Below, one piece after another: positions 1 to 64,000 of a stretch of 64,000 nt of DNA. The DNA comes from a virus (Duplodnaviria; Caudoviricetes). The notes below the pieces were generated by a model that was not told the origin of the DNA, searched no databases, and was given only the letters and a program-made list of their open reading frames with translations. Position 1 is the stretch's first letter; the number at the start of each line of letters is the position of its first letter. Location of the stretch: the IMG/VR virus record IMGVR_UViG_3300047497_000053, positions 2,220-66,219 of that record; one strand, written 5' to 3'. The position numbers were made by a program, and so were the translations under genes.

Positions 1-76
1 GCGCCGCGTTTAAGAACGCCGATATGTCTTACGCTGACACGCTGACCTCGGACGCCGACCTTGAATCGTACGTTGA

Positions 77-421
77 ATGGTGGGAAACCCGCCGCGATTT
101 TTACGCGGCCCAAGCGATAGAGGAGATGGTACGGTGACAGATCAATATCGAATTCAGGTCGGCCTCATTGGCGACGACGCTTCGTTGTCAAAGTCGCCGA
201 ATGAGATGCGTCAGGAAATTCTACGCCAGAGCCGTGACAGCTCGGTAATCAAGAATTCGCTGGAGATGGCGCGGCATTACGGTTTGAGCGGCGAGGATAT
301 GTACGTATCAATGGCATTCCATGCGTTGCTTATGCTTGAGCGATATGCGCAAATTGCTATCAAGCGCAGCATGATGGAGACCGGGCGGCCGACGATCATC
401 AACCCGGACGCGCCGCTATGA
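77..421 (+). CDS. Hypothetical protein (start may be GTG ~134)
   Basis: ORF in the + early operon; stop overlaps the next ATG (ATGA). Confidence 0.6.
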   Translation: MVGNPPRFLRGPSDRGDGTVTDQYRIQVGLIGDDASLSKSPNEMRQEILRQSRDSSVIKNSLEMARHYGLSGEDMYVSMAFHALLMLERYAQIAIKRSMMETGRPTIINPDAPL

Positions 422-687
422 CCCCCACCCACACGCCGGGACCGTGGAAAGATAAGCCGTCAATTCACGGCAACCAATATCGTTATGTGCAGATTGGAAA
501 GGACGAGACATATACGACACTTGAGGTATTGCCGGCCGATGCAAAGTTAATCGCCGCCGCCCCCGACCTACGCGACGCCTTGGAGGGTTTGCTAGCCGAA
601 GTAGACGCCATGACCGCCCGCACCGGTTGGGCGGGTAATGGGTTTCGCGAAAAGGCCCGCGCGGCGTTGGCGAGGTGCGAACTGTGA
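418..687 (+). CDS. Conserved phage early protein (HTPGPW...LIAAAPDL type)
   Basis: HTPGPW and DAKLIAAAPDLRDALE motifs typical of small phage early proteins; translationally coupled. Confidence 0.8.
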   Translation: MTPTHTPGPWKDKPSIHGNQYRYVQIGKDETYTTLEVLPADAKLIAAAPDLRDALEGLLAEVDAMTARTGWAGNGFREKARAALARCEL

Positions 688-1550
688 ACACCCCCGTTTC
701 CCCAATGATCACCCCCGCCGACCAAACCAAAATCGCGGCCCTGTTGGAGCGCATGCACCTGCCCTCCGGCTTGGGCACGCGCGACGAGGCGTGCTCGATC
801 GCCGCAATCAATTTAGCGCTGACCGGCGTGTTGACGGATGAGATTCCGGAATGCATGTCGGAAGTCGTCGGGAGGTGGATCATTATTACGCAAGACGCGA
901 TGCCGGATAAGATGCGCAACTCCGCGCGCTGGAAATCGTTGCTGCCGCTCGCAGCGGGCACGGGCCGCGCGCACGAAGCGGAGCGGCTTGAGATCATCCT
1001 CGATCACATGTGGACCGTGGCGCTGCGGTTATTGAAGCCTTTTGCCGACGCGCAAGGGTTTGGTCCGCAATGGCACGCGATGCTGACTGAGCGCACCACC
1101 GAGGCCGCCGAGGCCGCCGAGGCCGCCGGCTGGGCCGACGCCAGGGCCGGCTGGGCCGCCGCCAGGGCCGCCGAGGCCGCCGGCTGGGCCGCCGCCAGGG
1201 CCGCCAGGGCCGCCAAGGCCGCCAAGGCCGGCTGGGCCGCCGCCAGGGCCGCCGCCGAGGCCGCCGGGGCCGCCGGCTGGGCCGCCGCCAGGGCCGCCGC
1301 CAGGGCCGCCGCCGAGGCCGCCGGGGCCGCCGAGGCCGCCGCCAAGGCCGCCAAGGCCGCCAAGGCCGCCAAGGCCGCCAAGGCCGCCGCCAAGGCCGGC
1401 TGGGCCGCCGGCTGGGCCGCCGCCAGGGCCGCCAGGGCCGCCAAGGCCGCCAAGGCCGGCTGGGCCGCCGGGGCCGCCGGAGCCCCTTGGCAATCCTTAG
1501 ATCCCTGCGCGCTCCTTGAGCGCCTCATCGCCGCAGGCGGTGCGGCATGA
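684..1550 (+). CDS. Ala-rich periodic-repeat protein
   Basis: GTGA overlap with the upstream stop; globular N-terminus followed by an AA[EWRKG] repeat tract. Confidence 0.8.
   Translation: MNTPVSPMITPADQTKIAALLERMHLPSGLGTRDEACSIAAINLALTGVLTDEIPECMSEVVGRWIIITQDAMPDKMRNSARWKSLLPLAAGTGRAHEAERLEIILDHMWTVALRLLKPFADAQGFGPQWHAMLTERTTEAAEAAEAAGWADARAGWAAARAAEAAGWAAARAARAAKAAKAGWAAARAAAEAAGAAGWAAARAAARAAAEAAGAAEAAAKAAKAAKAAKAAKAAAKAGWAAGWAAARAARAAKAAKAGWAAGAAGAPWQSLDPCALLERLIAAGGAA
1101..1481 (+). repeat. 9/12-bp degenerate tandem repeat (NNG GCC GNC)
   Basis: Units such as gag/agg/aag/tgg/ggg followed by gcc gcc, ggc or gac read directly in the sequence. Confidence 0.95.
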
Positions 1551-1765
1551 GCGCCTCCGTGCGCCTGCACGCCGGTTTGTGGACGGTATTTTCCGGGGAT
1601 CAACCCGTATTGGCTTGTCGTTCGTGGGCCGCTGCGATGCAAGCATTGAGCGACGCGATGCTGCCAGCGGAACCCGATCCCGCTGATACGGCATCGGAAT
1701 TTTGGCGCAATTTCGAGAACACGTTGAACGACATCATCGGGGACCGTCGCCGTGAATCACGCTGA
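1547..1765 (+). CDS. Hypothetical protein
   Basis: ATGA-coupled ORF in operon. Confidence 0.6.
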   Translation: MSASVRLHAGLWTVFSGDQPVLACRSWAAAMQALSDAMLPAEPDPADTASEFWRNFENTLNDIIGDRRRESR

Positions 1766-1961
1766 ACCCGAAGAATGTTCTCACAAGTGGGAACTGATCG
1801 CCGACGAACAAGGTGATCCGCACGAAGCGCATTTGTGGGGCGATTACTCGCATATGGAGTGCTGCGCTTGCGGCGAGACGCGCGACATCACGGACGCAGA
1901 CCGGCGCAAGTGGAAGGACGATGCGGATTACGATCGCTGGGAACGGAGGAGCGGTCGGTGA
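1752..1961 (+). CDS. Small Cys/His protein, possible Zn binder
   Basis: CxHxW...CCxCG motif; overlaps its neighbours. Confidence 0.6.
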   Translation: MNHAEPEECSHKWELIADEQGDPHEAHLWGDYSHMECCACGETRDITDADRRKWKDDADYDRWERRSGR

Positions 1962-2098
1962 AGTGGGTATGTCTGACCGTGTACTCAGTATTTGTTATCG
2001 CCTCTTGCGGCTACGTGGTCTTTTGGCTAGGGCATTCAGCGTGGTGGTTTTTGCTCGCAATTATGATCCTGCCTTCGTCTGTGAGCGACGATTCGTGA
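1958..2098 (+). CDS. Small two-TM membrane protein
   Basis: GTGA coupling; hydrophobic sequence with GHSAWWFLLAI. Confidence 0.6.
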   Translation: MKWVCLTVYSVFVIASCGYVVFWLGHSAWWFLLAIMILPSSVSDDS

Positions 2099-2280
2099 CC
2101 CGCACCGAATACGACAACTTTTACGCCGTCATCCCCGCCGACACCAACGGATTCATTGACGGCGCTGCGCTCGCGCAATTGAACGATGCGGGATTCTGGT
2201 TCGCGAATCTAGCGCCCGACACCGCAACACTCAACCGATTCCTGACCCTGCAAATCAACACCATGACGGACACATTATGA
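2095..2280 (+). CDS. Hypothetical protein
   Basis: GTGA-coupled ORF ending in ATGA. Confidence 0.5.
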   Translation: MTRTEYDNFYAVIPADTNGFIDGAALAQLNDAGFWFANLAPDTATLNRFLTLQINTMTDTL

Positions 2281-2453
2281 CCTGGCAATTCTGCGGCATC
2301 GCGATCTGCTTGGGCCTCGTTGCCCTTGGCGTCGTCTCCATCATCGCGCACGAATTCGGCGAACGGCGTCGGCATCGTCGCGCGTTTCGGATTCATCCGA
2401 TGTTCCGTCGAGATGGCTACCGGGTAGGGCAAGACGCCAAGGACTTTTCATGA
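2277..2453 (+). CDS. Small single-TM protein
   Basis: MTWQFCGIAICLGLVALGVVSII followed by a basic tail; translated by hand. Confidence 0.5.
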   Translation: MTWQFCGIAICLGLVALGVVSIIAHEFGERRRHRRAFRIHPMFRRDGYRVGQDAKDFS

Positions 2454-2520
2454 GCGCGCATATTTGCCATACCTGTGCGTATTTTGTACTGGTGCCGGCA
2501 ATGACCCCGAGGAAGAAGAA

Positions 2521-2949
2521 ATGACGATCTACACCAAAATAGGCGCCGAAGGCCAAGACTTGCCGCCGGACGCGACCGGTCACCAGGCCGTGCGGGTCGA
2601 GCACCCGCTGCTCGCAAAACCACTGATCTTCACCGCGTCCCGCTCACCCAAGGAATTGACGTATAAAGAGGCGCTCAAGTGGGCCGAAAGCCTTGAGATC
2701 AACGGCTGGTCCTGGCGCGTCCCTACCGTTGAGGAAGCGCTGTTCCTGCCGGATCGATGCAAATATCCAGCGCTTGATTCGAGCTACTTTTCCGACTTCG
2801 ACGGCTACGAATGGCTTTGGACGTCGACGCCGGACGCCGGATCACCGTCCGAGTACGCGTGGTTCGTCGCCTCGGGCGCTGGCGGTTCCCTCCGCGGTCC
2901 TCAGAGCGATCGGCTCTGCGTGCGCGCGGTCCGCGCCGGTCAGGTCTAG
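2521..2949 (+). CDS. Lcl C-terminal/DUF1566-like (C-type lectin fold) protein, putative DGR target 1
   Basis: WRVPTVEE, WLWTST, AWFV and VRAVR motifs; GAGG RBS before ATG 2521. Confidence 0.85.
   Translation: MTIYTKIGAEGQDLPPDATGHQAVRVEHPLLAKPLIFTASRSPKELTYKEALKWAESLEINGWSWRVPTVEEALFLPDRCKYPALDSSYFSDFDGYEWLWTSTPDAGSPSEYAWFVASGAGGSLRGPQSDRLCVRAVRAGQV
2843..2943 (+). repeat. DGR-like variable repeat VR1
   Basis: 88/101 nt identical to 3432-3532; all mismatches at codon positions 1-2. Confidence 0.8.
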
Positions 2950-2962
2950 GAAATTTGCCTAG
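2946..2962 (+). other. Hairpin directly after VR1 (CTAGG-aaatttg-CCTAG)
   Basis: 5-bp inverted repeat after the GC-rich VR end, where DGR target hairpins lie. Confidence 0.4.
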
Positions 2963-2983
2963 CCGCAACATCAGGAACACGCA

Positions 2984-3553
2984 ATGAGCTCACTTGCCGA
3001 CGACATCCGCCGCCTCATCACTCAGCGCCTCGCGCACGCGACCGATATCGACATTCTGCAACTCGCGAGCGCGCTGTGCGCCAACGAGGATCAGGTAACG
3101 CAGCCGCAAGCAATTAAGCGGCCTCGCTTCACGAAGATCAACGACGAAAGGTTATTCGTGCTCGATGATTCCTCGTCCGACTGGGTCGCCGTTTACGATT
3201 CACTCCACGACCTGACCTGGACGCGCAAGACGCTAGATTGCGGGGAAGTGAATCACGCCGACGCGATGCGTGCCGCCGGCGCCGTCAAGCTGCTGGGAGC
3301 TTCCGACTGGCGCGCGCCGACGATTCAGGAGCGCTTATCCATCGTCGATTACGCCCGGATCGATCCGGCGCTCGACACCGATTACTTCGACGGGTCCAGC
3401 GTCTTGGAATGTACAGGCACGATTGCGGCTGCACCGTCCGAGGTCGCGTGGTTCGTCGCCTCGGGCGCTGGCGGTTCCTCCCGCTATCATCAGAGCCGTC
3501 TGGGCTACGTGCGCGCGGTCCGCGCCGGTCAGCAACTTGGGCGCGTTGATTGA
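2984..3553 (+). CDS. Lcl C-terminal/DUF1566-like protein, putative DGR target 2
   Basis: [23 protein letters not shown] and VRAVR motifs; AGGA RBS. Confidence 0.85.
3432..3532 (+). repeat. DGR-like variable repeat VR2
   Basis: Partner of 2843-2943. Confidence 0.8.
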
Positions 3554-3624
3554 AACCGCTAGCAATTGAGTTGTTTTCCGGCTTATTCGGATGGGGAGAA
3601 GGTCTCGTCATGGAAGGATACGAC
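3550..3624 (+). pseudogene. N-terminal fragment of a C5-cytosine DNA methyltransferase, in frame with csrA
   Basis: [24 protein letters not shown] resembles motif I (DLFxGxGG..G...G) of C5 MTases. Confidence 0.55.
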
Positions 3625-3819
3625 ATGCTAATTCTGACTCGCAGAGTGGAAGAAACCGTATTTATCGGTGACGCGATCACGGTCACCGTGCTCGGCATCA
3701 AAGGCAACCAGGTAAAACTCGGCATCGAAGCGCCGAAGCATATTCCGGTGCATCGGGAAGAAGTCGCCGAGCGGATCGAGGCTGAACGGATTGAAGCGCA
3801 TTTGAAGGGGGATGCATGA
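3625..3819 (+). CDS. csrA: Carbon storage regulator CsrA/RsmA homolog
   Basis: [10 protein letters not shown]...[28 protein letters not shown] is the canonical CsrA sequence; GGAAGGA RBS. Confidence 0.95.
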
Positions 3820-3974
3820 CCTACGCAATGAGCAATGAAGCTGTGATCGAGTCAGCCACAAGCGACCCCCAAGAATGGACCGAGTGGGACGACTACGAAG
3901 AAGCCGGCCCGATGGATTTAGAGGATCAGTTGGAGAAAGCGATGGAGAATCTGCGCGGAAGTGGAAATGTATGA
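3816..3974 (+). CDS. Small acidic protein
   Basis: [13 protein letters not shown]...[18 protein letters not shown]; coupled at both ends; translated by hand. Confidence 0.55.
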
Positions 3975-5356
3975 CGACGAATTTTGAGTATCAGCGGTTT
4001 TTAGAATCAAAAGCGCCAAAGGCCGTGAAGCGCGGGCTGCGTGATGTGCCTCGATTGTCCGCGCATTTGAAACCGCTGCAAGCGCATTGCGTGCAATTTG
4101 CATTGCAAGGCGCGTCTACCTTGAATGCGTTGGACACTGGCCTCGGCAAAAGCATGATTGAGTTGGAATTCTGCGAACACGCGCGCCACGTTGAAAATGG
4201 CAAAGCGTTGATTTTAACACCATTGGCGGTTGCCAAGCAGTTTGAGCGCGAAGGTAAGAAGTGGGGGTATGACGCTCGCGTGATCCGCGATCAATCAGAA
4301 GCGTTTGAAGGCATCAATATCTGCAATTATGATCGACTTCATCTGCTGGACCATACCGAATTTGGCGTGGTCACTTTGGACGAAGCCGACATCCTCAAGA
4401 ACTTTTCAGGCAAAACCTCGCGCAGCCTTATCAACGCATTTGCGAATCACCGCTGGCGCTTGCCAGCGACGGCGACACCCGCGCCGAACTCGCCGATGGA
4501 GATCGGGCAATACGCGGAATTCTGCGGCGTCATGCAGTCAAACGAAATGCTGTCGCGTTTTTTCATGAACGATACTGCGACGGCCAGCCAGCAATGGACC
4601 TTGAAACCGCACGGCGTGGAGGCGTTTTGGGATTGGATGGCTTCGTGGTGCCGCATGGCGCAACTGCCCAGCGATCTAGGATTTGATGACACGGGTTATA
4701 TCCTGCCATCACTTGAGGTCGTGCGGCATCGCGCTGCGGAAAGCGCGCCGACTTTGAAAGGCGGTTTATTCGGTGACGAAGTGGTCAACGCCACCAATAT
4801 GCACCAAGTCAAACGCGCCACCGCCAACAAACGCGCCGGTCTCGCCGTGGCTTTAGCCACGTCCAACTCCGAGCCGTGGGTAGTGTGGACCGATACCGAT
4901 TACGAAGCCGATGAAGTGATGACGCTATTCGGCAATTCGCCGGACGTGGTGGAGGTTCGCGGTTCCATGGATGCTGACAAAAAAGAGCGCAACATTGAGG
5001 CATTTATTGACGGGACCGCACGTGTGATGGTCACTAAACCCAGCGTCGCGGGACAAGGATTGAACCTTCAACACTGCGCACGCACGGCCTACGTTGGACG
5101 CAGCTTTTCGTATGCCGATTGGTATCAATCTGTAAGACGGTTTCATCGATTCGGTCAAACTCGGACAGTAGAGGTCCATTTGATCGTGGCCGAAGGCGAG
5201 GATTCCATCGGGCGCGTTATTGACCGCAAAGCCGACGATCACATCGAAATGAAAACCCAGATGCGGGCGGCAATGATGCGAAACAACGGACAAGACAGCG
5301 CACGGCGCGTGCCTTACGAAGCGAAGCACAAAGGGAGATTGCCATCGTGGCTGTAA
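3971..5356 (+). CDS. SNF2-like SF2 helicase
   Basis: DTGLGKS Walker A, LDEAD Walker B, TATPAPN, GLNLQ and QSVRRFHRFGQ motifs. Confidence 0.9.
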   Translation: MTTNFEYQRFLESKAPKAVKRGLRDVPRLSAHLKPLQAHCVQFALQGASTLNALDTGLGKSMIELEFCEHARHVENGKALILTPLAVAKQFEREGKKWGYDARVIRDQSEAFEGINICNYDRLHLLDHTEFGVVTLDEADILKNFSGKTSRSLINAFANHRWRLPATATPAPNSPMEIGQYAEFCGVMQSNEMLSRFFMNDTATASQQWTLKPHGVEAFWDWMASWCRMAQLPSDLGFDDTGYILPSLEVVRHRAAESAPTLKGGLFGDEVVNATNMHQVKRATANKRAGLAVALATSNSEPWVVWTDTDYEADEVMTLFGNSPDVVEVRGSMDADKKERNIEAFIDGTARVMVTKPSVAGQGLNLQHCARTAYVGRSFSYADWYQSVRRFHRFGQTRTVEVHLIVAEGEDSIGRVIDRKADDHIEMKTQMRAAMMRNNGQDSARRVPYEAKHKGRLPSWL

Positions 5357-6228
5357 TTGAATGTATGAACGATGCGCACGGCGAAGGATGGTCTGCGTAT
5401 CACGGCGATTGCGTTTTTATTGCGCGCCAATTGCCAGATGAAAGCGTTGACTTTTCAATCTACTCTCCTCCGTTTGGCGCAATTTTTGTTTATTCCGAGT
5501 CCGCCGCCGACATGGGTAATAGCACCGACGAAGAATTTACCGAACACTATTCCTACTTGGTTCGCGAGAAATTTCGTCTCACAAGGCCAGGAAGATTGAC
5601 CGCCGTACATTGTTCCGATCTGCCCATGACGAAATGGAAAGACGGCGCAGTCGGCATCAAGGATTTTTCGGGCGACATCATCCGCATTCATCAGCAAGCG
5701 GGATGGATATTTCACAGCCGTCGGACGATCTGGAAATGCCCAGTTGTAGAGATGACACGCACCAAACACGTTGGGTTGCTCTACAAGCAATTGCGCAAGG
5801 ATAGCTCCAAGTCACGCGGCGGGATGCCCGACTATTTGATGACGTTTATCAAGCCGGGCGATAATGCCTCACCGATCACGCACGATGCCGCCGATTTCCC
5901 GGTTGAGCAATGGCAAAACTGGGCATCTCCCGTATGGATGGACATCAATCAGACCGACGTGCTGAATGTCAAAACCGCACGCTCTCCCGGCGATATCAAG
6001 CATCTGTGCCCACTGCAACTCGGCGTCATTGAACGCGCCGTTATCATGTGGAGCAATCCCGGCGATGTGGTGCTATCGCCATTCATGGGTATCGGCAGCG
6101 AAGGATTCGTGTCGGTGAAGAATCATCGCAAATTTTTAGGCACGGAACTCAAATTTCAATATTGGAAGCAGGCATGCGATAACCTCGCGGGCGCCGCCGC
6201 TCAATCCGATCTATTCCACATTGCATAG
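5347..6228 (+). CDS. DNA amino-methyltransferase (N4-C/N6-A, beta class)
   Basis: SPPF catalytic motif precedes HLCPLQ and the SPFMGIGS SAM-binding motif. Confidence 0.9.
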   Translation: MAVIECMNDAHGEGWSAYHGDCVFIARQLPDESVDFSIYSPPFGAIFVYSESAADMGNSTDEEFTEHYSYLVREKFRLTRPGRLTAVHCSDLPMTKWKDGAVGIKDFSGDIIRIHQQAGWIFHSRRTIWKCPVVEMTRTKHVGLLYKQLRKDSSKSRGGMPDYLMTFIKPGDNASPITHDAADFPVEQWQNWASPVWMDINQTDVLNVKTARSPGDIKHLCPLQLGVIERAVIMWSNPGDVVLSPFMGIGSEGFVSVKNHRKFLGTELKFQYWKQACDNLAGAAAQSDLFHIA

Positions 6229-6236
6229 GATGCTTT

Positions 6237-6419
6237 ATGAAAACTAAACGACCCCAGCGCCGCAAACCCAAACTCACCCCCGCCCGTGCCGACGCGATCC
6301 GCCGCCAATACAAACGCGGCATGACGCAATCGCGATTGGCCGAGAAATACGGAATCGCACAGGCGACCGTTTCCAACGTTGTCACGGGACGGATATGGAA
6401 CCGGAAGGCCACGCCATGA
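6237..6419 (+). CDS. HTH DNA-binding protein
   Basis: KLT...MTQSRLAEKYGIAQATVSNVVTGRIW. Confidence 0.8.
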   Translation: MKTKRPQRRKPKLTPARADAIRRQYKRGMTQSRLAEKYGIAQATVSNVVTGRIWNRKATP

Positions 6420-6634
6420 TCTCCCTCTACCACGTTGAAACCCTCGAATGGATCGAGCCGCGCCACCATCTCCCCGACGACGATACGATGGTGCTGATTT
6501 ACGCGCCGCGCAGATCTGAGCCAGTGTGGTTTGGATGGCACGAGGACAGCGGATGGTGTTCGGGGACAGGAATCTGGTACGACGAAGGCGATGTGACGGC
6601 TTGGGCGGAAATGCCGCGAGGGTCGCAGTCATGA
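6416..6634 (+). CDS. DUF551-like phage protein
   Basis: WI....LPDDD..VL...VTAWAEMP pattern. Confidence 0.65.
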   Translation: MISLYHVETLEWIEPRHHLPDDDTMVLIYAPRRSEPVWFGWHEDSGWCSGTGIWYDEGDVTAWAEMPRGSQS

Positions 6635-6646
6635 TCGACGATGCCG
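6624..6646 (+). repeat. 23-bp direct repeat, copy 1 (cgcagtcatgatcgacgatgccg)
   Basis: Identical to 7534-7556. Confidence 0.9.
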
Positions 6647-6768
6647 GCAAAGCCATGCCGGTCGACGCGGACACGGTTGAGCCTGAGGACGATGAACTCG
6701 ATTTGCCGCGTCATGTCAGCCATTTCGCAACGTGTGAGCACGCCAACCAACACAGGAAACCCCGATGA
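6631..6768 (+). CDS. Small protein (GKxMPVD...SHFATC type)
   Basis: Motif common in phage small proteins; may be N-terminally truncated. Confidence 0.6.
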   Translation: MIDDAGKAMPVDADTVEPEDDELDLPRHVSHFATCEHANQHRKPR

Positions 6769-7544
6769 GCACTGAAACTGTCGACCCACTTCTCGCCTAC
6801 CACGGCGACCCGAAGGTCAAAGCGTTCTACCTCGATCGCGTCGAAGCGCACGCCAAAGCCGATGAGATCGCGCAATCTTACGGTTATTGGCACGACGGTC
6901 GAGGCTGCGCTGTGGGCTGCACGGTGCATGTCGGCAAGTCAGGCACTCCGCATCGGCGCTATCCGATCGAATTGGGCATCCCTGAAGAACTTGCGTACCT
7001 CGAAGATCACTTCTTCGAGAATCTCCCCGTCGAGGTGGCGAAACAGTGGCCCGCTCGTTTCCTCAACGCCATCACGCCAGGCGCGAATCTTTCGCGGGTT
7101 TACGACCTGTGGAGCGCGTGGAACCTGATCGATCCCATCGATGGCGTGATTACGCTCGTGACCGACGACTTCCCAGACATCCAGCGCATCGTTCGCGAAA
7201 CGGGCCAAGCCTGCTTGGATGGCGACAGGGTGTCGGCGGCGGAGGCGGCGCGGGCGGCGGAGGCGGCGCGGGCGGCGGAGGCGGCGTGGGCGGCGCGGGC
7301 GGCGGAGGCGGCGCGGGCGGCGGAGGCGGCGCGGGCGGCCTTGGCGGCCCTGGCGGCGCGGGCGGCGGAGGCGGCGCGGGCGGCGACGGCGGCGTGGGCG
7401 GCGCGGGCGGCGGGGGCGGCGTGGGCGGCGTGGGCGGCGTGGGCGGCGCCGGCGGCGTGGGCGGCGCCGGCGGCGTGGGCGGCGTATTACCAGCGCGCCT
7501 CGGACAAGCTCATTCAGTTGCTCGAGGGGGCGCCGCAGTCATGA
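6765..7544 (+). CDS. Ala-rich periodic-repeat protein 2
   Basis: GCAVGCT and ELGIP...LED.FFE domain followed by an AAx repeat tract. Confidence 0.8.
   Translation: MSTETVDPLLAYHGDPKVKAFYLDRVEAHAKADEIAQSYGYWHDGRGCAVGCTVHVGKSGTPHRRYPIELGIPEELAYLEDHFFENLPVEVAKQWPARFLNAITPGANLSRVYDLWSAWNLIDPIDGVITLVTDDFPDIQRIVRETGQACLDGDRVSAAEAARAAEAARAAEAAWAARAAEAARAAEAARAALAALAARAAEAARAATAAWAARAAGAAWAAWAAWAAPAAWAAPAAWAAYYQRASDKLIQLLEGAPQS
7235..7484 (+). repeat. 9-bp degenerate tandem repeat (GCG GCG NNG)
   Basis: The variable codon takes gag, cgg, tgg, ttg, ctg, acg, ggg or ccg. Confidence 0.95.
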
Positions 7545-7556
7545 TCGACGATGCCG
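7534..7556 (+). repeat. 23-bp direct repeat, copy 2
   Basis: Identical to 6624-6646. Confidence 0.9.
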
Positions 7557-7990
7557 AACTGGCTGCGATACGCGAGTGGGATTCTGGCACAAGCGACACC
7601 AAGGCTTTGCTTGACGTTTACAGGCACCGCCGCACCCTTCTACGCCGTCTCGACGCCATGACCGCCGAGCGCGACGCCGTCGCCGCCGACAACGCCGCCC
7701 TGCGCGTGGAGATTGCCCAGTGGCGCGCGGAGCGGGATGCGCTTGCGGCCGATAGCGAGGCACGGCACCAATCGTGCCTAGTATTGATGAATTCCATCAC
7801 GCAGTATCGCGCCAGGGTGCAGGCGTTGGAGTCGGCGCTGCGGAAGATCGCTGCGTGGGAGTCGTGCGACTCTACGTGCGAGTTCGACGGCAACCCTGGC
7901 GAATGCATCCGTGACTTCGCGCTTGATGCTTTGAAACCGACACAATCCACCGAACGCCTAGCATCGGAAACGGGAGTAGCTCATGAGTGA
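7541..7990 (+). CDS. Coiled-coil phage protein
   Basis: ATGA coupling; AERDA heptad repeats. Confidence 0.7.
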   Translation: MIDDAELAAIREWDSGTSDTKALLDVYRHRRTLLRRLDAMTAERDAVAADNAALRVEIAQWRAERDALAADSEARHQSCLVLMNSITQYRARVQALESALRKIAAWESCDSTCEFDGNPGECIRDFALDALKPTQSTERLASETGVAHE

Positions 7991-8180
7991 CGTTATTTCA
8001 ATTCGTCCGCAACTTTTGTGCGGCAAGCTTTCGCGAGAATTGGGACGCTACATCGAAAGCGATCCCGGCGCATCGCCAGCCGAGATGCTAGAACTCTGCA
8101 ATCAGATCTTTGCCGAAATTGGCGCTGTCCAGGTCGATGGCGCCTGGTCGTTACCTGACCAGGGAGCGGAGCATGATTGA
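7983..8180 (+). CDS. Hypothetical protein
   Basis: GGAG RBS; overlaps neighbouring ORFs in operon. Confidence 0.6.
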   Translation: MSDVISIRPQLLCGKLSRELGRYIESDPGASPAEMLELCNQIFAEIGAVQVDGAWSLPDQGAEHD

Positions 8181-8466
8181 TCGGTACGATGTCTACGGCA
8201 GGAGCATGGAGGACACCGAGCCTGACAGGGACGCATGGTTTGTTCGATTTGATCAACACAATGACCGCATTCGCGAGCTTGAGGCGGCGCTGCGCGATGC
8301 TCAGAACCGACTACTTCAAGTCACTGAGCCGTGGCTAGGGGCACGGGCCGCTATCATCCCCGCAGCCGTGATCGCGATTGTGCCGATTCTTAACGAATGG
8401 CAGCGCCTTCTACGCTCACCTCCGAGTGAGACAGCCGAGCCCACCGCGCCGCCGGGGGGACGCTAA
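8173..8466 (+). CDS. Hypothetical protein
   Basis: GGAG RBS; RIRELEAALR coiled coil. Confidence 0.6.
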   Translation: MIDRYDVYGRSMEDTEPDRDAWFVRFDQHNDRIRELEAALRDAQNRLLQVTEPWLGARAAIIPAAVIAIVPILNEWQRLLRSPPSETAEPTAPPGGR

Positions 8467-8469
8467 TTT

Positions 8470-8673
8470 ATGATTTCCGAATACGTTGATAACATCCGCG
8501 CAAGATTGAACGCCGCATTGCGTTCCGAAGACAAAACAGAGATCGCCAGACTTTCATCATTATTGAACGCGGCAGTCACCGATGCTTGTGCGACAGGCGA
8601 ATTGATGCCGTGGGATCGGCGATGCCCACTATGTGGCAAACCTAACGACGCGCCGCCGAGGGAGGGGACGTGA
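8470..8673 (+). CDS. Hypothetical protein
   Basis: Operon ORF containing CPLCG. Confidence 0.55.
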   Translation: MISEYVDNIRARLNAALRSEDKTEIARLSSLLNAAVTDACATGELMPWDRRCPLCGKPNDAPPREGT

Positions 8674-9005
8674 GCAATTTCACAAACAACACCGGCAGCG
8701 CTGGCGCATCGGGAACGCTGACGATCAAGAAAATTCGCGACATGATGGATGCGTTGCCACCGGATTTACCAGCGCCTAGATACGACTTGTATCCTCACGA
8801 TCTGCCCGACAACAATCTGATGTACACCATCAATCGCAGCGGCAATCCGAGCTTGTACATCGGTCAAGACATTTCCCGCCACATGCTTATCGTACCGAGG
8901 TCGCGAATGATGGCTATTTACCACGACCTGCGCAATGCGGGCATCGATGTGATGTTGGAGCCACGTGTCGCCGAGCCCACCACGCCGCCCGGAGATGGGA
9001 CGTGA
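8670..9005 (+). CDS. Hypothetical protein
   Basis: GGAGG RBS; GTGA coupling. Confidence 0.65.
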   Translation: MSNFTNNTGSAGASGTLTIKKIRDMMDALPPDLPAPRYDLYPHDLPDNNLMYTINRSGNPSLYIGQDISRHMLIVPRSRMMAIYHDLRNAGIDVMLEPRVAEPTTPPGDGT

Positions 9006-9295
9006 AGCCCGTGCCCGGTGCAGTCGGATGTTCTGACGGCGGCTGCATTTTTGGCCACCCCGGTGGCATGCACACGAACGGCGGCTGCAATTGTTTGCGC
9101 GCCATACCGACGAAAGACCGAATAAAGATTGTGCGCAACATCATGGCGATGTGGCATCACATTGACGATCAAACCGCTCGTTACGCGCGCCTAAAAACCA
9201 TATTGCATGACGTGCGCAACATTATCGCTTCGGATTCGGTGGAGTACGACGACATCAGCAACGCATTGCGAATGATTGACGAGGTGCTATCTTGA
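9002..9295 (+). CDS. Hypothetical protein (GCxDxxC...GMxTNGGCxC motif)
   Basis: Cys-rich motif; GTGA coupling. Confidence 0.65.
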   Translation: MKPVPGAVGCSDGGCIFGHPGGMHTNGGCNCLRAIPTKDRIKIVRNIMAMWHHIDDQTARYARLKTILHDVRNIIASDSVEYDDISNALRMIDEVLS

Positions 9296-9474
9296 CCCCC
9301 ACTTTAACCCAATGCCCACCCGAGCAGGCCGCCAACACCTGCGAGCCGTTTGACGATCCGCGTGCACACGACTTCCAAGGCTGGGTTGAATTTGATAACG
9401 GTCTCGGCGGTACGACGGTGTGCACCCGCTGCGGTATCACCAGCTTTCAACACGCCATGAGGTACGCCCCATGA
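9292..9474 (+). CDS. Small hypothetical protein
   Basis: GAGG RBS; HDF...CTRCG. Confidence 0.55.
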   Translation: MTPTLTQCPPEQAANTCEPFDDPRAHDFQGWVEFDNGLGGTTVCTRCGITSFQHAMRYAP

Positions 9475-9722
9475 CCCCACTGCACCCCGGCGACATCGTC
9501 CTCGTCATCGGCCGCAGCTACCCGTTCCAAGCGCCACCGGGCTGCGTGGGAACGGTGCTTTTCCCGTGCCCGATGTGCCGCGCGTTGGGCACCGAGGCAT
9601 ACAACGTGGAATTTTCTGACCATCGAATCTGGTGCTATGACCGACCCGAATTGCGCAAACTGGAGCCACCAGCGGACGGCGAGACAGATTCGGTGGAACG
9701 CGAACGGGAGGAAGTCACGTGA
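9471..9722 (+). CDS. Hypothetical protein (SH3/KOW-like)
   Basis: L.PGD.V.V...G.VGTV...L..L.P pattern. Confidence 0.55.
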   Translation: MTPLHPGDIVLVIGRSYPFQAPPGCVGTVLFPCPMCRALGTEAYNVEFSDHRIWCYDRPELRKLEPPADGETDSVEREREEVT

Positions 9723-9901
9723 AAATAGGCCGGCCGCCCACGGGCCGACCGCTGAGGGGCCGACGCCCGAAGCTCACGCGCCTGCAACGGTGGTCCGTCG
9801 CCTCGTTTCTGCGGGATCGCGTTGCGACGCAGAAGCAGATCGCAAGTTGGTTCGGGGTGAGTCAGGCGACGGTGGCGCGAATTTGGAGGGACGCGGTGTG
9901 A
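9719..9901 (+). CDS. HTH DNA-binding protein
   Basis: GRRPKLT...TQKQIASWFGVSQATVARI. Confidence 0.75.
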   Translation: MKIGRPPTGRPLRGRRPKLTRLQRWSVASFLRDRVATQKQIASWFGVSQATVARIWRDAV

Positions 9902-10122
9902 ACCCGATTACATGGGAATTTAAAGCCGACAGCACCGATTCTGACACGCGCAGCGGCGTCGCTACATTTACGGTGGGTGAGATTGATATTGAGATTCACT
10001 TGGCGTCGTTTGGGCAAGGTGTATCAATATTTAATCACCTTGAACGCGCGTACCGGCTGGGCGCGGAGGATCGGACCAAAACGCTGAAGCGAGTGATTGA
10101 CCGGGAATTGGGGACGTTATGA
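9898..10122 (+). CDS. Hypothetical protein
   Basis: GGAGG RBS; GTGA coupling. Confidence 0.6.
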   Translation: MNPITWEFKADSTDSDTRSGVATFTVGEIDIEIHLASFGQGVSIFNHLERAYRLGAEDRTKTLKRVIDRELGTL

Positions 10123-10258
10123 TTAAGGAGGTGGTGCCCGATGACTGCGGTTGCTCCCCGGTTTTTTAAGCCAATGACTCTCCGGGGCGCGCGCATCCGG
10201 TGACAACACGCGCTGATTATACGGTATCAATCGATCACGCCAACATAGGATATCCATC

Positions 10259-10468
10259 ATGACCGACATCAAATGGCTGAACCTCGCGGAACCGGACGAC
10301 GATCCCGACTGCGCCTCGTTCCGCGATGCGTTCCCGCGTCGCCAGCGCGCCGGTCGGCGTGACATGCTCATCATCCTTGCCATCGGCTGGTGGTCCATCA
10401 TCGCATTCACCATCGGTTCGTGGGTGATGCTGTCGTGGATCGCGCACGGACTGCGCCGGCTACTGTAA
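10259..10468 (+). CDS. Small membrane protein
   Basis: AGGA RBS; C-terminal TM segment. Confidence 0.55.
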   Translation: MTDIKWLNLAEPDDDPDCASFRDAFPRRQRAGRRDMLIILAIGWWSIIAFTIGSWVMLSWIAHGLRRLL

Positions 10469-10596
10469 TGGCGTGGCTGTTCGCGTTAGGCGTGATTGTG
10501 CTGGCCGTGTACCACGAAGGATTCCGGCAAGTCGTGCTGTGGTTGGCGTTAATCGCGGGCACGGGTGTGTTATTCGCCGCGTTTTCAATCCACTGA
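10468..10596 (+). CDS. Small two-TM membrane protein
   Basis: TAATG coupling; hydrophobic throughout. Confidence 0.55.
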   Translation: MAWLFALGVIVLAVYHEGFRQVVLWLALIAGTGVLFAAFSIH

Positions 10597-10604
10597 ATCT
10601 CGCG

Positions 10605-12833
10605 TCACACCGCCGCCTTCGCCACCGCCAACGCTTTAACAATCGCCTCATCGGGCACGTGTAGCAGCGGTTTCGTGCCCGCGTCCGTTTCGCGTTTCGC
10701 CGCGCGCCAGCGGGCCACCAGCCGATCCACGAGGGCGTCTACGTCGGGGACTCGGCCGCCGGAGGCGCGCGGCGTGCGCGGTGGAACGTCGTCCAAGCCC
10801 GCACCCGGCTTGGTCGCGTCAATGGCGAATTTGAGTTTGGCGTCCTTCACGGATTGTTCTGCGGCGTCAGCCGCCGCTTTCGCTTTCGCAGCTGCGCGAC
10901 CTTTTAGCACGGTATTTCCGACGGCATGCAGAATGCCACCGCCTGGAACCTGATGCGCCACCAATCCCGCAGCCGTGTGCGCCAGATCACCGCCGATGGA
11001 CGGCGCTTTATCCGCAATCTGCGGCACAATGGCACCGAACCTTGACAGCGCCACCATGGTATTTGATCGATTGGTGGAATCCGCTTTGCTTTCGTCGTTG
11101 ACGTAGCCCGCGACCCGTTTTAGCCGGTCCGTATGCTCAATGCTCTCGGGACTCAGTAACAACTGTTTTTTTGGCTCTATCGCAGACAATGCTTTTCGAT
11201 ATCGGTCGGTCGCAAAATTGCCTTCGCCGAATTTGCTGATTCCAGCCGACTCCGACAGATTGTTGAGCGTTGCCGCCTCAATGGCGCGCGATAGATCGGG
11301 ATCGGGCACCGCAGCTTTGAGTCGCTTCAATAAAGCAGGCGATGCGTTTCCGCCATCACCCGTTGCAAACCGATTCAAAAAATTACCTGCTAACGGAGAA
11401 TCTGCCGTCAGGTCATGCAATCCGTCTTCGGTTTTGGGCACGTTGTCTTCAACCGCCGTCTTGTAAGCCGGGTTGCGTTTTTTTGTTTCAAATTGCTGGT
11501 ATGCGGCGCGGCGCGCTGTGTCGGCCAAATCCCGAAGCGGAGCCGCCTCGGGCGTCAACGGCATTTTGTTGAGCGCATCGTGAATGATGGATGCAGCCGC
11601 CCCTTCCGAGCTTCCTTTGCGCTCCACTTCCGCCAATCGAGTGCGCCAATTTTCAAACGTTTCAAAATCAATGGGATCGCCTGATTTCATTGAATCCATG
11701 ATTGCCGACAACACCTTGTGGTCACCTACGAGCGGACCCAACGTTTGCTTTTTCAGACGCGCATTGATATCGCTTAAAACGGCTGATGTGTCTATCGGTA
11801 GATCGCCGCCGTTGGCGTCTGCGAGCGCCTTGTATTTCGCGCGTTTATCAAGCGTTGTTGCGTTGTCTTGTTGTTTGATTGCATTGATCGCCGCCTGATC
11901 GTGATCCACATTGGTACGCCCTAGAATATCCGGGCTCGCGCGCCTGCGAATTTCCAGCATGCTTAAGCCCAGTTTTTTATTTTGATCCTCAATTGAATTG
12001 GTCAAAATGCCCTGCGTGTCCGGATCGGCGCGCAAGTTTTTTTCATCCGAGCGTTGCTGAGCGTTGTCCGTGGCTTGGCCTTTGCGAAGCTCCAACGGAC
12101 CCGTCCCTTCGGGCAGCGGCAGTTGCGCGGCGTCCAAATGGCGCTCAAGCGCAACAGGATGCGGGTTCGGCGTGTTCTCAATGGCTTCACGCAGCGCCGG
12201 GTGTGCAACGCTGACATCGGGAGCCACGTGCGCTGCGCTAATGGACTGCGGATTCGGTTGCGTGGCGTTTTTTGCGATATCGTCGCCAACGCTTGCGGCT
12301 TCAGTGGATCGCGGTGCGCGCAATGAAGTGGCGATGCGCGGCCCTGTCATTCCCATCGCGGCAGATAATGCCGTCGGCAAAGATTTTAGTTCCGCCGAAA
12401 CAGCCGGACTTAATCCGTAATCGGCTGCCTTATCGGCACCGTAATCACCCAGCTCTTGAGCATAATTCAGCGGGTTATATTTTGATTCCAATACCGATTT
12501 CAATCCGCTTTCGGGCGCCTGATATGTTTTTCCGGTTTCCTCGTTAACTGCGTCGGCTGCTCGGTTTGGATCACGCGTTGCAATTAGCGTGTTGATGCCT
12601 TTGTAACCGCCAATAAAATTGTGGTACGCGCCAGAAGCCATTGCATGCAGGTTGTCGCGAACCGGGTCGGTTGCGCGCGGTTTATTGATATCCAAATCAT
12701 CCAACATCACATGACGCGGATTCGTCGGCGTCGCCGCCGCGACTGTATCCTCATCCGGTATCTTGTCGTAAATGTTCGGGCCGCTGGAAGCGTCATCATC
12801 AGCGGGCACTTGATCGTAAACGTTAGGCATCAA
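10605..12833 (-). CDS. Internal virion / DNA ejection protein
   Basis: Last large helical late gene; NVYDQV/NIYDKI N-terminal repeats; RASGGR motif. Confidence 0.65.
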   Translation of the reverse strand: MMPNVYDQVPADDDASSGPNIYDKIPDEDTVAAATPTNPRHVMLDDLDINKPRATDPVRDNLHAMASGAYHNFIGGYKGINTLIATRDPNRAADAVNEETGKTYQAPESGLKSVLESKYNPLNYAQELGDYGADKAADYGLSPAVSAELKSLPTALSAAMGMTGPRIATSLRAPRSTEAASVGDDIAKNATQPNPQSISAAHVAPDVSVAHPALREAIENTPNPHPVALERHLDAAQLPLPEGTGPLELRKGQATDNAQQRSDEKNLRADPDTQGILTNSIEDQNKKLGLSMLEIRRRASPDILGRTNVDHDQAAINAIKQQDNATTLDKRAKYKALADANGGDLPIDTSAVLSDINARLKKQTLGPLVGDHKVLSAIMDSMKSGDPIDFETFENWRTRLAEVERKGSSEGAAASIIHDALNKMPLTPEAAPLRDLADTARRAAYQQFETKKRNPAYKTAVEDNVPKTEDGLHDLTADSPLAGNFLNRFATGDGGNASPALLKRLKAAVPDPDLSRAIEAATLNNLSESAGISKFGEGNFATDRYRKALSAIEPKKQLLLSPESIEHTDRLKRVAGYVNDESKADSTNRSNTMVALSRFGAIVPQIADKAPSIGGDLAHTAAGLVAHQVPGGGILHAVGNTVLKGRAAAKAKAAADAAEQSVKDAKLKFAIDATKPGAGLDDVPPRTPRASGGRVPDVDALVDRLVARWRAAKRETDAGTKPLLHVPDEAIVKALAVAKAAV

Positions 12834-15800
12834 CCGCCGCCTGGCAACCAGCCATATTTTTTCTTAAAATCAGGTGCCGTTTCAGGGTGCTTTACCAAAT
12901 AATCCAGATGCGATTTCGGCGTGTTGACTGATTCGCGCGGATAGTATTTCTGATTCCACTTGAAGAAATCCAACGCGCGCCCGTTGTATCCGTTCGGGCC
13001 ATCGTCTAAATACTCCGTTGCCCGATTCGCCGTGTCACGCATATACGTGTTTTGACGCACAATAGAATTGAGTAAATTCTTCAACGATTCTTCGTTGTTT
13101 GCCGTGCTTGGGCTTAGTTGCTCAAATTGAATGCCAACCTCTTTTTGTGTGGCATTTGGAAAATTGCCCTTGCCGGATTGAACGGCCAAATTGCCGAGGT
13201 ATTTCGCTAGCTCCTCGTAATTGCTGGCATCGTGACCTCTGCCCACCCACGAATCAATGGCTTTTTGCGCCGGTCCCCACCTTCCAACCGTCGGCGCCCC
13301 TTTTGAGTTCAAGATATCTTGCGCCGCTTTAGCATACTGAATTGCAGCCGATGCGGATTGCACGGTGGAACTGGAATCTTGTTGGAGTTCGGCCCGCGCC
13401 TTTGTATTGGCGTCCGCTTTTCCGGCCGTCGCGGTGCCCACGGTTTTTCCCATTTGCCCCGCGTTTTGCGGCAAGCGAAATTGCGGATCGGCTAACGCTT
13501 TGTCGTGAATTGTTTTGTCCAGGAAATCCGACGGGCGTGGCCCTGGCGTTGCCGGTGGCGGATTGGGCGTCTTTGGTTGAATTGCCGTTTGCGCGGGTGG
13601 TGTGTTAGCCGTCGGCGCAGCTCCGCGAGGCGGGGCAGCTTGCGCGCCAGTGCGTCCCGGCACGTCGGGTGTCCCAGAAGGCGGCAGAGTGGACATCGCT
13701 TCCTCAACGCTGCCTGCTTGCGGAAAATCACGCTTCCACTTCGGCACCAATACTGTTTCGCCAGGATCGTTTGGGTTGCCGGTTGAGACCGGCACACGCT
13801 CCATAAGGCCCGCTTTCATGTTGGTGTACGTATCAGGCGACAACCGCTGCGCTTCGGCGCCAATGAACGGCTGAAGTTTTCGGCTATTGAGTACGACGCC
13901 GTTTTGGTTGATCGGCGTGTCACCAGTCCATTGTTGATAAGCGTCCACAGCCGCAGTGGCGGATTTCTTGACATTCGGGTCTTGCGCATGGGTCGCCACG
14001 TAATACGCCTGATCGTAATTGTTCTGCGCGTCTTGTTGCGCGTGAAATTTCTGATCGGCGAGCCGCTGTTTGTAATCGTTCAATACGGTCTGCACGGGTG
14101 CTTGGCCCAACACCGTAGACTGGCGCTGCGCGTACGCATACCGTGCCTGTTCTTGTGGCGTCATGGCAGGATTCACGGCATATTTTTGGCGCAGTTCTTC
14201 GGCCAAGTTCGTGGGTTTTGGCGCGGGCGCAGTCGGCTGGCTTGTCGCTGCGCTCGGTGGCGGCTGCGTCAGATAGCCGAGTTTCTGGCGCGCAATCTGG
14301 TTCTGGATATCTAGCCCCTGATTCTCCAAACTCTCCTGCTGCGCCGGCAAATACGCCTGCGCGCCCGCGCCCAACCCCGATGCCAACGCGACTCCAAGAT
14401 GCCGCGTCGGCGCGGTCCCCATGGCGGCGATCCCTTGCAACAGCGGCACCACGTTGGAAGCGTGCTTCCACCAGTGATCCTCGGGCTCGCCAGACGCCGC
14501 TGGTGCCGACTTCGCAGGCGGTGCGGTGGTTGCGCCAGCCAAGCCGACCGGGGCAGCTATGGGGTCCTTGCGTGGATCGGCTTGGCGCGGATCGGGGATA
14601 GCCTCCGCGTCCGGATCGTCGGTCGGATCGCCGCCGTCGGCGTACCCGCGCCGGCCGGCGACGCCGCCACGGGCGAACATATCGGCGATGGCCATCGCAT
14701 CCTCGGCCAAGTTGCCCATGCTCTGCAAATTTCCCATCGTTTGCTGCAACCCAGACTTTTGCTGCGGCGATTCGGCGGCGGTCGCCAGCTTCGTTTCATT
14801 CGGATCGTCCGGAATATCCAGTCCGGTTGTCAGATACGGCGTGCCACCTTGGTCAAACCGCGCTCGACCGCCGCGTGCCAGTCCTGAGCCGTCCCAATTT
14901 CCGGCTGGCGCGTCCGAAGTCGCCGCTGGCACGGGATCGGGCGCCGCACCCGTCACGCCGCCCGCTTCGCCAGGGTGCGCCTTCTTATACGCCGAATACA
15001 AACCGCCGTAGGTTTTCGCCACATCGCCGACCGCCGCCGCGTTCTGCAATCCGGTCGGCTGCTGGCGCACGCCGCCTTGCGCGGTCACGAGGTGCGGCGT
15101 CGCGCCCTCCGGGGCTGGCACGCGCGCAGAACCGCCACGCGGCACGCTGCCGGCGACCCCGCCATAGGGTCCGGAACTCCCGGCCATCGGAGCGTACATG
15201 GCCTGCTGCGCTTGCAGGATCGCGGAATAGTCCGACGGCGACACAATCATGCCGCCGCTGTCGTACCCGGCGACGCCACCCGCCGCGAATTTGCCCTTGC
15301 GCGCGGCCTTCTCAGTAGCTTTGCCGTAATCCACGGTTTTGAACCCCGCCGCAAGGCCCACGGCGCCGGGGTGCTTTTTCTCCACGTCTTGCGCAATCAA
15401 TCCGATGCGCGTGCGCGGGTCGCCGTGCATTTTATAGCTGACGATATCCTGACCGTCGTACAGCTCGCCGATTTTCTTGACATCGGATTTCAGCCGTTTG
15501 TCGCTGAAGAAACCGCCCGGCTGCGTTGTTGTCGTGGTCGATCCCGACAGCGCGCCAGTCCCCTCAGCGATGTTCGCTAAAAACTGATCCACTTGGAACG
15601 GGTACGACTGTTGCTGCAAGAACTGCTGATATTCCGCCGTGTCTTGCGCCTGCTGCGTCTGTTGCTGCACTGTGCCGGCTGCCAACTGCGCATTCGCGCC
15701 CTGCAATCCCGCCGTCTGCGCGCTCGAACCCAACGCGCCCATCTCGGTCGCGGTGTTCGCTCCTTCGCCGTACGCCGTCTGTCCCAGCGCCGCCGCTTGC

Positions 15801-16657
15801 GCAGCGGTGTTGGCGCCTTCCCCGTACGCCGTCTGTCCCAGCGCCGCCGCTTGCGATGCCGTGTTGGCGCCTTCGCCATACGCCGTCTGACCGATGCTGG
15901 CCAGCTCGCTGCCCGCGCTGCCCAATGCCGCTCGATTGGCCTGCGCGGCGGCCAACCCGACGCCTTGCTGTTGCTGCGCAGTTGAGAGCGCCGTGTTGTA
16001 TCCCTGATTGAGCAGGTTGGAATAGATGCTGGCGTTTGAGAGATTCTGTTGCTGCTCCAAATTCGCCGCCGCGATCCCCGTGCGGTCGCCGCCAAACGCG
16101 CCCGACGATATCGCCGTGCCCAACTGACCCGCTTGCTGTTGCTGATTGTTTTGGTTGAGCAACGCCGATTCCGAGCCCACGACATCCGACAAATACGGCG
16201 ATAGGTATTGATTGATGTCCTGCGATGTCAACGCAGTGGGATTGACCGCTTGCCCCGACGCCGCCGCCAGACCCTCGGCGGTTTTGTTGACGCCACTGGT
16301 GCCCGCTTGCGCTGCGTTCAGATTGCTGGCCGCTGCTGCGTTGTACGCGTTCGTGCCCGCTTGCGCTGCACCCAGCGCCGAGGCCGCCGTGTTGTTGTAC
16401 GCCGTGGTTCCCGCTTGCGCTTTGCCGAGCGTTCCCGTTGCTGCGCTGTAATACGGCTGCGCTTCGTTCGCGGCGGTGTTGGTGTTCGTGATTCCGGTTT
16501 GTTGCTCGGCGTTGACGGGTGCGACGAATTGACCGCTGTAATCTTTAAACGGTGTGTTGGCGGTTGCGTTCGCTTTCGCGTTGACAGAATTGTATTGGGC
16601 AAGGACGGATGGCGGAATTGATACCGTATTCGTTGACGTTGACGATTTACCTCCCAC
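12830..16657 (-). CDS. Large ejection/pilot protein with internal Peptidase_S74-like chaperone domain
   Basis: MGGKSSTST start; Gln/Ala-rich N-terminus; FSDKRLK...GLIAQDVE...VDY at ~15320-15510. Confidence 0.75.
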   Translation of the reverse strand: MGGKSSTSTNTVSIPPSVLAQYNSVNAKANATANTPFKDYSGQFVAPVNAEQQTGITNTNTAANEAQPYYSAATGTLGKAQAGTTAYNNTAASALGAAQAGTNAYNAAAASNLNAAQAGTSGVNKTAEGLAAASGQAVNPTALTSQDINQYLSPYLSDVVGSESALLNQNNQQQQAGQLGTAISSGAFGGDRTGIAAANLEQQQNLSNASIYSNLLNQGYNTALSTAQQQQGVGLAAAQANRAALGSAGSELASIGQTAYGEGANTASQAAALGQTAYGEGANTAAQAAALGQTAYGEGANTATEMGALGSSAQTAGLQGANAQLAAGTVQQQTQQAQDTAEYQQFLQQQSYPFQVDQFLANIAEGTGALSGSTTTTTQPGGFFSDKRLKSDVKKIGELYDGQDIVSYKMHGDPRTRIGLIAQDVEKKHPGAVGLAAGFKTVDYGKATEKAARKGKFAAGGVAGYDSGGMIVSPSDYSAILQAQQAMYAPMAGSSGPYGGVAGSVPRGGSARVPAPEGATPHLVTAQGGVRQQPTGLQNAAAVGDVAKTYGGLYSAYKKAHPGEAGGVTGAAPDPVPAATSDAPAGNWDGSGLARGGRARFDQGGTPYLTTGLDIPDDPNETKLATAAESPQQKSGLQQTMGNLQSMGNLAEDAMAIADMFARGGVAGRRGYADGGDPTDDPDAEAIPDPRQADPRKDPIAAPVGLAGATTAPPAKSAPAASGEPEDHWWKHASNVVPLLQGIAAMGTAPTRHLGVALASGLGAGAQAYLPAQQESLENQGLDIQNQIARQKLGYLTQPPPSAATSQPTAPAPKPTNLAEELRQKYAVNPAMTPQEQARYAYAQRQSTVLGQAPVQTVLNDYKQRLADQKFHAQQDAQNNYDQAYYVATHAQDPNVKKSATAAVDAYQQWTGDTPINQNGVVLNSRKLQPFIGAEAQRLSPDTYTNMKAGLMERVPVSTGNPNDPGETVLVPKWKRDFPQAGSVEEAMSTLPPSGTPDVPGRTGAQAAPPRGAAPTANTPPAQTAIQPKTPNPPPATPGPRPSDFLDKTIHDKALADPQFRLPQNAGQMGKTVGTATAGKADANTKARAELQQDSSSTVQSASAAIQYAKAAQDILNSKGAPTVGRWGPAQKAIDSWVGRGHDASNYEELAKYLGNLAVQSGKGNFPNATQKEVGIQFEQLSPSTANNEESLKNLLNSIVRQNTYMRDTANRATEYLDDGPNGYNGRALDFFKWNQKYYPRESVNTPKSHLDYLVKHPETAPDFKKKYGWLPGGG
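15750..15895 (-). repeat. Three 48-bp repeats encoding GQTAYGEGANTA
   Basis: Seen in both protein and DNA. Confidence 0.85.
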
Positions 16658-16658
16658 G

Positions 16659-17165
16659 TTACGCTCCTACCCCATGCCCCGGCTCAGCCTTCGCGCCATA
16701 CAGAAAAAACGCGCCCGCTGGTTCACCGAACAATCGTTGATACAGCCGTACCTTGCCCGCCGTGCGCGTGCTTGACAGGATGCCCATAATGAGCGGCATG
16801 CCCAATTGATCGGCGCAGTGCTTGCTGTACTCCACCAGCTTGCGCGCCCGGCCGCCTTTGGCGGATCGATATTCAGGGTAGATGAAGACGGCGCGTTCTT
16901 CAATCACATCGGCAGTGCTATACCACATGCGGCCCAATCGAAGCAGCACCAAGCCTTGGATTTCCTTGGTTCCCGTTGGCCCGATGACAGGACACAGCCC
17001 GTGATCTTGGCAGAGCGCGGGCCAGATTTCTTTGGCCAACAGATCGGTGCTAGCGTTCAAGAACGAATTTTCCTCGCACGCCGTAATCGCCAAACGCATC
17101 ACCTCAGCCATGTCATCGGTTGTGGCTAAACGGATGCTTAAGTTCTCGGCGGTGGGGTCAGTCAC
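16659..17165 (-). CDS. GNAT-fold acetyltransferase-like protein
   Basis: IRLATTDD, FIYPEYR..KGG.ARKL and LYQR motifs; position analogous to T7 gp13-like genes. Confidence 0.7.
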   Translation of the reverse strand: MTDPTAENLSIRLATTDDMAEVMRLAITACEENSFLNASTDLLAKEIWPALCQDHGLCPVIGPTGTKEIQGLVLLRLGRMWYSTADVIEERAVFIYPEYRSAKGGRARKLVEYSKHCADQLGMPLIMGILSSTRTAGKVRLYQRLFGEPAGAFFLYGAKAEPGHGVGA

Positions 17166-17652
17166 GTTTCGGTCCTGGCAATTTTTTAAGCGTATCCACA
17201 AGTTCCTTGCGCATGCGCAGCACGAATTTGTCTAACACCCGATGCCCGGTATCCATATCGCCGTTGCCGGCCATTCTGACCTGATCGGGGTGCAAGACGT
17301 ATTCGCCGCCGGCCGCGACGATGGGGACGCCGGAGGACGCGCCGCCGTCCGCCTTCGGTGCGGGCGATCCATACACCCCACCCGACTGACCATAGGGTGC
17401 CGATCCCGCGCCGTAGGGCTCGCCGCCGAACATGCGGCGCATGTGGCGAAAGCCCGCCATGGTGTTGCCCTCTCCCATACCACTCACGATATCGGCAGGA
17501 ATTACGTATGCACCTTCGGGAACATGAATCGGCAAATGATCCGTGCGCCCCGCCACGTGACTGTGAATCGGCCCCGTGTGCAGTTTCGGGCCATAGGTGC
17601 GATGCGGCGTCAGTTTCACGCCCTTCATTTCAACGGTTGAGGTTTCGCTCAT
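17158..17652 (-). CDS. Conserved virion-associated protein with two G[AE]YV[IL] modules
   Basis: GRTDHLP..VPEGAYVIPADIVS and AAGGEYVLHPDQV. Confidence 0.65.
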   Translation of the reverse strand: MSETSTVEMKGVKLTPHRTYGPKLHTGPIHSHVAGRTDHLPIHVPEGAYVIPADIVSGMGEGNTMAGFRHMRRMFGGEPYGAGSAPYGQSGGVYGSPAPKADGGASSGVPIVAAGGEYVLHPDQVRMAGNGDMDTGHRVLDKFVLRMRKELVDTLKKLPGPKRD

Positions 17653-17664
17653 GAATAGCTCATA

Positions 17665-18060
17665 TCATGACCAACTCACTGCAATCACTTGGCCCGTGCC
17701 AGGAACCGCCAAAATGCCAAACGAAGTCGGCAGATTCACAAAGTAGGTGCCGACCACAGTCGGAATAACATACAACACACGCGCAGATGCACCCAGTTGA
17801 TTTGTGTCGTAAACGTGTCCGACGGCGCTTCCCGCCGTAGTTACGCTCACCGATGCTAGTCGCCCTGCCGACGTTTTGCAAAGCGATGGCGCCGCCACGC
17901 CGGTGACAACGAGTTGTCCATTTACCGCCAAATACGTCTGCGTCAAGTTATTGACCGCGACGACCAGATTCTTGAGCGTCGTCAGGATGTCCGAGATGGA
18001 CGCGCCGCCTTGGACGGGTGCGGGCTGACGGCCCGTTGCGTTGTTCACGGCGGGTTGCAT
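17665..18060 (-). CDS. Putative virion protein
   Basis: Late operon; TGATG coupling. Confidence 0.6.
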   Translation of the reverse strand: MQPAVNNATGRQPAPVQGGASISDILTTLKNLVVAVNNLTQTYLAVNGQLVVTGVAAPSLCKTSAGRLASVSVTTAGSAVGHVYDTNQLGASARVLYVIPTVVGTYFVNLPTSFGILAVPGTGQVIAVSWS

Positions 18061-20114
18061 CAGAATTTCCCATCCGGCGCGTATCGATAGCGCAGCGCGC
18101 CCGTGCGCCAGAAGCTGCCCAAGTCAGACGAACCGATGCGCACGCTGACCAGTCGTGCCCGCAGTCGCGTATTGAAATACTCAGTCGCTTGGGTCACTGT
18201 GTACGGCCCGAACACCTGCGGAGTGTCGCCGGGATAATCGGCGCAGTAGAACGTGATTTGCACGCTGGCGGTTTGAGCGGCGCTCACTTGTCCCCATTTC
18301 ATGTCGGGCCACACCAGATCAATGAACGATTTATTGTCGCCTTCATTGATTGCGTAATAGCCCGTTTGGAAATACGAGACCATTGGAGAGCCTGCGGCAT
18401 CATTGGATGTCTCGTGCTGGTAAAGGTAGTTGTAGGGGCCGACGTTTGATCCGTACGTCGCACCAATCGGTGGACCCAAGATGGATTGGTCTATCCATGC
18501 CGTGCGATTCAGCGCGCCGTAATCCCATGTACCCAAGGCTATGTTGTATTTGACATAGAGATCGTTTTCGCCCGTGCCCGTGCTGACCGATGCGATGGAT
18601 GGATAGAACCATTGAATCTCGTTGAACAACGAATTAACAGCCACGCGAATGTTGTTTCGATACGGGTTCGCTTGTCCATTGAGGAATTGCGGCGTGATGT
18701 TTTGAAATACCCGATCCCAAACGCTGCACGGAAGCGGCGTGACGCCCGAACTGGATAGAATGAAAAACTGCGATTGCCCCATCCAATACTCAATGCCGTT
18801 CACAAACGCGGCGGCTTTTGGCGCGATGAGCCCGCAACCCGTGCCAATTTGGTTGAACGAGTACACATACGGAGGTCCGATATACTGCATGGACCAAGCA
18901 TCCACGTCCGTATGCACGATGGCTTGTTGTGGACCCTGAACGCATCCGACGATTTGCGATCCCTTGGAAATACGGAACGATCCGGCCTGATTGGCAACCG
19001 TTGGAATCCACTGATTGAAATTGCCGACATCGCACCACGAAATCAATAAAGGATCGGGAATGCCTGTCTGGGTAGAGCCCCACGCGATGAGTTGTCGCTG
19101 AGGCATAGCGACAAAGATACCCGCGTTCGTGGTCGGCGCATTGGCGATGACTTGCGCTTTCAACATGCCGGGAGACCAATAAAAAATTGGGCTATAAGAC
19201 GGAAAAATGGTTTGCGGACATGCGATCAACTCTTGTCCGAAATTATCCAGCGTCCAACTTTCGGTGTTTTGTTCGGTTCCATAGTTTGTGTAATAAATTG
19301 TGTATTCCAATGCATAACCGTATCCATTCGCTTGTGCAATAGCTGGCCCTAAAATAGTAAAATTATTGGCGTCTATTAAAGACTGGATCACGTAATTGCC
19401 AATCGGCAAGACAACTTGTGCCGCCGAAATATCAATTTCACTTTGAATCGGAAACGAATCGCCAACCCCGTATGTGTAATTGGGTAGATTTACCGTAACT
19501 ACATTGGAATTTATTACCATTGAATAAAGGGGAAACTCGATGGTTGTAGACGTAGATGTGGCGGGTGTTAACTCGCCAAGTATGTTTGTAGCGGCAATCG
19601 TGTAGGTATTATCGGTATTATGGCCGTCAGGATCGCATGCGTATTGACCGTACAAAACAAGGCCGCCAATTGAGAATTGAGTCTCAATGCAAACGACCAT
19701 TGAATTATTAACTAAAGTGATATTTGGATCTACAATGATGATATACGGGCTTCCATTGAGTGATGAAGCCACTAAGTCAGTATAGACACCAAATGATTGA
19801 CGGATATTGGGGGAAATGTCGGTATCTATTGCTTGATTCGTGACGATTGTCAAAAACCCCTCGCCGCCTACCGCCAGATGCGCCTGCGCGTTCAAATCCT
19901 CCCACGCCCACAATTGCCGGATCACATTCGGAAAGGTCTGCGGCGCGTACAAAATATACTGAAGCCACCCGCCCAGTTTCTGCACCAACCCGAGTCCGTT
20001 GGCGTCATAGAAAAACCGAATCAGTTGCGACTGCGATATCCCGGAGTTTTCATTGAGCGCGGGTGTTTCGTTGGTATCAGTTCCCGGCACCAGCTTCATG
20101 ACGGCGTGTGGCAT
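18060..20114 (-). CDS. Tail nozzle / DNA-stabilisation protein (P22 gp10 / T7 gp12-like)
   Basis: Size and position; W.LDNFG..L, ISWCD..N...W.P...NQAG, GCGLIAP and R.R.R motifs. Confidence 0.75.
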   Translation of the reverse strand: MPHAVMKLVPGTDTNETPALNENSGISQSQLIRFFYDANGLGLVQKLGGWLQYILYAPQTFPNVIRQLWAWEDLNAQAHLAVGGEGFLTIVTNQAIDTDISPNIRQSFGVYTDLVASSLNGSPYIIIVDPNITLVNNSMVVCIETQFSIGGLVLYGQYACDPDGHNTDNTYTIAATNILGELTPATSTSTTIEFPLYSMVINSNVVTVNLPNYTYGVGDSFPIQSEIDISAAQVVLPIGNYVIQSLIDANNFTILGPAIAQANGYGYALEYTIYYTNYGTEQNTESWTLDNFGQELIACPQTIFPSYSPIFYWSPGMLKAQVIANAPTTNAGIFVAMPQRQLIAWGSTQTGIPDPLLISWCDVGNFNQWIPTVANQAGSFRISKGSQIVGCVQGPQQAIVHTDVDAWSMQYIGPPYVYSFNQIGTGCGLIAPKAAAFVNGIEYWMGQSQFFILSSSGVTPLPCSVWDRVFQNITPQFLNGQANPYRNNIRVAVNSLFNEIQWFYPSIASVSTGTGENDLYVKYNIALGTWDYGALNRTAWIDQSILGPPIGATYGSNVGPYNYLYQHETSNDAAGSPMVSYFQTGYYAINEGDNKSFIDLVWPDMKWGQVSAAQTASVQITFYCADYPGDTPQVFGPYTVTQATEYFNTRLRARLVSVRIGSSDLGSFWRTGALRYRYAPDGKF

Positions 20115-20117
20115 ACC

Positions 20118-20918
20118 TCACCGAGTCTGCGTCGCCGAGGTCGGCGTGGAATACCCAGACCATGACGAGCCTTCTTGTTTTTTCTGATTCTCTTTCGGGA
20201 TCGCACCCAACCGAAGCGCTTGATACGCTTTTTCGTACGAGAGACCCATGTCCGCACTATCCGACGTTGCGCTGAAATTGCGCTGGAACGCCGAGACGTA
20301 AATCATGCTCGCCATCAACAGCATGTCGGGATAATAGGTTGATATATACGTGCTGGCCGTATCCGCGACACCTGAAACGGCGTATTTATATAGCGACGGC
20401 GGCACGACGGTTCCCGTGACGCGCAGCGTGTAACCATAGTTCGGTGCCGGTCCCAAAAGAATATTGGTGTTCGTGTTGTACGCACCCGGTGTTGGCGTTG
20501 CCGCAAACGTGTCGCCGTACATCGCGTAATACTTCGGCGTGCCCGCACTGTAAAGACCGCTGTACACGTTCTGAATGAATTCCTTGCTGACCGGCAAGAG
20601 CGGCGTCGCGTTCACCACTTGCGCGCCGTTGATCTGTGCGATTTCCAACGTTTGCACGGTGAAAAAATCGTCAATCGGCAACGCAAACACGGGTTGTCCC
20701 GCCGTCAGCGCGTAAGTGTTTGATGTCTGCGACGGCAAGATGTCCAAGTCGCGGGCGATGCGCTGCTCCGCGTAGTTGAGCATCTGTTGCACGATGCCCT
20801 GCAGCGGCGCGTCGTTGAACTGCCAGACGCCCGCGTTTTCGCTGGTGAGCGCAACCGCCAAAATGCCGATCTGTTGCACGTACAGGTTATACGTGAGCGG
20901 ATTCGTGTTGGCGGTCAC
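20118..20918 (-). CDS. Head-tail adaptor protein
   Basis: AEQRIARDL, G.PKYYA, GPAP...Y and YPD.LL.AS motifs. Confidence 0.7.
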   Translation of the reverse strand: MTANTNPLTYNLYVQQIGILAVALTSENAGVWQFNDAPLQGIVQQMLNYAEQRIARDLDILPSQTSNTYALTAGQPVFALPIDDFFTVQTLEIAQINGAQVVNATPLLPVSKEFIQNVYSGLYSAGTPKYYAMYGDTFAATPTPGAYNTNTNILLGPAPNYGYTLRVTGTVVPPSLYKYAVSGVADTASTYISTYYPDMLLMASMIYVSAFQRNFSATSDSADMGLSYEKAYQALRLGAIPKENQKKQEGSSWSGYSTPTSATQTR

Positions 20919-21409
20919 GGCGGATATTCCGTAAGAGTGCCGCCGATCACTTCGTCAATTAGCAACAAGTCATCCGGCGTCACGCGATGCGCCGGAATCG
21001 ACAACGGATACGGCACGCGGCGGATGTGCTGGAGCGCGTTGATTTGCAGTGCCGAGCAAATCCAGTGGCCGTCCTGATGGTTGTCGCGGCCCAAGATGAA
21101 ATCCACGATGTCCCATTTGCCGTACGGCGTGCCGATCTTGGCTCGAAGCGCCGCTTCCCAGCCAGCGTACTCGGCAGGTGTGCACTCTAGCGTCACGACC
21201 GTGCGTCGCTTCCACCGTTCGTATCCTGCGGGCCGTATATGCGTTCCAGCGGGTTGGCCGCCCACGTAATCACTACGGGCACCCAAGAGGCGTCCGTCCG
21301 CTAGCACGGCGTCTACGTGGCTGTAACCGCCAAATCCTTGGCCATACCACGCGATCAGTCGTGAGGACAGCCCCGCGCCCAATACGAACTGGTGGCGGAT
21401 TTGCGGCAC
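20915..21409 (-). CDS. Permuted papain-like NlpC/P60 (YiiX/YaeF-type) hydrolase
   Basis: YSHV...G.PY...WICSAL, with His before Cys (permuted catalytic order). Confidence 0.7.
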   Translation of the reverse strand: MPQIRHQFVLGAGLSSRLIAWYGQGFGGYSHVDAVLADGRLLGARSDYVGGQPAGTHIRPAGYERWKRRTVVTLECTPAEYAGWEAALRAKIGTPYGKWDIVDFILGRDNHQDGHWICSALQINALQHIRRVPYPLSIPAHRVTPDDLLLIDEVIGGTLTEYPP

Positions 21410-21410
21410 C

Positions 21411-21668
21411 TCACTTCGCGGCGAGTAGCGCCGTGGCCTCGGTCTGGATGATCTGCGCCAGCGCCTTCAGTTCGTCTTGCGCAATCGTCGGCAACGCGGC
21501 CAGCACATCCACCTCCAATTTCGCCACCGAGGCCAAGATGTTCACCTCGTTCGGGTTGGTGGAAATTGAGGTCAGGAACGTGATGAGCTGCGGCAGGATC
21601 AGTTTCGCGGTGTCCTGCTTGGCAATCGCAATGAGCGGGGCCAAAACAGTGGAAATGTTCGTGGTCAT
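21411..21668 (-). CDS. Small helical protein in lysis region
   Basis: AAGGA RBS; ATGA coupling. Confidence 0.6.
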   Translation of the reverse strand: MTTNISTVLAPLIAIAKQDTAKLILPQLITFLTSISTNPNEVNILASVAKLEVDVLAALPTIAQDELKALAQIIQTEATALLAAK

Positions 21669-21913
21669 GATGGGTCCTTTTTGGTGGGTTCGGCGGGGAC
21701 AACCGAAACGACTTTGGTAGCCAGCGTATCCAGCTTCGCCATCGTATCGGCGTGATTGTCCGCGTTAGTTTGCGTGAGGCGCGTGTTTTCGTCTAGCTTC
21801 GCCGAATTGGCCCTAGAACGGAAATACGCAGCCAGCGCCGCCAATAGCGCGCCCAAACTGCCAATCGCGCCTGCGATTGCCGAGATGATTTGCGGGTCCA
21901 TGTACCATTTCAT
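21665..21913 (-). CDS. Holin-like single-TM protein
   Basis: N-terminal TM segment and coiled tail, next to the endolysin. Confidence 0.55.
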   Translation of the reverse strand: MKWYMDPQIISAIAGAIGSLGALLAALAAYFRSRANSAKLDENTRLTQTNADNHADTMAKLDTLATKVVSVVPAEPTKKDPS

Positions 21914-22365
21914 GCGGGCACTCCTTGAGCAATTGGAATCAGCGAGCCGGTCAGCGGCACATCGGCGAATACTTGGCGCACGTAATTCTGCGTCTCGGTG
22001 GGCATGTCCGAAAACGCTTGGCCCGACGCGATCCAGCGATGCACGTTGCCCTCGCCCCAGTCGTACGCCGCGACGGCGAGCTGCCAGTCGCTGAAACGCG
22101 CGTCGCAATGCGACAGCAATTCGGCGGCCGTCGCCACGTCATTCGGAATGGACCGACCCGCGTGCGGAAAATCCTTGGGGTTCAATTGCATCATGCCGAC
22201 GCAGCCCGCCGAGGATATTTCGGTGCCATTGATGACCTCGGGACGCCACGAGCATTCTTGGAAGGCAATGCGCACCAACAGATTTCTAGGAATAGAGTAG
22301 TGATCTTCCGCGCCGTTGAGGAGCGACAGATACGGGCCTGCGCCATCCAAATAGTTATCGGCCAC
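21910..22365 (-). CDS. Endolysin, SLT lytic transglycosylase
   Basis: QECS, S.AG..GMMQ, AAYDWG and ETQNYV motifs. Confidence 0.9.
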   Translation of the reverse strand: MADNYLDGAGPYLSLLNGAEDHYSIPRNLLVRIAFQECSWRPEVINGTEISSAGCVGMMQLNPKDFPHAGRSIPNDVATAAELLSHCDARFSDWQLAVAAYDWGEGNVHRWIASGQAFSDMPTETQNYVRQVFADVPLTGSLIPIAQGVPA

Positions 22366-22693
22366 GATTTAACGCCTCCATCTTGTTGCGGTACTCCTTC
22401 AATTCCTCTTTCACGTCGTCCTGATTTTGAATGACGTGACTCATGTTGGCTGCCAACACCTGCGTCTGCGTATCCAAGCGCTGCATGATGTTGCGCATGT
22501 CGTGGCGAAACGTGGAATTCGCTTCCTCGGATGCCTTCTGTGCTTTCTGCTGATCGGAGACCAATGATCGTACTTCGTTCACAGCCGATAACCTCCGTTC
22601 GAGACGCATCAGCCAGCCGACGATGCCGACCACGCTGCCACCCAACGCCACCAAAATCGTCGCCAATGCACCTGCGTATTCTTCAAGATTCAT
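22355..22693 (-). CDS. Single-TM coiled-coil protein (holin-like)
   Basis: TM segment plus coiled coil, upstream of the endolysin. Confidence 0.55.
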   Translation of the reverse strand: MNLEEYAGALATILVALGGSVVGIVGWLMRLERRLSAVNEVRSLVSDQQKAQKASEEANSTFRHDMRNIMQRLDTQTQVLAANMSHVIQNQDDVKEELKEYRNKMEALNRGR

Positions 22694-23313
22694 CCTGTTT
22701 TCCAGATAGCGCCGGTCCAGTAGCCTGACCATGATCCGTAGGCGGTGCTGATGAGGTAGGTTGCGGAACCGTCAATGGTACCGCTTGCCGGGGTAATCGT
22801 GATGTTGTTTGTGGCGGCATCGCCTTTGACATCGCTGATGGTAATCCGATGTCCTGGAGCAACGGTAACGTAAAGTGCAACCGAAGTTGATTCCGTTATT
22901 ATTTTATTGATGCCGACATTGCGGTCTGTACAGAACGTTTGCACAAGTCCTGAGGCGGTGATAATACGAGTTTGCCCAAGGCCGCAAATATTCCATTGCG
23001 TTCCGTCAAAAAAACAAAGACCAGCATCCGAGGTTTGGCTAAAAACAGGTGACGTTATTTCATTTGGAAGCATGGCAAACGCGGGCTGCGCGCCGCTAGG
23101 CAATGGCGGAACCACGGCCGACAAACCAGATGGGCCAGTAGGTCCGATAGCGCCCGTTAAACCCTGTGGACCGCTCGGCCCAATCAATGCCCCCAATGCG
23201 GCGATCTGCGCCGTTGTCACGCGCACCGATGTGCCCGCTTGTACGGCCTCCATTTGTTCATCGCCCGTGATGGCAATCGCTTGGGTGAGCTGAGGAATCG
23301 TTGATGTCGCCAT
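22690..23313 (-). CDS. Short tail-fibre-like protein
   Basis: I.QL...GDE N-terminal module, short GXY tract, D..G.A.TNNITI...TIDG domain. Confidence 0.7.
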   Translation of the reverse strand: MATSTIPQLTQAIAITGDEQMEAVQAGTSVRVTTAQIAALGALIGPSGPQGLTGAIGPTGPSGLSAVVPPLPSGAQPAFAMLPNEITSPVFSQTSDAGLCFFDGTQWNICGLGQTRIITASGLVQTFCTDRNVGINKIITESTSVALYVTVAPGHRITISDVKGDAATNNITITPASGTIDGSATYLISTAYGSWSGYWTGAIWKTG

Positions 23314-24263
23314 TACGGACCGTTCTCCAGTTCCAAGTAATCGGTCCCGTCTTCCAGCAAAAACACCCCTTGGCCGTTCTCGGTCTCAAAGAAATAGCCG
23401 GCCACGTTCTGGCACGTCTCCAAATCCAACATGCCTGAACCATTTTCCAGCAAAAATACACCCGTGCCGTTTTCTAGCGCGAAGTAACACTGCTGCGCAA
23501 CCGGCATCGGCGGCATCGGATTCAACGTCGGCCCGTTGATCTTCGGAATCTGCAAGAAACCGCGCGGCAAACCGATCTTGCACGTGATGATGCGCGTCGT
23601 CGGCGTCAACAGCGCGGCCGACGGAATGGACCCGTACGTCTGATACGTAAACGCCATTGCCGTGATCGGATTGACTGAATACGCGCCACACGCGGCGGGA
23701 TTGGCAAGACCTTGAATCACGACTTGGGAATCCGGTTGCAGGCCGTGCGCCTTGGAGCACGTGACTTGCACGGTTGCGGTGTTGTTTGAGGTCACCGACA
23801 AAATCGACAACGGCACGCCGTAGGGCACCGCATCCGACAGCGGCGTCACCGCGCGCTGATCCAGTCCCGGCCGCTCGCCAAACGGCGTCGTCACGCGGTT
23901 GTGGCAGTCCTGCGTGATGCGTAGCGCCGTCTGCGGTATCGGAATGCCGGTCACGGGGTCAATCACATCCGGTTGCGAGGTGCCGCGATAATCAATTTCC
24001 GCGCCGTCAAAATCTTCAACGCTAGGGTAGAACACGGGCACCGGATCGGCGGGTAACGTGATTGCGCGCAATTGTTCTTGCGGTATGTCAAGACAACGTT
24101 TGCATACCAGCTTGTACGTGTTTTGGATCGCCGCTCCGCGCCACTGAAACTGAAAAATGAGGTCAACGCGGTTGTACCATTCGCCGCAGCGCTGACACAC
24201 GCCAAACGCCTGCGGGTTGACCGATGAGGCTCTGGCGCGACCGGCTTTAGACGCGTATCCCAT
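23313..24263 (-). CDS. Virion protein: CxxC...CxxC N-domain, beta-barrel, LLE[ND]G repeats
   Basis: CQRCG...CKRC; AHGL...FTY module; five to six (L/T)E[ND]G repeats at the C-terminus. Confidence 0.7.
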   Translation of the reverse strand: MGYASKAGRARASSVNPQAFGVCQRCGEWYNRVDLIFQFQWRGAAIQNTYKLVCKRCLDIPQEQLRAITLPADPVPVFYPSVEDFDGAEIDYRGTSQPDVIDPVTGIPIPQTALRITQDCHNRVTTPFGERPGLDQRAVTPLSDAVPYGVPLSILSVTSNNTATVQVTCSKAHGLQPDSQVVIQGLANPAACGAYSVNPITAMAFTYQTYGSIPSAALLTPTTRIITCKIGLPRGFLQIPKINGPTLNPMPPMPVAQQCYFALENGTGVFLLENGSGMLDLETCQNVAGYFFETENGQGVFLLEDGTDYLELENGP

Positions 24264-24266
24264 GCG

Positions 24267-24962
24267 TCACCTAAAATATCCGCCGATCATCGGCGACACA
24301 TACACCTGCGCCGTTTCAATATTCTGACGGCTGGCGATCCCGTAGGCTTCGTCCGCCAAGGGTTTCAAGATCGGCGCTTGCGCGGGTGCCCATGACAGCG
24401 CCAAGCGATACGCCAGCGCAAACGCGAAGGCTTCCAAGAAATAATAGGGCATCTCAACGCTTTGGCCGTTGTCAAAGTTCGCATCTTGGGATTGGCGCAA
24501 TCGATAGTATTTGAACGCGGCCTGCTGCCCGTTCGGTACGGGCCACACCGTCACGGTCGGTTGCAGCAATCGATCCATCCAAAACACCGTGGGCGCGCCT
24601 TGTTGCGCCTTATTGCCGTAGCTCGCATATTCCGAGCGGCTGATCGGCAGCATGATGCGGTCAATCTGCTGCGTGTTTTGAATCAGCGTATAATACGCAT
24701 CCAGCATGACGATGGTGTTTGACGGCACGGGATAGGTCCCACACCCTTGCGACAGCGGAATGATCTGCAAATCCACCTGCCACAGATTGACGCCATCGGC
24801 GCTCCATCGACCGAGCACCATTCCTGATGCCATGCGCGCGGTTTGAAAATGCTGCTGCGTGAGCGCGGTGGAGCGAATGAGGCACATCTCATAGGCGTAC
24901 AGCACCAGCTCGCCCATGGACGGCGAGAAGTTATACGTGCCCGATGTGGCGGGGACGCTCAC
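24267..24962 (-). CDS. Head-tail connector / tail tubular protein A-like
   Basis: TSGTYNF, W...G.NLW, ISRSEY...NK..QG.P and WPVP motifs. Confidence 0.7.
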   Translation of the reverse strand: MSVPATSGTYNFSPSMGELVLYAYEMCLIRSTALTQQHFQTARMASGMVLGRWSADGVNLWQVDLQIIPLSQGCGTYPVPSNTIVMLDAYYTLIQNTQQIDRIMLPISRSEYASYGNKAQQGAPTVFWMDRLLQPTVTVWPVPNGQQAAFKYYRLRQSQDANFDNGQSVEMPYYFLEAFAFALAYRLALSWAPAQAPILKPLADEAYGIASRQNIETAQVYVSPMIGGYFR

Positions 24963-26053
24963 GCGGCCTCAGTTGACACCGACGGTTCAATCGGTGTGGT
25001 CATCAATTTCAAATTCTCGCGGAATCGAAACTCTTGCGGGTCCAATTCAATCGCTTTGCGTACGTGGTCAATCGCGATGTCCTTCCATCCCAAGTTCCAC
25101 GCTGCGATGGATGCCAAATCATGCGGCGTCGAGCCCCACACAGCGGGGTCAACCGTGTATACCTTCTCCTTGGTGATGATGGAGAGACACATCAGCGCCG
25201 CGCTGAAACACTCGCTCCAGCGTTTTAAGTGATGGCACAGCATCGCCAATTCACACCACGGCTCGCGCGTGTCGGGCGCTTCGGCAGCGGCACGCCTAAG
25301 CCACGTGAGCGCCGTCCAGGGATCGCCCAATTCTTGATGGCACTTGGCAATTACGCGCATTGCATACGCGCGTTCATTGATCCACGTGGCGCGCGGCAAT
25401 TCCAAGTAGCGCTTCGCCTCGGTAATCGCGGTCTGCCATTGGCTTTTGAACGATAGTTCTCTTGCGTAGTAAAACGCATTGCGCGGGCAATGGGGATCTT
25501 CCTCCACCGATGCACGCAGCAAGTCCAGATATTGCGCGCGAGACTTTGACGGGTCGGGTTTGTGCACGACCAAGAGTTTATCCGTATGCGCCCACACCTC
25601 GGGTGTGCGGTCGGGAACCACGAATTCGTGGCACGGGTGATGCCACCTGAAACCGTGGCGCGCGTGAATTTTTTCGTACTGAAATTGAATGCCCGCGCCC
25701 CAGTCAAATCCATAGCGCAAACGATTGGTGCCCGGCACCCACACGCGTTCAATTTCCTCACGCCAGCCGGGCTGCAATACCTCGTCCAAATCCAACGAGA
25801 CGCACACGTCTACATCGTCGGGGAGGAGCGCAAGCGTTGCGTTTCGTGCATCGTCGAACCGCCACGGTTTGATACGGATGTCCACCACAAATACGCCCCA
25901 CGATTGCAGGATTTTGATGGTGCTGTCGGTTGAACCCGTATCGGCGACAAAAATCAGATCGGCGTCTTTCGCTGAGTCGCAAAAACGCGTCGCGTGTTTT
26001 TCTTCGTTGAGCGCGATGGCGTAAACAGCGATTTTCAAGCGATCCGATTTCAC
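24959..26053 (-). CDS. Glycosyltransferase family 2 with TPR repeats
   Basis: YAIALNEE, DTGSTD, FDDARN, LDLDE (DxD) and HE motifs; C-terminal TPRs; GTGA coupling. Confidence 0.9.
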   Translation of the reverse strand: MKSDRLKIAVYAIALNEEKHATRFCDSAKDADLIFVADTGSTDSTIKILQSWGVFVVDIRIKPWRFDDARNATLALLPDDVDVCVSLDLDEVLQPGWREEIERVWVPGTNRLRYGFDWGAGIQFQYEKIHARHGFRWHHPCHEFVVPDRTPEVWAHTDKLLVVHKPDPSKSRAQYLDLLRASVEEDPHCPRNAFYYARELSFKSQWQTAITEAKRYLELPRATWINERAYAMRVIAKCHQELGDPWTALTWLRRAAAEAPDTREPWCELAMLCHHLKRWSECFSAALMCLSIITKEKVYTVDPAVWGSTPHDLASIAAWNLGWKDIAIDHVRKAIELDPQEFRFRENLKLMTTPIEPSVSTEAA

Positions 26054-28578
26054 GGCAAATTGCTCGGCCGATAATTTGGTTGATTCGTCGGCGTGCCGTA
26101 CGCTTGCGTGCCGGCGGTGAAAGCGGGTTGGATCGTTGCGCCGTACACTGAATAAGCGAACGTATTGTCTTGCACGGACCACAATCGATGGGTTGTTTGC
26201 ACATACGTCATGCTAGTGATGAGTTTGTTGACGTTTGCCGTAGTGGCTGAACTTGTTCCGGTGTAAACCGTGTAATCTTCGGGCTCAACCTGAATCACGG
26301 CAGGCATCACACCGACATAATTCGCTGAAAACGAGCCAAACGCTGGCAATGTCCCCGCGTATGAACCGTCTGGATTTAATCCGATGTAAGCCAACATGGC
26401 GCCGCTCGGATGCGCGCTGCCCGGCGTGAATGTATTGACAAAAATATCCGCTTGAGTAAACGCAATTCCTTGCGATGCGTTGAGCGTTGCCAAATATCCA
26501 GTCCATGTTCCTGCGTCTTGCTCGCCCGTTGTGCCCGTGATAACAAACGTAAAGCAGCCGCCGCCCATAGTGTTCGGAAAAGACGTTTTTTTCTGTTGCA
26601 AGAATTTGAAATAACCCGCGTAATAGTTTTGATAACTACACACGTTTGCGCTGCTCGTGTTACCGGGCGTTGCCGGTCCTTGGTTGAACGTGGCGGATGT
26701 CTCGTCATTGTTGCCAAAGTACTCAATTAATCCACATTGATTAAGGGTCTGTCCCGCATAGTTGTTGCTGGATATTTTCCACCATGTTGTATTGGTCACG
26801 GCGTTGCCGGTATTGCCCGCTTGGATGCTGCAATAAATGCTGCCACCGGAACTGACCAATGCGCCCAAACCATAGGTGGTTCCCGATAGGTATGCGGTAG
26901 CGGTCGGCAATTGATACAGCGCGAGCGCTTGAATCATATTGCAGATCGCTTGCACGCATGCCGGGTCCCACCATGCGTTCATCAAAAATCCATAATCTCC
27001 CGCTGCTGGCGAATTGTAGCCGTAGAACCCGATGCCGCAATAACCGCCAGAATACTTGTACAGGGTGTAATTGGTAGATGAACCAGAGCCAAACGAGTTT
27101 GCAATCGTGATGCTGCCACCGCAATTTAAAATATAGTTTGGAACAGAGCAATTATTTGTTGGCGCTGATCCCGCAATCGGACTGCCCCATATTTGAATAG
27201 TGTTGATGAAAATTCCCAAATGCGTACCGGGACAATAAGTTTGCAGAAGGTTAAACACCGCGCCGATTTGCGTTGTAAAACCAGTGAAGTTACCTGTTCC
27301 CGCAACAGCATGCGCTGGGTTATTGTCAATCGCTGAGCCTTGGTCCAAATCAGCCCATTGACGTTGCATAACAAACCCCTTTGCGGGGTGGCTAACCAGT
27401 GTTTTGATCCAAGTCAGATCGTTGCTTGTGCTGGCTTCATTGGTAATGCCGTACTGAGGCACGATTGCGTAGTCGCCTGGGTTGAATTTATAGACGGCTC
27501 CAGCCGTATTGATTGTGTAGGCAGCGCTTCCGACCGCGCTTTGCGTGTAACCCGCAGCAATCGCAATTGCTTGGACGGTGGATGTGGTATTGATCATGAT
27601 CGGCGCTGTGTATGGCGTGCTTGAGGTTGTCGGTGTTGAGCCATTGGTCGTGTAAAAAATAGACGCGCCCGCCGTGGCGCATGCAATCGTGATCGTCTGT
27701 GACACCGAATACGAACCGGCAGCCGGCGTGAACGTCGGCGTTGCGGCGGCAGTGGGTGCCGAACCTGTGACGGTGATGGAAAACAGTTTTTGCGTGGTCG
27801 CGCCGGTTGAGTCGGAAACCTGCACCATAAACGCATCGGTTTCGGCGGTTGATGGCGTCAACGAAATGACACCCGTGCTGGAATTGATAGCCCACGCGTT
27901 GGCCGATACGAATCGAGACACGATGGACCACGTATACGGCGGCGCGCCGTTGGTTGCGTTGATCGTCGCGGTGTACGCCGTGCCGGTGACGGCACTTGGC
28001 AGCGGGGTGTTCGTTGAAATGCCGACCGTCGCGTTCGTCGGGTTATACAACAGGAGCCACGTGGCGCCGTTGCTGTACACGGCCCCCTGATCGGTCGTGG
28101 CCGCGTACAGGTTGGGGTTCGCGACCGCAGGCGGCAGCGTGGCATACGTGAATGTACCCGCAAGCACGGGAACCGAAGCCGGTGCGTCAATAGCGGTCCA
28201 TACGATACCGTTTGAGAACTGCAGCCCTTGATCGGTTGTGATCGCGACGAAACCGTTCCAGAGCGACGGTGCGGGCAAATTGGTGAAATTCGTCACGATG
28301 GGCAACAGATTTGGCGTTGCCGAGAGTCCCCACGCCGTGCCGTTCCAAAGGGCAAATCCGGAATCCACCGTGTACGCCAGCGGATACGTCCCGGTCGGAA
28401 TCTGCCCCGACGGGTATTGCGCTTGGAGCGTCGCGAACGTCGCGAAACTGCCTAAAAAGCTCGTGATGAGGGTTTGCGTACTGCCGGGCGCGCCAGTCGG
28501 ACCCGTGGGACCGGTCGTGCCTGCGCCGCCTGGAGGGCCTTGGGGACCCGGTACACCGACTTGGACGTTGAAGCTCAT
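26050..28578 (-). CDS. Tail fibre / receptor-binding protein (GXY tract, Ig-like, Fn3-like, putative glycan-active domain)
   Basis: GPT tract; G.PPYTWS Ig module; ATPTF.PA.G.Y...IFYTTNGSTP module; aromatic-rich C-domain. Confidence 0.7.
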   Translation of the reverse strand: MSFNVQVGVPGPQGPPGGAGTTGPTGPTGAPGSTQTLITSFLGSFATFATLQAQYPSGQIPTGTYPLAYTVDSGFALWNGTAWGLSATPNLLPIVTNFTNLPAPSLWNGFVAITTDQGLQFSNGIVWTAIDAPASVPVLAGTFTYATLPPAVANPNLYAATTDQGAVYSNGATWLLLYNPTNATVGISTNTPLPSAVTGTAYTATINATNGAPPYTWSIVSRFVSANAWAINSSTGVISLTPSTAETDAFMVQVSDSTGATTQKLFSITVTGSAPTAAATPTFTPAAGSYSVSQTITIACATAGASIFYTTNGSTPTTSSTPYTAPIMINTTSTVQAIAIAAGYTQSAVGSAAYTINTAGAVYKFNPGDYAIVPQYGITNEASTSNDLTWIKTLVSHPAKGFVMQRQWADLDQGSAIDNNPAHAVAGTGNFTGFTTQIGAVFNLLQTYCPGTHLGIFINTIQIWGSPIAGSAPTNNCSVPNYILNCGGSITIANSFGSGSSTNYTLYKYSGGYCGIGFYGYNSPAAGDYGFLMNAWWDPACVQAICNMIQALALYQLPTATAYLSGTTYGLGALVSSGGSIYCSIQAGNTGNAVTNTTWWKISSNNYAGQTLNQCGLIEYFGNNDETSATFNQGPATPGNTSSANVCSYQNYYAGYFKFLQQKKTSFPNTMGGGCFTFVITGTTGEQDAGTWTGYLATLNASQGIAFTQADIFVNTFTPGSAHPSGAMLAYIGLNPDGSYAGTLPAFGSFSANYVGVMPAVIQVEPEDYTVYTGTSSATTANVNKLITSMTYVQTTHRLWSVQDNTFAYSVYGATIQPAFTAGTQAYGTPTNQPNYRPSNLP

Positions 28579-28593
28579 CGCGAAAATCCTTGG

Positions 28594-28607
28594 GTTTCCA
28601 TGGAAAC
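28594..28607. promoter_or_regulatory. Palindrome GTTTCCATGGAAAC
   Basis: Intergenic, 16 nt upstream of ATG 28578; member of a repeated family. Confidence 0.6.
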
Positions 28608-28624
28608 CGAATATACGTGAAAAA

Positions 28625-29014
28625 TCAGGGCATCGTCACTGCGGGTGACACGGTGACAAGGCCGGATAAGAGGCGCGTCACTTGACCGCCCGCGCTGGTG
28701 AGCAAGAGGTCATAGACCCCTTGCCACCATGTAAACGTCTCGGTATCTGACGCAGATATGGTGAGCGTGATGGACCCGGCCGTGCCGCCTAAGACCAGAT
28801 CGGCGGACGCGTCATACAGCACAGCCGGGGCCAACGGGAACGCCTTGATCTGCATCTGCGCCGTGTAGCCCGTGAGGTCCACGGGCGGCGGCGTTGTCTG
28901 CCCCGCTGGCGTGCATCCGCATTGGCCGTTGAGCCAATAGAAAATGCGCTCGTAGGTCGCGCCTTGATTGATGCAGAGGTTGAACGCGTCCGTCCCGTTG
29001 AATACGGCACTCAC
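28625..29014 (-). CDS. Fibre-attachment (BppU-like) protein
   Basis: I.QGATY, VDLTGYTA.MQI, GVYDL and RLL.G.V.VSP motifs. Confidence 0.7.
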   Translation of the reverse strand: MSAVFNGTDAFNLCINQGATYERIFYWLNGQCGCTPAGQTTPPPVDLTGYTAQMQIKAFPLAPAVLYDASADLVLGGTAGSITLTISASDTETFTWWQGVYDLLLTSAGGQVTRLLSGLVTVSPAVTMP

Positions 29015-29610
29015 GCGGGCGCGCTCGGCTTGATCGCTTCCATGGTCACAACCAAGTCCGTGACGGCATCTTTGAAAAACTGCGCTGCAAAGATTTTGTA
29101 TTCGTCGTTTCGAGCGTTCAAATCGGGCAACAGATTGTGTCCCCACGTGCAAGCCCAGTGGCAGCGGTAGCCGTGCGGGACGTGCACGCTGTCAATATGC
29201 GGTGCATTCGTTGCGCGCCAATTCGGGTCCAAGTAGTAAAACGTGAATTCGGACAACGGCTCCTTGTGCGTGGGATCACCATAGAATCGATTGGACCCCC
29301 AGTACGGAAACGTTAACGTGCACTTTCCACCCGGTACCGTGATGCGCCACAGCTCGTTGAAGAAATGCACGCGTTCCCATCGGTCGTTCAGGTTCGTCAG
29401 GTGCTCAATGAAATGCGAGCAGTGCGAGACGCCCACGCTGTTGTCCGCGAACGGCCACGGACCGCCGCGAAGATCGTGCACGATGTCCACGTTCGGGAAC
29501 GCGATGGCGTCCACGCCAATATAGCCGGGTTTTTTGTTGATGCCACAGCCGATATCCAGAGAGATGGGATCGGGAGCGGTGGGGCCTTGAATCGCGGCGT
29601 TGATGTCCAT
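29011..29610 (-). CDS. Class I SAM-dependent methyltransferase
   Basis: LDIGCG, WPF.DNSV, SHFIEH, PGG and DPTH motifs. Confidence 0.9.
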   Translation of the reverse strand: MDINAAIQGPTAPDPISLDIGCGINKKPGYIGVDAIAFPNVDIVHDLRGGPWPFADNSVGVSHCSHFIEHLTNLNDRWERVHFFNELWRITVPGGKCTLTFPYWGSNRFYGDPTHKEPLSEFTFYYLDPNWRATNAPHIDSVHVPHGYRCHWACTWGHNLLPDLNARNDEYKIFAAQFFKDAVTDLVVTMEAIKPSAPA

Positions 29611-29615
29611 GTTGG

Positions 29616-30359
29616 CTACCATACGAAATCCTTGATACCGAATGCACCTGTAATATCAATGTGGCCGACGCGCACCGAGCAATCAATGGCGCATCGATAA
29701 CCGTATTTGCGCGCGTCCGCCCAAAACGCTAGGTCTTGAGTTGCAATGCCGTTGCCGTCTTTTCCATTCAACGTGCGAAACCACGGACGCTTCAATCGTT
29801 CGTCTTTGAACATGGGCAAGCGCCACAGATTGAAGCCCATGCCGGTCCCGCAGCATTCCACCAGACCGCCCTCAAGGTCGGGCAATTGCGGTCGGAAATT
29901 CGGAATCGGATCGCGCACGTCACCCCATATCTGACTACACCCTTGGGGTCCTTTACAAAAATAAAGTCCACCGATGCATGCCAATTCCGGATGCTGCTCC
30001 ATGCGTTCAACAAGTTTGATGACGCCATCAACTGGCGGTATGTTGTCGTGCTCAACCGTTAGGATGTATTCCCAGTCTTTCAACTGCGGATGATTGAGCA
30101 CGCTTTCAATTGCCGTGGAGTACGCCACTCCCACTTCATCACCGAGGGCCGCGATTTTAGCAACGCCGTTGTTAGGAGGAAACGCCAAGTTCCAAAGCGA
30201 CATCATGACTTTCACCGAAATCATGTCGGCACTGGGAATGATGACCACAATGCGCTGCGTGTGCCAACTCCCGCCCCGCTGCAATCGTGACACCGTTTCG
30301 GGCAAGTTTTGCGCGTGGTGTCCGGATAAATCGGTGACGACTAATTCAACTTTGCTCAT
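29616..30359 (-). CDS. GT-A fold glycosyltransferase
   Basis: EHD (DxD-like), GxGF.L, PWF, QDL.F and D...VGH motifs. Confidence 0.8.
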   Translation of the reverse strand: MSKVELVVTDLSGHHAQNLPETVSRLQRGGSWHTQRIVVIIPSADMISVKVMMSLWNLAFPPNNGVAKIAALGDEVGVAYSTAIESVLNHPQLKDWEYILTVEHDNIPPVDGVIKLVERMEQHPELACIGGLYFCKGPQGCSQIWGDVRDPIPNFRPQLPDLEGGLVECCGTGMGFNLWRLPMFKDERLKRPWFRTLNGKDGNGIATQDLAFWADARKYGYRCAIDCSVRVGHIDITGAFGIKDFVW

Positions 30360-31036
30360 TTGGTCCACGCGATAGTGGCAGTGTTGGTCTGTGCAGGATA
30401 TTCCAAAAATGCCGCTGCCACCGTAATAAATAAATCGCTGCCATTCGTCGTGGTAAACGTGCCCGCGATGCTGCCGTAGCCGGTAATTTCCATGTGCTCA
30501 GCGCGGGCAACCGTTTGCCCCGAGCCGCCGATGGCGGCCCACAGTGGATTGATGCCGACAAACCCGGTGCCTGCCGCAGGAGCGCCATGCGAATTTCCAG
30601 AGCCCGTGGAATTGAACGAAATGGCGAACAAATGCGCGGGCAAATTCAAGACCGCGATGGAGCCGCTGGTAATTGCGTCCGCCGCTGCTCCAGGACCGTT
30701 CTGATTTTGTCCCGCGCTGCCGAGAAGCGTCCCGATCCCTGAATATTCGTTTGCAAAAATGCCGTTGAACAAACCGCCCGTCGCGGATACTTGGGTGGGT
30801 CCGCCCAGGATGGCTTGTGCGTAATACACCTGCAATCCGGCGGCGTACGCCGATGCCGAGCCCGCTGCGATGTACGTGTTGCCGTTGGTATCGGTGATCG
30901 TCGGCGTGTTACTCGCTTGACACTGCACGGCAACGATCATGGAATTACCGCCCGCGACGGTCAGCGACGGTGCCACAAGCGTGCCGACTTGAGAGGACGT
31001 TGAATTTTGCGACGATTGGACGTAACTGCCGGGCAT
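30356..31036 (-). CDS. Putative virion beta-sandwich protein
   Basis: Ser/Thr/Gly-rich; ITD..GNTY and EYSG motifs. Confidence 0.65.
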   Translation of the reverse strand: MPGSYVQSSQNSTSSQVGTLVAPSLTVAGGNSMIVAVQCQASNTPTITDTNGNTYIAAGSASAYAAGLQVYYAQAILGGPTQVSATGGLFNGIFANEYSGIGTLLGSAGQNQNGPGAAADAITSGSIAVLNLPAHLFAISFNSTGSGNSHGAPAAGTGFVGINPLWAAIGGSGQTVARAEHMEITGYGSIAGTFTTTNGSDLFITVAAAFLEYPAQTNTATIAWTK

Positions 31037-33645
31037 TACGCATTAATCCAGTTGATACACCCCTGATACTTGGGAGGCGCGGAGGTGAGCGGCGAAATGG
31101 TTTGCATGACGGACGACAAAATGCCGTAGTCGTACGATGGCGCGATATCGTAATAGATGTTGATTGACTGAAACCCCGCCGCGACGATGCCCGGCAGATA
31201 GCCGGTGCCTGCGCTTGATAATTGATTCGTCGGATCGTAGAACAGATACTGAAATCGGGGATCGCTGTACGCCGTTTGCAGCATCGTTGAATATGATCCC
31301 GAATAACTGGAAAAATCGTTTCCCGATTCATAGCCGATGAGCGGCAAGTTGGGCAGTCCAAAACCCGCGATCTGCGATTTGATCCAGATCGTTTCCTGTT
31401 CAACGTAGCCGATGAATCCCAGCGGGCTGCAACTGGATAGGGTTGTGCCGTTGACCACGTTGCCATACGCCAATTGGAAATAGGCACCCACCGGATCGCT
31501 CTGCGCCAACACATAAGTCTGATCGCTGGAACTGATAAGTCCCGAGCCGTTGTTGGGATTGCCGCCGCCATTGAAATACGGTGCAAATAAATAAGCGCCG
31601 ATGTGGTGTTGATAGGCTGGCGTGCCGCCAACACTGACGTTCATCGAAACGCTGAGATAATACGAACCGGTTCCACCCGTGGAAGTCGCCGTGAATTGGG
31701 AACCAATGCCAATTACAACGCGGCTCGCAAATTGCGATCCATACACGGCATACCACGCATCACCAATTGTCGCGCACATATACCCGTTGTATTGCTGCGA
31801 GGTGGTCAGTCCCGTACCCAATCCTTGCGCGTAATACCCTGCAAAATGATATTGAGTGAACGTTGCATTCCATATCTCGTTGGAGAATTCCACGAGGCAT
31901 TTTTGGCCGGTGTTGTTGAGCCCAGTGAACTGCGAAAGCTGCGAGCCCGCGCCGTTATAAGCCATGTTGGCCACGCCATTTATGTACGTGGAATCCGCCG
32001 TGATCGGATAGCAGTAATGCGCGTCGCTATTGGCTTCCACGCAAAATTGAAAAAACACTTCAACGGGTACGCCTTTCAATGTTGCATACGAGAAATCGCC
32101 GGGCAGTGATCGATTCGCCCAGCCTTGATTCGCAGAGTAATACGCTTGCGCGGAATTCACGTTGACGAATGCGACATTGGTCGTCACGGCCGAGCCGAAA
32201 TAGACGTAGATCGAGTTCCAATTGACCGTGCAATTGGTAACGACTTGGCCGCTGGTAAACGTCACGGTGAGATTCGTCAACGACACGCCGGTCCACGCAA
32301 ACGGCGCGGGTACGTTCAAGTTTGTCCACAGTACAGCGGCCAACTGGCCGTAATACATCGTGGGGGCACCGCTTGCGTTGATCGTGATCGGCGTGCCGCC
32401 CGGTGTTGCCGAGACGGTGACATACGAACCGGTGCTGGTCACGATGTAATATACCGTGTTGATGGCGATCTGACCCGCGCCCGTGCCGACGGTCTGCGAA
32501 AAACTGACCGGCGCATTCGCGCTGAATACGCTACCTTGGACCACGGGGAATGCGAATCCGGAACCAGAACCCGAGCCTATGATGGCGTTAGACGCCGATA
32601 GCTGATCGCCTGCCGAATAGCCCACGCCGTTGGTGGTCAACGTTGCGGAACTCACGGTTCCGGACGAACCCACCACAATCGTCGCAACCGCGCCCGATCC
32701 CGTGCCGCCAGTCAAGGATATGTTGGTATACGTGCCAGCCGTGTAACCCGAGCCTTTGCCGGCCGTGGTCAACAACCCCATGACCATGAAGTTATTCGTA
32801 AAGCCGATATGCGAACTGCCGCTATTCGTCGTCGTTGAAGTACTCGTTAACTGGCCGCCGAACTGCATCGGCGGCGTCACATTGTTCGTTTGCATCTGGT
32901 CCATGCAGCGAAAGCGTGCAAAAGGGCCGTCTGCCGCCAGATACAGCGGATTGGTCTGCTCGCCCGCGTCATAGGAGGATGTATATGCGGCGGGCACCAA
33001 CGACATCGCGCGGATGTAATTCACGCTGTCAGGCAGCGCGCTGATGGTCGTTTTGATGCCGCTGGATGACGGTGTGGTCACGTTGATGGTGAAAAAATAC
33101 GCGCCCGTACCGGTTGTGGTTGCGGTGTTCCCCGAGATGGAATATCCGCCGCCCGACACGAACGCCAAGCTGTTGTTATCCACGGCCCCTGAGAAATTGA
33201 TTGTGCCTTTGCCCGTGAACCCGATGCGCCATTGGCCCGGTGGAAACTGATACGTCTGCGAGCCGGATGGGCCGGTGCCGATGTTGACGAACGAATAGCA
33301 TTCAATGCTGCCGTAGTTCGTGATGCCGTCCAATCCTAAGAGCGATTTGACGTAGCCATTCGCATCGGCGTTGAGGTTGCCCCAGCCGTTGGATGGCGAA
33401 TTGGTGTACCAGCACGAACTCGGTCCTAAGTTCGTTTTGTAGCCGCCATTGCTGGAACCCGACGTGGTGCTGTCGTTGGATGCCTGTTTGTAGGCGTTCA
33501 AATACGGGATGCTGGAGGCGTAGTAATTGAGTCCCGACAAATTGACGCCCAGATAATTCGTGGTCACGGGCGGTGCGCCTGAGTCGGGCACGACAACGCT
33601 GCCGCCCGCTTTGACGACAAACCCGCCCGCCACGGCGACGTGCAT
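31036..33645 (-). CDS. Tail-associated putative glycoside hydrolase with inserted beta domains
   Basis: G.NL.GL.YY, RFR.MD, GVP.E, VEFSNEIWN and GYE.G (clan-A-like acid/base and nucleophile); GSGYT repeats. Confidence 0.6.
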   Translation of the reverse strand: MHVAVAGGFVVKAGGSVVVPDSGAPPVTTNYLGVNLSGLNYYASSIPYLNAYKQASNDSTTSGSSNGGYKTNLGPSSCWYTNSPSNGWGNLNADANGYVKSLLGLDGITNYGSIECYSFVNIGTGPSGSQTYQFPPGQWRIGFTGKGTINFSGAVDNNSLAFVSGGGYSISGNTATTTGTGAYFFTINVTTPSSSGIKTTISALPDSVNYIRAMSLVPAAYTSSYDAGEQTNPLYLAADGPFARFRCMDQMQTNNVTPPMQFGGQLTSTSTTTNSGSSHIGFTNNFMVMGLLTTAGKGSGYTAGTYTNISLTGGTGSGAVATIVVGSSGTVSSATLTTNGVGYSAGDQLSASNAIIGSGSGSGFAFPVVQGSVFSANAPVSFSQTVGTGAGQIAINTVYYIVTSTGSYVTVSATPGGTPITINASGAPTMYYGQLAAVLWTNLNVPAPFAWTGVSLTNLTVTFTSGQVVTNCTVNWNSIYVYFGSAVTTNVAFVNVNSAQAYYSANQGWANRSLPGDFSYATLKGVPVEVFFQFCVEANSDAHYCYPITADSTYINGVANMAYNGAGSQLSQFTGLNNTGQKCLVEFSNEIWNATFTQYHFAGYYAQGLGTGLTTSQQYNGYMCATIGDAWYAVYGSQFASRVVIGIGSQFTATSTGGTGSYYLSVSMNVSVGGTPAYQHHIGAYLFAPYFNGGGNPNNGSGLISSSDQTYVLAQSDPVGAYFQLAYGNVVNGTTLSSCSPLGFIGYVEQETIWIKSQIAGFGLPNLPLIGYESGNDFSSYSGSYSTMLQTAYSDPRFQYLFYDPTNQLSSAGTGYLPGIVAAGFQSINIYYDIAPSYDYGILSSVMQTISPLTSAPPKYQGCINWINA

Positions 33646-35753
33646 CAGTAATTCCTAAAGATCACGGGGAAGTTGCCGGCTTGGCCGCCCGTGCCCGTCG
33701 CGACCAAATTGGATAGCGCAATGGTTTGCGCCGTGCCCGTGATGGACGCGGATAGCACGCCTTGACTTGAAATGTTTTTGGATGCCGCGTAGGTGCTGCC
33801 GAAATCACCATATTGATTCACGGTGTCCTGCACGCCGTAGATCATCTGAATCGTGTTGCCCAGTTGCGTCGTCGCGGTGCCGATGCTGGAATTGTTCGTA
33901 GTAGATAGCTGAAATCCGATCCAATATTCGCCCGCCGAGAGCGAACCCGCGATGGGAAACGAGATGTTGCGACCGCCCGTGAGGTTGGCATATCCCGATG
34001 AGTTGGACGCCCATGTGTACGTCGTGGTGCCGAACGCGCCAATAATGGGTGACAGCGTAGAGCCGTTGAACGAGTATATCACCAAGCCCGATGAGATGTT
34101 GAGGTCCGCCGTGTTGGCGTTCGCGGCCGATTGCAGCGCGAATACGGCCGGCACGTCCACGCGCGAAAAGGTCACGGGGTTGTCGAGTTGGATATAGCGG
34201 AACGTGGCGTTTGATTGCGCTGTGAGCGCCTGCGACGATACCTGACCCATCGGCCACAAATCTTGCCGCGACAACAACGTGGGTCCGATGTTGATGGTGT
34301 TGCCCGCCGTGCTCACCATGCCGCCGTTAACGCCCGATATGGATGACGTGGCTGGCCCAAGGATAGAGATTGATGCGCCGCCCGTGCCGGTCGCTTGCGA
34401 GAGCGACATCGCGCCGACAGCCGCCAGCGCCACGCTGCCGGAATTGAACGTGCCCGTATTGCCGGTGGTGTTGCCGCCCGTGGACACACCGAATGCCACG
34501 CCGCCCGCGCCGCCGCCGGAGCCCGCGCCCGAGATCACGACAATGTTGCCGGTGACGCCCACGGAGACGTTGCCCGCGCCTGAGAAACTCAAAGCCCCTA
34601 ACGAAGTGGCGCCTGAGCTGGATTGCGTGGTGTTACCGACCGCATACAAGGACTGCGAAAGAGCGGTTGATCCCGGCGCGGAAATGATGAGCGTGTTGGC
34701 CGACCATCCTAACGAAATGATCCCCGCGCCCGACAAATTGAGTGCGGACTGTGCATACGTATTTGATGACGACCCGCCGGTGGTGTTGGAGCCCGACAGA
34801 ATGACGCCGCCAGTCGTGATGCCCGCAGCGGTCGCGCCGTTGATAGAAATCGTCGCGCCGTTGGAATTCGTCGCTTGCGACAGCGTGATGTTGGAGCCGC
34901 CGACGAACGCGAGCTGCGACCCCGTGAGTCCCGTCGTACCGCCTGAGTTGCCGCCGGAGACACCCGCCGAGAATCCACCACCGCCGCCTGCGCCGCCGAC
35001 GATGGCGATGGTGTTGGACGTTTGCGAGAGCGTGATGTTAGCGCCGCCGTAGAAATACGCGGTGCCGTTCGAGATGATCGTGGGCACGCCCAGCGTGTTG
35101 CCGCCGATGGACACGGCAGGACCGGTGCCCGTGGGTCCGGTGGGGCCGCCAAGGCCGGTCGGTCCCGTGGGGCCGTTCGCGCCTAATAGGCCGGTAGGAC
35201 CCGTGGGGCCGCCAGGGCCAGTCGGGCCGCCCGGTCCGGTCGGACCCGTAACGGATAGTCCCGTGGGGCCGGTCGGGCCGGTCGGGCCGTTTGCGGGGCC
35301 GGTGGGGCCGGTGGGGCCTATCGGGCCACCTGACGGTCCAGTCGGTCCCGTGGGGCCGTTGGGGCCGCCGGACGGGCCAGTGGGGCCAAGCGCGCCCGTG
35401 GTGCCCGTGGGACCGGTGGGGCCGACGCCGCCGCCGTTGCCGGTGGGGCCGGTGGGGCCGGTGATGCTGGGACCCGTGGGACCCGTGACGCCATTGGTGC
35501 CAGCGATTCCGGTCGGACCGGTGGGACCCGTGGGGCCGTTATTGCCTGCAAGTCCCGCCGCGCCTGTGGGGCCGGTCGGACCTGTCGCGCCGCCGCCAGG
35601 ACCTGTGGGGCCGGTCGGACCCATGCCGCCGCCCAGCGCGGCGATCTGCGCCGCGGTCAGGCTGTAATTCGCGCCCGCGCGGGCGATGGGGATTTCGTCG
35701 CTCGGTTGCGCGGGACCACCAGGGGCAAGGTCTGAGATTTTCTCGTTAGCCAT
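33645..35753 (-). CDS. Collagen-like (GPT) tail fibre protein
   Basis: MANEKISDL start; long GPT tract; G.NITLSQ repeats. Confidence 0.85.
35120..35620 (-). repeat. Collagen-like Gly-Pro-Thr repeat tract
   Basis: GPTGPTG repeats in the translation. Confidence 0.95.
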
Positions 35754-35967
35754 CGGGCACGTCCGGGGTAATCTCGGCGCGACCCTCGGCGCGACCCTGC
35801 GCGAGTTTCGTCTCGCCCAATTTCTCCACCAAGCCGTCCGTCTGGCGCTTGACGGCGGAGAGCGCGCGCCCGTTGCGCGCGGAGATGACGCCGACAATCG
35901 CCGTGCCGATGGCCGCGATCAAGGCCGAGACCGCGCCGATGAGTTGAACGATTTCGGATGGCGTCAT
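35746..35967 (-). CDS. Second holin-like single-TM protein
   Basis: [21 protein letters not shown]...; same architecture as 21665-21913. Confidence 0.55.
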
Positions 35968-35968
35968 G

Positions 35969-36421
35969 TCACGAGGTCGGAATCGGCGCGATCGGATTCG
36001 CAGTAGTGTGCGGTGGATAGCGAACGGAATCAACCGCAATGATTCCGTAATTGTACGGATTGGTTGTGACAATGGGATTCGTTACTAACGCGGGCTCTGA
36101 TGATGCTGTGGTTCCCGAATTCCCATTTGGAGCAAAATAAACAAACTGATGAGTGCCGGCGGCGTTCGTGACCAACTCACCGCCATTATAGGAAGTAGAA
36201 TTTGCTCGAACTAAATTTCCTGGTCCGGTGTTCAGCGTCGCTGGTGGCAAATAAGGTTGTCTTTCAACAGATGGCCGTATAAGAATTTGCCCGTACACTA
36301 TGTTTGCATTTAACGCGCTTGGTGTGGTCTGAACTGTGACACCAGCTTGGTTCATCGGAATTACTTCATTACCGACTACAGTGCCACCCACAGGCAGTTG
36401 GTTAAATGTTTGCATCAACAT
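35969..36421 (-). CDS. Fibre-like protein with QLP...GNE.IP module
   Basis: N-terminus resembles those of 23313 and 35753; lower GC. Confidence 0.6.
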   Translation of the reverse strand: MLMQTFNQLPVGGTVVGNEVIPMNQAGVTVQTTPSALNANIVYGQILIRPSVERQPYLPPATLNTGPGNLVRANSTSYNGGELVTNAAGTHQFVYFAPNGNSGTTASSEPALVTNPIVTTNPYNYGIIAVDSVRYPPHTTANPIAPIPTS

Positions 36422-38310
36422 TACTTAGCGCCTAATACAGCCCTAAGGCCCTGTAGATTGCGAGACGCGATCAACAGATGCCCATCGCCGGTGGGATGAC
36501 CCGAAAACGTCACACTCGATAGTATGTCGTTGGTGTTTGAAGTAGGCGACGCTGCTGTGCCGCTGCCCGTGATCCAACCGTTGCCGCCCACGCCCGTCGC
36601 ATACGTGTCTAGGAATGGAACTGACCCGTTGATCGGTGTGAGAGAGGCTGCAGCGGTCGCCAGCGCAGTGTTATAGGCGATGTTTCCTGACGTCAGTGTC
36701 GTCGAGGATATCGAAGTCACGCCCGAGAAAATGGCGATCGCGGTTGGAAACCTGGCGACGATTTGCTGTGCCGTATAAGTCGCATTGATCTGTACCTGCG
36801 ATGCGGTAAAAGCGCTGCCGGGGTCATTGCCTGAGCCCTGTACGAACAACACAAATGGCAACGGAAAGCCATTCCCATCATAGGGAACATTGGGTGCCAC
36901 TGTACCCAAGTAATTAGTCAGCGACGATGCGGTGAGCCCCGTAATTCCTGACAGATTGGCGGTCATGGTCGCGCCGCTCATGCTATGTAGGCATACGACC
37001 CAACCTGGCGGATAGCCGACCACGGACCCCACGGCCACCGCATTGGCGACCACATTGGAAAGCGCCTGTATCGCGGTCTGCACGGTTGCGGCGGTCGCGT
37101 TATAGGCAATCGCGCTGGTCGTCTGTGTTGAGCCGCCGTAGGTGATTGAGACGGTAAACGTTCCGCCCGTACCGCCCGTTTGGGTGAGGATGAAACTCTC
37201 GGTGGGCGGGGCGATGCGATCCATGAAAGTCAGGCTAATACCGGTATTGGTTGCGCACCAACCCGTGCCGCCACTCCCGTCTATCCATCCTTGCATTCCC
37301 AAGGAGCGTGGTAGCATGTGGGACATTTGCGGGTTGATGCGATAGGGACCACCGGTCCCGCCCACAAATGAATCGCCAACATACATGAACCGCATCAAGC
37401 CATCGAATGGCGCGGGGGCGATTGTGTCATGAGAGCCCGTGTAGACTCCGCCAAAATCCACGCCCACGTACGTGATCTTTCGTGTGGCGATGCTCCCCCA
37501 ATTCAATGTGACGTAGTTGACACTGCCGTCCAATGGATTGCAGTAATAGCCATTCGCGTCATCGCAGACAACGTAGACCGAGGTGGAGTCCGGATTCGTC
37601 GTCCAGTTGTTTGCCATCGTGGCCACTTTCGTGGACCCCACATAGCCCGTGATTTGATTGACCTGTCCTGCCCCCGTGCCGGAGATGATCGCGACGGTGT
37701 AATAGATGTACCAGTTGTTACTCGCGTTAGCACCGGAAGCCAACGTGATCGTATTCGAGCCCCCGCCTTGCGCAGTCCCCGTGTTGGTGAGTGGCTGAAA
37801 CTTCCCGACATAAACATCATCCACCCAAAGACTAAATCCGCTGCCGCTGCCGTACTTCAAGATGTCCAGCACAGAGCCCGTGTGAAAAAACTGGACACTG
37901 AAATCAGCGGCAGCCGTGGAGTAATTTGTTTGAAGGATTTGATTTTGGGGGACTGCGGTATTTCGTATGCCGAAGTTGGCGATTGCCGCGGAAAACGAAA
38001 AGAGCAGCGTGTTGGGCGTGTTCGTCGTGCCGGGACTCGTGACAGCGTTGACACGCTTCGTCCCAGACTGCGTCCCTGAGTAGGTGATGGTGGGCTTGGT
38101 GCTGGCGGGTATCGGTTTCGCTCCGCCTTTCCCTGCCTCGCGTACTGCCAGGCTTGTGCTTGCGCTCTGCCATGAAGTGCCGTTGCATGTGAATACGCTA
38201 TTGACGCCTGACACATAGGCTGTTGTTCCGGCAGAAACGCTGGTTGGCGGAAAGGCGGAATTCAAAGAACCTATTGAAATAAAGCTGCCTAAGTTCGTGA
38301 CCTGGCTCAT
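36421..38310 (-). CDS. Tail spike with SGNH/GDSL esterase domain
   Basis: GDSF, GSGGTG, G.ND and GHP...GH blocks. Confidence 0.8.
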   Translation of the reverse strand: MSQVTNLGSFISIGSLNSAFPPTSVSAGTTAYVSGVNSVFTCNGTSWQSASTSLAVREAGKGGAKPIPASTKPTITYSGTQSGTKRVNAVTSPGTTNTPNTLLFSFSAAIANFGIRNTAVPQNQILQTNYSTAAADFSVQFFHTGSVLDILKYGSGSGFSLWVDDVYVGKFQPLTNTGTAQGGGSNTITLASGANASNNWYIYYTVAIISGTGAGQVNQITGYVGSTKVATMANNWTTNPDSTSVYVVCDDANGYYCNPLDGSVNYVTLNWGSIATRKITYVGVDFGGVYTGSHDTIAPAPFDGLMRFMYVGDSFVGGTGGPYRINPQMSHMLPRSLGMQGWIDGSGGTGWCATNTGISLTFMDRIAPPTESFILTQTGGTGGTFTVSITYGGSTQTTSAIAYNATAATVQTAIQALSNVVANAVAVGSVVGYPPGWVVCLHSMSGATMTANLSGITGLTASSLTNYLGTVAPNVPYDGNGFPLPFVLFVQGSGNDPGSAFTASQVQINATYTAQQIVARFPTAIAIFSGVTSISSTTLTSGNIAYNTALATAAASLTPINGSVPFLDTYATGVGGNGWITGSGTAASPTSNTNDILSSVTFSGHPTGDGHLLIASRNLQGLRAVLGAK

Positions 38311-38858
38311 GTTCCGACTCCAATAAATGTCACGATGTCATTAAGCGCTGCGGCGCCAGTGACCGTACACGTAGTCGCTGACTGTGCGGTCTGGGTAAAC
38401 AATATTTGCCCGGTCACATCGTTTACCCAGCACGCCCAATTGTTAGCGACACTTGAAAAAGTCAATACGATGGTGCAGCTGCCTGCAGCACCGACTTTGA
38501 AATTTCCGCTAGCAACTGTCACTCCTTTCAGGTAAACGGCGCCGCCTGTCAATGCTGAATTGGAACAACCCGAAGCAGTGTAAGAGGCCAGCCCTAGACT
38601 GACCCCGCTATCCGCCGCCCCGCCCGACCCGTTGCCGGTGAGCACGTCGGTGGTGGAGGGAATGGAGCCGCCGCCGCCCGTCGCATTGATCGTGACCGCG
38701 CCCGTGCCCGACGTGGGCGAAATCGTCACTCCGGTCCCCGCAATAATCTGCGACACTGGCGTCACGTTGGAATTGCCGCCGTTGCTGTTTTGATCCCACG
38801 CAGGCGTTAACACCAGCAGCGCCAACGCCCCCCAGCTCAAGCGACGAAACAGGGTCAT
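38307..38858 (-). CDS. Putative virion protein with hydrophobic N-terminus
   Basis: V.QI.AGTGVTISP..GTG.VTINA fibre module. Confidence 0.6.
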   Translation of the reverse strand: MTLFRRLSWGALALLVLTPAWDQNSNGGNSNVTPVSQIIAGTGVTISPTSGTGAVTINATGGGGSIPSTTDVLTGNGSGGAADSGVSLGLASYTASGCSNSALTGGAVYLKGVTVASGNFKVGAAGSCTIVLTFSSVANNWACWVNDVTGQILFTQTAQSATTCTVTGAAALNDIVTFIGVGT

Positions 38859-39502
38859 ATTGTCACCACGTTGTACTGCAGGACGTGCGCAAGCACCGAA
38901 CCCGACCCCGAATTAAGCAAAATCCGCACGAAACGCGGCGCAAATAAATAGTTCGTCTGCAAACTCACCGTGGCGCCCACTGCATTTGTATCCGACGTGT
39001 TGATCCAGGTCATGGCAGACGGCGCGATGGGTTTCACCGTGCCGTTAGGATTGTCGTACGTAGACTGAATCGTGTAATTCACGGTGCCCGTGACCACGGT
39101 CTGAATGCCGACCTGCGGCGATGCCCATTCGTCAAGCGCCGCCCAATTGCTGGTGGCGATGCCGTTGGTACCGACCGTCACCGCGGCGGTGGCTGCGCCT
39201 GAAATAGTCACCGAGGTCACGGTCGCGTAACTCAACACCGACGCATAAGACGACGCAGCCGATCCCACGATCGTTTCCGACAACGCATCGCCCGCAACGC
39301 TGGTTCCAGTGATCGTGAAGTTGTGCGTTGAATCTGCGGTGGTGATGAGCACTTGGCGGGGTGTGTCCATGACCGCGACGCCGTTTGTCACCAGCGCGCC
39401 GTTCAGCGTCAGCGGTCCTGCTGCGCCGGGCGTTTGCGATAGCGCAATGGCGTTTGCGCTGGCGGCCGCCAACGGCCCTACGGTGATCGTCACTGGACGC
39501 AT
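38855..39502 (-). CDS. Putative virion structural protein
   Basis: GAGG RBS; L.LNG, FTITGT and RFVR motifs. Confidence 0.65.
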   Translation of the reverse strand: MRPVTITVGPLAAASANAIALSQTPGAAGPLTLNGALVTNGVAVMDTPRQVLITTADSTHNFTITGTSVAGDALSETIVGSAASSYASVLSYATVTSVTISGAATAAVTVGTNGIATSNWAALDEWASPQVGIQTVVTGTVNYTIQSTYDNPNGTVKPIAPSAMTWINTSDTNAVGATVSLQTNYLFAPRFVRILLNSGSGSVLAHVLQYNVVTI

Positions 39503-39514
39503 GTGTTACCTCTG

Positions 39515-39546
39515 AAAAGAAAAACGGGGCCATGTGCCGGCCCCGT
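39515..39546 (-). terminator. Rho-independent terminator
   Basis: ACGGGGCC-7 nt-GGCCCCGT stem followed by TTTTCTTTT on the minus strand. Confidence 0.8.
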
Positions 39547-39572
39547 CACCGCCGCCCACCGATCACCCAACC

Positions 39573-39980
39573 TCAATCCGACGAATCCTTCTCGAAACTG
39601 TGCCCTTGCGGCGCTTTGCCATAGCGCGCCGACGTGAACGGGCTGGAATCTGAGCCCGTGCGACCGCCATTTTTGCGTGGCATGCGCCCGGCGTGCTCTT
39701 TCGCCTTGTCGCCGTGCATCTTCATTTCGGTTTTGCCGCCCGACTTGCGCGCGGCCCGGCCACCCGTCGCCAACGCGGCCGGCGCTGCGCCGCCCGTCGC
39801 GCGTGCCGTGACGCCGCCCGTGGCTTTCTTGGTGCGACCGCCCTTCTTCATCTCCTCGGCTTCCTTGGAGACTTTGTTGTCGGCCGTGTAATCCATCGGC
39901 TTGTCTTTCACATCCGCTTCCGCATCGTTGCGCTCGCCTTGGCCGGCTTCGCCGCCGCTCGCTCGCTTCTTGCCTTTCAT
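39573..39980 (-). CDS. Basic protein built from [AK]xGG motifs
   Basis: RASGG, KKGG, ATGG x3, KSGG and KNGG; GAGG RBS. Confidence 0.7.
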   Translation of the reverse strand: MKGKKRASGGEAGQGERNDAEADVKDKPMDYTADNKVSKEAEEMKKGGRTKKATGGVTARATGGAAPAALATGGRAARKSGGKTEMKMHGDKAKEHAGRMPRKNGGRTGSDSSPFTSARYGKAPQGHSFEKDSSD

Positions 39981-39995
39981 TCGCTTTGTCCTCGC

Positions 39996-40520
39996 TTACG
40001 ATGCGTTGTTGATGCAGGGGATGTAGAACACGGTCAGTGTGCCCACGAAAGCACCCGTGGCGCTGAATGTCACAATTACCTGAATATCGGTGTTGCCCAC
40101 GTTGTCCCAATTGCCGATCTGCGTGCCTGTGGTCGGCAACAGCGTGGAATTCAGTTGCCCCAGTGTGGTCGTGGAACCCGCCGTTGCGGCCGTGAGCGCG
40201 GTCGCGGATAAGGTCGTGCCCAAACCGAAGGTCGCGCCCGCTTGCACGGTTGTCACCATCATGTAAATGTCGGTGATCTGGCTCTGTGCGGGAATCACAA
40301 TCGGCGTCGTGAACGTCGCCGCCGTGCTGTTGATCACGGCCGACTGCGCAACCTGCGCATAGCCTGCGTTCGCCGTGCCGGTCTGGCCTCCTAACCCCGC
40401 GAGGTTCCCAGAACCGTCGCTGTGCGGAATCGGGCCGACGAGAACCGGGCCAGTGAACTGCGTGCCGGGCTGGATCGGGCTGCCGTTGGCGTTGGGCGAA
40501 AAACCACCGTTGATATCCAT
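39996..40520 (-). CDS. Head-associated protein
   Basis: Directly after the capsid gene; T.FTGPV and IPA.SQI motifs. Confidence 0.65.
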   Translation of the reverse strand: MDINGGFSPNANGSPIQPGTQFTGPVLVGPIPHSDGSGNLAGLGGQTGTANAGYAQVAQSAVINSTAATFTTPIVIPAQSQITDIYMMVTTVQAGATFGLGTTLSATALTAATAGSTTTLGQLNSTLLPTTGTQIGNWDNVGNTDIQVIVTFSATGAFVGTLTVFYIPCINNAS

Positions 40521-40532
40521 TTGCGGTGGCCC

Positions 40533-41447
40533 TTACGAGGTCGGAAACACGCCGTAAATACAGCGGGGATTGAAGTAGGAAAAACTGTATCTTTGATAAC
40601 CTTTGACAAGCAAATTGTCCGTGGTGAAGTCCACCTGCATGCTGGTCTCAAAAGGTATGCGCGACATGTATGCAAGCCCCGCGATGTTCGTGAGCAGAAA
40701 CCACGCGTACTGCGAAGTCAGGTAGTCAAGCGTAATGAAGCCTTCGGTCAGGCCGCCGGCCGTGGACAGGATCGCATTGACATCGTTGTCGGCCGTACCG
40801 GGGCGAAGTTCCGTTTTCATCAAGCGAATCGCGACCGGTTCCAACTGCGGCGGCACAACGAGCTTGCGCGCGCGCGCGAACATTTTCAGGCCCGCTTGAT
40901 CGCGAAAGTTGTAACGGATGCCGATCATGGAGGCGAGCAGCGTCGCTTCGTTCAAGTCCACCTGAATCGCGGGCGTGTTTGCATACGTTCCCGCATCGAT
41001 GGGGTGATTCGTCGCGCACAGCGCCACGCCGTCGCCGCCCACGGACGTGTTGTACGTGGTCGCGGTATTGAGCACGTTGGCCGCGTAGATTTCCTGCGTC
41101 TGTTGAAACGACTCCATCAATCCCAGATTGGACGGATGAAACTGCGTTTTATACAAGTTGTCATCAATGGCCTTTCTGGTGATTGCGTAGCCCAAACCGA
41201 TCTCGTTATGCTCCTGGTTATAAACATACCGCTCGCCCGCGCCGTTATCGAAGGACGTTTGACCGCCTTCCGTTTTCAATTGCGCATAGGAGAGGTAGCG
41301 CATTTCCGCCGTGCGCTCCAAAGCCATTTTTGACTCGTACTTGGTGAAATACTTGTCGTACTGAGATTCGATTTGCTCGTATTTTCCCGTAATTCCCCGC
41401 AGTCCAGGAAGCAGAAGGTCTTTGATCGCACTTAGGTTAACGGCCAT
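40533..41447 (-). CDS. Major capsid protein
   Basis: LLPGL, K.EG, AITR.AIDDNLY, GDG.AL...HP, L.VPP.L and AWFL motifs; GGAG RBS. Confidence 0.9.
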   Translation of the reverse strand: MAVNLSAIKDLLLPGLRGITGKYEQIESQYDKYFTKYESKMALERTAEMRYLSYAQLKTEGGQTSFDNGAGERYVYNQEHNEIGLGYAITRKAIDDNLYKTQFHPSNLGLMESFQQTQEIYAANVLNTATTYNTSVGGDGVALCATNHPIDAGTYANTPAIQVDLNEATLLASMIGIRYNFRDQAGLKMFARARKLVVPPQLEPVAIRLMKTELRPGTADNDVNAILSTAGGLTEGFITLDYLTSQYAWFLLTNIAGLAYMSRIPFETSMQVDFTTDNLLVKGYQRYSFSYFNPRCIYGVFPTS

Positions 41448-41580
41448 CTAAATTCTCCAACGGGATACTCACGGTCCATAGCCAGCAACCGGTGTCCGAT
41501 AAACGGCATCGATTGAAAAAAGTTGCTTGGAGCAAATCTTGTTTGGATACTGATTGGAAAGGAAAAAATTCCATAATTCT

Positions 41581-42189
41581 TCAAACAGCCAAAGTGTTTT
41601 TTGTCTCAACATTGTTGAACGCGACAACGACGTAGTTGTTCGCTCCGGTTTGCGTGCCCGGTGCGCCGGGCGGACTCGTAATCAGTGCGTTGACTCGAAA
41701 CGGCAGCGTAGCGGTCGTGGCCGGCGTCACCGAGATATCAACGAACGCGCCCGAGATGCCGTTGGCGGTGTTGCCCGTGCCGTACGCGAATTGAACGTTC
41801 AGGCCAATGTTCGCGGCCACGATGCCGGTGGATGTGGACGTGCCGACCTGCGCTTTGAACTGCGCGTTGGGGTCGTTTACGATGTAGCCCGTCACAAGGT
41901 TCGTGCTGGCGACATCATAGCCGGGCCAAAAGTTGGACCAGACCTTGCGTTTGTTGGCGACAGAGACATATTCGCAGCCGATGAACACGCCTGCGATGGG
42001 CGTGGTGCCAGGGCCAGGGCCGGTCGTGATGCCCGCGATGGTGCCGTCCGCAGCCAGACGAAACACCGGATCACCCCAGAAGATGTTCGCGGTGTTGTAG
42101 TCAATGTTGACCGGCACGTTCTCAGTGGTCGGCGCAGAGCCGTTGCCTTTGAGGTACGAGAAGCCGAAAGGTGCAAACGTATTAGCCAC
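41581..42189 (-). CDS. Capsid decoration/cement-like protein
   Basis: MAN..APFG, IF.GDPV, GVF.GC.Y and V.DP..F..Q motifs; AGGAG RBS. Confidence 0.7.
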   Translation of the reverse strand: MANTFAPFGFSYLKGNGSAPTTENVPVNIDYNTANIFWGDPVFRLAADGTIAGITTGPGPGTTPIAGVFIGCEYVSVANKRKVWSNFWPGYDVASTNLVTGYIVNDPNAQFKAQVGTSTSTGIVAANIGLNVQFAYGTGNTANGISGAFVDISVTPATTATLPFRVNALITSPPGAPGTQTGANNYVVVAFNNVETKNTLAV

Positions 42190-42218
42190 GCGAAAACTCC
42201 TATCACGGAGGTCGCATG

Positions 42219-42306
42219 GCTACCGGAGCAATGGGGGACCTAGAATCGTCTCAAGAGCCACACCGGGCGGCTCGGTTTCTATGGGCGTCGCGCACCGGGC
42301 GCAACG
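42219..42306 (-). ncRNA. Candidate structured 5' leader with three CCGGU-loop hairpins
   Basis: Stems at 42286-42306, 42255-42273 and 42219-42229; G-U pairs form only on the minus strand. Confidence 0.5.
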
Positions 42307-42315
42307 TGTGGCGTG

Positions 42316-42344
42316 AATATCCTACGGAAAAATGAGACTGTCAA
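42316..42344 (-). promoter_or_regulatory. Sigma70-like promoter TTGACA-17-GATATT
   Basis: Perfect -35, 17-bp spacer, intergenic upstream of the head genes. Confidence 0.6.
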
Positions 42345-42388
42345 GGGTGGCGCGAACGGAATGTATTAGAGGACGCGAACGCTGGGTA

Positions 42389-42559
42389 TCAAATGACACC
42401 CAAAAACCGCAGCAATACCAGCACCAGAATGAGGGTCAACAGCCCCGAGGTGCCGTACCCACCGCCCCACATGCCGCCGTGATACCAATTGACCTGCGGC
42501 GTGCCGCCGATGGCGCCGAAAAACAGCAGCACTAGGACAACGATGAGCAGTAATTTCAT
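42389..42559 (-). CDS. DUF3309-like small membrane protein
   Basis: LLIVVLVLLFFG...P...WGGGYG.SGLL.LILVLVLL. Confidence 0.65.
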   Translation of the reverse strand: MKLLLIVVLVLLFFGAIGGTPQVNWYHGGMWGGGYGTSGLLTLILVLVLLRFLGVI

Positions 42560-42768
42560 ATGTGTGGTTTCGGAGCGGTTGTTAGTGGTTCCGGCGCGAT
42601 TGTTCGCGAGTCCGGGGTCACGATAACGGCCGTGGTCGGCGCGTAGTGCGGCGTCGGACGTAGCTCCGCCAAGATGTCCATGCAGATCGTGAGCAAAATA
42701 TCGCACGTCGCCTCAACGCGTTTGAGACGGCGCACGATGCTTTCTTCTTCGTGAGTTTGCAGGGTCAC
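42556..42768 (-). CDS. Hypothetical protein
   Basis: ATGA-coupled ORF. Confidence 0.5.
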   Translation of the reverse strand: MTLQTHEEESIVRRLKRVEATCDILLTICMDILAELRPTPHYAPTTAVIVTPDSRTIAPEPLTTAPKPHI

Positions 42769-42793
42769 TTATGCGCCTTATGGGCCTAAAGCG

Positions 42794-43141
42794 TTACTTA
42801 CGCAGCGCTGCGCTCGCGGCCGTGGCCACGACCGGCGTTACCGTGATGCCCGTTGTCGGCGTGAATGCGGGCGGCGAGCCGGCTTCGGTGAAGGTCACCG
42901 TTACGGGCGTGCCCAGCGTCGCGCCGTTGACATCAAGGTCGGTCGCGGTCACGGAGCCTGCGCCGGGAGCAACGCTGGTCACGAACGAAAACGGCGCGGC
43001 GGTCAGCGTCACGGCAGGCTGCGCCACGCCCGTGGAATCGGTGACGACAACGGATGTGCCCGCGTAGGCTGCGCCAGTCGGGGTTGGAGTGGAAGCGCCT
43101 TGGGTCAGCGCGATGGTGACTTGAATGAGAGTCGTGGACAT
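42794..43141 (-). CDS. Thr/Ala-rich Ig-like hypothetical protein
   Basis: Beta-strand-rich ORF in late orientation. Confidence 0.6.
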   Translation of the reverse strand: MSTTLIQVTIALTQGASTPTPTGAAYAGTSVVVTDSTGVAQPAVTLTAAPFSFVTSVAPGAGSVTATDLDVNGATLGTPVTVTFTEAGSPPAFTPTTGITVTPVVATAASAALRK

Positions 43142-43173
43142 GATGGATTACTCGGTGTTGAGGGAGATGGATT

Positions 43174-43383
43174 TCAGTACGGGTTCAGCGAAGATTTCAA
43201 TGAAAGGTCCAGTGGGATCGCATGCAGTGATGGGCCATAACCGCCGCAGGCGGCAAAACACGATGGGCACAGTATATGGTGCGCCATGTGCGTGCGTTGG
43301 TCGCAGACGGCGCAAAGACGGCGCATTGTGATGTCAGCGGGCGCCGACACGGGCGCGTGATCGGGGATGTAATCGCGCGCCAT
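43174..43383 (-). CDS. Small Zn-finger protein
   Basis: CAVC...CPSC. Confidence 0.5.
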   Translation of the reverse strand: MARDYIPDHAPVSAPADITMRRLCAVCDQRTHMAHHILCPSCFAACGGYGPSLHAIPLDLSLKSSLNPY

Positions 43384-43388
43384 CGGGG

Positions 43389-43988
43389 TTATGCGGCGTC
43401 CTTCGGGATCTGCATCGGCACGTACTCGTATTCCTTTTTGATTTGCACCAGCGGATCGCCCTTGTTGTCGCGCGGGAGCGTGCCTGGCGGTGCGCCGCGA
43501 AGCTGCGCTTCCTTGTCGCGCACGCGATTGACCGCGCGGGCGTAGTCCAACCGTTTCACCTCATCGGTGATTTCTTTAGGTCGCTCGCACAGTATTAGAC
43601 CCTCGTTCAAAATGGTCTCGCCACGCCAACTGCGTGGCATCAGCTCGGGATGACGCGCGGCGGGCACGGCTTCCCAGCCGCGATTGGCGATGACGACGGC
43701 ATACGAGGCATCCTCTTTGCCCATGACCGAATGCCGCTTCCATTCGTAAGACCAGCCCTCGGGGATGATGCGCGGGTCGATGTAGAACTTGTCGTGATCC
43801 TCATCCAGATTGCCCAAGTGGGCGCGAAGTTCCGCAGCACGCTGCGCCGCGCGCACGCGCGGATCGTCGGGGTTGGGCGTGGACACGGCCTCAACGGGTT
43901 TCGCTTGCGCAGTCGGCATGGGCACGTCGCGCGGCTTCATGCGCTCGTTTTTCAGTTGCGTGGAATTCAGTACGTCATCAATACTCAT
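43389..43988 (-). CDS. Conserved head-module protein
   Basis: P.GW.Y.W.R, RGWE.V and GL.LC..P.E motifs, after the scaffold gene. Confidence 0.7.
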   Translation of the reverse strand: MSIDDVLNSTQLKNERMKPRDVPMPTAQAKPVEAVSTPNPDDPRVRAAQRAAELRAHLGNLDEDHDKFYIDPRIIPEGWSYEWKRHSVMGKEDASYAVVIANRGWEAVPAARHPELMPRSWRGETILNEGLILCERPKEITDEVKRLDYARAVNRVRDKEAQLRGAPPGTLPRDNKGDPLVQIKKEYEYVPMQIPKDAA

Positions 43989-44000
43989 GGGGTCACCTGA

Positions 44001-45053
44001 CTAGTTGAGTTGGCCTTCGCGTTGCAGGATTAGTTTGTTGCGCGCGTATTCTTCGTCCGACATGCCCATGTTCTTTGCCATCTCGCGCTCGGCGGATGAC
44101 AAACGCACGGAGCGCGGTGAGGAGCCGTTGCCGGTGCCGTTTCGAGACACGGGCGCGGCGGCGGGTGCGACTTGACGCGATTTGGACTGTGCGGCCGGCG
44201 CGGCGGCGCCCGACAGCGCCGTGTCGGTGGTCGGTTCGGCGCGCGGACTCGGCGCGGGCTCGGCGCGCAGCCCCAGCGTGTTTTCAATTGCCGCGAAGTA
44301 TTCTGGCGTATCGGGCGCAATACCGTCCTCAATCGCATCGTAGTGCGCGGCCAGCATGCGCCGGTTCTTTTTAGGGTCCAGCGCGAACTCAGGGTGTGCG
44401 CGCACCCACTGCGCCGATTTCGGCGTACACTGCGCGGCCATTTTTTCAACCGGATCGTCCGGCAGCGTGGGCGTGGGTTTCGGCGCTTTTTCAAGCGCGA
44501 TTTTGCCCCGCTCCAAATCCTGCAATTTCGCCGCATTGGACGCCATTTCGATCTGCAAATCGGCGACTTTGGCGAAATCCTGCACGGTCAGCGCTTCAAC
44601 GTACTGCGCTTTCAGCATGTCGTTTGTTTGCTTGACTTGCGTGATGGCTTGCGTCACCAACGTCAAGCGCGTGTCTTGATTTTCGGTGCGCGCCCGTACT
44701 TCGGATTCCGCGGCGTCACGGGCGCGCCGTTCGGCGGCTTCACGGGCCGCTTTTTCGGCTGCTAATTGGGCTTTGAGCTTTTCAATGCCCTCATCCACGG
44801 TGATGTCGGGCGTGGCGGCAGTGGCCGGCGAGGGTTCGTCGTCTTCCGTAATGACGGTGACTGGCTCATCGGCCGGTTTTCGCACGACTTTCGGCGGTTT
44901 TTCAATCGAAACCGTTTTTGGATCGGCCAAACGCGCCGCTTCCGGCGCGGTATCGGTCGCTGCGGCCTTGTCGGCGGCTTTCAGCTTGTCAATGGCGTCA
45001 AAGTCAATCTCGACTTCTTCCAATTCCTTGCCGATTTCAGCGAGTGTGGCCAT
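44001..45053 (-). CDS. Scaffolding protein
   Basis: Acidic N-terminus, coiled coil, C-terminal VRLS..E.EMAK.MGMS.EEYA. Confidence 0.8.
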   Translation of the reverse strand: MATLAEIGKELEEVEIDFDAIDKLKAADKAAATDTAPEAARLADPKTVSIEKPPKVVRKPADEPVTVITEDDEPSPATAATPDITVDEGIEKLKAQLAAEKAAREAAERRARDAAESEVRARTENQDTRLTLVTQAITQVKQTNDMLKAQYVEALTVQDFAKVADLQIEMASNAAKLQDLERGKIALEKAPKPTPTLPDDPVEKMAAQCTPKSAQWVRAHPEFALDPKKNRRMLAAHYDAIEDGIAPDTPEYFAAIENTLGLRAEPAPSPRAEPTTDTALSGAAAPAAQSKSRQVAPAAAPVSRNGTGNGSSPRSVRLSSAEREMAKNMGMSDEEYARNKLILQREGQLN

Positions 45054-45058
45054 GGCGA

Positions 45059-45508
45059 TTACCAAATCATCCCAGGATGCGGGATGCGGGCGCGAATTTG
45101 ATCGTCATACACCAGCCGGCAGGGTACAAAATCGCGAATATCCAGCGTGTTCAGGTGCGCATTGACATCCAACGACCACGCATCAGAGGGTCGCAGCAGC
45201 ACCCAGTCATGCAATTGCACGTCCACATTTTTGAACTGACAGCCGGGACCGATCTTTACCACCAGATGCGCTTTGCCTTGATAGCGATCTTCTTTCAAGT
45301 TCTGATGCGGCAGCACAATACCGCCCGAGGTCATCTCGGGACGCATGTAAATCGCCACCAGCAGCTCGTTGTGCGCGATTTCAAAGCCGGAAATGTCGCC
45401 GATTTTGTCCAATAGCAGACGTTTCGGATCGTCGGCGAGCGTTTCACGTGAAACGTGAGTTTCCTTGGAAACTCGGGACTCGGAAACTCGGGATGCAGTG
45501 GCGGGCAT
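45059..45508 (-). CDS. GroES-like co-chaperonin
   Basis: E.TSGGIVLP mobile loop; VVKIGP, DWV and DDQI motifs. Confidence 0.75.
   Translation of the reverse strand: MPATASRVSESRVSKETHVSRETLADDPKRLLLDKIGDISGFEIAHNELLVAIYMRPEMTSGGIVLPHQNLKEDRYQGKAHLVVKIGPGCQFKNVDVQLHDWVLLRPSDAWSLDVNAHLNTLDIRDFVPCRLVYDDQIRARIPHPGMIW
45441..45454. promoter_or_regulatory. parS-like site GTTTCACGTGAAAC
   Basis: Exact 14-bp core of the bacterial chromosomal parS consensus; flanks are C/G rather than T/A. Confidence 0.55.
45459..45472. promoter_or_regulatory. Palindrome GTTTCCTTGGAAAC
   Basis: Repeated family member next to the parS-like site. Confidence 0.55.
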
Positions 45509-45511
45509 GGA

Positions 45512-45715
45512 TTACCTTTTGCTGAGAGTGGTGTTCACGTCGTCCGTGAAATCTTGGATGACGCGGCGGTAGGCGTAGAGTTGCCCCGCAAGGTGCCGAT
45601 AGTCCGCGTAATCATTGACGCTGGCGCCAGTGCAGAGTCTGTCGGTGATGCGGTTCATTTCTTCGATGATGCGTTTCTTGAGTTCTTGCTCAAAGGCGTT
45701 GCTGACGGTGAACAT
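45512..45715 (-). CDS. Small conserved head-module protein
   Basis: DY..Y....G pattern, upstream of the GroES-like gene. Confidence 0.7.
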   Translation of the reverse strand: MFTVSNAFEQELKKRIIEEMNRITDRLCTGASVNDYADYRHLAGQLYAYRRVIQDFTDDVNTTLSKR

Positions 45716-45753
45716 AATCAGGGTTGCTCAAAGGCGTTGTTGACGGTGAACAT
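45686..45753 (-). repeat. 30-bp direct repeat (1 mismatch) duplicating the gene start
   Basis: 45686-45715 versus 45724-45753. Confidence 0.9.
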
Positions 45754-45765
45754 CGGGCTGGCGCG

Positions 45766-46767
45766 TCACCCGTAAGCCTTTGCCTTCTCCAACCGCCCGA
45801 GACCGCCGCCTGCGCCCGATTCGATGGGATACCCGGTGCGACCGCCGGACTTGCGGGGCATCGGCATCGGCGGTGCGCCACCCGCAGGCGGTCCCATCGG
45901 CGCGGCGGCGGCCGGCGGCGGTACGCCTTGATGCAGACCCACGGGGCCGGGCGGCATCGCACCGGGCGGCGGCATGGGCATCGGGGGTTTCTGGCCCGCG
46001 CCGCCCGCGATGATAACGTTGACCGTCGTGCCTTTCTTGGCGCGTCCACCCTTCGCGCGGGCGATGCGGTCGCCTTTCGGGCGCGTGCCGCCGTCCAAGA
46101 CGCCGCCGGCCGACTTACCGACGCGTCCCCCGCCGCACTTGGCGCAATCGCAATCGGGGCCGTGAGTGCGACCGCCGGAAGCGCGCTGTACCGCGTCGGA
46201 CCATGCGGGTAGCGCAAGGCCGCCCATGGTTTTGTGCGCGCGCCCGCCGCTGGCGCGACGGCTCACAACGGCCTGTGACGGTCGCTGATTTGGCTGAACC
46301 GTGGGATACGGTGCGTAGCCCTTTTTGATGTTTTCCGCGTTCTCAGCGTGTAGCGCAGCCATTTCGTCTGGTTTCAATGGTGCGTTGTGTGCCCACCTGC
46401 GTTCGGGCGTCTTACCGCCTCCGGCTTTGCCACCACGCTTCATGCCGCCCACGTGCTTCAATCCGGGTCGTTCTTCGTTCGCGGCCTTCATATCACGGTT
46501 GGCGTAGGAGATACCAACGTTGCCGCCGCTGGCGCGCGGCTTGCGGCCCGCGTGTTCGGTGGCTTTCTCGCCCGAGACCTTGCCGCCGGCCTTGAACTGC
46601 CGGCGCGAAATGGGCCGCATGCCCGTTTTGATGTCGTTCATCATGGCGCCGGGCGGCGTGTAGCCCGAGGCGTCCACGGGTTTGGTGGGGTCCGCCCCGA
46701 TCATGCGGTCGGCGCGCGCTTTGGTTTCGCCGCGAACGCCCGACGTGATGCTGTTGAAATCGGCCAT
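45766..46767 (-). CDS. Basic low-complexity protein with about ten [AK]xGG motifs
   Basis: FKAGGK, RASGG x3, MKRGG, KSAGG, RAKGG and RKSGG; Pro/Met-rich tail. Confidence 0.7.
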   Translation of the reverse strand: MADFNSITSGVRGETKARADRMIGADPTKPVDASGYTPPGAMMNDIKTGMRPISRRQFKAGGKVSGEKATEHAGRKPRASGGNVGISYANRDMKAANEERPGLKHVGGMKRGGKAGGGKTPERRWAHNAPLKPDEMAALHAENAENIKKGYAPYPTVQPNQRPSQAVVSRRASGGRAHKTMGGLALPAWSDAVQRASGGRTHGPDCDCAKCGGGRVGKSAGGVLDGGTRPKGDRIARAKGGRAKKGTTVNVIIAGGAGQKPPMPMPPPGAMPPGPVGLHQGVPPPAAAAPMGPPAGGAPPMPMPRKSGGRTGYPIESGAGGGLGRLEKAKAYG

Positions 46768-46771
46768 GTGA

Positions 46772-46785
46772 GTTTCCTTGGAAAC
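46772..46785. promoter_or_regulatory. Palindrome GTTTCCTTGGAAAC overlapping an RBS
   Basis: Contains the AAGGA Shine-Dalgarno of ATG 46767. Confidence 0.6.
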
Positions 46786-46804
46786 TGAAGTTTCCAGCGT
46801 GAAT

Positions 46805-49201
46805 TTACGACTTATCCAAGCCCCGGTCTACATCCGCGATGATTTTGTTGGTTTTCTCGCCGACCGAGGACACGCTTGCTGGCTTGCCGGCCTCGTTCGA
46901 GGGTGCCCTAATCACATCGGATGCCAGCCGGATCGCCGCCTCGCGTTCGGCGGCCTCGCGATCCTGATCGCGGTTCTGATCCTCAACCGACGCCATGCGT
47001 TCTTTCACGGCCACCTCACGCGACTTCGTGTGAGCATCGATGAGTTTCGCCGTCGCCGTGACCATATCGGGCGTGTTGTCTTCAGGTTGTTCCGGATGCT
47101 GCGCCGCGTCGCGCTTGGGTTCGTAGGCGCCGGCCGCCATTTTCGCCTGTACTTCGTCGGCTTTGGCCTTGGCCTCGGCGGCGCGGGCGTTCGCTTCGGT
47201 GACCTTGGCATCGGCCGCCGTTTTCTCGTTCTGCATCTTGGCCTGCATTTCCTGCAATTGCGGCGGCGGCTGCGCGCGGGCTTCTTTCGGCACCATGAAT
47301 TGCTCGGGGTTGGCCCAGCCAATGGCTTGGACGGCAGCGGTGCAGATCGATACCGGATCCATCAAATTCGGCATGGCTTGTTGCAATTGCATGAGCCCCT
47401 GCACCTTCATGACGCGCTGACCCATGCTGGCCGTGTTGGGATCGGCCACAGGCACCAGCTCACAGTTATTGATGGCCTGCAAAAATTTATCCTCGTTCCA
47501 CGCCATGCCCGACTTGCACTTTTTCTGCCAGAAACTCGCCGGGTGTTCTCGGAAAACGTCCACCAGCAATTGGAATTCTTCGGCTTGAGACGCGTGCAAT
47601 CGTTTGTGCACCGAGTTCATGACTTTGACGGCTTGGTCAATGAGCGCAAGCGTCGTGCCCACGGGCGCGTCCGCACGGCCTTCGCCTACTTGCAGCTCGG
47701 ACGTGCCGCCTACGCGCTGGCCGGTCGTCACCATGTCCTGCACCAGCGCCATGAGTGCGGGCATGCCTTGCGTGTTGTACGGCAGCGCCATGATGGATTG
47801 CTGAATCGGCAGACCGCCCGTCTTGATTTGCGCCGCGCCACCTGGGGGCACACGGAAAATGTTGGTGTTTTGTCGAAGGCCGGTGTCCGACATGATAAAG
47901 CCGGGAAAATTCGCGTACATGCCCGAATCCAGCATTTCGCGCCACGCCGCCGTGACTGCGTTCGTCGTGTTGCCCAGAATGTGCAGCAATCCCAGATCGT
48001 AGAATCCAAAGCCAGGCACGAACGTGAATTTCACGTAGCGCTTGCGCGCGGTCGGTAGTTCTTGATCGTCTTGGTTGTAATTGCGCGTGAGCGCGAGCAA
48101 CTGCTGCGAGGATACGTCGATGGTCGCGACGTACGGAATCTCAAGCCCCGAGTCCTTGCCTTTGTGCCGGTGCGCGTAGCCTGGCACGTCCAATTCGCAC
48201 TGAATTTCGTAGATTTCGCGGTCGCGATCCGGGTCTAAGATGCCGGTATCGGTGATACCTGCGATTTCTTTTTCGCCCAACTGCACCGAATCTAATTCGG
48301 GCATGATCGGCGTGGACAGTTCCACGTCGCGGTACACGCCCAAAATCTGCAAACGCTTGATCGTTGAGGGGCGCATCATGACGCGGTGCGTGATGCGTCG
48401 GGCGTTTTCCAGATTCACCGCCGATTGGTTGACGATGATGTCATCCGCATCCACGGATTCGGACACGGGACGATTGCGCAGCGGGCAGAAATACACTTTC
48501 TTGAACGTCGTGCCGCCCAATCCCAGCATTAACAGCATCCGGTCGGTGTCCGGGTAATACTCGGTGGCGTGCGCGGTCAGGTAGTGATTCATGTCGCGTT
48601 CGTAGGCGTTCGCGAGCTGATCCTCTTTCAAGTCCGCGTTGTTATCGTCGTTGCGAATTTTGACCGGCCCATCGGTCGGCAAGAGTTCTGCGCGGGCGTT
48701 CGCGTTGAAGCGCAGCACCGCTTCCAAGAGGAGCGGGTGACGCACCTTGGACATGCCTTCAACGGGCGCGCCGTCGGTGGACCCTTGCACGTTCGGGATT
48801 TCAATCTTGAGCCCGAGCAACGTGAGACCTTGAGCGCGCGATTCGATCCAATCCTTGCGCGAATCAATGTCCTGGCGCACCCCTAAGAGCAGTTTTTGAA
48901 CGATGTGGGAGCATTCGTCGGCGGAGAGTTTTTGCGCCAAATTGCCGAACCATTCGTCGGGTTCTTCCGCCGCGCCAGCTTCTTGCAGCGGTTTTCCGTC
49001 CATTGAAATCGTGACGCTGCCGTCGGCGTGGTTGATTTTGACGACATTGCCCGCGTCGTCAAAATCGGGGATGTCATCGGTGTCAGAAGTTGTGTCAACG
49101 ATGACTTGGATGGGGTCCAACGACTCCGAATCAGGTTCACCCACCAACCGCAGATTCGCGCGGCCCATGCTGGCGGCGCCCAAGCCCGCCGCCGCGCTCA
49201 C
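46805..49201 (-). CDS. Portal protein
   Basis: SR.DW, HP.L.EA...F.A.A..EL.P..GPVK, F.PG.GFY..GL.H and PVGTT.AL motifs; follows terL. Confidence 0.9.
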   Translation of the reverse strand: MSAAAGLGAASMGRANLRLVGEPDSESLDPIQVIVDTTSDTDDIPDFDDAGNVVKINHADGSVTISMDGKPLQEAGAAEEPDEWFGNLAQKLSADECSHIVQKLLLGVRQDIDSRKDWIESRAQGLTLLGLKIEIPNVQGSTDGAPVEGMSKVRHPLLLEAVLRFNANARAELLPTDGPVKIRNDDNNADLKEDQLANAYERDMNHYLTAHATEYYPDTDRMLLMLGLGGTTFKKVYFCPLRNRPVSESVDADDIIVNQSAVNLENARRITHRVMMRPSTIKRLQILGVYRDVELSTPIMPELDSVQLGEKEIAGITDTGILDPDRDREIYEIQCELDVPGYAHRHKGKDSGLEIPYVATIDVSSQQLLALTRNYNQDDQELPTARKRYVKFTFVPGFGFYDLGLLHILGNTTNAVTAAWREMLDSGMYANFPGFIMSDTGLRQNTNIFRVPPGGAAQIKTGGLPIQQSIMALPYNTQGMPALMALVQDMVTTGQRVGGTSELQVGEGRADAPVGTTLALIDQAVKVMNSVHKRLHASQAEEFQLLVDVFREHPASFWQKKCKSGMAWNEDKFLQAINNCELVPVADPNTASMGQRVMKVQGLMQLQQAMPNLMDPVSICTAAVQAIGWANPEQFMVPKEARAQPPPQLQEMQAKMQNEKTAADAKVTEANARAAEAKAKADEVQAKMAAGAYEPKRDAAQHPEQPEDNTPDMVTATAKLIDAHTKSREVAVKERMASVEDQNRDQDREAAEREAAIRLASDVIRAPSNEAGKPASVSSVGEKTNKIIADVDRGLDKS

Positions 49202-49413
49202 CGGATTCCCATTGCGTCCAGCATCCGTAGCGGATGGGACATTTCATGCACGAATCGGTCTATTCCCGCTTGCGCCGCGTCCGAATCCGACCGCGCCATG
49301 ATTTCGTAGACCCGGCGCGCGTAGTGCGGCGGTTTGCCTTGGACAGTCACAGCGAACCGATACGGGCGTTCGGTGCGCGACAGAAGATCCACGGTTGCAT
49401 GACACAGTACCAT
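49198..49413 (-). CDS. Hypothetical protein
   Basis: Between terL and portal; GTGA coupling. Confidence 0.55.
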   Translation of the reverse strand: MVLCHATVDLLSRTERPYRFAVTVQGKPPHYARRVYEIMARSDSDAAQAGIDRFVHEMSHPLRMLDAMGIR

Positions 49414-49437
49414 GGCTGCCGAGAATACACGGCTTGG

Positions 49438-49451
49438 GTTTCCGTGGAAAC
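49438..49451. promoter_or_regulatory. Palindrome GTTTCCGTGGAAAC
   Basis: Intergenic after the terL stop; family member. Confidence 0.6.
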
Positions 49452-49454
49452 CCG

Positions 49455-51074
49455 TCAGGCGGGATAGAGGGGTTCGGCCTGTCGGCCGGGGTATATCTTC
49501 AAGGATTCTAATTCTTCGGCGCGTTCGGTGGCGCGACTGATGAGTCCATTGTCGCGCAAATGCCGCAGCGCCTGCGAAACCGTATCGGTTAAGTCATCGT
49601 GCTTGGAGTGCGGAAATTGCGACGCTTCCGAAATCACCATATCGGCAAACGTGTACTTGGGTGCATAAATAATCCCTTCCGCAAACAAGTGCTGCACTGA
49701 ATACAAGCGTGATAATTTGTCCTGCGACTTTGGGTCAAACAGTTGCACGCCGAATTTCTTGTTGTAATACAAGCGCCTGATTTCTTGCGCTACCGAGATG
49801 CCGGCCGCTTTGTTTTCAATGAGCAAGAGGTCCACCTTATGCTTGATGCAGCGGCGCGCGACTTCTTCCACCAGATTATGCAGTTCCAGCCGATCCCGCC
49901 ATGCATCAATCATGATGACCTTGGGTGCGGTCTCGTTGTAACTGCGGTCAATCACCAGCGGCCGGCCTTGCGGGTCCACCAATCGACCGGGATGCGCGAC
50001 GGTATCCGTTGAGAACACGCCCCAGATGGTCAGCGCCGAGTAATCGTTTGACGTTTTCATCGTGTAGGCGGTGTCCAACGACGCCAACACGAAATCAAGC
50101 GGCGGCAACGCTTCGGTTTCCCACACTTGCCACCACTCGCGCCGGATAATGCCACCGCCGATGGGTTCCGGACGCTGTTGCAATTGCCCATTCGCGATCA
50201 TCGGACCCAATGATTTTTCAAGCGACCGCACGGCCGCTTCGTCAAACCGTTCAGGCCAGAGCAATTGGCCTTCAACGGTGCGCGGATCGCTCCAGCCGAT
50301 GACGGTAGTGCGTGCTCGATCTGATTCATAGCGCATGGGCAGACAAAGATGAACCCATTCATCGCCGTTGGAATCCAATATGTAGCCAGTCAGATCATCC
50401 TCGGCCAAACGCTGCTGAATCACGATGTACGCGCCCGTTGCCATATCGTTGAGGCGCGTGCTCATTGATTGCGTCCACCAATCAATCGTCGTTTGGATGG
50501 CGGCTTCTGAGAAAGCTTCGCCGGCAGAATTCGGATCGTCCGCTATGATGCACGTCCCGCCCTCCCCAGTTACGCCCGCGCCGATGGACGTAATCAATCG
50601 TTCGCCGCCCTTGTCGTTGGTGAATCGTGACTTCGTGTTTTGATCGGATGTTAATTTGAAACGCGATCCCCAGCGTTCTTGATACCATTGCGATTCAATG
50701 AGGCGACGGCTTTTAACGGAATCCCGAAGCGATAGTTTGTCCGCATAGGACGCATACAAAAACTGCGCGCCTGGACCGCAGATGGGCCCGTGTGCGGGTT
50801 GCGCCCACACCCACGGCCCAAACGCCACAGAAATGAGGCTCGACTTGGCCATTCTTGGAGGGACGTTGACCACAAGCCGCTTAATATCGCCATCACAAAC
50901 GGCCTGCAGGTGCTCCGCAATCGCTTGCACAACCCAACCGTCTTTCCACGGATTCGGATCAATATACCGCCACGCACTTCTCAAAAACTGATACAGCGAT
51001 TGCTCACATTCGTATCGATTCACATCCAGAAGCTGCGCTTTCGGATCAAACGCTTGGCCGTTATAGTTCAGCAT
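49455..51074 (-). CDS. terL: Terminase large subunit
   Basis: NVPPRMAKS, IIADDP, QQRL...DL.G, QQ.P, DTA, IENKAAG and HDD..D motifs. Confidence 0.95.
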   Translation of the reverse strand: MLNYNGQAFDPKAQLLDVNRYECEQSLYQFLRSAWRYIDPNPWKDGWVVQAIAEHLQAVCDGDIKRLVVNVPPRMAKSSLISVAFGPWVWAQPAHGPICGPGAQFLYASYADKLSLRDSVKSRRLIESQWYQERWGSRFKLTSDQNTKSRFTNDKGGERLITSIGAGVTGEGGTCIIADDPNSAGEAFSEAAIQTTIDWWTQSMSTRLNDMATGAYIVIQQRLAEDDLTGYILDSNGDEWVHLCLPMRYESDRARTTVIGWSDPRTVEGQLLWPERFDEAAVRSLEKSLGPMIANGQLQQRPEPIGGGIIRREWWQVWETEALPPLDFVLASLDTAYTMKTSNDYSALTIWGVFSTDTVAHPGRLVDPQGRPLVIDRSYNETAPKVIMIDAWRDRLELHNLVEEVARRCIKHKVDLLLIENKAAGISVAQEIRRLYYNKKFGVQLFDPKSQDKLSRLYSVQHLFAEGIIYAPKYTFADMVISEASQFPHSKHDDLTDTVSQALRHLRDNGLISRATERAEELESLKIYPGRQAEPLYPA

Positions 51075-51758
51075 TTACGAATCGGCGTACGAATCCGAGT
51101 CGGAAGAATCGGAATCGGACCCATCATCGCCCGCCAGGTCGTCCAATATTTCAGCCGCACCCAATCCCGCGCGGGTCGCGTCGTCGGTCACCGCGTTCGG
51201 GCGGTTCACCACGCGCTCGCAGATCGCTTTCAACTGCGCGCGTTCTTCGTCGGTCAGCAACGATGAGTCAATCACGGGCGGCGCGGTCGTATCGTTCACT
51301 TCCACGCGCTTGGCGGCCGGCTTCCACGTATCGCCGCCCGCCCGCTCGAGCCACGCCAAGCCCACCTTGGCGGCCGAGGGGTCGTTGGTCGAGGTCGCGA
51401 TCCTGAGCATGTTCCGGGTCACGTTTACCATGGCTTCCGCTTCGCCCGCGATGATTTCGGCCGCATAGTGCTTCTCAATGGTCTGGACCGGGATACACAT
51501 GAGAGCCGCGATGTGCGAATGCGGCAAGCGCAGGCGCGCGTGCTCGCGCACCATGCGGGCAAATACGGGGGAGGGGTGCTCGCCCACGTTGCGCAGTTTT
51601 TCAATGCGCTCGGCGGTTTCGGCTTCGATGGCCTCCACGGTCTCGCGCATCCACGCGGCCAGCGTCTCGCGTTCGTCGGGGGCGACCGGCGGTCGGGAAT
51701 CATAGGGATCGTCCGCACCAGAGCGGCCGATAAAAGTCACGCGGGGACGGCGGGCCAC
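51075..51758 (-). CDS. terS: Terminase small subunit (probable)
   Basis: Immediately upstream of terL; IA.L..I...T..KHY..E...G and WLE motifs. Confidence 0.7.
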   Translation of the reverse strand: MARRPRVTFIGRSGADDPYDSRPPVAPDERETLAAWMRETVEAIEAETAERIEKLRNVGEHPSPVFARMVREHARLRLPHSHIAALMCIPVQTIEKHYAAEIIAGEAEAMVNVTRNMLRIATSTNDPSAAKVGLAWLERAGGDTWKPAAKRVEVNDTTAPPVIDSSLLTDEERAQLKAICERVVNRPNAVTDDATRAGLGAAEILDDLAGDDGSDSDSSDSDSYADS

Positions 51759-51823
51759 GGAGGGGCTGACTAGCGTTGCGATGAGGGACGGCGGGGCATA
51801 TCCGCCGACTATAGAACGATTGA

Positions 51824-51837
51824 GTTTCCTTGGAAAC
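51824..51837. promoter_or_regulatory. Palindrome GTTTCCTTGGAAAC
   Basis: Intergenic upstream of terS; family member. Confidence 0.6.
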
Positions 51838-51863
51838 CGATTAGGGGCCGGGTCGGCGACTCG

Positions 51864-52151
51864 CTAGTGGTAAAACGCCCGATACGAGGGCGCAGTCAGC
51901 ACCGCCTCGGCCAGCTTTTCAGGATGCGGGTCACCGTCGTAAATCTGCGCCACGGTCTGGTAGAACCGCACGTTGTCGGCTTCCAGCGCCTCCAAGAGGT
52001 CCGCCGCGCGGTGCAGCGCCGCCCCTAGTTGAGTCTGGGTGCCATCGGGTTCCACGAACATCGCATCGTAGGGCACGGCGCGCAGCGTTTGGGTGAGGTA
52101 ACCGACTTCGGAAAGGACGGCGGCGAGGGGGCGGGTGGGTATCATTGCCAC
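51864..52151 (-). CDS. Hypothetical protein
   Basis: AADLLEALE motif; operon context. Confidence 0.55.
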   Translation of the reverse strand: MAMIPTRPLAAVLSEVGYLTQTLRAVPYDAMFVEPDGTQTQLGAALHRAADLLEALEADNVRFYQTVAQIYDGDPHPEKLAEAVLTAPSYRAFYH

Positions 52152-52678
52152 GACATTGTTCTGCCTTGGGTTGTCATCCGGTCAATAGCGGCCATCACGT
52201 CGCGTACCCGCATCATGGGGCATTCCCAGACTTCCAGAAATCCGTTTTGCTGAAACCGATGAAATTCAGAAAAATCTTGTGTGAACATACCGCCGATTAA
52301 TTTCCACGATGGGATTTTTTCGCGTCGCTCGGATACGGATTGGCCTTTGCGGGGCGTGCCATAAATGGAACAATCCATCATCTCCAAAGCATACGCAAAA
52401 TAGACCACGATTCCGCCCGCGCGATCCTCGCCTAAATTGATTGTCTTTTCGTGCATCGGCCAGCAGATGCTTTCCGCGAAAGGCGCCCACGGAGTTCGTT
52501 GATACTGGCTCACTTCATACGCAAATACACACGCACTGCGCAACGGCACCAACCGCCACGGAGTCAGCTTGTTTGATAACCACCAAAACGGTTGGCTGAT
52601 TTTCATCTGCCACTGATATTTCCGTATGAGGCCGCGTAACCGTGCGGTCCATGCGGTCACGGCGGTCCATGCGGTCAC
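52142..52678 (-). CDS. Hypothetical protein
   Basis: 178-aa ORF in the minus operon. Confidence 0.5.
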   Translation of the reverse strand: MTAWTAVTAWTARLRGLIRKYQWQMKISQPFWWLSNKLTPWRLVPLRSACVFAYEVSQYQRTPWAPFAESICWPMHEKTINLGEDRAGGIVVYFAYALEMMDCSIYGTPRKGQSVSERREKIPSWKLIGGMFTQDFSEFHRFQQNGFLEVWECPMMRVRDVMAAIDRMTTQGRTMSWQ

Positions 52679-52688
52679 GGGTGACCGC

Positions 52689-52880
52689 TCACGGCTCCGC
52701 CTTCATGCGCTTGATGAACGCGTCCGCGATTTGGAACGCGCGGTCAACTATTGCGCCGTCACCGTTCCCCGTATTGCTCAGCAACCCATGCATGAACCAC
52801 GCCGCGAGCGCGAGTTTCATCATGGATTCGTCAATGTCGTCGGGCGATCCGGGCAGTCCGGGCACTTTCAGCGGCGTCAC
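52689..52880 (-). CDS. Small phage protein (A....M.GLL.N...AF.IADA type)
   Basis: Recognisable motif; GTGA coupling to the upstream ORF. Confidence 0.55.
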   Translation of the reverse strand: MTPLKVPGLPGSPDDIDESMMKLALAAWFMHGLLSNTGNGDGAIVDRAFQIADAFIKRMKAEP

Positions 52881-53269
52881 ATCGCCCCCTCGGTCACTTT
52901 CCGAAAATTCACGGACATGCTGTAGTAGCCGTTGGATTCGCCGCACCAGCGAATCGTCACGCCGCCTTTTGCCGTGTCAATTTTATAGAACGTCCACAAT
53001 GCCTCTGATTTGGGTTCCGCGCGACCTTCCGGTTTATCATGGCTTTCAACCTCCTCGGCAATCAAAATCGGGCTGCCGATGATATCCGCCAAATCGCCGA
53101 CAATTTCTTCAACCTCAACTGATTCACAGCAATCTTGCTCGTGATACGCCTGAAACGTTTCTCCATTGTCGCAGATGAAATCAATCGCGTAACCGCCCTC
53201 GGCAACCACCACTGAAGTTAATGTTTTGCCGACCAGCACATCAAACGTAGCCCGACCCCCGTAACTCAC
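52877..53269 (-). CDS. Conserved phage protein (HxQDCCE...WTFY...GESNGYYS)
   Basis: Distinctive conserved motifs; function unknown. Confidence 0.75.
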   Translation of the reverse strand: MSYGGRATFDVLVGKTLTSVVVAEGGYAIDFICDNGETFQAYHEQDCCESVEVEEIVGDLADIIGSPILIAEEVESHDKPEGRAEPKSEALWTFYKIDTAKGGVTIRWCGESNGYYSMSVNFRKVTEGAM

Positions 53270-53532
53270 GACTCATCTCCGCGCACCGGCAGCTCCGCCT
53301 GCAAATCATATCCGCTGCGCCGGCCGACCGTGCGCGCCCACTTGCCACGGCGTTCCAACAAACCCCGCACGTAGTCCTCCAATTTCAACCCAGTCTCCCA
53401 CGCCTCCATCGCCAGCGCCGCGTGCAAGGATTTTGACATGCGTAGTTTCATGAGCTCGGTGCGCGGTAGCGGCGGCCGGGCGCGCAGCGGCTTCGGCGGT
53501 GCAAGTCGTTCATATAAAGGTACCCGGCTCAC
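53266..53532 (-). CDS. Ribbon-helix-helix protein (HicB C-terminal-like)
   Basis: LRMSKSLHAALA.EA...G..L..YV..LL. Confidence 0.65.
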   Translation of the reverse strand: MSRVPLYERLAPPKPLRARPPLPRTELMKLRMSKSLHAALAMEAWETGLKLEDYVRGLLERRGKWARTVGRRSGYDLQAELPVRGDES

Positions 53533-53933
53533 AAGCGAGGACCGTCGCTCGAGCGACCGTCGCTCGAGCGACCGTCGCTTAAGCGACCCTGTGCGGCCCG
53601 CGCCACGGGTTCGTCCAGCGACGGCGCAGCCGCCAACCGACCTTTCGCGGCCGCGACTTCGCGCACGTGCGCGACCTCGGTGACAACATCGCTCGCGTCG
53701 GTGGCCGCGTTCGGTTCATCGTCCTCATCGTCGGGACCCTCGTCCTGGCCCACCGTCACATCCAGCACGTCCGCGCCCGCGCGCAGCGCCGTGTACACCG
53801 CATCGGCCGACATCACCGCCGCATCAAAGCGCTCGTTGGCCACCGCGCGCACGGCGCTATTTAACGACGCGGCGCGCACGTAGCGGATCACCGCGCCGGT
53901 TGCCACGTCGGTCACAACATATAATCGGGTCAT
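53529..53933 (-). CDS. Hypothetical protein with 15-bp C-terminal repeats
   Basis: GAGG RBS; SDGRS repeats at 53540-53588. Confidence 0.6.
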   Translation of the reverse strand: MTRLYVVTDVATGAVIRYVRAASLNSAVRAVANERFDAAVMSADAVYTALRAGADVLDVTVGQDEGPDDEDDEPNAATDASDVVTEVAHVREVAAAKGRLAAAPSLDEPVARAAQGRLSDGRSSDGRSSDGPRL

Positions 53934-54136
53934 CGTTTATCCTCGGCTAATTCGCCCTGCCCCACCTCGGCCTCGGACACCACCGCTGGCTTCACCGCCA
54001 GCGTCAGCACCCACGTCACGAAATCCTGGATCGTCATATCACGTTCGCCGGCCGCCGCGTGCAACTGCCGATGCACGTCGGGGCAGACGTGCACGTTCAA
54101 GCGCTTGTGCCCGAAGATTTTGCGGGGTCGGCCCAT
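53930..54136 (-). CDS. Ribbon-helix-helix protein (ParG/CopG-like)
   Basis: KRLNVHV.PDVH.QL...A....MTIQDFV..VL. Confidence 0.65.
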   Translation of the reverse strand: MGRPRKIFGHKRLNVHVCPDVHRQLHAAAGERDMTIQDFVTWVLTLAVKPAVVSEAEVGQGELAEDKR

Positions 54137-54150
54137 GATTTACTGGTGCC

Positions 54151-54209
54151 TCAATTTAATACTGGAATGGCCCATGGGTTAACGATCCTTCAATTTAATA
54201 CTGGAATGG
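54151..54209. repeat. 20-bp direct repeat tcaatttaatactggaatgg x2 (operator-like)
   Basis: Copies at 54151-54170 and 54190-54209, upstream of the RHH gene. Confidence 0.85.
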
Positions 54210-54220
54210 AGCATGTGTGA

Positions 54221-54249
54221 ATAGTCGTGGTTGCGTCAGATAATGTCAA
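54221..54249 (-). promoter_or_regulatory. Sigma70-like promoter TTGACA-17-GACTAT
   Basis: Perfect -35, weak -10; upstream of the 20-bp repeats. Confidence 0.4.
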
Positions 54250-54293
54250 CGGCTCTTGCCGCAACGGCGACCGCCCCGCACACCGCGCTGCGC

Positions 54294-54902
54294 CTAAACC
54301 CGACCCTTCGCGATCTGCTCATCGCGAATCAGAAAAAATTCGTCGCGGGACATGGGAAGCCAAGCGCCCGATATCCACCCACTGAAATTCTCATAGTCTG
54401 CCTCCCGGCTCTCCGTGATAAACCGGGGCGGCAGTCTTGAAGTCAGCGGCCACGCCGTCAATTTCTTCTTTGCGGGCTTTTCGAGCTCGCGCGGCGGTGG
54501 CTGATTGCTTGGCGCCGTTGCCAGCACTGCTGCCCTATTTTCGGGGCGCGTCGGGGCGACTGCCGTGACCTCGGTCTGCGTGACCTCAGCATCATCAGTT
54601 TCCCCGGTCGGGTATTTTGCGTCCTCCCTGGCCTGCGCCCGAGCCAGAATCGCCGCAAACCGACGCGCCTTGCCGGCCGGTACGTCAATCACGCAAGGCG
54701 TCACCTTGCCCCACGACCCTTCAACGCCCAGCGAGGTGTTCCTCAGTTCGTTGCGCAGCATACCGACCACACCTTCTTGAATCGTCTGTCCATGTTCGGC
54801 GAATAACGTCTCCAATTCTTCGTACATACTCGGTGGTACGAACACATGGAGCTTGACCCTCTTTTTGGTATCAAACTTGTCAGCGTAATACTCACGCGGC
54901 AT
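54294..54902 (-). CDS. Protein with N-terminal RHH-like domain
   Basis: KRVKLHVFVPPSMYEEL......GQTIQE.V...L; GGAG RBS. Confidence 0.6.
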   Translation of the reverse strand: MPREYYADKFDTKKRVKLHVFVPPSMYEELETLFAEHGQTIQEGVVGMLRNELRNTSLGVEGSWGKVTPCVIDVPAGKARRFAAILARAQAREDAKYPTGETDDAEVTQTEVTAVAPTRPENRAAVLATAPSNQPPPRELEKPAKKKLTAWPLTSRLPPRFITESREADYENFSGWISGAWLPMSRDEFFLIRDEQIAKGRV

Positions 54903-54919
54903 ATCTTTCTCCGGTTACA

Positions 54920-55285
54920 TGGTATGTGACTGTATGTATCATTTATTGTGAACCTAATCAGTGGTTTTTTGTGTGGGTGTTGCTGTAACTGGGTTGGCCA
55001 TATTTTAAGTGACTGGCTTGGTTACCTTTTAAGTGAGTGTTTGTGTCTCTGTGAGTGTCACATTTCGTGTGGGTGTATCAGTGCCTTACAATCCCATTTA
55101 TACACTCACATGTTGAGTAATAGGATATGCTCCTGTATCGGTGACTGTTCAAGTGCGTTTATGAGTCACATTTATGGTGAGTGTTTATGCCACTCACATG
55201 GTGGCAGTTAATACACCAAATCAGTGATACCCCGGATACTCAATCAGTCACATACCTTGGTACACGTAGTGTGATATACATTACA
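54920..55285. repeat. AT-rich array of TGA[GC]T / A[CG]TCA boxes
   Basis: At least 12 copies in both orientations in non-coding DNA. Confidence 0.7.
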
Positions 55286-55637
55286 CCATTACAGGTACGG
55301 TGCCGGTATGCGGTCGGCGCAAAGAACCAGTACTTCGGGTCCCTCGCTGGCTAAAAAGCGGGGGTACCCCACCCCCAAAAACCTGGCAGGAAACGGGCGG
55401 GCGCCTATTGGGAGGGTGTGTTCGTTTCGGCCGGCGCGTCGCTCAGCATCGCGGCGATCGATCCAGGGCCGTAAATGCGCCCAGATGGCGCTAGGTAGCC
55501 CGCTGCGCTGAGTTCTCCAGCTATGCCGCGTTAATGTCAGCCCTTGGGCTAGGGGCTGGCTGGCGAGCGCTTGAGCGGCTGGCGACGCGAGACAGCGCCG
55601 ATCCGTGGCGACGGCCGAATGCGATTGATGCATTGCG

Positions 55638-55665
55638 GCATCGCATAATAACCATTATGTTAAAT
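55638..55665 (+). other. dif-like XerC/XerD recombination site
   Basis: GCATCGCATAA-TAACCA-TTATGTTAAAT. XerD arm is identical to E. coli dif, XerC arm shares CGCATAA, spacer is 6 bp. Confidence 0.85.
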
Positions 55666-55944
55666 TAAAATCAGCGTTTCACGCGCCTGAACAGCCAATT
55701 CGACCCATTTTGTAACAGCGCGCTAATACAAATGTCGCGTTTGAGATGGTTTATTGCGCAGATTATGCGGCATCACATGCCGGTAATTTATCCACTCTGC
55801 GGTCATTTGCCGATCTGGTTTGCGAGATCGCGAGCGTGGCGAGGGCGATTGGCCCGCATATATGAATCAAATTCATACAAACCGCCGTTTTTTATGAAAT
55901 CCGCTCATGTTGACGACCGACGTATAAGAGGTCATTTGTTGCGT

Positions 55945-56280
55945 TAGTAAACCAGCCCGGTTTACTAGCGATTTTCTCTATATCGTACGATATAAATAAC
56001 ACTATCTTAAGATAGTGTAATTAGAGTGTTGCTTATAACCCATTGATCTATATCTTATTATTACACTCTAACAGTATATACACTATATATAGAACATATA
56101 TACGTTAGTAAGTAGAGGATATAGCCACACCCATAGCTGACGCAGACAACAGATTACTAGAGGTTATGGGCGAAACAAGTGTTAGAAGTGTTAGAGTGTA
56201 ATTTCCCGAATGGGATCAAAGACTTAAGTCATACACTAAGATATTTTTATTTTTGTCAGAGTGTATCAAGTGTTATTGGC
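55945..56280. other. Putative replication origin (AT-rich, palindromes, AGTGT/ACACT iterons)
   Basis: Palindromes at 55979-55994 and 55999-56018; hairpin at 55945-55967; about ten AGTGT/ACACT boxes; downstream of the primase gene. Confidence 0.6.
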
Positions 56281-56387
56281 ATGCTATTTGCTAATCGGAA
56301 CGGGAGAGTCAGAAATACCCGCCGCTGCCAACGCGCAGCCAATAACCTTATGATGCTAACATACGAGCGTGATTGAAGGAGAACGCG

Positions 56388-56747
56388 ATGGCTGAATCGG
56401 TGATGGCTGAATCGTCGGAACCGGTTTCGCTAGACAACGGATCGCACGCAGCGCTGCCCAAATACCTGCAATTTGCAGCCGCTGAGGCGCAGGTTACGGT
56501 TGAACTGAATTGTTCGGTTGAATACATCGGCGACGGCGTCTATGAATGGACCATGTTCATGCGCCGTGATCCGAGTGTTGCTCGTAAGCGTGGCAAACGA
56601 GGCGAATGGAATCGCATTGCGTTGGCGTCGGGCACGGCGTTTAGCCGCAAGGCCGCATTTAAAGCTGCGCGTCGCGCGATTGCGGGGCATCGCAATGCGT
56701 TGGCACGGGATGCCTATGCGAGGATTGTGGGCGATCAGCGCGGATAG
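56388..56747 (+). CDS. Hypothetical protein
   Basis: AAGGAG RBS before ATG 56388; only + strand gene in this block. Confidence 0.6.
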   Translation: MAESVMAESSEPVSLDNGSHAALPKYLQFAAAEAQVTVELNCSVEYIGDGVYEWTMFMRRDPSVARKRGKRGEWNRIALASGTAFSRKAAFKAARRAIAGHRNALARDAYARIVGDQRG

Positions 56748-56810
56748 AACGTGCGCGCGATGTGACGGGAGAGCGCCAGCGTAGCGCGGTTATCGGTCCG
56801 CGTTGTGCGG

Positions 56811-59102
56811 TTATCGGTCCGCGTTGTGCGGCGCAATCCGATCCGCGCGGGGAAACCACGCGCGCTGACCGCGAATCGTTTGCTGGATGAAATGCGCATC
56901 GCGCAAGATCGTTGCGATGCGGTTTTTTTCCTTCTGAGTCTGCTTGTACAACGGCATCTCCAAGCCGAACTGAAGGATGTCGGCCGAGGTCAGCAAGCGG
57001 TGCGTGCCGTGCCGTTTGTTTTCCTCGATGAGATTTTCCGCGAAACGCAGCGTGGCTTCGCGCCAGAGGTCTGGTTCGTGCCGGGCGGCCTGTTCGGCCT
57101 GCGTTTCATCGTCGGGCATTTCGTGCCACGTGTAGCCCTTGCGATAGTGGTGCACCGCTTCGGCAAAGAGATGATCGCGCTGTTGGGCTAGTGCATCTAA
57201 GTCAATGTGGGTGCAGCGGATGGGCCAAAAGCGGCGCTTGCCCAAAAGACTGATGAGATAGTCATCCGTCTCGGAGGTCGCTGCGAACACGCAACCGCGT
57301 GGGTGATCTTGGGCCAACCGTCCGTAAGACTCGCGAAAGCGATCCCGGCGTGTTGTGATGGTGGAGAGAATCACCGAATAATCGCGTTGCCGAAACCCGG
57401 CCATGTCCGGAATTTCCACGAGCCAGCAGCCTTGGATGGCCTCCAGAAATGCGCGATCCCCGATGGCGGTGTTGACGGTTTCGTACCACTCACCGCCCAG
57501 CATCGCGAGGAGCGACGTTTTACCGCGTCCCATCGTGCCCTCGAGCACCGGCATGTGATCGACTTGGCAGCCGGGTTGAAAGGCGCGCGCGACCATGGAG
57601 ATGAGCCAGTTGCGGCCGAGGCATTGCAGGTAGTGCGTGTTCTCGGCGCTCGTGATATCGGTGAGCCAATTCTCCAGTCTGGGTTGGCCGTCCCACACGA
57701 GGGCGTTGAGATAATCGTGCAGCGAATTTTTGGCGTTCACGGTCGCCGCGTGCAGCACCGCCTCGTGCATGAGACCTGAGTTGAATTTGGAGAGTCGCAT
57801 GGATTGCTGCACGAAAATGGTGAGTTCGCGCGTGTCTTGGTCGCTCCACTCGCGTTTCGTGCCCTTCATGGTGTGCCAGACTTTGTGTTGAAACGTGTCC
57901 AGCCAGATTTTGCCGTTGACGTGCGGATGGCGCAGGATAATTGAGCTGGCGTTTGCGAGAGTGGGAAATGGCAATCCTTGGTGCGATTTGGCGAGGCCCA
58001 GACTGTCCCAATCGGTGAGCGACGCGTGCCCGTTGATGACTCGGACGGGTTCATTGATGTCGTATTCGTTGGGTTCGGACGTGTCGTCGTGGGGTTCGTA
58101 TTCGTGTGCGTCGTCGGGTTCGCCGAGTGCGGAAACGGTCGTCGCGGGTGTCTGCGGCGCGTTAATCGGCACAGCCCGCTGGTCAATGTAGACCGCGATT
58201 CGCGCCGCATCCCACCCATCGGCAATCGCGTCCGCTACATCCCAACCGCGTGGACGGTCAGGTTCTGGGTTGACAACACAGATGTGGTTACAGATCGGCG
58301 TCAGCGCGTGGATGATGTCCGTCGCGGCCTTGCGTCCTGGATCGTCCGCGTCTGGCCAGATTGTGACGCGTCGGCCCGTGAGCGGCGTCCAATCGCTTTG
58401 CTTGACGGCAATCGCACCGCCGGCCCACGTGATCACGATGGCATCTAAAATCGGCGGCTGATTGGGGTCGGCGATGAGTTTGGTGAATTCGTCCGCGCAG
58501 CGTTCGCCCTCGACGATAATCACGGGGCGGCTGGGGTTCGCTTGTAGTTCGCGGCGGTGATACAACGGCCTCGGTGCAGGATATGCGGTCGCAGACCACT
58601 TCCCCGCTCGCCACGTGTATTGCAGGAACCGCTTGGCGATGTCGTTGCCCTGCACGATATCGTAGCGCAGCACCCAAAAGTCGTTGCCGTACTCGGCGCG
58701 GTGCGACGGTTCCCCATACGTCCAGTGCGGCGTGGGCGGCGTAGCATCGTCCGGAATGCGCTCAGGCGGCGCACGCGCGGGTTTGGGCGCGATGCGCGGT
58801 AATTCTCGTCCCAAGGGCGGAAAGGCCCCCACGTCACGGCTCAAGAGGTCGTACGCGGCGCCGTTCTCGATCTGACGCAGAGCCGCCACGGCTGAGATGA
58901 TGTCGCCGCCCGCGCGTCCCGTAGCGAAATGCTGCCACTTGCCCGTGTCCAATGAGATGGACCACGAATCGCCGGGGCCGCCCTTGGATGTGGATTCGCC
59001 GATCCACTGCCGGCCGACTTTGCGACCGCCGAAATACTGCGGCAGTAGCAATTCGGCTTGCGCCAAACAGGCCGCCGCAAGGCCCTTAAAATCGTGGGCC
59101 AC
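56811..59102 (-). CDS. Primase-helicase (TOPRIM plus VapE/VirE-type ATPase)
   Basis: IVEGE...WPDAD.PG...WDVAD TOPRIM; EG..G.GKT, R..YG and G.RRFWP ATPase motifs. Confidence 0.9.
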   Translation of the reverse strand: MAHDFKGLAAACLAQAELLLPQYFGGRKVGRQWIGESTSKGGPGDSWSISLDTGKWQHFATGRAGGDIISAVAALRQIENGAAYDLLSRDVGAFPPLGRELPRIAPKPARAPPERIPDDATPPTPHWTYGEPSHRAEYGNDFWVLRYDIVQGNDIAKRFLQYTWRAGKWSATAYPAPRPLYHRRELQANPSRPVIIVEGERCADEFTKLIADPNQPPILDAIVITWAGGAIAVKQSDWTPLTGRRVTIWPDADDPGRKAATDIIHALTPICNHICVVNPEPDRPRGWDVADAIADGWDAARIAVYIDQRAVPINAPQTPATTVSALGEPDDAHEYEPHDDTSEPNEYDINEPVRVINGHASLTDWDSLGLAKSHQGLPFPTLANASSIILRHPHVNGKIWLDTFQHKVWHTMKGTKREWSDQDTRELTIFVQQSMRLSKFNSGLMHEAVLHAATVNAKNSLHDYLNALVWDGQPRLENWLTDITSAENTHYLQCLGRNWLISMVARAFQPGCQVDHMPVLEGTMGRGKTSLLAMLGGEWYETVNTAIGDRAFLEAIQGCWLVEIPDMAGFRQRDYSVILSTITTRRDRFRESYGRLAQDHPRGCVFAATSETDDYLISLLGKRRFWPIRCTHIDLDALAQQRDHLFAEAVHHYRKGYTWHEMPDDETQAEQAARHEPDLWREATLRFAENLIEENKRHGTHRLLTSADILQFGLEMPLYKQTQKEKNRIATILRDAHFIQQTIRGQRAWFPRADRIAPHNADR

Positions 59103-59103
59103 G

Positions 59104-59304
59104 CTACGCCTGAGGCGTGGTCAGAAATTCGGCGGCGAGCTGCACACGCGCGTGGTAATCGGCGATCAGCATCTCAATGGCGAGCGAGCGATTCCCCCGG
59201 CCAATGGTATCCAGCGCGGCGTGCGATTCAGGGGAGAGCGAGACGGTCAACGGAATGCGGCGGGACCGACCTTTCAGTCGGGGCTGTCGATTGTTGTTAT
59301 CCAT
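59104..59304 (-). CDS. Ribbon-helix-helix protein
   Basis: LTVSLSPE....LD.....NRS..IE.LI. Confidence 0.7.
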   Translation of the reverse strand: MDNNNRQPRLKGRSRRIPLTVSLSPESHAALDTIGRGNRSLAIEMLIADYHARVQLAAEFLTTPQA

Positions 59305-59412
59305 CCGTGGGGTCCCTGTACGTGCGTAGATATGTAAGATTAAACCGGACGCCGCCTGTAGGACAAGGTCGGGTGGGGGTCAAGACAGAATCGGGTGCGC
59401 GGCGGCTGGTAT

Positions 59413-59482
59413 TACGCGCGACTACGCGAGGCTACGCGAGGCTACGCGAGGCTACGCGCGACGATGCGCGACTACGCGAGAA
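59413..59482 (+). repeat. 10-bp tandem repeat tacgcg(ag/cg)(gc/ac) x7
   Basis: Read directly; between the VRR-NUC gene and the RHH/primase genes. Confidence 0.9.
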
Positions 59483-59828
59483 TCAGCGCGCCCGCTAAAA
59501 TAGCCTCGGCATCGGCCACAGACCGCGCCACGCCCGCGATCCCGCCCAAGTCGCGCACCATACCGAGATACGCGCGCTGTTCGACCGAGAGGCGTCCACG
59601 GCCGTATTTGGCCTCAATCGCGACAAATCGGCCCGCATGGATGCCCGTGATGTCCGACATGCCCGGCACGCCAACGCGCACCACGCGCGGATGCGCCAGC
59701 GTCACGTGAGTCGCGGATTGCGATGTCACGCGACCCTGCCAGAATTGGCCGGCCTGAGTGCGAAAGAGGCGCGTGTCGCCGTGAGACAGGGCGGTGAGGA
59801 TGGCGGGGTAGAGGTCGGATTCAGGCAT
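59472..59828 (-). CDS. VRR-NUC (PD-(D/E)XK) nuclease
   Basis: G.PG.SD, F.AIE.K...GR.S.EQ and GG.AGV.RS motifs. Confidence 0.9.
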   Translation of the reverse strand: MPESDLYPAILTALSHGDTRLFRTQAGQFWQGRVTSQSATHVTLAHPRVVRVGVPGMSDITGIHAGRFVAIEAKYGRGRLSVEQRAYLGMVRDLGGIAGVARSVADAEAILAGALILA

Positions 59829-60015
59829 TAATAACGGGATCGCTCACCGGATGCGCCGTATCCCACGCCGCGAGCACCCGGCAGCGCCGACATTGGTACG
59901 TGAGCAACGTATCCGAGCCGTCCTTGACCCAGCGCCGGCAACAGGAACATGGCATGTTGCGAATGCAGAGGATGGCTTCGGCGAGCCATGTGGGGTCAAC
60001 GGCGTCTGCGGTCAC
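59821..60015 (-). CDS. Small Cys-rich protein
   Basis: CSCC...CRRC; coupled to its neighbours. Confidence 0.5.
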   Translation of the reverse strand: MTADAVDPTWLAEAILCIRNMPCSCCRRWVKDGSDTLLTYQCRRCRVLAAWDTAHPVSDPVINA

Positions 60016-60305
60016 GTTGCGTGCAACACGGGCGCAGTCTCACCTTTTGCGACTGATTTTTGGTATGGCATCCATTCGCAGTAATAGCCGCCGCCGGGCA
60101 CCAGACTATCCTCGCCTTGGATCAGCGGCACGCTGCTTCGGCCGTGGCTTTTGCCATTGGCGTCGAACACAGCAAGGTTGACGCACGTATCCGACCAGAC
60201 ATGCGCGATGATCGCCGCGCAGACGGGAGTCGCGCAGAAGCTGGGGTCGCTCTCGGTGGCGGACGGATGGAACCATACCACTCGGCCAATTGTCGGTTTA
60301 ATCAT
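60012..60305 (-). CDS. Conserved phage protein (KPTIGRVVWF type)
   Basis: PTIGR.V, AA.I..V...VNL.VF and WMPYQ motifs; GGAG RBS. Confidence 0.75.
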   Translation of the reverse strand: MIKPTIGRVVWFHPSATESDPSFCATPVCAAIIAHVWSDTCVNLAVFDANGKSHGRSSVPLIQGEDSLVPGGGYYCEWMPYQKSVAKGETAPVLHAT

Positions 60306-60322
60306 GTCTGTCTCTCCATAAA

Positions 60323-60553
60323 TCACCGTCTCCCATCATTCAGTAAATACAACGGCGCGGGAATCTTCAACCACTGCGCCATTCCCGGAATCAATCGCGT
60401 AAACACTTCCAATTCCCGCCCCGCGCGCTTCAAATGCGCGCATACATAGCCGCGCGTTTCGCCGACCGCCGTTGCAATATCGTCCACGGGCGTGCCTGCG
60501 TCAAATAATTCTCGAATCTTCAGGCGCGTTTCGCGATTCGTGCGGTAATGCAC
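60323..60553 (-). CDS. HTH DNA-binding protein
   Basis: IRELF..G..V.DIA..VG..R.YV...L; start uncertain. Confidence 0.55.
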   Translation of the reverse strand: MHYRTNRETRLKIRELFDAGTPVDDIATAVGETRGYVCAHLKRAGRELEVFTRLIPGMAQWLKIPAPLYLLNDGRR

Positions 60554-60645
60554 ACGTCCGCGTTTCGTCGGTTTCGTTTGCTGGCCTGAAAGCGGGCGCG
60601 GGCCACCTTGGCGATGCCGGGTATAGCGGGGTCCGCCGCCGTCCA

Positions 60646-62100
60646 TCAGCGGGCACCCTTCGCACGCTTCGCCTGCCGAGCCTGCCAAATATGCTCTGCC
60701 CAACCTGGGGCGTAGCCTTTCGCACGCGCAAACTCGATCAACTGCCCCAAGCTCTGCGCTCGTCCCTGTTCTTGTCTGCGACCCATGCTCAACCGTTTAC
60801 GCTCCAATTCTTCAGCCGTCAATTCCACCAGCTCGCCGTCCCGCTCTGGTATGGGATCGCGCGCATCGGTTTTAAATCGCGCGCCGCATTCAACGCACAC
60901 GACGGAGCGCGCGGGCGACGCGGCAAAACACTGGGCACAAATGCGCGCTTGGAGGGTGGGTTTCTTTTTCGGCGTTGCATCGGCCGATAGCAACCACTCG
61001 CGCGGCTCATCCGGTAACCCGAATCGGGCCGTTGAATTGACGTGATCCAAAATCAGCGCATGTGTTTTTCCGGGCGCGGGTCGCAAAATTCGACCCACTT
61101 GTTGACGCCACAAACATTCGGACTGAGTAGGTCGAAGCAAAATCCCGCAGTGCACGCCAGGAGCGTCAAATCCTTCGGAAAAAATATCACAAGAGGCCAT
61201 CGCCATGATCTTGCCGTCGCCAAAATCGCGCACGGCCATCGCTCTCACATCGCGATCTGTTTTACCGTTAATGTCGATGGACGGAATCCCCGCGCGATTG
61301 AATTGCGCGGCGACGTGATTCGCATGGGCAACCGAGGTGCAAAAGATCAACGCAGGCTTGCCGTCCGCATATTTTCGGTAATGCGCCAACGCATCGCCCG
61401 TGATCGCTTGCGTGTCCATCAACGCCTGCGCCGCTTCGTTTGAGTATTCGCCCGCGCGGACCAAGAGTCCCGATGTGTCCACGGTGGGAGGTGCGTATAT
61501 TTTTGCGGGTGCTAAAAATCCGTCGCTTGTCAGTTCGCGCACCGACGGACCCACGATGAGGTGGTCAAAGTGCCCTGCGAGGCCGCGCCCGTCCAATCGA
61601 ATCGGCGTCGCCGTGACACCGAGTCGTTTCGCGGCGGCGTATTGTTTCAATATCAAGCCCCACGCCGAGCCGTGCGTCACGTGATGACATTCGTCAATGA
61701 TGATGAGCGTCGGGCATACATAGTCGTCCAATCGGCGCACCAACGTTTGCACCGAGGCCACCGCCACCGCGTGCTGCGTCACGGTGCGACTGCGCACGCC
61801 TGCGGTAATCACGTGCGGCTCAACATCGGTTTCCCGAAGCGCCGATACCAGTTGGTCAATCAACTCCACGCGATGCGCGAGAATGAGCACTCGCCGTCCG
61901 CGCCGTTCGGCGGATTGCGCCATGTGCGACAAGATTCGGGTTTTTCCACCGCCGGTCGGCAACACAAATAACGGCGCACGGGCGCCGCTGGCGAATGCGG
62001 CGGTAATATCTTGAACCGCTTGGGATTGATAGGCACGAAGCGTGACGATGACGATGATTCCTAACTGAAAACGACGGTACGGCAATTCGTTGTACAACAA
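60646..62100 (-). CDS. DEAD/DEAH SF2 helicase with Zn finger
   Basis: LR.YQ, PTGGGKT, DECHH, TATP.R.D, EGFD.P, QQVGR.LR and CxxC...CxxCG motifs; start uncertain. Confidence 0.92.
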   Translation of the reverse strand: MLYNELPYRRFQLGIIVIVTLRAYQSQAVQDITAAFASGARAPLFVLPTGGGKTRILSHMAQSAERRGRRVLILAHRVELIDQLVSALRETDVEPHVITAGVRSRTVTQHAVAVASVQTLVRRLDDYVCPTLIIIDECHHVTHGSAWGLILKQYAAAKRLGVTATPIRLDGRGLAGHFDHLIVGPSVRELTSDGFLAPAKIYAPPTVDTSGLLVRAGEYSNEAAQALMDTQAITGDALAHYRKYADGKPALIFCTSVAHANHVAAQFNRAGIPSIDINGKTDRDVRAMAVRDFGDGKIMAMASCDIFSEGFDAPGVHCGILLRPTQSECLWRQQVGRILRPAPGKTHALILDHVNSTARFGLPDEPREWLLSADATPKKKPTLQARICAQCFAASPARSVVCVECGARFKTDARDPIPERDGELVELTAEELERKRLSMGRRQEQGRAQSLGQLIEFARAKGYAPGWAEHIWQARQAKRAKGAR

Positions 62101-62118
62101 ATTCCATCGAAAAATTTC

Positions 62119-62147
62119 TTGCGCAACAATAGCGGCTATGCTGTAGT
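62119..62147 (+). promoter_or_regulatory. Candidate early promoter TTGCGC-17-TGTAGT
   Basis: Divergent intergenic region; weak consensus match. Confidence 0.3.
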
Positions 62148-62194
62148 GTGCGTCACAGCGGCTTTATTACTTACCGATCATAGAAGGAAAACAG

Positions 62195-63067
62195 ATGTCA
62201 AAGCAACCGAATCCGACGCCGCCCGCGATGGCACCGCAGCGCATGGCCGTCTCCGACGCTAACAACATCGTCGCGCAATACGGCACTCCATCCGCGCCCG
62301 TACCGAATTTCACTTTTGAACAGCTCGTGCGGATGGCGAACGCGTTCGCGAATTCCGGCATGTTCGGGGTCAAGAATCCGGACCAAGCGCTTGCGCTCAT
62401 GTTCTACAGCCAAGCGCTCGGCAAGCATCCGGCGATCATCATGCGCGATTACCACATCATCAACAACCAGCTCGCCAAAAAGGCCGAAGCGATGCTGCGC
62501 GATTTCCAAAAATCGGGTGGTCGCGTGGAGTGGTTGGAGTACACCGATGCGCGCGTGGTCGGGCGATTCACGCATCCGCTCTCCCCGACTGCGATTACCG
62601 TGGACTGGGATTTGGATCGAGCCAAGCGTGCGGGACTCGCCGGAAAAAACGGCGATATGTACGGCAAGTTTACGCGCGCCATGTTTCGCTCTCGGGTGAT
62701 ATCCGAAGGCGTCCGCACGTGCGCGCCAGAAGCGACCGATCAGATGTACACGCCTGATGAGATTGCGGCAATGCAGACCGATACGCCACCCGAGAGCGCA
62801 ACAACGCACGCGGCGATCACCGATGCCGTAGACGCCGCAACGCACCAGATGGACCCCGACGAATTGGACGCGTTGATTACGTCCATGGATGTCGGCACGC
62901 TGGTGGAGCTCAAACGCGCGTTTGCCTCGGCGTGGACACGCGCGAAGGAAGCCGGCGACGAAGCGGCGAAAGGTCGTCTGCAACGTGTGTATGACGCGCA
63001 GAAAGCGGATTTGGAGACGGCGGCAGAGCAGATCCGAAGGGAAACTCAGCAGGAAGCGGTGAAGTAA
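62195..63067 (+). CDS. RecT/Redbeta-like single-strand annealing protein
   Basis: SG.F, A..AGL, Y....R.M...R.ISE..R...P and YTP.E motifs. Confidence 0.7.
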   Translation: MSKQPNPTPPAMAPQRMAVSDANNIVAQYGTPSAPVPNFTFEQLVRMANAFANSGMFGVKNPDQALALMFYSQALGKHPAIIMRDYHIINNQLAKKAEAMLRDFQKSGGRVEWLEYTDARVVGRFTHPLSPTAITVDWDLDRAKRAGLAGKNGDMYGKFTRAMFRSRVISEGVRTCAPEATDQMYTPDEIAAMQTDTPPESATTHAAITDAVDAATHQMDPDELDALITSMDVGTLVELKRAFASAWTRAKEAGDEAAKGRLQRVYDAQKADLETAAEQIRRETQQEAVK

Positions 63068-63118
63068 AAACACCGGCTGTCAAAAAATTCATCAATCACT
63101 AAACCGGAGAACTCTTTA

Positions 63119-63451
63119 ATGAACACCCGCAAACCGATCCGTCAAGGCGATGTCTTAATCATCCCCGTCGCATCTATTCCCCGCGACGCGACGCCGCAGC
63201 CGTCCACTCACGGCAAAGTCATTCTCGCTTTAGGTGAAGCAACCGGACACCATCATCGATTTGAATTCGTGGACCGCCAAGACGGCGTGAAGCTATTCAA
63301 ATCGGGTAATGGCGATTCCTACGTCAAAGTCCCCGCACCGGCCGATCTGCTGCACGAGGAGCACTCCACGGCGACGGTTGCCAAAGGCAATTATTTGCAG
63401 GCCACGCAAGTGGAATTCACGCCTGCGGAATTGCGCACGGTACAGGATTAA
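63119..63451 (+). CDS. Conserved RQGDV...GEATGH.H...HEEH protein
   Basis: His-rich motif family that I recall preceding DUF6745-type genes; GGAG RBS. Confidence 0.75.
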   Translation: MNTRKPIRQGDVLIIPVASIPRDATPQPSTHGKVILALGEATGHHHRFEFVDRQDGVKLFKSGNGDSYVKVPAPADLLHEEHSTATVAKGNYLQATQVEFTPAELRTVQD

Positions 63452-63456
63452 TTGCC

Positions 63457-64000
63457 ATGACAAAAATTATTCGACTGCTAAATAAGGCAACCGGTGGCAT
63501 CACGCCAGAAGAAAAGCAGCGCATGGACGAACATGCGTCTGCTTGGATTGCTAACGCGATGCGCACCGATACGGTAAATCCAGATGTTCTTACGCGTGCA
63601 ATGAAGGATTTGTATCGCGTATCGGGACTCAAAGAACCTCGCGTGGTCATCGTTGCGAGCCCGCGCATTATGGCCATGGCAGGCGGTTTCGCTGCTGCCA
63701 TTTGGTGGCTGAGAAAGAATACCGACGCGACCGACGCGACCCGCGCCGCGACCTACGACGCGACCAGCGTCGCGACCTACGACGCGACCTACGACGCGAC
63801 CAGCGTCGCGACCGACGCCGCGACCCGCGCCGCGACCCGCGCCGCGACCGACGACGCGACCCGCGCCGCGACCGACGCCGCGACCCGCGCCGCGACCCGC
63901 GCCGCGACCCGCGCCGCGACCCGCGCCGCGACCCGCGCCGCGACCTACGACGCGACCAGCGTCGCGACCTACGACGCGACCTACGACGCGACCAGCGTCG
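63457..64000 (+). CDS. DUF6745-type protein, N-terminal part with 12-bp repeats (runs off the window)
   Basis: Translated by hand: ITPEEK...W...LY..SGL.EP.VV.V.SP, then xxAT repeats. Confidence 0.7.
   Translation, partial: MTKIIRLLNKATGGITPEEKQRMDEHASAWIANAMRTDTVNPDVLTRAMKDLYRVSGLKEPRVVIVASPRIMAMAGGFAAAIWWLRKNTDATDATRAATYDATSVATYDATYDATSVATDAATRAATRAATDDATRAATDAATRAATRAATRAATRAATRAATYDATSVATYDATYDATSV
63721..64000 (+). repeat. 12-bp degenerate tandem repeat (NNC GNC GCG ACC)
   Basis: tac gac, cgc gcc, agc gtc, gac gcc or gac gac, each followed by gcg acc. Confidence 0.95.

What the first reader, a model, noticed from the sequence alone, without database searches (positions are those of the whole stretch)
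55638..55665. A tailed phage with a chromosomal-type dif (XerC/XerD) site and no integrase in view
Seen: GCATCGCATAA TAACCA TTATGTTAAAT in non-coding DNA about 300 bp from the putative origin. Established: E. coli dif is GGTGCGCATAA TGTATA TTATGTTAAAT, and Xer-exploiting elements are mostly filamentous phages, satellites, islands and plasmids. Inference: the phage either integrates at host dif using host XerCD, or uses XerCD to resolve multimers of a circular replicon. The non-canonical spacer favours resolution or integration needing an accessory factor.
Basis: partly seen in the sequence, partly recalled or inferred. Interest (0 to 1): 0.8.

Follow-up and report, generated by a model that had tools for sequence, protein, structure and literature searches.

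The report
Host-type dif site in tailed phages
This uncultured tailed phage carries one well-conserved copy of the short DNA site that bacterial XerC/XerD recombinases act on, and similar single sites occur in many other tailed phages, including lytic coliphages, so phages may use this host enzyme for something other than lysogeny.

Summary
The 28-mer is real, at 55638-55665. It lies in a 1.9-kb non-coding gap of a 66-kb tailed-phage record that has no tyrosine or serine recombinase, ParB or XafT-like gene.

The site is under constraint. Eleven of the 16 closest relatives (36-48% primase identity), plus one weaker case, carry a single dif-like site in the same place. The XerC arm is almost invariant, the XerD arm is recognisable, and the 6-bp spacer varies freely.

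I found no support for integration at host dif. No close prophage turned up in a scan covering 185,579 species genomes. Every close relative sits on a contig of 75 kb or less.

The feature is much wider than this phage:
- More than 112 IMG/VR contigs hold perfect-armed sites, mostly with non-chromosomal spacers.
- In 43 of 44 loci where TerL was detectable, the site lies just upstream of it.
- Cultured lytic phages also carry one site in a long gene-poor gap: rV5-like Murica and 4MG, a Pseudomonas Ounavirinae phage, and Pseudoalteromonas H101.

Best reading (about 0.45): host XerCD recombines copies of the phage's own private-spacer site, for multimer resolution or P1 lox-like cyclisation. My literature searches found no description of this.

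The parts
55638..55665 (+). dif-like site: XerC-type arm 55638-55648 (GCATCGCATAA), 6-bp spacer 55649-55654 (TAACCA), XerD-type arm 55655-55665 (TTATGTTAAAT)
   Evidence: Read directly. Unique in the window with 0.01 expected by chance. Positional homologues in relatives.
54903..56810 (.). 1.9-kb non-coding gap holding the site. AT-rich repeat clusters lie at about 54940-55290 and 55975-56270, with a GC-rich core at 55303-55602.
   Evidence: ORF and GC3 analysis. Repeats. GC per 100 bp and GAGTGT/AGTGTT repeats. Cumulative GC-skew minimum near 55 kb. No Rfam match.
55302..55415 (-). Conserved non-coding block on the XerC-arm side. It includes a terminator-like hairpin plus T-run on the minus strand at 55377-55359.
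   Evidence: blastn and tblastx matches to L003, L006 and L010. Alignment by eye in 9 family members. Terminator scans.
55942..55970 (+). Terminator-like hairpin on the plus strand, at the end of the small ORF 55732-55947
   Evidence: The ORF has no family match.
56811..59102 (-). Primase/helicase (VapE-like) gene. Its stop codon lies 1146 bp from the site.
   Evidence: PF05272, E = 2.6e-63. PHROG helicase/primase families. Used to find relatives.
54294..54902 (-). First gene on the other side of the gap (202 aa, no family). It heads a run of small minus-strand genes leading to the terminase.
49455..51074 (-). Terminase large subunit. The site lies about 4.6 kb upstream of its start.
   Evidence: phrog_38, E = 4.5e-81. 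The same site-upstream-of-TerL layout appears in 43 of 44 other loci.

Best explanation
The 28-mer is a genuine binding and recombination site for the host's XerC/XerD recombinases, and the phage family keeps it. Its spacer is 'private', meaning it differs from the spacers seen in sampled chromosomal dif sites. The site would therefore not complete an exchange with the host's dif, but it can recombine with another copy of itself. The most likely use is recombination between phage copies. One option is turning circular multimers of the replicating genome back into monomers, as plasmid cer/psi sites do. The other is joining the two copies present in a terminally redundant, headful-packaged molecule so that it circularises after injection, as P1 does with lox near pac. 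Shown here: the site, its conservation pattern, its uniqueness per genome, its position, and the absence of any phage recombinase. Inferred: XerCD binding, catalysis, and which recombination product matters.
For: 1. Site anatomy. Two 11-bp arms and a 6-bp spacer, with the XerD arm matching E. coli K12 dif 11/11. Chance expectation is 0.01 per window.
2. Conservation. Of the 16 viral loci with at least 36% primase identity, 11 have a site scoring 35-44 bits on a matrix built from the sites, and the next-best hit in each locus scores 13.5 bits or less. L011 has a weaker site (13.1 bits) at the same place. None of the 66 more distant loci has one. Eight positions in and beside the arms are invariant in all 12 (C2, C5, G6, T9, A10, A11, T12, G22) and most other arm positions are the same in 11 of 12. 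Spacer positions 13-16 vary freely. That is the pattern expected of Xer sites.
3. Position. The sites lie 245-3978 bp downstream of the primase gene, and 10 of 12 lie within 1.5 kb. Three of the 12 are inverted relative to the primase gene, which argues against a promoter.
4. Uniqueness. There is one match and no control match in each of the complete relatives G001-G003.
5. The relatives' XerC arm, ACTTCGCATAA, is exactly the XerC arm of chromosomal dif in sampled Pseudomonadota. Of 401 genomes, 81 have a match and none has a control match.
6. No phage recombinase or activator: PF00589, PF00239 and DUF3653 are all absent.
7. Private spacers. In 56 of 80 perfect-armed viral sites the spacer is not TGTATA, with 36 spacer kinds in all. 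About half of the 88 chromosomal rows are TGTATA (my hand count, 43). No site with the TAACCA spacer was found in 401 Pseudomonadota genomes.
8. Link to packaging. In the 44 loci where TerL was detectable, the site is upstream of the TerL start in 43, at 130-3500 bp. It lies between TerS and TerL in L284 and L268, and just upstream of TerS in L215, L236 and L252.
9. Cultured lytic phages carry one site each in a long gene-poor gap. Murica has both arms equal to E. coli dif with spacer TGGGTA. The others are 4MG, Pseudomonas phage vB_PsaM_M1 and Pseudoalteromonas phage H101.
Against: - No binding or recombination was tested, and no recombination product was seen.
- Phages that package from concatemers do not obviously need dimer resolution.
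- This phage has its own RecT-like annealing protein and a VRR-NUC/Holliday-junction-resolvase-like nuclease, so it could circularise without Xer.
- Four of the 16 close relatives lack a site.
- In two other runs, contigs of close strains skip or diverge over about 55504-55788, which holds the site (one contig each, laid at 88% likeness, so weak).
- Recalled knowledge: XerCD at dif needs FtsK, and at plasmid sites it needs accessory proteins acting on supercoiled DNA. Neither requirement is shown to be met here.
- The pac site and the packaging direction are unknown, so the P1 analogy is untested.
- One bacterial chromosome contig (L171, Parabacteroides-like) carries a site 27/28 identical to the window's, including the spacer. 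So TAACCA can sit in a chromosome, and the host's own spacer is unknown.
Confidence: 0.45

Rival explanations
1. XerC/XerD (and perhaps FtsK) bind the site but recombination is not the point. The bound complex could act as an architectural factor at the replication/packaging junction, in the way IHF acts at lambda cos. It could act as a stop or unloading signal for a host DNA translocase. Or many phage copies could act as a sponge that titrates the scarce Xer proteins and disturbs host chromosome segregation and division.
For: The arms are conserved while the spacer is free, which binding alone would also explain. The site sits next to terS/terL in many lineages, where cos or pac sites usually lie (recalled). 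Lytic phages carry it. By its title and abstract in the search listing, PMC2800217 reports that FtsK translocation stops at XerCD-dif.
Against: The spacer length is strictly 6 bp. The base next to the XerC cleavage position (T12) is invariant, and A17 is present in 10 of 12 sites. That fits a catalytically competent site, though it does not prove one. No precedent was found for XerCD as a packaging or architectural factor (no such paper in searches).
Confidence: 0.2
2. The phage is temperate and integrates at the host's dif using host XerCD (an IMEX), with the 28-mer as attP.
For: There is a dif-like site and no integrase. Known integrase-less IMEX phages have the same logic (PMC12715192 passages; PMC2731167 passages). 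The one complete relative that encodes its own tyrosine recombinase (G005) has no dif-like site, a hint of either/or use with n = 1. T12 next to the XerC cleavage point is invariant, which is all a one-strand CTX-type exchange would need (recalled mechanism). A chromosomal site 27/28 identical exists in one bacterial lineage.
Against: The best primase relatives in a scan covering 185,579 species genomes are only 26-32% identical, and none of those 80 loci has a dif-like site within 10 kb. All 120 listed primase relatives lie on contigs of 75 kb or less, with many at 54-75 kb, the size of the free genome. No repressor, excisionase, XafT-like or partition gene was recognised. Spacers differ from those of sampled chromosomal dif sites and from one another. 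The same kind of site occurs in phages known as lytic. No loose end was seen at the site core in the source-like run (contigs only, so rare forms would be missed).
Confidence: 0.15
3. The motif is not a Xer site in function. It could be the operator of a phage DNA-binding protein, or a pair of divergent -10-like elements (CATAAT on both strands) that merely resembles dif.
For: The dif core contains CATAAT/ATTATG, and a promoter-like match on the minus strand uses it. The site sits in a regulatory gap with terminator-like hairpins on both sides. Most genes of the phage have no known function.
Against: Promoter-like matches in the gap are no more frequent than in shuffles (3 against 2.6). The outer arm positions (ACTTCG... 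and ...AAAT) are conserved as well and match chromosomal dif arms exactly. The orientation flips in 3 of 12 relatives. The same 28-bp architecture recurs in unrelated phages of 26-64% GC. In coliphage Murica both arms equal the E. coli arms.
Confidence: 0.1

Closest known systems
Chromosomal dif with XerC/XerD and FtsK (E. coli and other Pseudomonadota)
   Same: 28-bp layout, arm sequences (XerD arm identical) and a single copy per replicon.
   Different: The spacer is TAACCA rather than TGTATA. The site lies beside the presumed origin and the early/late gene junction, not at a replication terminus. It sits on a 66-kb phage genome. FtsK dependence is unknown.
Plasmid multimer-resolution sites acted on by host XerCD (ColE1 cer, pSC101 psi)
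   Same: A host-recombinase site on a foreign replicon with its own spacer, no recombinase gene, a location near the replication region, and conserved non-coding DNA on the XerC-arm side. That is the side where plasmid accessory sequences lie (recalled).
   Different: No PepA, ArgR or ArcA sites were tested. In the relatives the XerC arm is the better conserved one, the opposite of what I recall for cer and psi. The carrier is a tailed phage with no partition genes.
IMEX attP sites (CTXphi, VGJphi, TLCphi, dif-type double-jelly-roll phages, Bacteroidetes and gokusho-type microviruses)
   Same: A phage with a dif-like site and no integrase. Degenerate XerD arms in several relatives recall the attP types described in passages of PMC12715192.
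   Different: No integrated copy was found. There is no XafT/DUF3653 gene. The carrier is a 66-kb tailed dsDNA phage. In the passages I read, IMEX phages are filamentous, double-jelly-roll or microviruses, and tailed phages are described as integrase-encoding.
Phage P1 loxP/Cre
   Same: One recombination site per genome lying close to the packaging genes. P1's site serves both cyclisation of terminally redundant DNA and plasmid dimer resolution (recalled, not checked in a paper here).
   Different: P1 encodes its own recombinase, Cre, and is a plasmid prophage with a partition system. Here the recombinase would be the host's, and no lysogeny functions are seen.
Acinetobacter plasmid pdif modules
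   Same: XerC/D-type sites with varied spacers on mobile DNA (listing and abstracts).
   Different: pdif sites come in multiple, alternating-orientation pairs that bracket cargo modules. The phages have a single site.

Membership tests
Xer (dif-type) recombination site | 11-bp XerC arm, 6-8 bp central region and 11-bp XerD arm, with inverted inner halves | tested here: met
   for the window.
Xer (dif-type) recombination site | Arms under selection while the central region is free to vary between replicons | tested here: met
   eight positions are invariant in all 12 sites (C2, C5, G6, T9, A10, A11, T12, G22) and most other arm positions agree in 11 of 12, while positions 13-16 vary; 36 spacer kinds among 80 viral sites.
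Xer (dif-type) recombination site | Bound and cut by XerC and XerD | not testable with these tools
   Needs EMSA and in vivo or in vitro recombination assays.
IMEX (integrative mobile element exploiting Xer) | No recombinase of its own, with a dif-like attP | tested here: met
IMEX (integrative mobile element exploiting Xer) | Found integrated at a chromosomal dif, flanked by dif or hybrid sites | tested here: not met
   the 80 best genome loci are at most 32% identical and none has a dif-like site within 10 kb; relatives lie only on contigs of 75 kb or less; no loose end at the core. Absence in these samples is not proof.
IMEX (integrative mobile element exploiting Xer) | Lysogeny control or a Xer activation factor (RstR/XafT type) | tested here: not met
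   DUF3653 is absent. No repressor was recognised. Many ORFs remain unassigned.
Plasmid-type Xer multimer resolution site (cer/psi) | Accessory sequences of about 180 bp on the XerC side that bind PepA with ArgR or ArcA | tested here: inconclusive
   A conserved non-coding block lies 30-260 bp from the XerC arm in 9 family members. It reads like tandem terminators, and no ArgR/ArcA box test was made.
Plasmid-type Xer multimer resolution site (cer/psi) | The carrier is maintained as a circular replicon through cell divisions | not testable with these tools
   No ParB gene. No relatives appeared as plasmid-like contigs in genomes.
Phage-plasmid | Partition system plus plasmid replication and maintenance genes | tested here: not met
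   No ParB_N match. No partition family was found among the proteins scanned. ParA families were not searched separately.

The most novel reading that the evidence does not exclude
Tailed phages of many lineages, including strictly lytic ones such as the rV5-like coliphages, keep a single dif site with host-matched arms and a private spacer beside their replication/packaging junction. They depend on the host's XerCD (possibly with FtsK) during ordinary lytic growth, for example to circularise or monomerise the genome or to commandeer the cell's chromosome-segregation checkpoint. XerCD would then be a general, previously unrecognised host factor for tailed phages. The spacer would act as a lineage-specific 'address' that prevents crossing over with the host chromosome or with other phages.
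Probability: 0.3. Interest if true: 0.85.

Novelty: new variant of a known kind. Interest (0 to 1): 0.72.

Why it matters
Use of host XerCD by viruses is known for filamentous, microvirus and double-jelly-roll phages, always as a way to lysogenise. Here the same site is conserved in a tailed-phage family with no sign of lysogeny. It also recurs in many unrelated tailed phages next to their terminase genes, and it is present in cultured lytic coliphages.

If the site works, XerCD would be a host factor for lytic tailed phages. That would add a predicted phage-host dependency and a possible resistance route. The arm sequences could serve as a host-prediction signal, because they track the host's dif. 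The private spacer would explain how foreign replicons borrow a chromosomal recombinase without crossing over with the chromosome.

The idea can be tested directly in E. coli K-12 with rV5-like phages and existing xerC, xerD, ftsK and dif mutants.

Tried and rejected
- Near-identity searches found nothing. The region has no match in GenBank phages. The primase as a single protein found no relative in IMG/VR. The exact 28-mer is absent from IMG/VR.
- There is no Rfam match in 54000-57500 and no tRNA in the window.
- ORFs in the gap (55289-55633 minus strand, 55732-55947 plus strand) have no Pfam or PHROG match. Only short tblastx traces appear in L006 and L010, and I treated those as non-coding conservation.
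- DnaA boxes are not enriched in the window, so I do not use them for the origin call.
- I tested whether sites pile up at contig ends, as an assembly fork at an attachment site would produce. Five of 49 whole metagenome contigs have the site within 150 bp of an end, against 5.2 expected. Five of 42 viral contigs do, against 1.7 expected. I rejected this as evidence.
- G245:C70, a 14-kb contig with a second, odd-spacer site in one bacterial genome, has no tblastx similarity to the phage. I dropped it.
- Methylophilales phage MEP301, the nearest cultured TerL relative of one site-bearing group, has no site within the 9 kb examined at 5 mismatches or fewer.
- Laying contigs of four runs gave no junction at the site core. 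The parts without cover in X3, X4 and X6 are not evidence.
- Paper supplements were closed and I did not ask for them. Table S2 of PMC2731167 (the full dif list) and the supplements of PMC12715192 could show chromosomal TAACCA spacers or tailed IMEXs that I could not see.

Full report
THE OBSERVATION

The window is bases 2220-66219 of a 66,219-bp IMG/VR virus record that CheckV rates complete. Both record ends lie inside a 12-bp tandem repeat, so the assembly probably broke in a repeat of a circular or permuted genome.

The sequence GCATCGCATAA TAACCA TTATGTTAAAT sits exactly at 55638-55665. The E. coli K12 dif is printed in a table passage of PMC2731167 as GGTGCGCATAATGTATATTATGTTAAAT. Against it, the XerD arm matches 11/11, the XerC arm 8/11 (the inner seven bases are exact) and the spacer 2/6. 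The arm pattern, allowing up to three mismatches, occurs once in the window. The chance expectation is 0.01.

THE CARRIER

It is a tailed phage.
- Structural and packaging genes: large terminase (49455-51074), portal (46805-49201) and tail genes.
- Replication and recombination genes: a VapE-type primase/helicase (56811-59102), two further helicases, a RecT-like protein and a VRR-NUC/resolvase-like nuclease.
- Other recognised genes: a CsrA homologue and a DNA methylase.
- Six-frame searches of the whole record found no tyrosine recombinase, serine recombinase, ParB or DUF3653/XafT-like domain.
- No repressor or partition family appeared among the 40 ORFs I scanned. Most small ORFs have no family at all.

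The closest GenBank phage is distant, with 46% identity in the terminase.

THE SURROUNDINGS

The site lies in a 1.9-kb gap without convincing genes (54903-56810).
- The gap has two AT-rich clusters of short GAGTGT/AGTGTT-type repeats, at about 54940-55290 and 55975-56270. GC falls to 24% at 56003-56102.
- Between the clusters lies a GC-rich core (55303-55602, 64-66% GC). The site sits at the core's right edge.
- Cumulative GC skew has a local minimum near 55 kb although the flanking genes are on the same strand. That fits an origin.
- DnaA boxes are not enriched, so the origin remains an inference.
- Terminator-like hairpins face inwards from both sides: 55377-55359 on the minus strand and 55942-55970 on the plus strand.

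CONSERVATION IN RELATIVES

The primase has many relatives at 40-49% identity on metagenomic contigs of up to 75 kb, many of them 54-75 kb. An alignment of 25 of them retrieved 80 viral loci.

Of the 16 loci with at least 36% identity, 11 carry a dif-like site. These sites score 35-44 bits on a matrix built from the sites themselves, and the next-best hit in each locus scores 13.5 bits or less. L011 has a weaker site (13.1 bits, canonical TGTATA spacer) at the same place. None of the other 66 loci has one at four mismatches or fewer.

The sites lie 245-3978 bp downstream of the primase gene, and 10 of 12 are within 1.5 kb. Nine share the window's orientation and three are inverted. In three complete relatives the site is unique in the genome, with no control matches.

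The conservation pattern is that of a Xer site.
- Eight positions are invariant in all 12 sites: C2, C5, G6, T9, A10, A11, T12 and G22. Most other positions in ACTTCGCATAAT and in the TATG..AAA part of the XerD arm agree in 11 of 12.
- Spacer positions 13-16 vary freely.
- The spacer length is always six.

The window, L005 and L006 share the spacer TAACCA.

The relatives' XerC arm is exactly the XerC arm of chromosomal dif in several sampled Pseudomonadota. Of 401 genomes, 81 had a match within two mismatches, and none matched the backwards control.

A second conserved non-coding element lies 30-260 bp from the XerC arm in nine family members. It contains terminator-like hairpins with T-runs, a GTACCGGTAC palindrome and GGGTCCC boxes.

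INTEGRATION WAS LOOKED FOR AND NOT FOUND

- A scan covering one genome for each of 185,579 species, run with the primase alignment, returned only 26-32% identical homologues, mostly in betaproteobacterial genomes. None of those 80 loci has a dif-like site within 10 kb.
- No close relative lies on a contig longer than 75 kb.
- In the source-like run, contigs show no loose end at the site core. Contigs would miss rare forms.
- Two complete relatives lack the site. One of them has its own tyrosine recombinase. This is a hint of alternative solutions, with n = 1.
- In two other runs, contigs of close strains skip or diverge over about 55504-55788. There was one contig in each, laid at 88% likeness, so I give this little weight.

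THE FEATURE IS WIDESPREAD

A metagenome scan for the inner arms plus TAACCA found 55 contigs. About 40 of them have full dif-like arms at positions the pattern did not specify, in DNA of 26-64% GC. Only one of the 55 is a relative of this phage.

Of the 80 sites I read, 24 have the spacer TGTATA and 56 have one of 35 other spacers.

Using four terminase queries, I could detect TerL in 44 of 149 such loci. In 43 of the 44 the site lies upstream of the TerL start, at 130-3500 bp. Eleven of the 44 are near-duplicates, and the rest span at least ten terminase lineages. PHROG scans confirm the layouts:
- TerS | site | TerL in L284 and L268.
- Site | TerS | TerL in L215, L236 and L252.
- Replication initiator | site | ... 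TerL in L271.

Nine of ten further site-bearing viral records lack a tyrosine recombinase. Five records checked have one site each.

CULTURED LYTIC PHAGES ALSO HAVE IT

A BLAST search with a canonical site found 200 GenBank phage records. Besides the known IMEX phages (CTXphi, TLC, microviruses, Acinetobacter filamentous phages), these include 101 Escherichia phage records. Every Escherichia row among the 40 listed is a 132-149 kb phage, and the two I opened belong to the Vequintavirinae.
- Phage Murica has GGTGCGCATAA TGGGTA TTATGTTAAAT. Both arms equal E. coli dif and the spacer differs. The site lies in a 1.76-kb CDS-free gap full of short direct repeats.
- Phage 4MG has GGTTCGCATAA CGTGTA TTATGTTAAAT.
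- Pseudomonas phage vB_PsaM_M1 (Ounavirinae) has TCTTCGCATAA TGGTCA TTATGTTAAAT.
- Pseudoalteromonas phage H101 has ACTACCTATAA TGTGTA TTATGTTAAAT.

Each of these lies in a long gene-poor gap. That these groups are lytic is my recollection. The records show no lysogeny annotation in the regions I read.

WHAT IT MOST LIKELY DOES

Shown:
- a site with the anatomy, conservation pattern and host-matched arms of a XerC/XerD substrate;
- one copy per genome;
- a location at the replication/packaging junction;
- phages that encode no recombinase.

Inferred: host XerCD binds and acts on it.

The spacers differ from the chromosomal ones sampled and from each other. A full two-strand exchange with the host's dif would therefore be blocked, while exchange between two copies of the same phage site is always possible. 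That is the logic of plasmid cer/psi sites, and of P1 loxP, which lies near pac and both circularises terminally redundant DNA and resolves dimers (recalled).

I therefore favour recombination between phage copies, by resolution or cyclisation, at about 0.45. The rivals are:
- binding without recombination, as an architectural factor, a translocase stop or a Xer sponge (about 0.2);
- IMEX-type integration (about 0.15);
- a non-Xer protein site or promoter (about 0.1).

The remainder is unassigned.

Arguments against my favoured reading:
- No biochemical test was possible.
- Phages that package concatemers do not obviously need resolution.
- The phage has its own RecT-like protein.
- Four close relatives lack the site.
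- One Parabacteroides-like chromosome contig (L171) carries a site 27/28 identical to the window's, spacer included. The host's spacer therefore remains unknown, even though none of 401 sampled Pseudomonadota genomes has a TAACCA site.

COMPARISON WITH WHAT IS IN PRINT

I read passages of four papers.
- PMC2731167 lists filamentous phages and the gonococcal island as dif users.
- PMC12715192 describes inoviruses and double-jelly-roll phages as IMEXs, and describes tailed phages as integrase-encoding.
- PMC3091885 describes microvirus proviruses flanked by dif-like sites.
- PMC8026635 says plasmid prophages usually carry their own Xer-like recombinases and partition genes.

Nine full-text searches returned no paper describing dif-like sites in lytic tailed phages, in Vequintavirinae, or next to terminase genes. 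These searches cover only the open library.

VERDICT

The integration reading is not supported. The resolution-type reading is plausible. The phenomenon looks like an unreported, widespread variant of Xer exploitation, and it can be tested in E. coli with phages already in culture.

Noticed in passing
G000 contig ends (genome 1-200 and the last 200 bases; the start lies outside the window, the end at about window 63800-64000): Both ends of the record lie in a 12-bp-period tandem repeat (GCGACCNNCGNC-like). The assembly probably broke inside a repetitive gene, so the 'linear' label is an artefact.
   Followed up: partly
window 3550-3819 (+); 2464-2949 and 2984-3553 (+): The phage encodes a CsrA-family global regulator homologue (PF02599, E = 1.3e-24) and two proteins with Lcl C-terminal domains (PF07603).
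   Followed up: no
L171 5653-5671 (1.74-Mb metagenome contig): A bacterial chromosome contig has TCATCGCATAA TAACCA TTATGTTAAAT in an intergenic region. Its genes include PFK, an S41 protease, HtpG and a Mur ligase, and the HtpG is about 90% identical to one named Candidatus Parabacteroides intestinavium. The site is 27/28 identical to the window's. It may be that lineage's dif or an IMEX junction.
   Followed up: partly
L209 1305-1323; L212 213-231: Two metagenome contigs have a site with two XerC-type arms in perfect inverted repeat around the TAACCA spacer (ACTTCGCATAA TAACCA TTATGCGAAGT).
   Followed up: no
window about 55504-55788: In contigs of two other runs (X3, X4) close strains match on both sides, but a contig skips or diverges over this 285-bp stretch that holds the site. 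A third run (X6) keeps it with 4 differences. One contig each, laid at 88% likeness.
   Followed up: partly
G005 (contig of L016) 52948-53379: The only complete family member with its own tyrosine recombinase (E = 1.9e-14) is one of the two complete members without a dif-like site.
   Followed up: partly
window 55763-55773 (-): A lone inverted XerC-arm-like half-site (inner CGCATAA exact) lies 98 bp from the main site, inside a 13-nt direct repeat of the sequence next to the XerC arm (D17). There is no XerD arm beside it, and it is compatible with chance.
   Followed up: partly
G245:C70 5624-5651 (L164): One Pseudomonadota genome with a canonical dif also has a second perfect-armed site with spacer TAAGCA on a 14-kb contig. 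That contig is unrelated to the phage and is possibly a plasmid.
   Followed up: partly
L346 (Phage C72C1, OQ984150.1) locus 3838-3865 (-): A complete 34.9-kb GenBank phage has a degenerate dif-like site (TTGTCGCATAA CGTCCA TTATGTAATCT) between its annotated small terminase gene and the large terminase homologue. Two tiny annotated CDSs overlap it.
   Followed up: no
window 56387-56414: An exact 13-nt direct repeat, GATGGCTGAATCG, occurs twice 15 bp apart near the primase-proximal end of the gap (D16).
   Followed up: no
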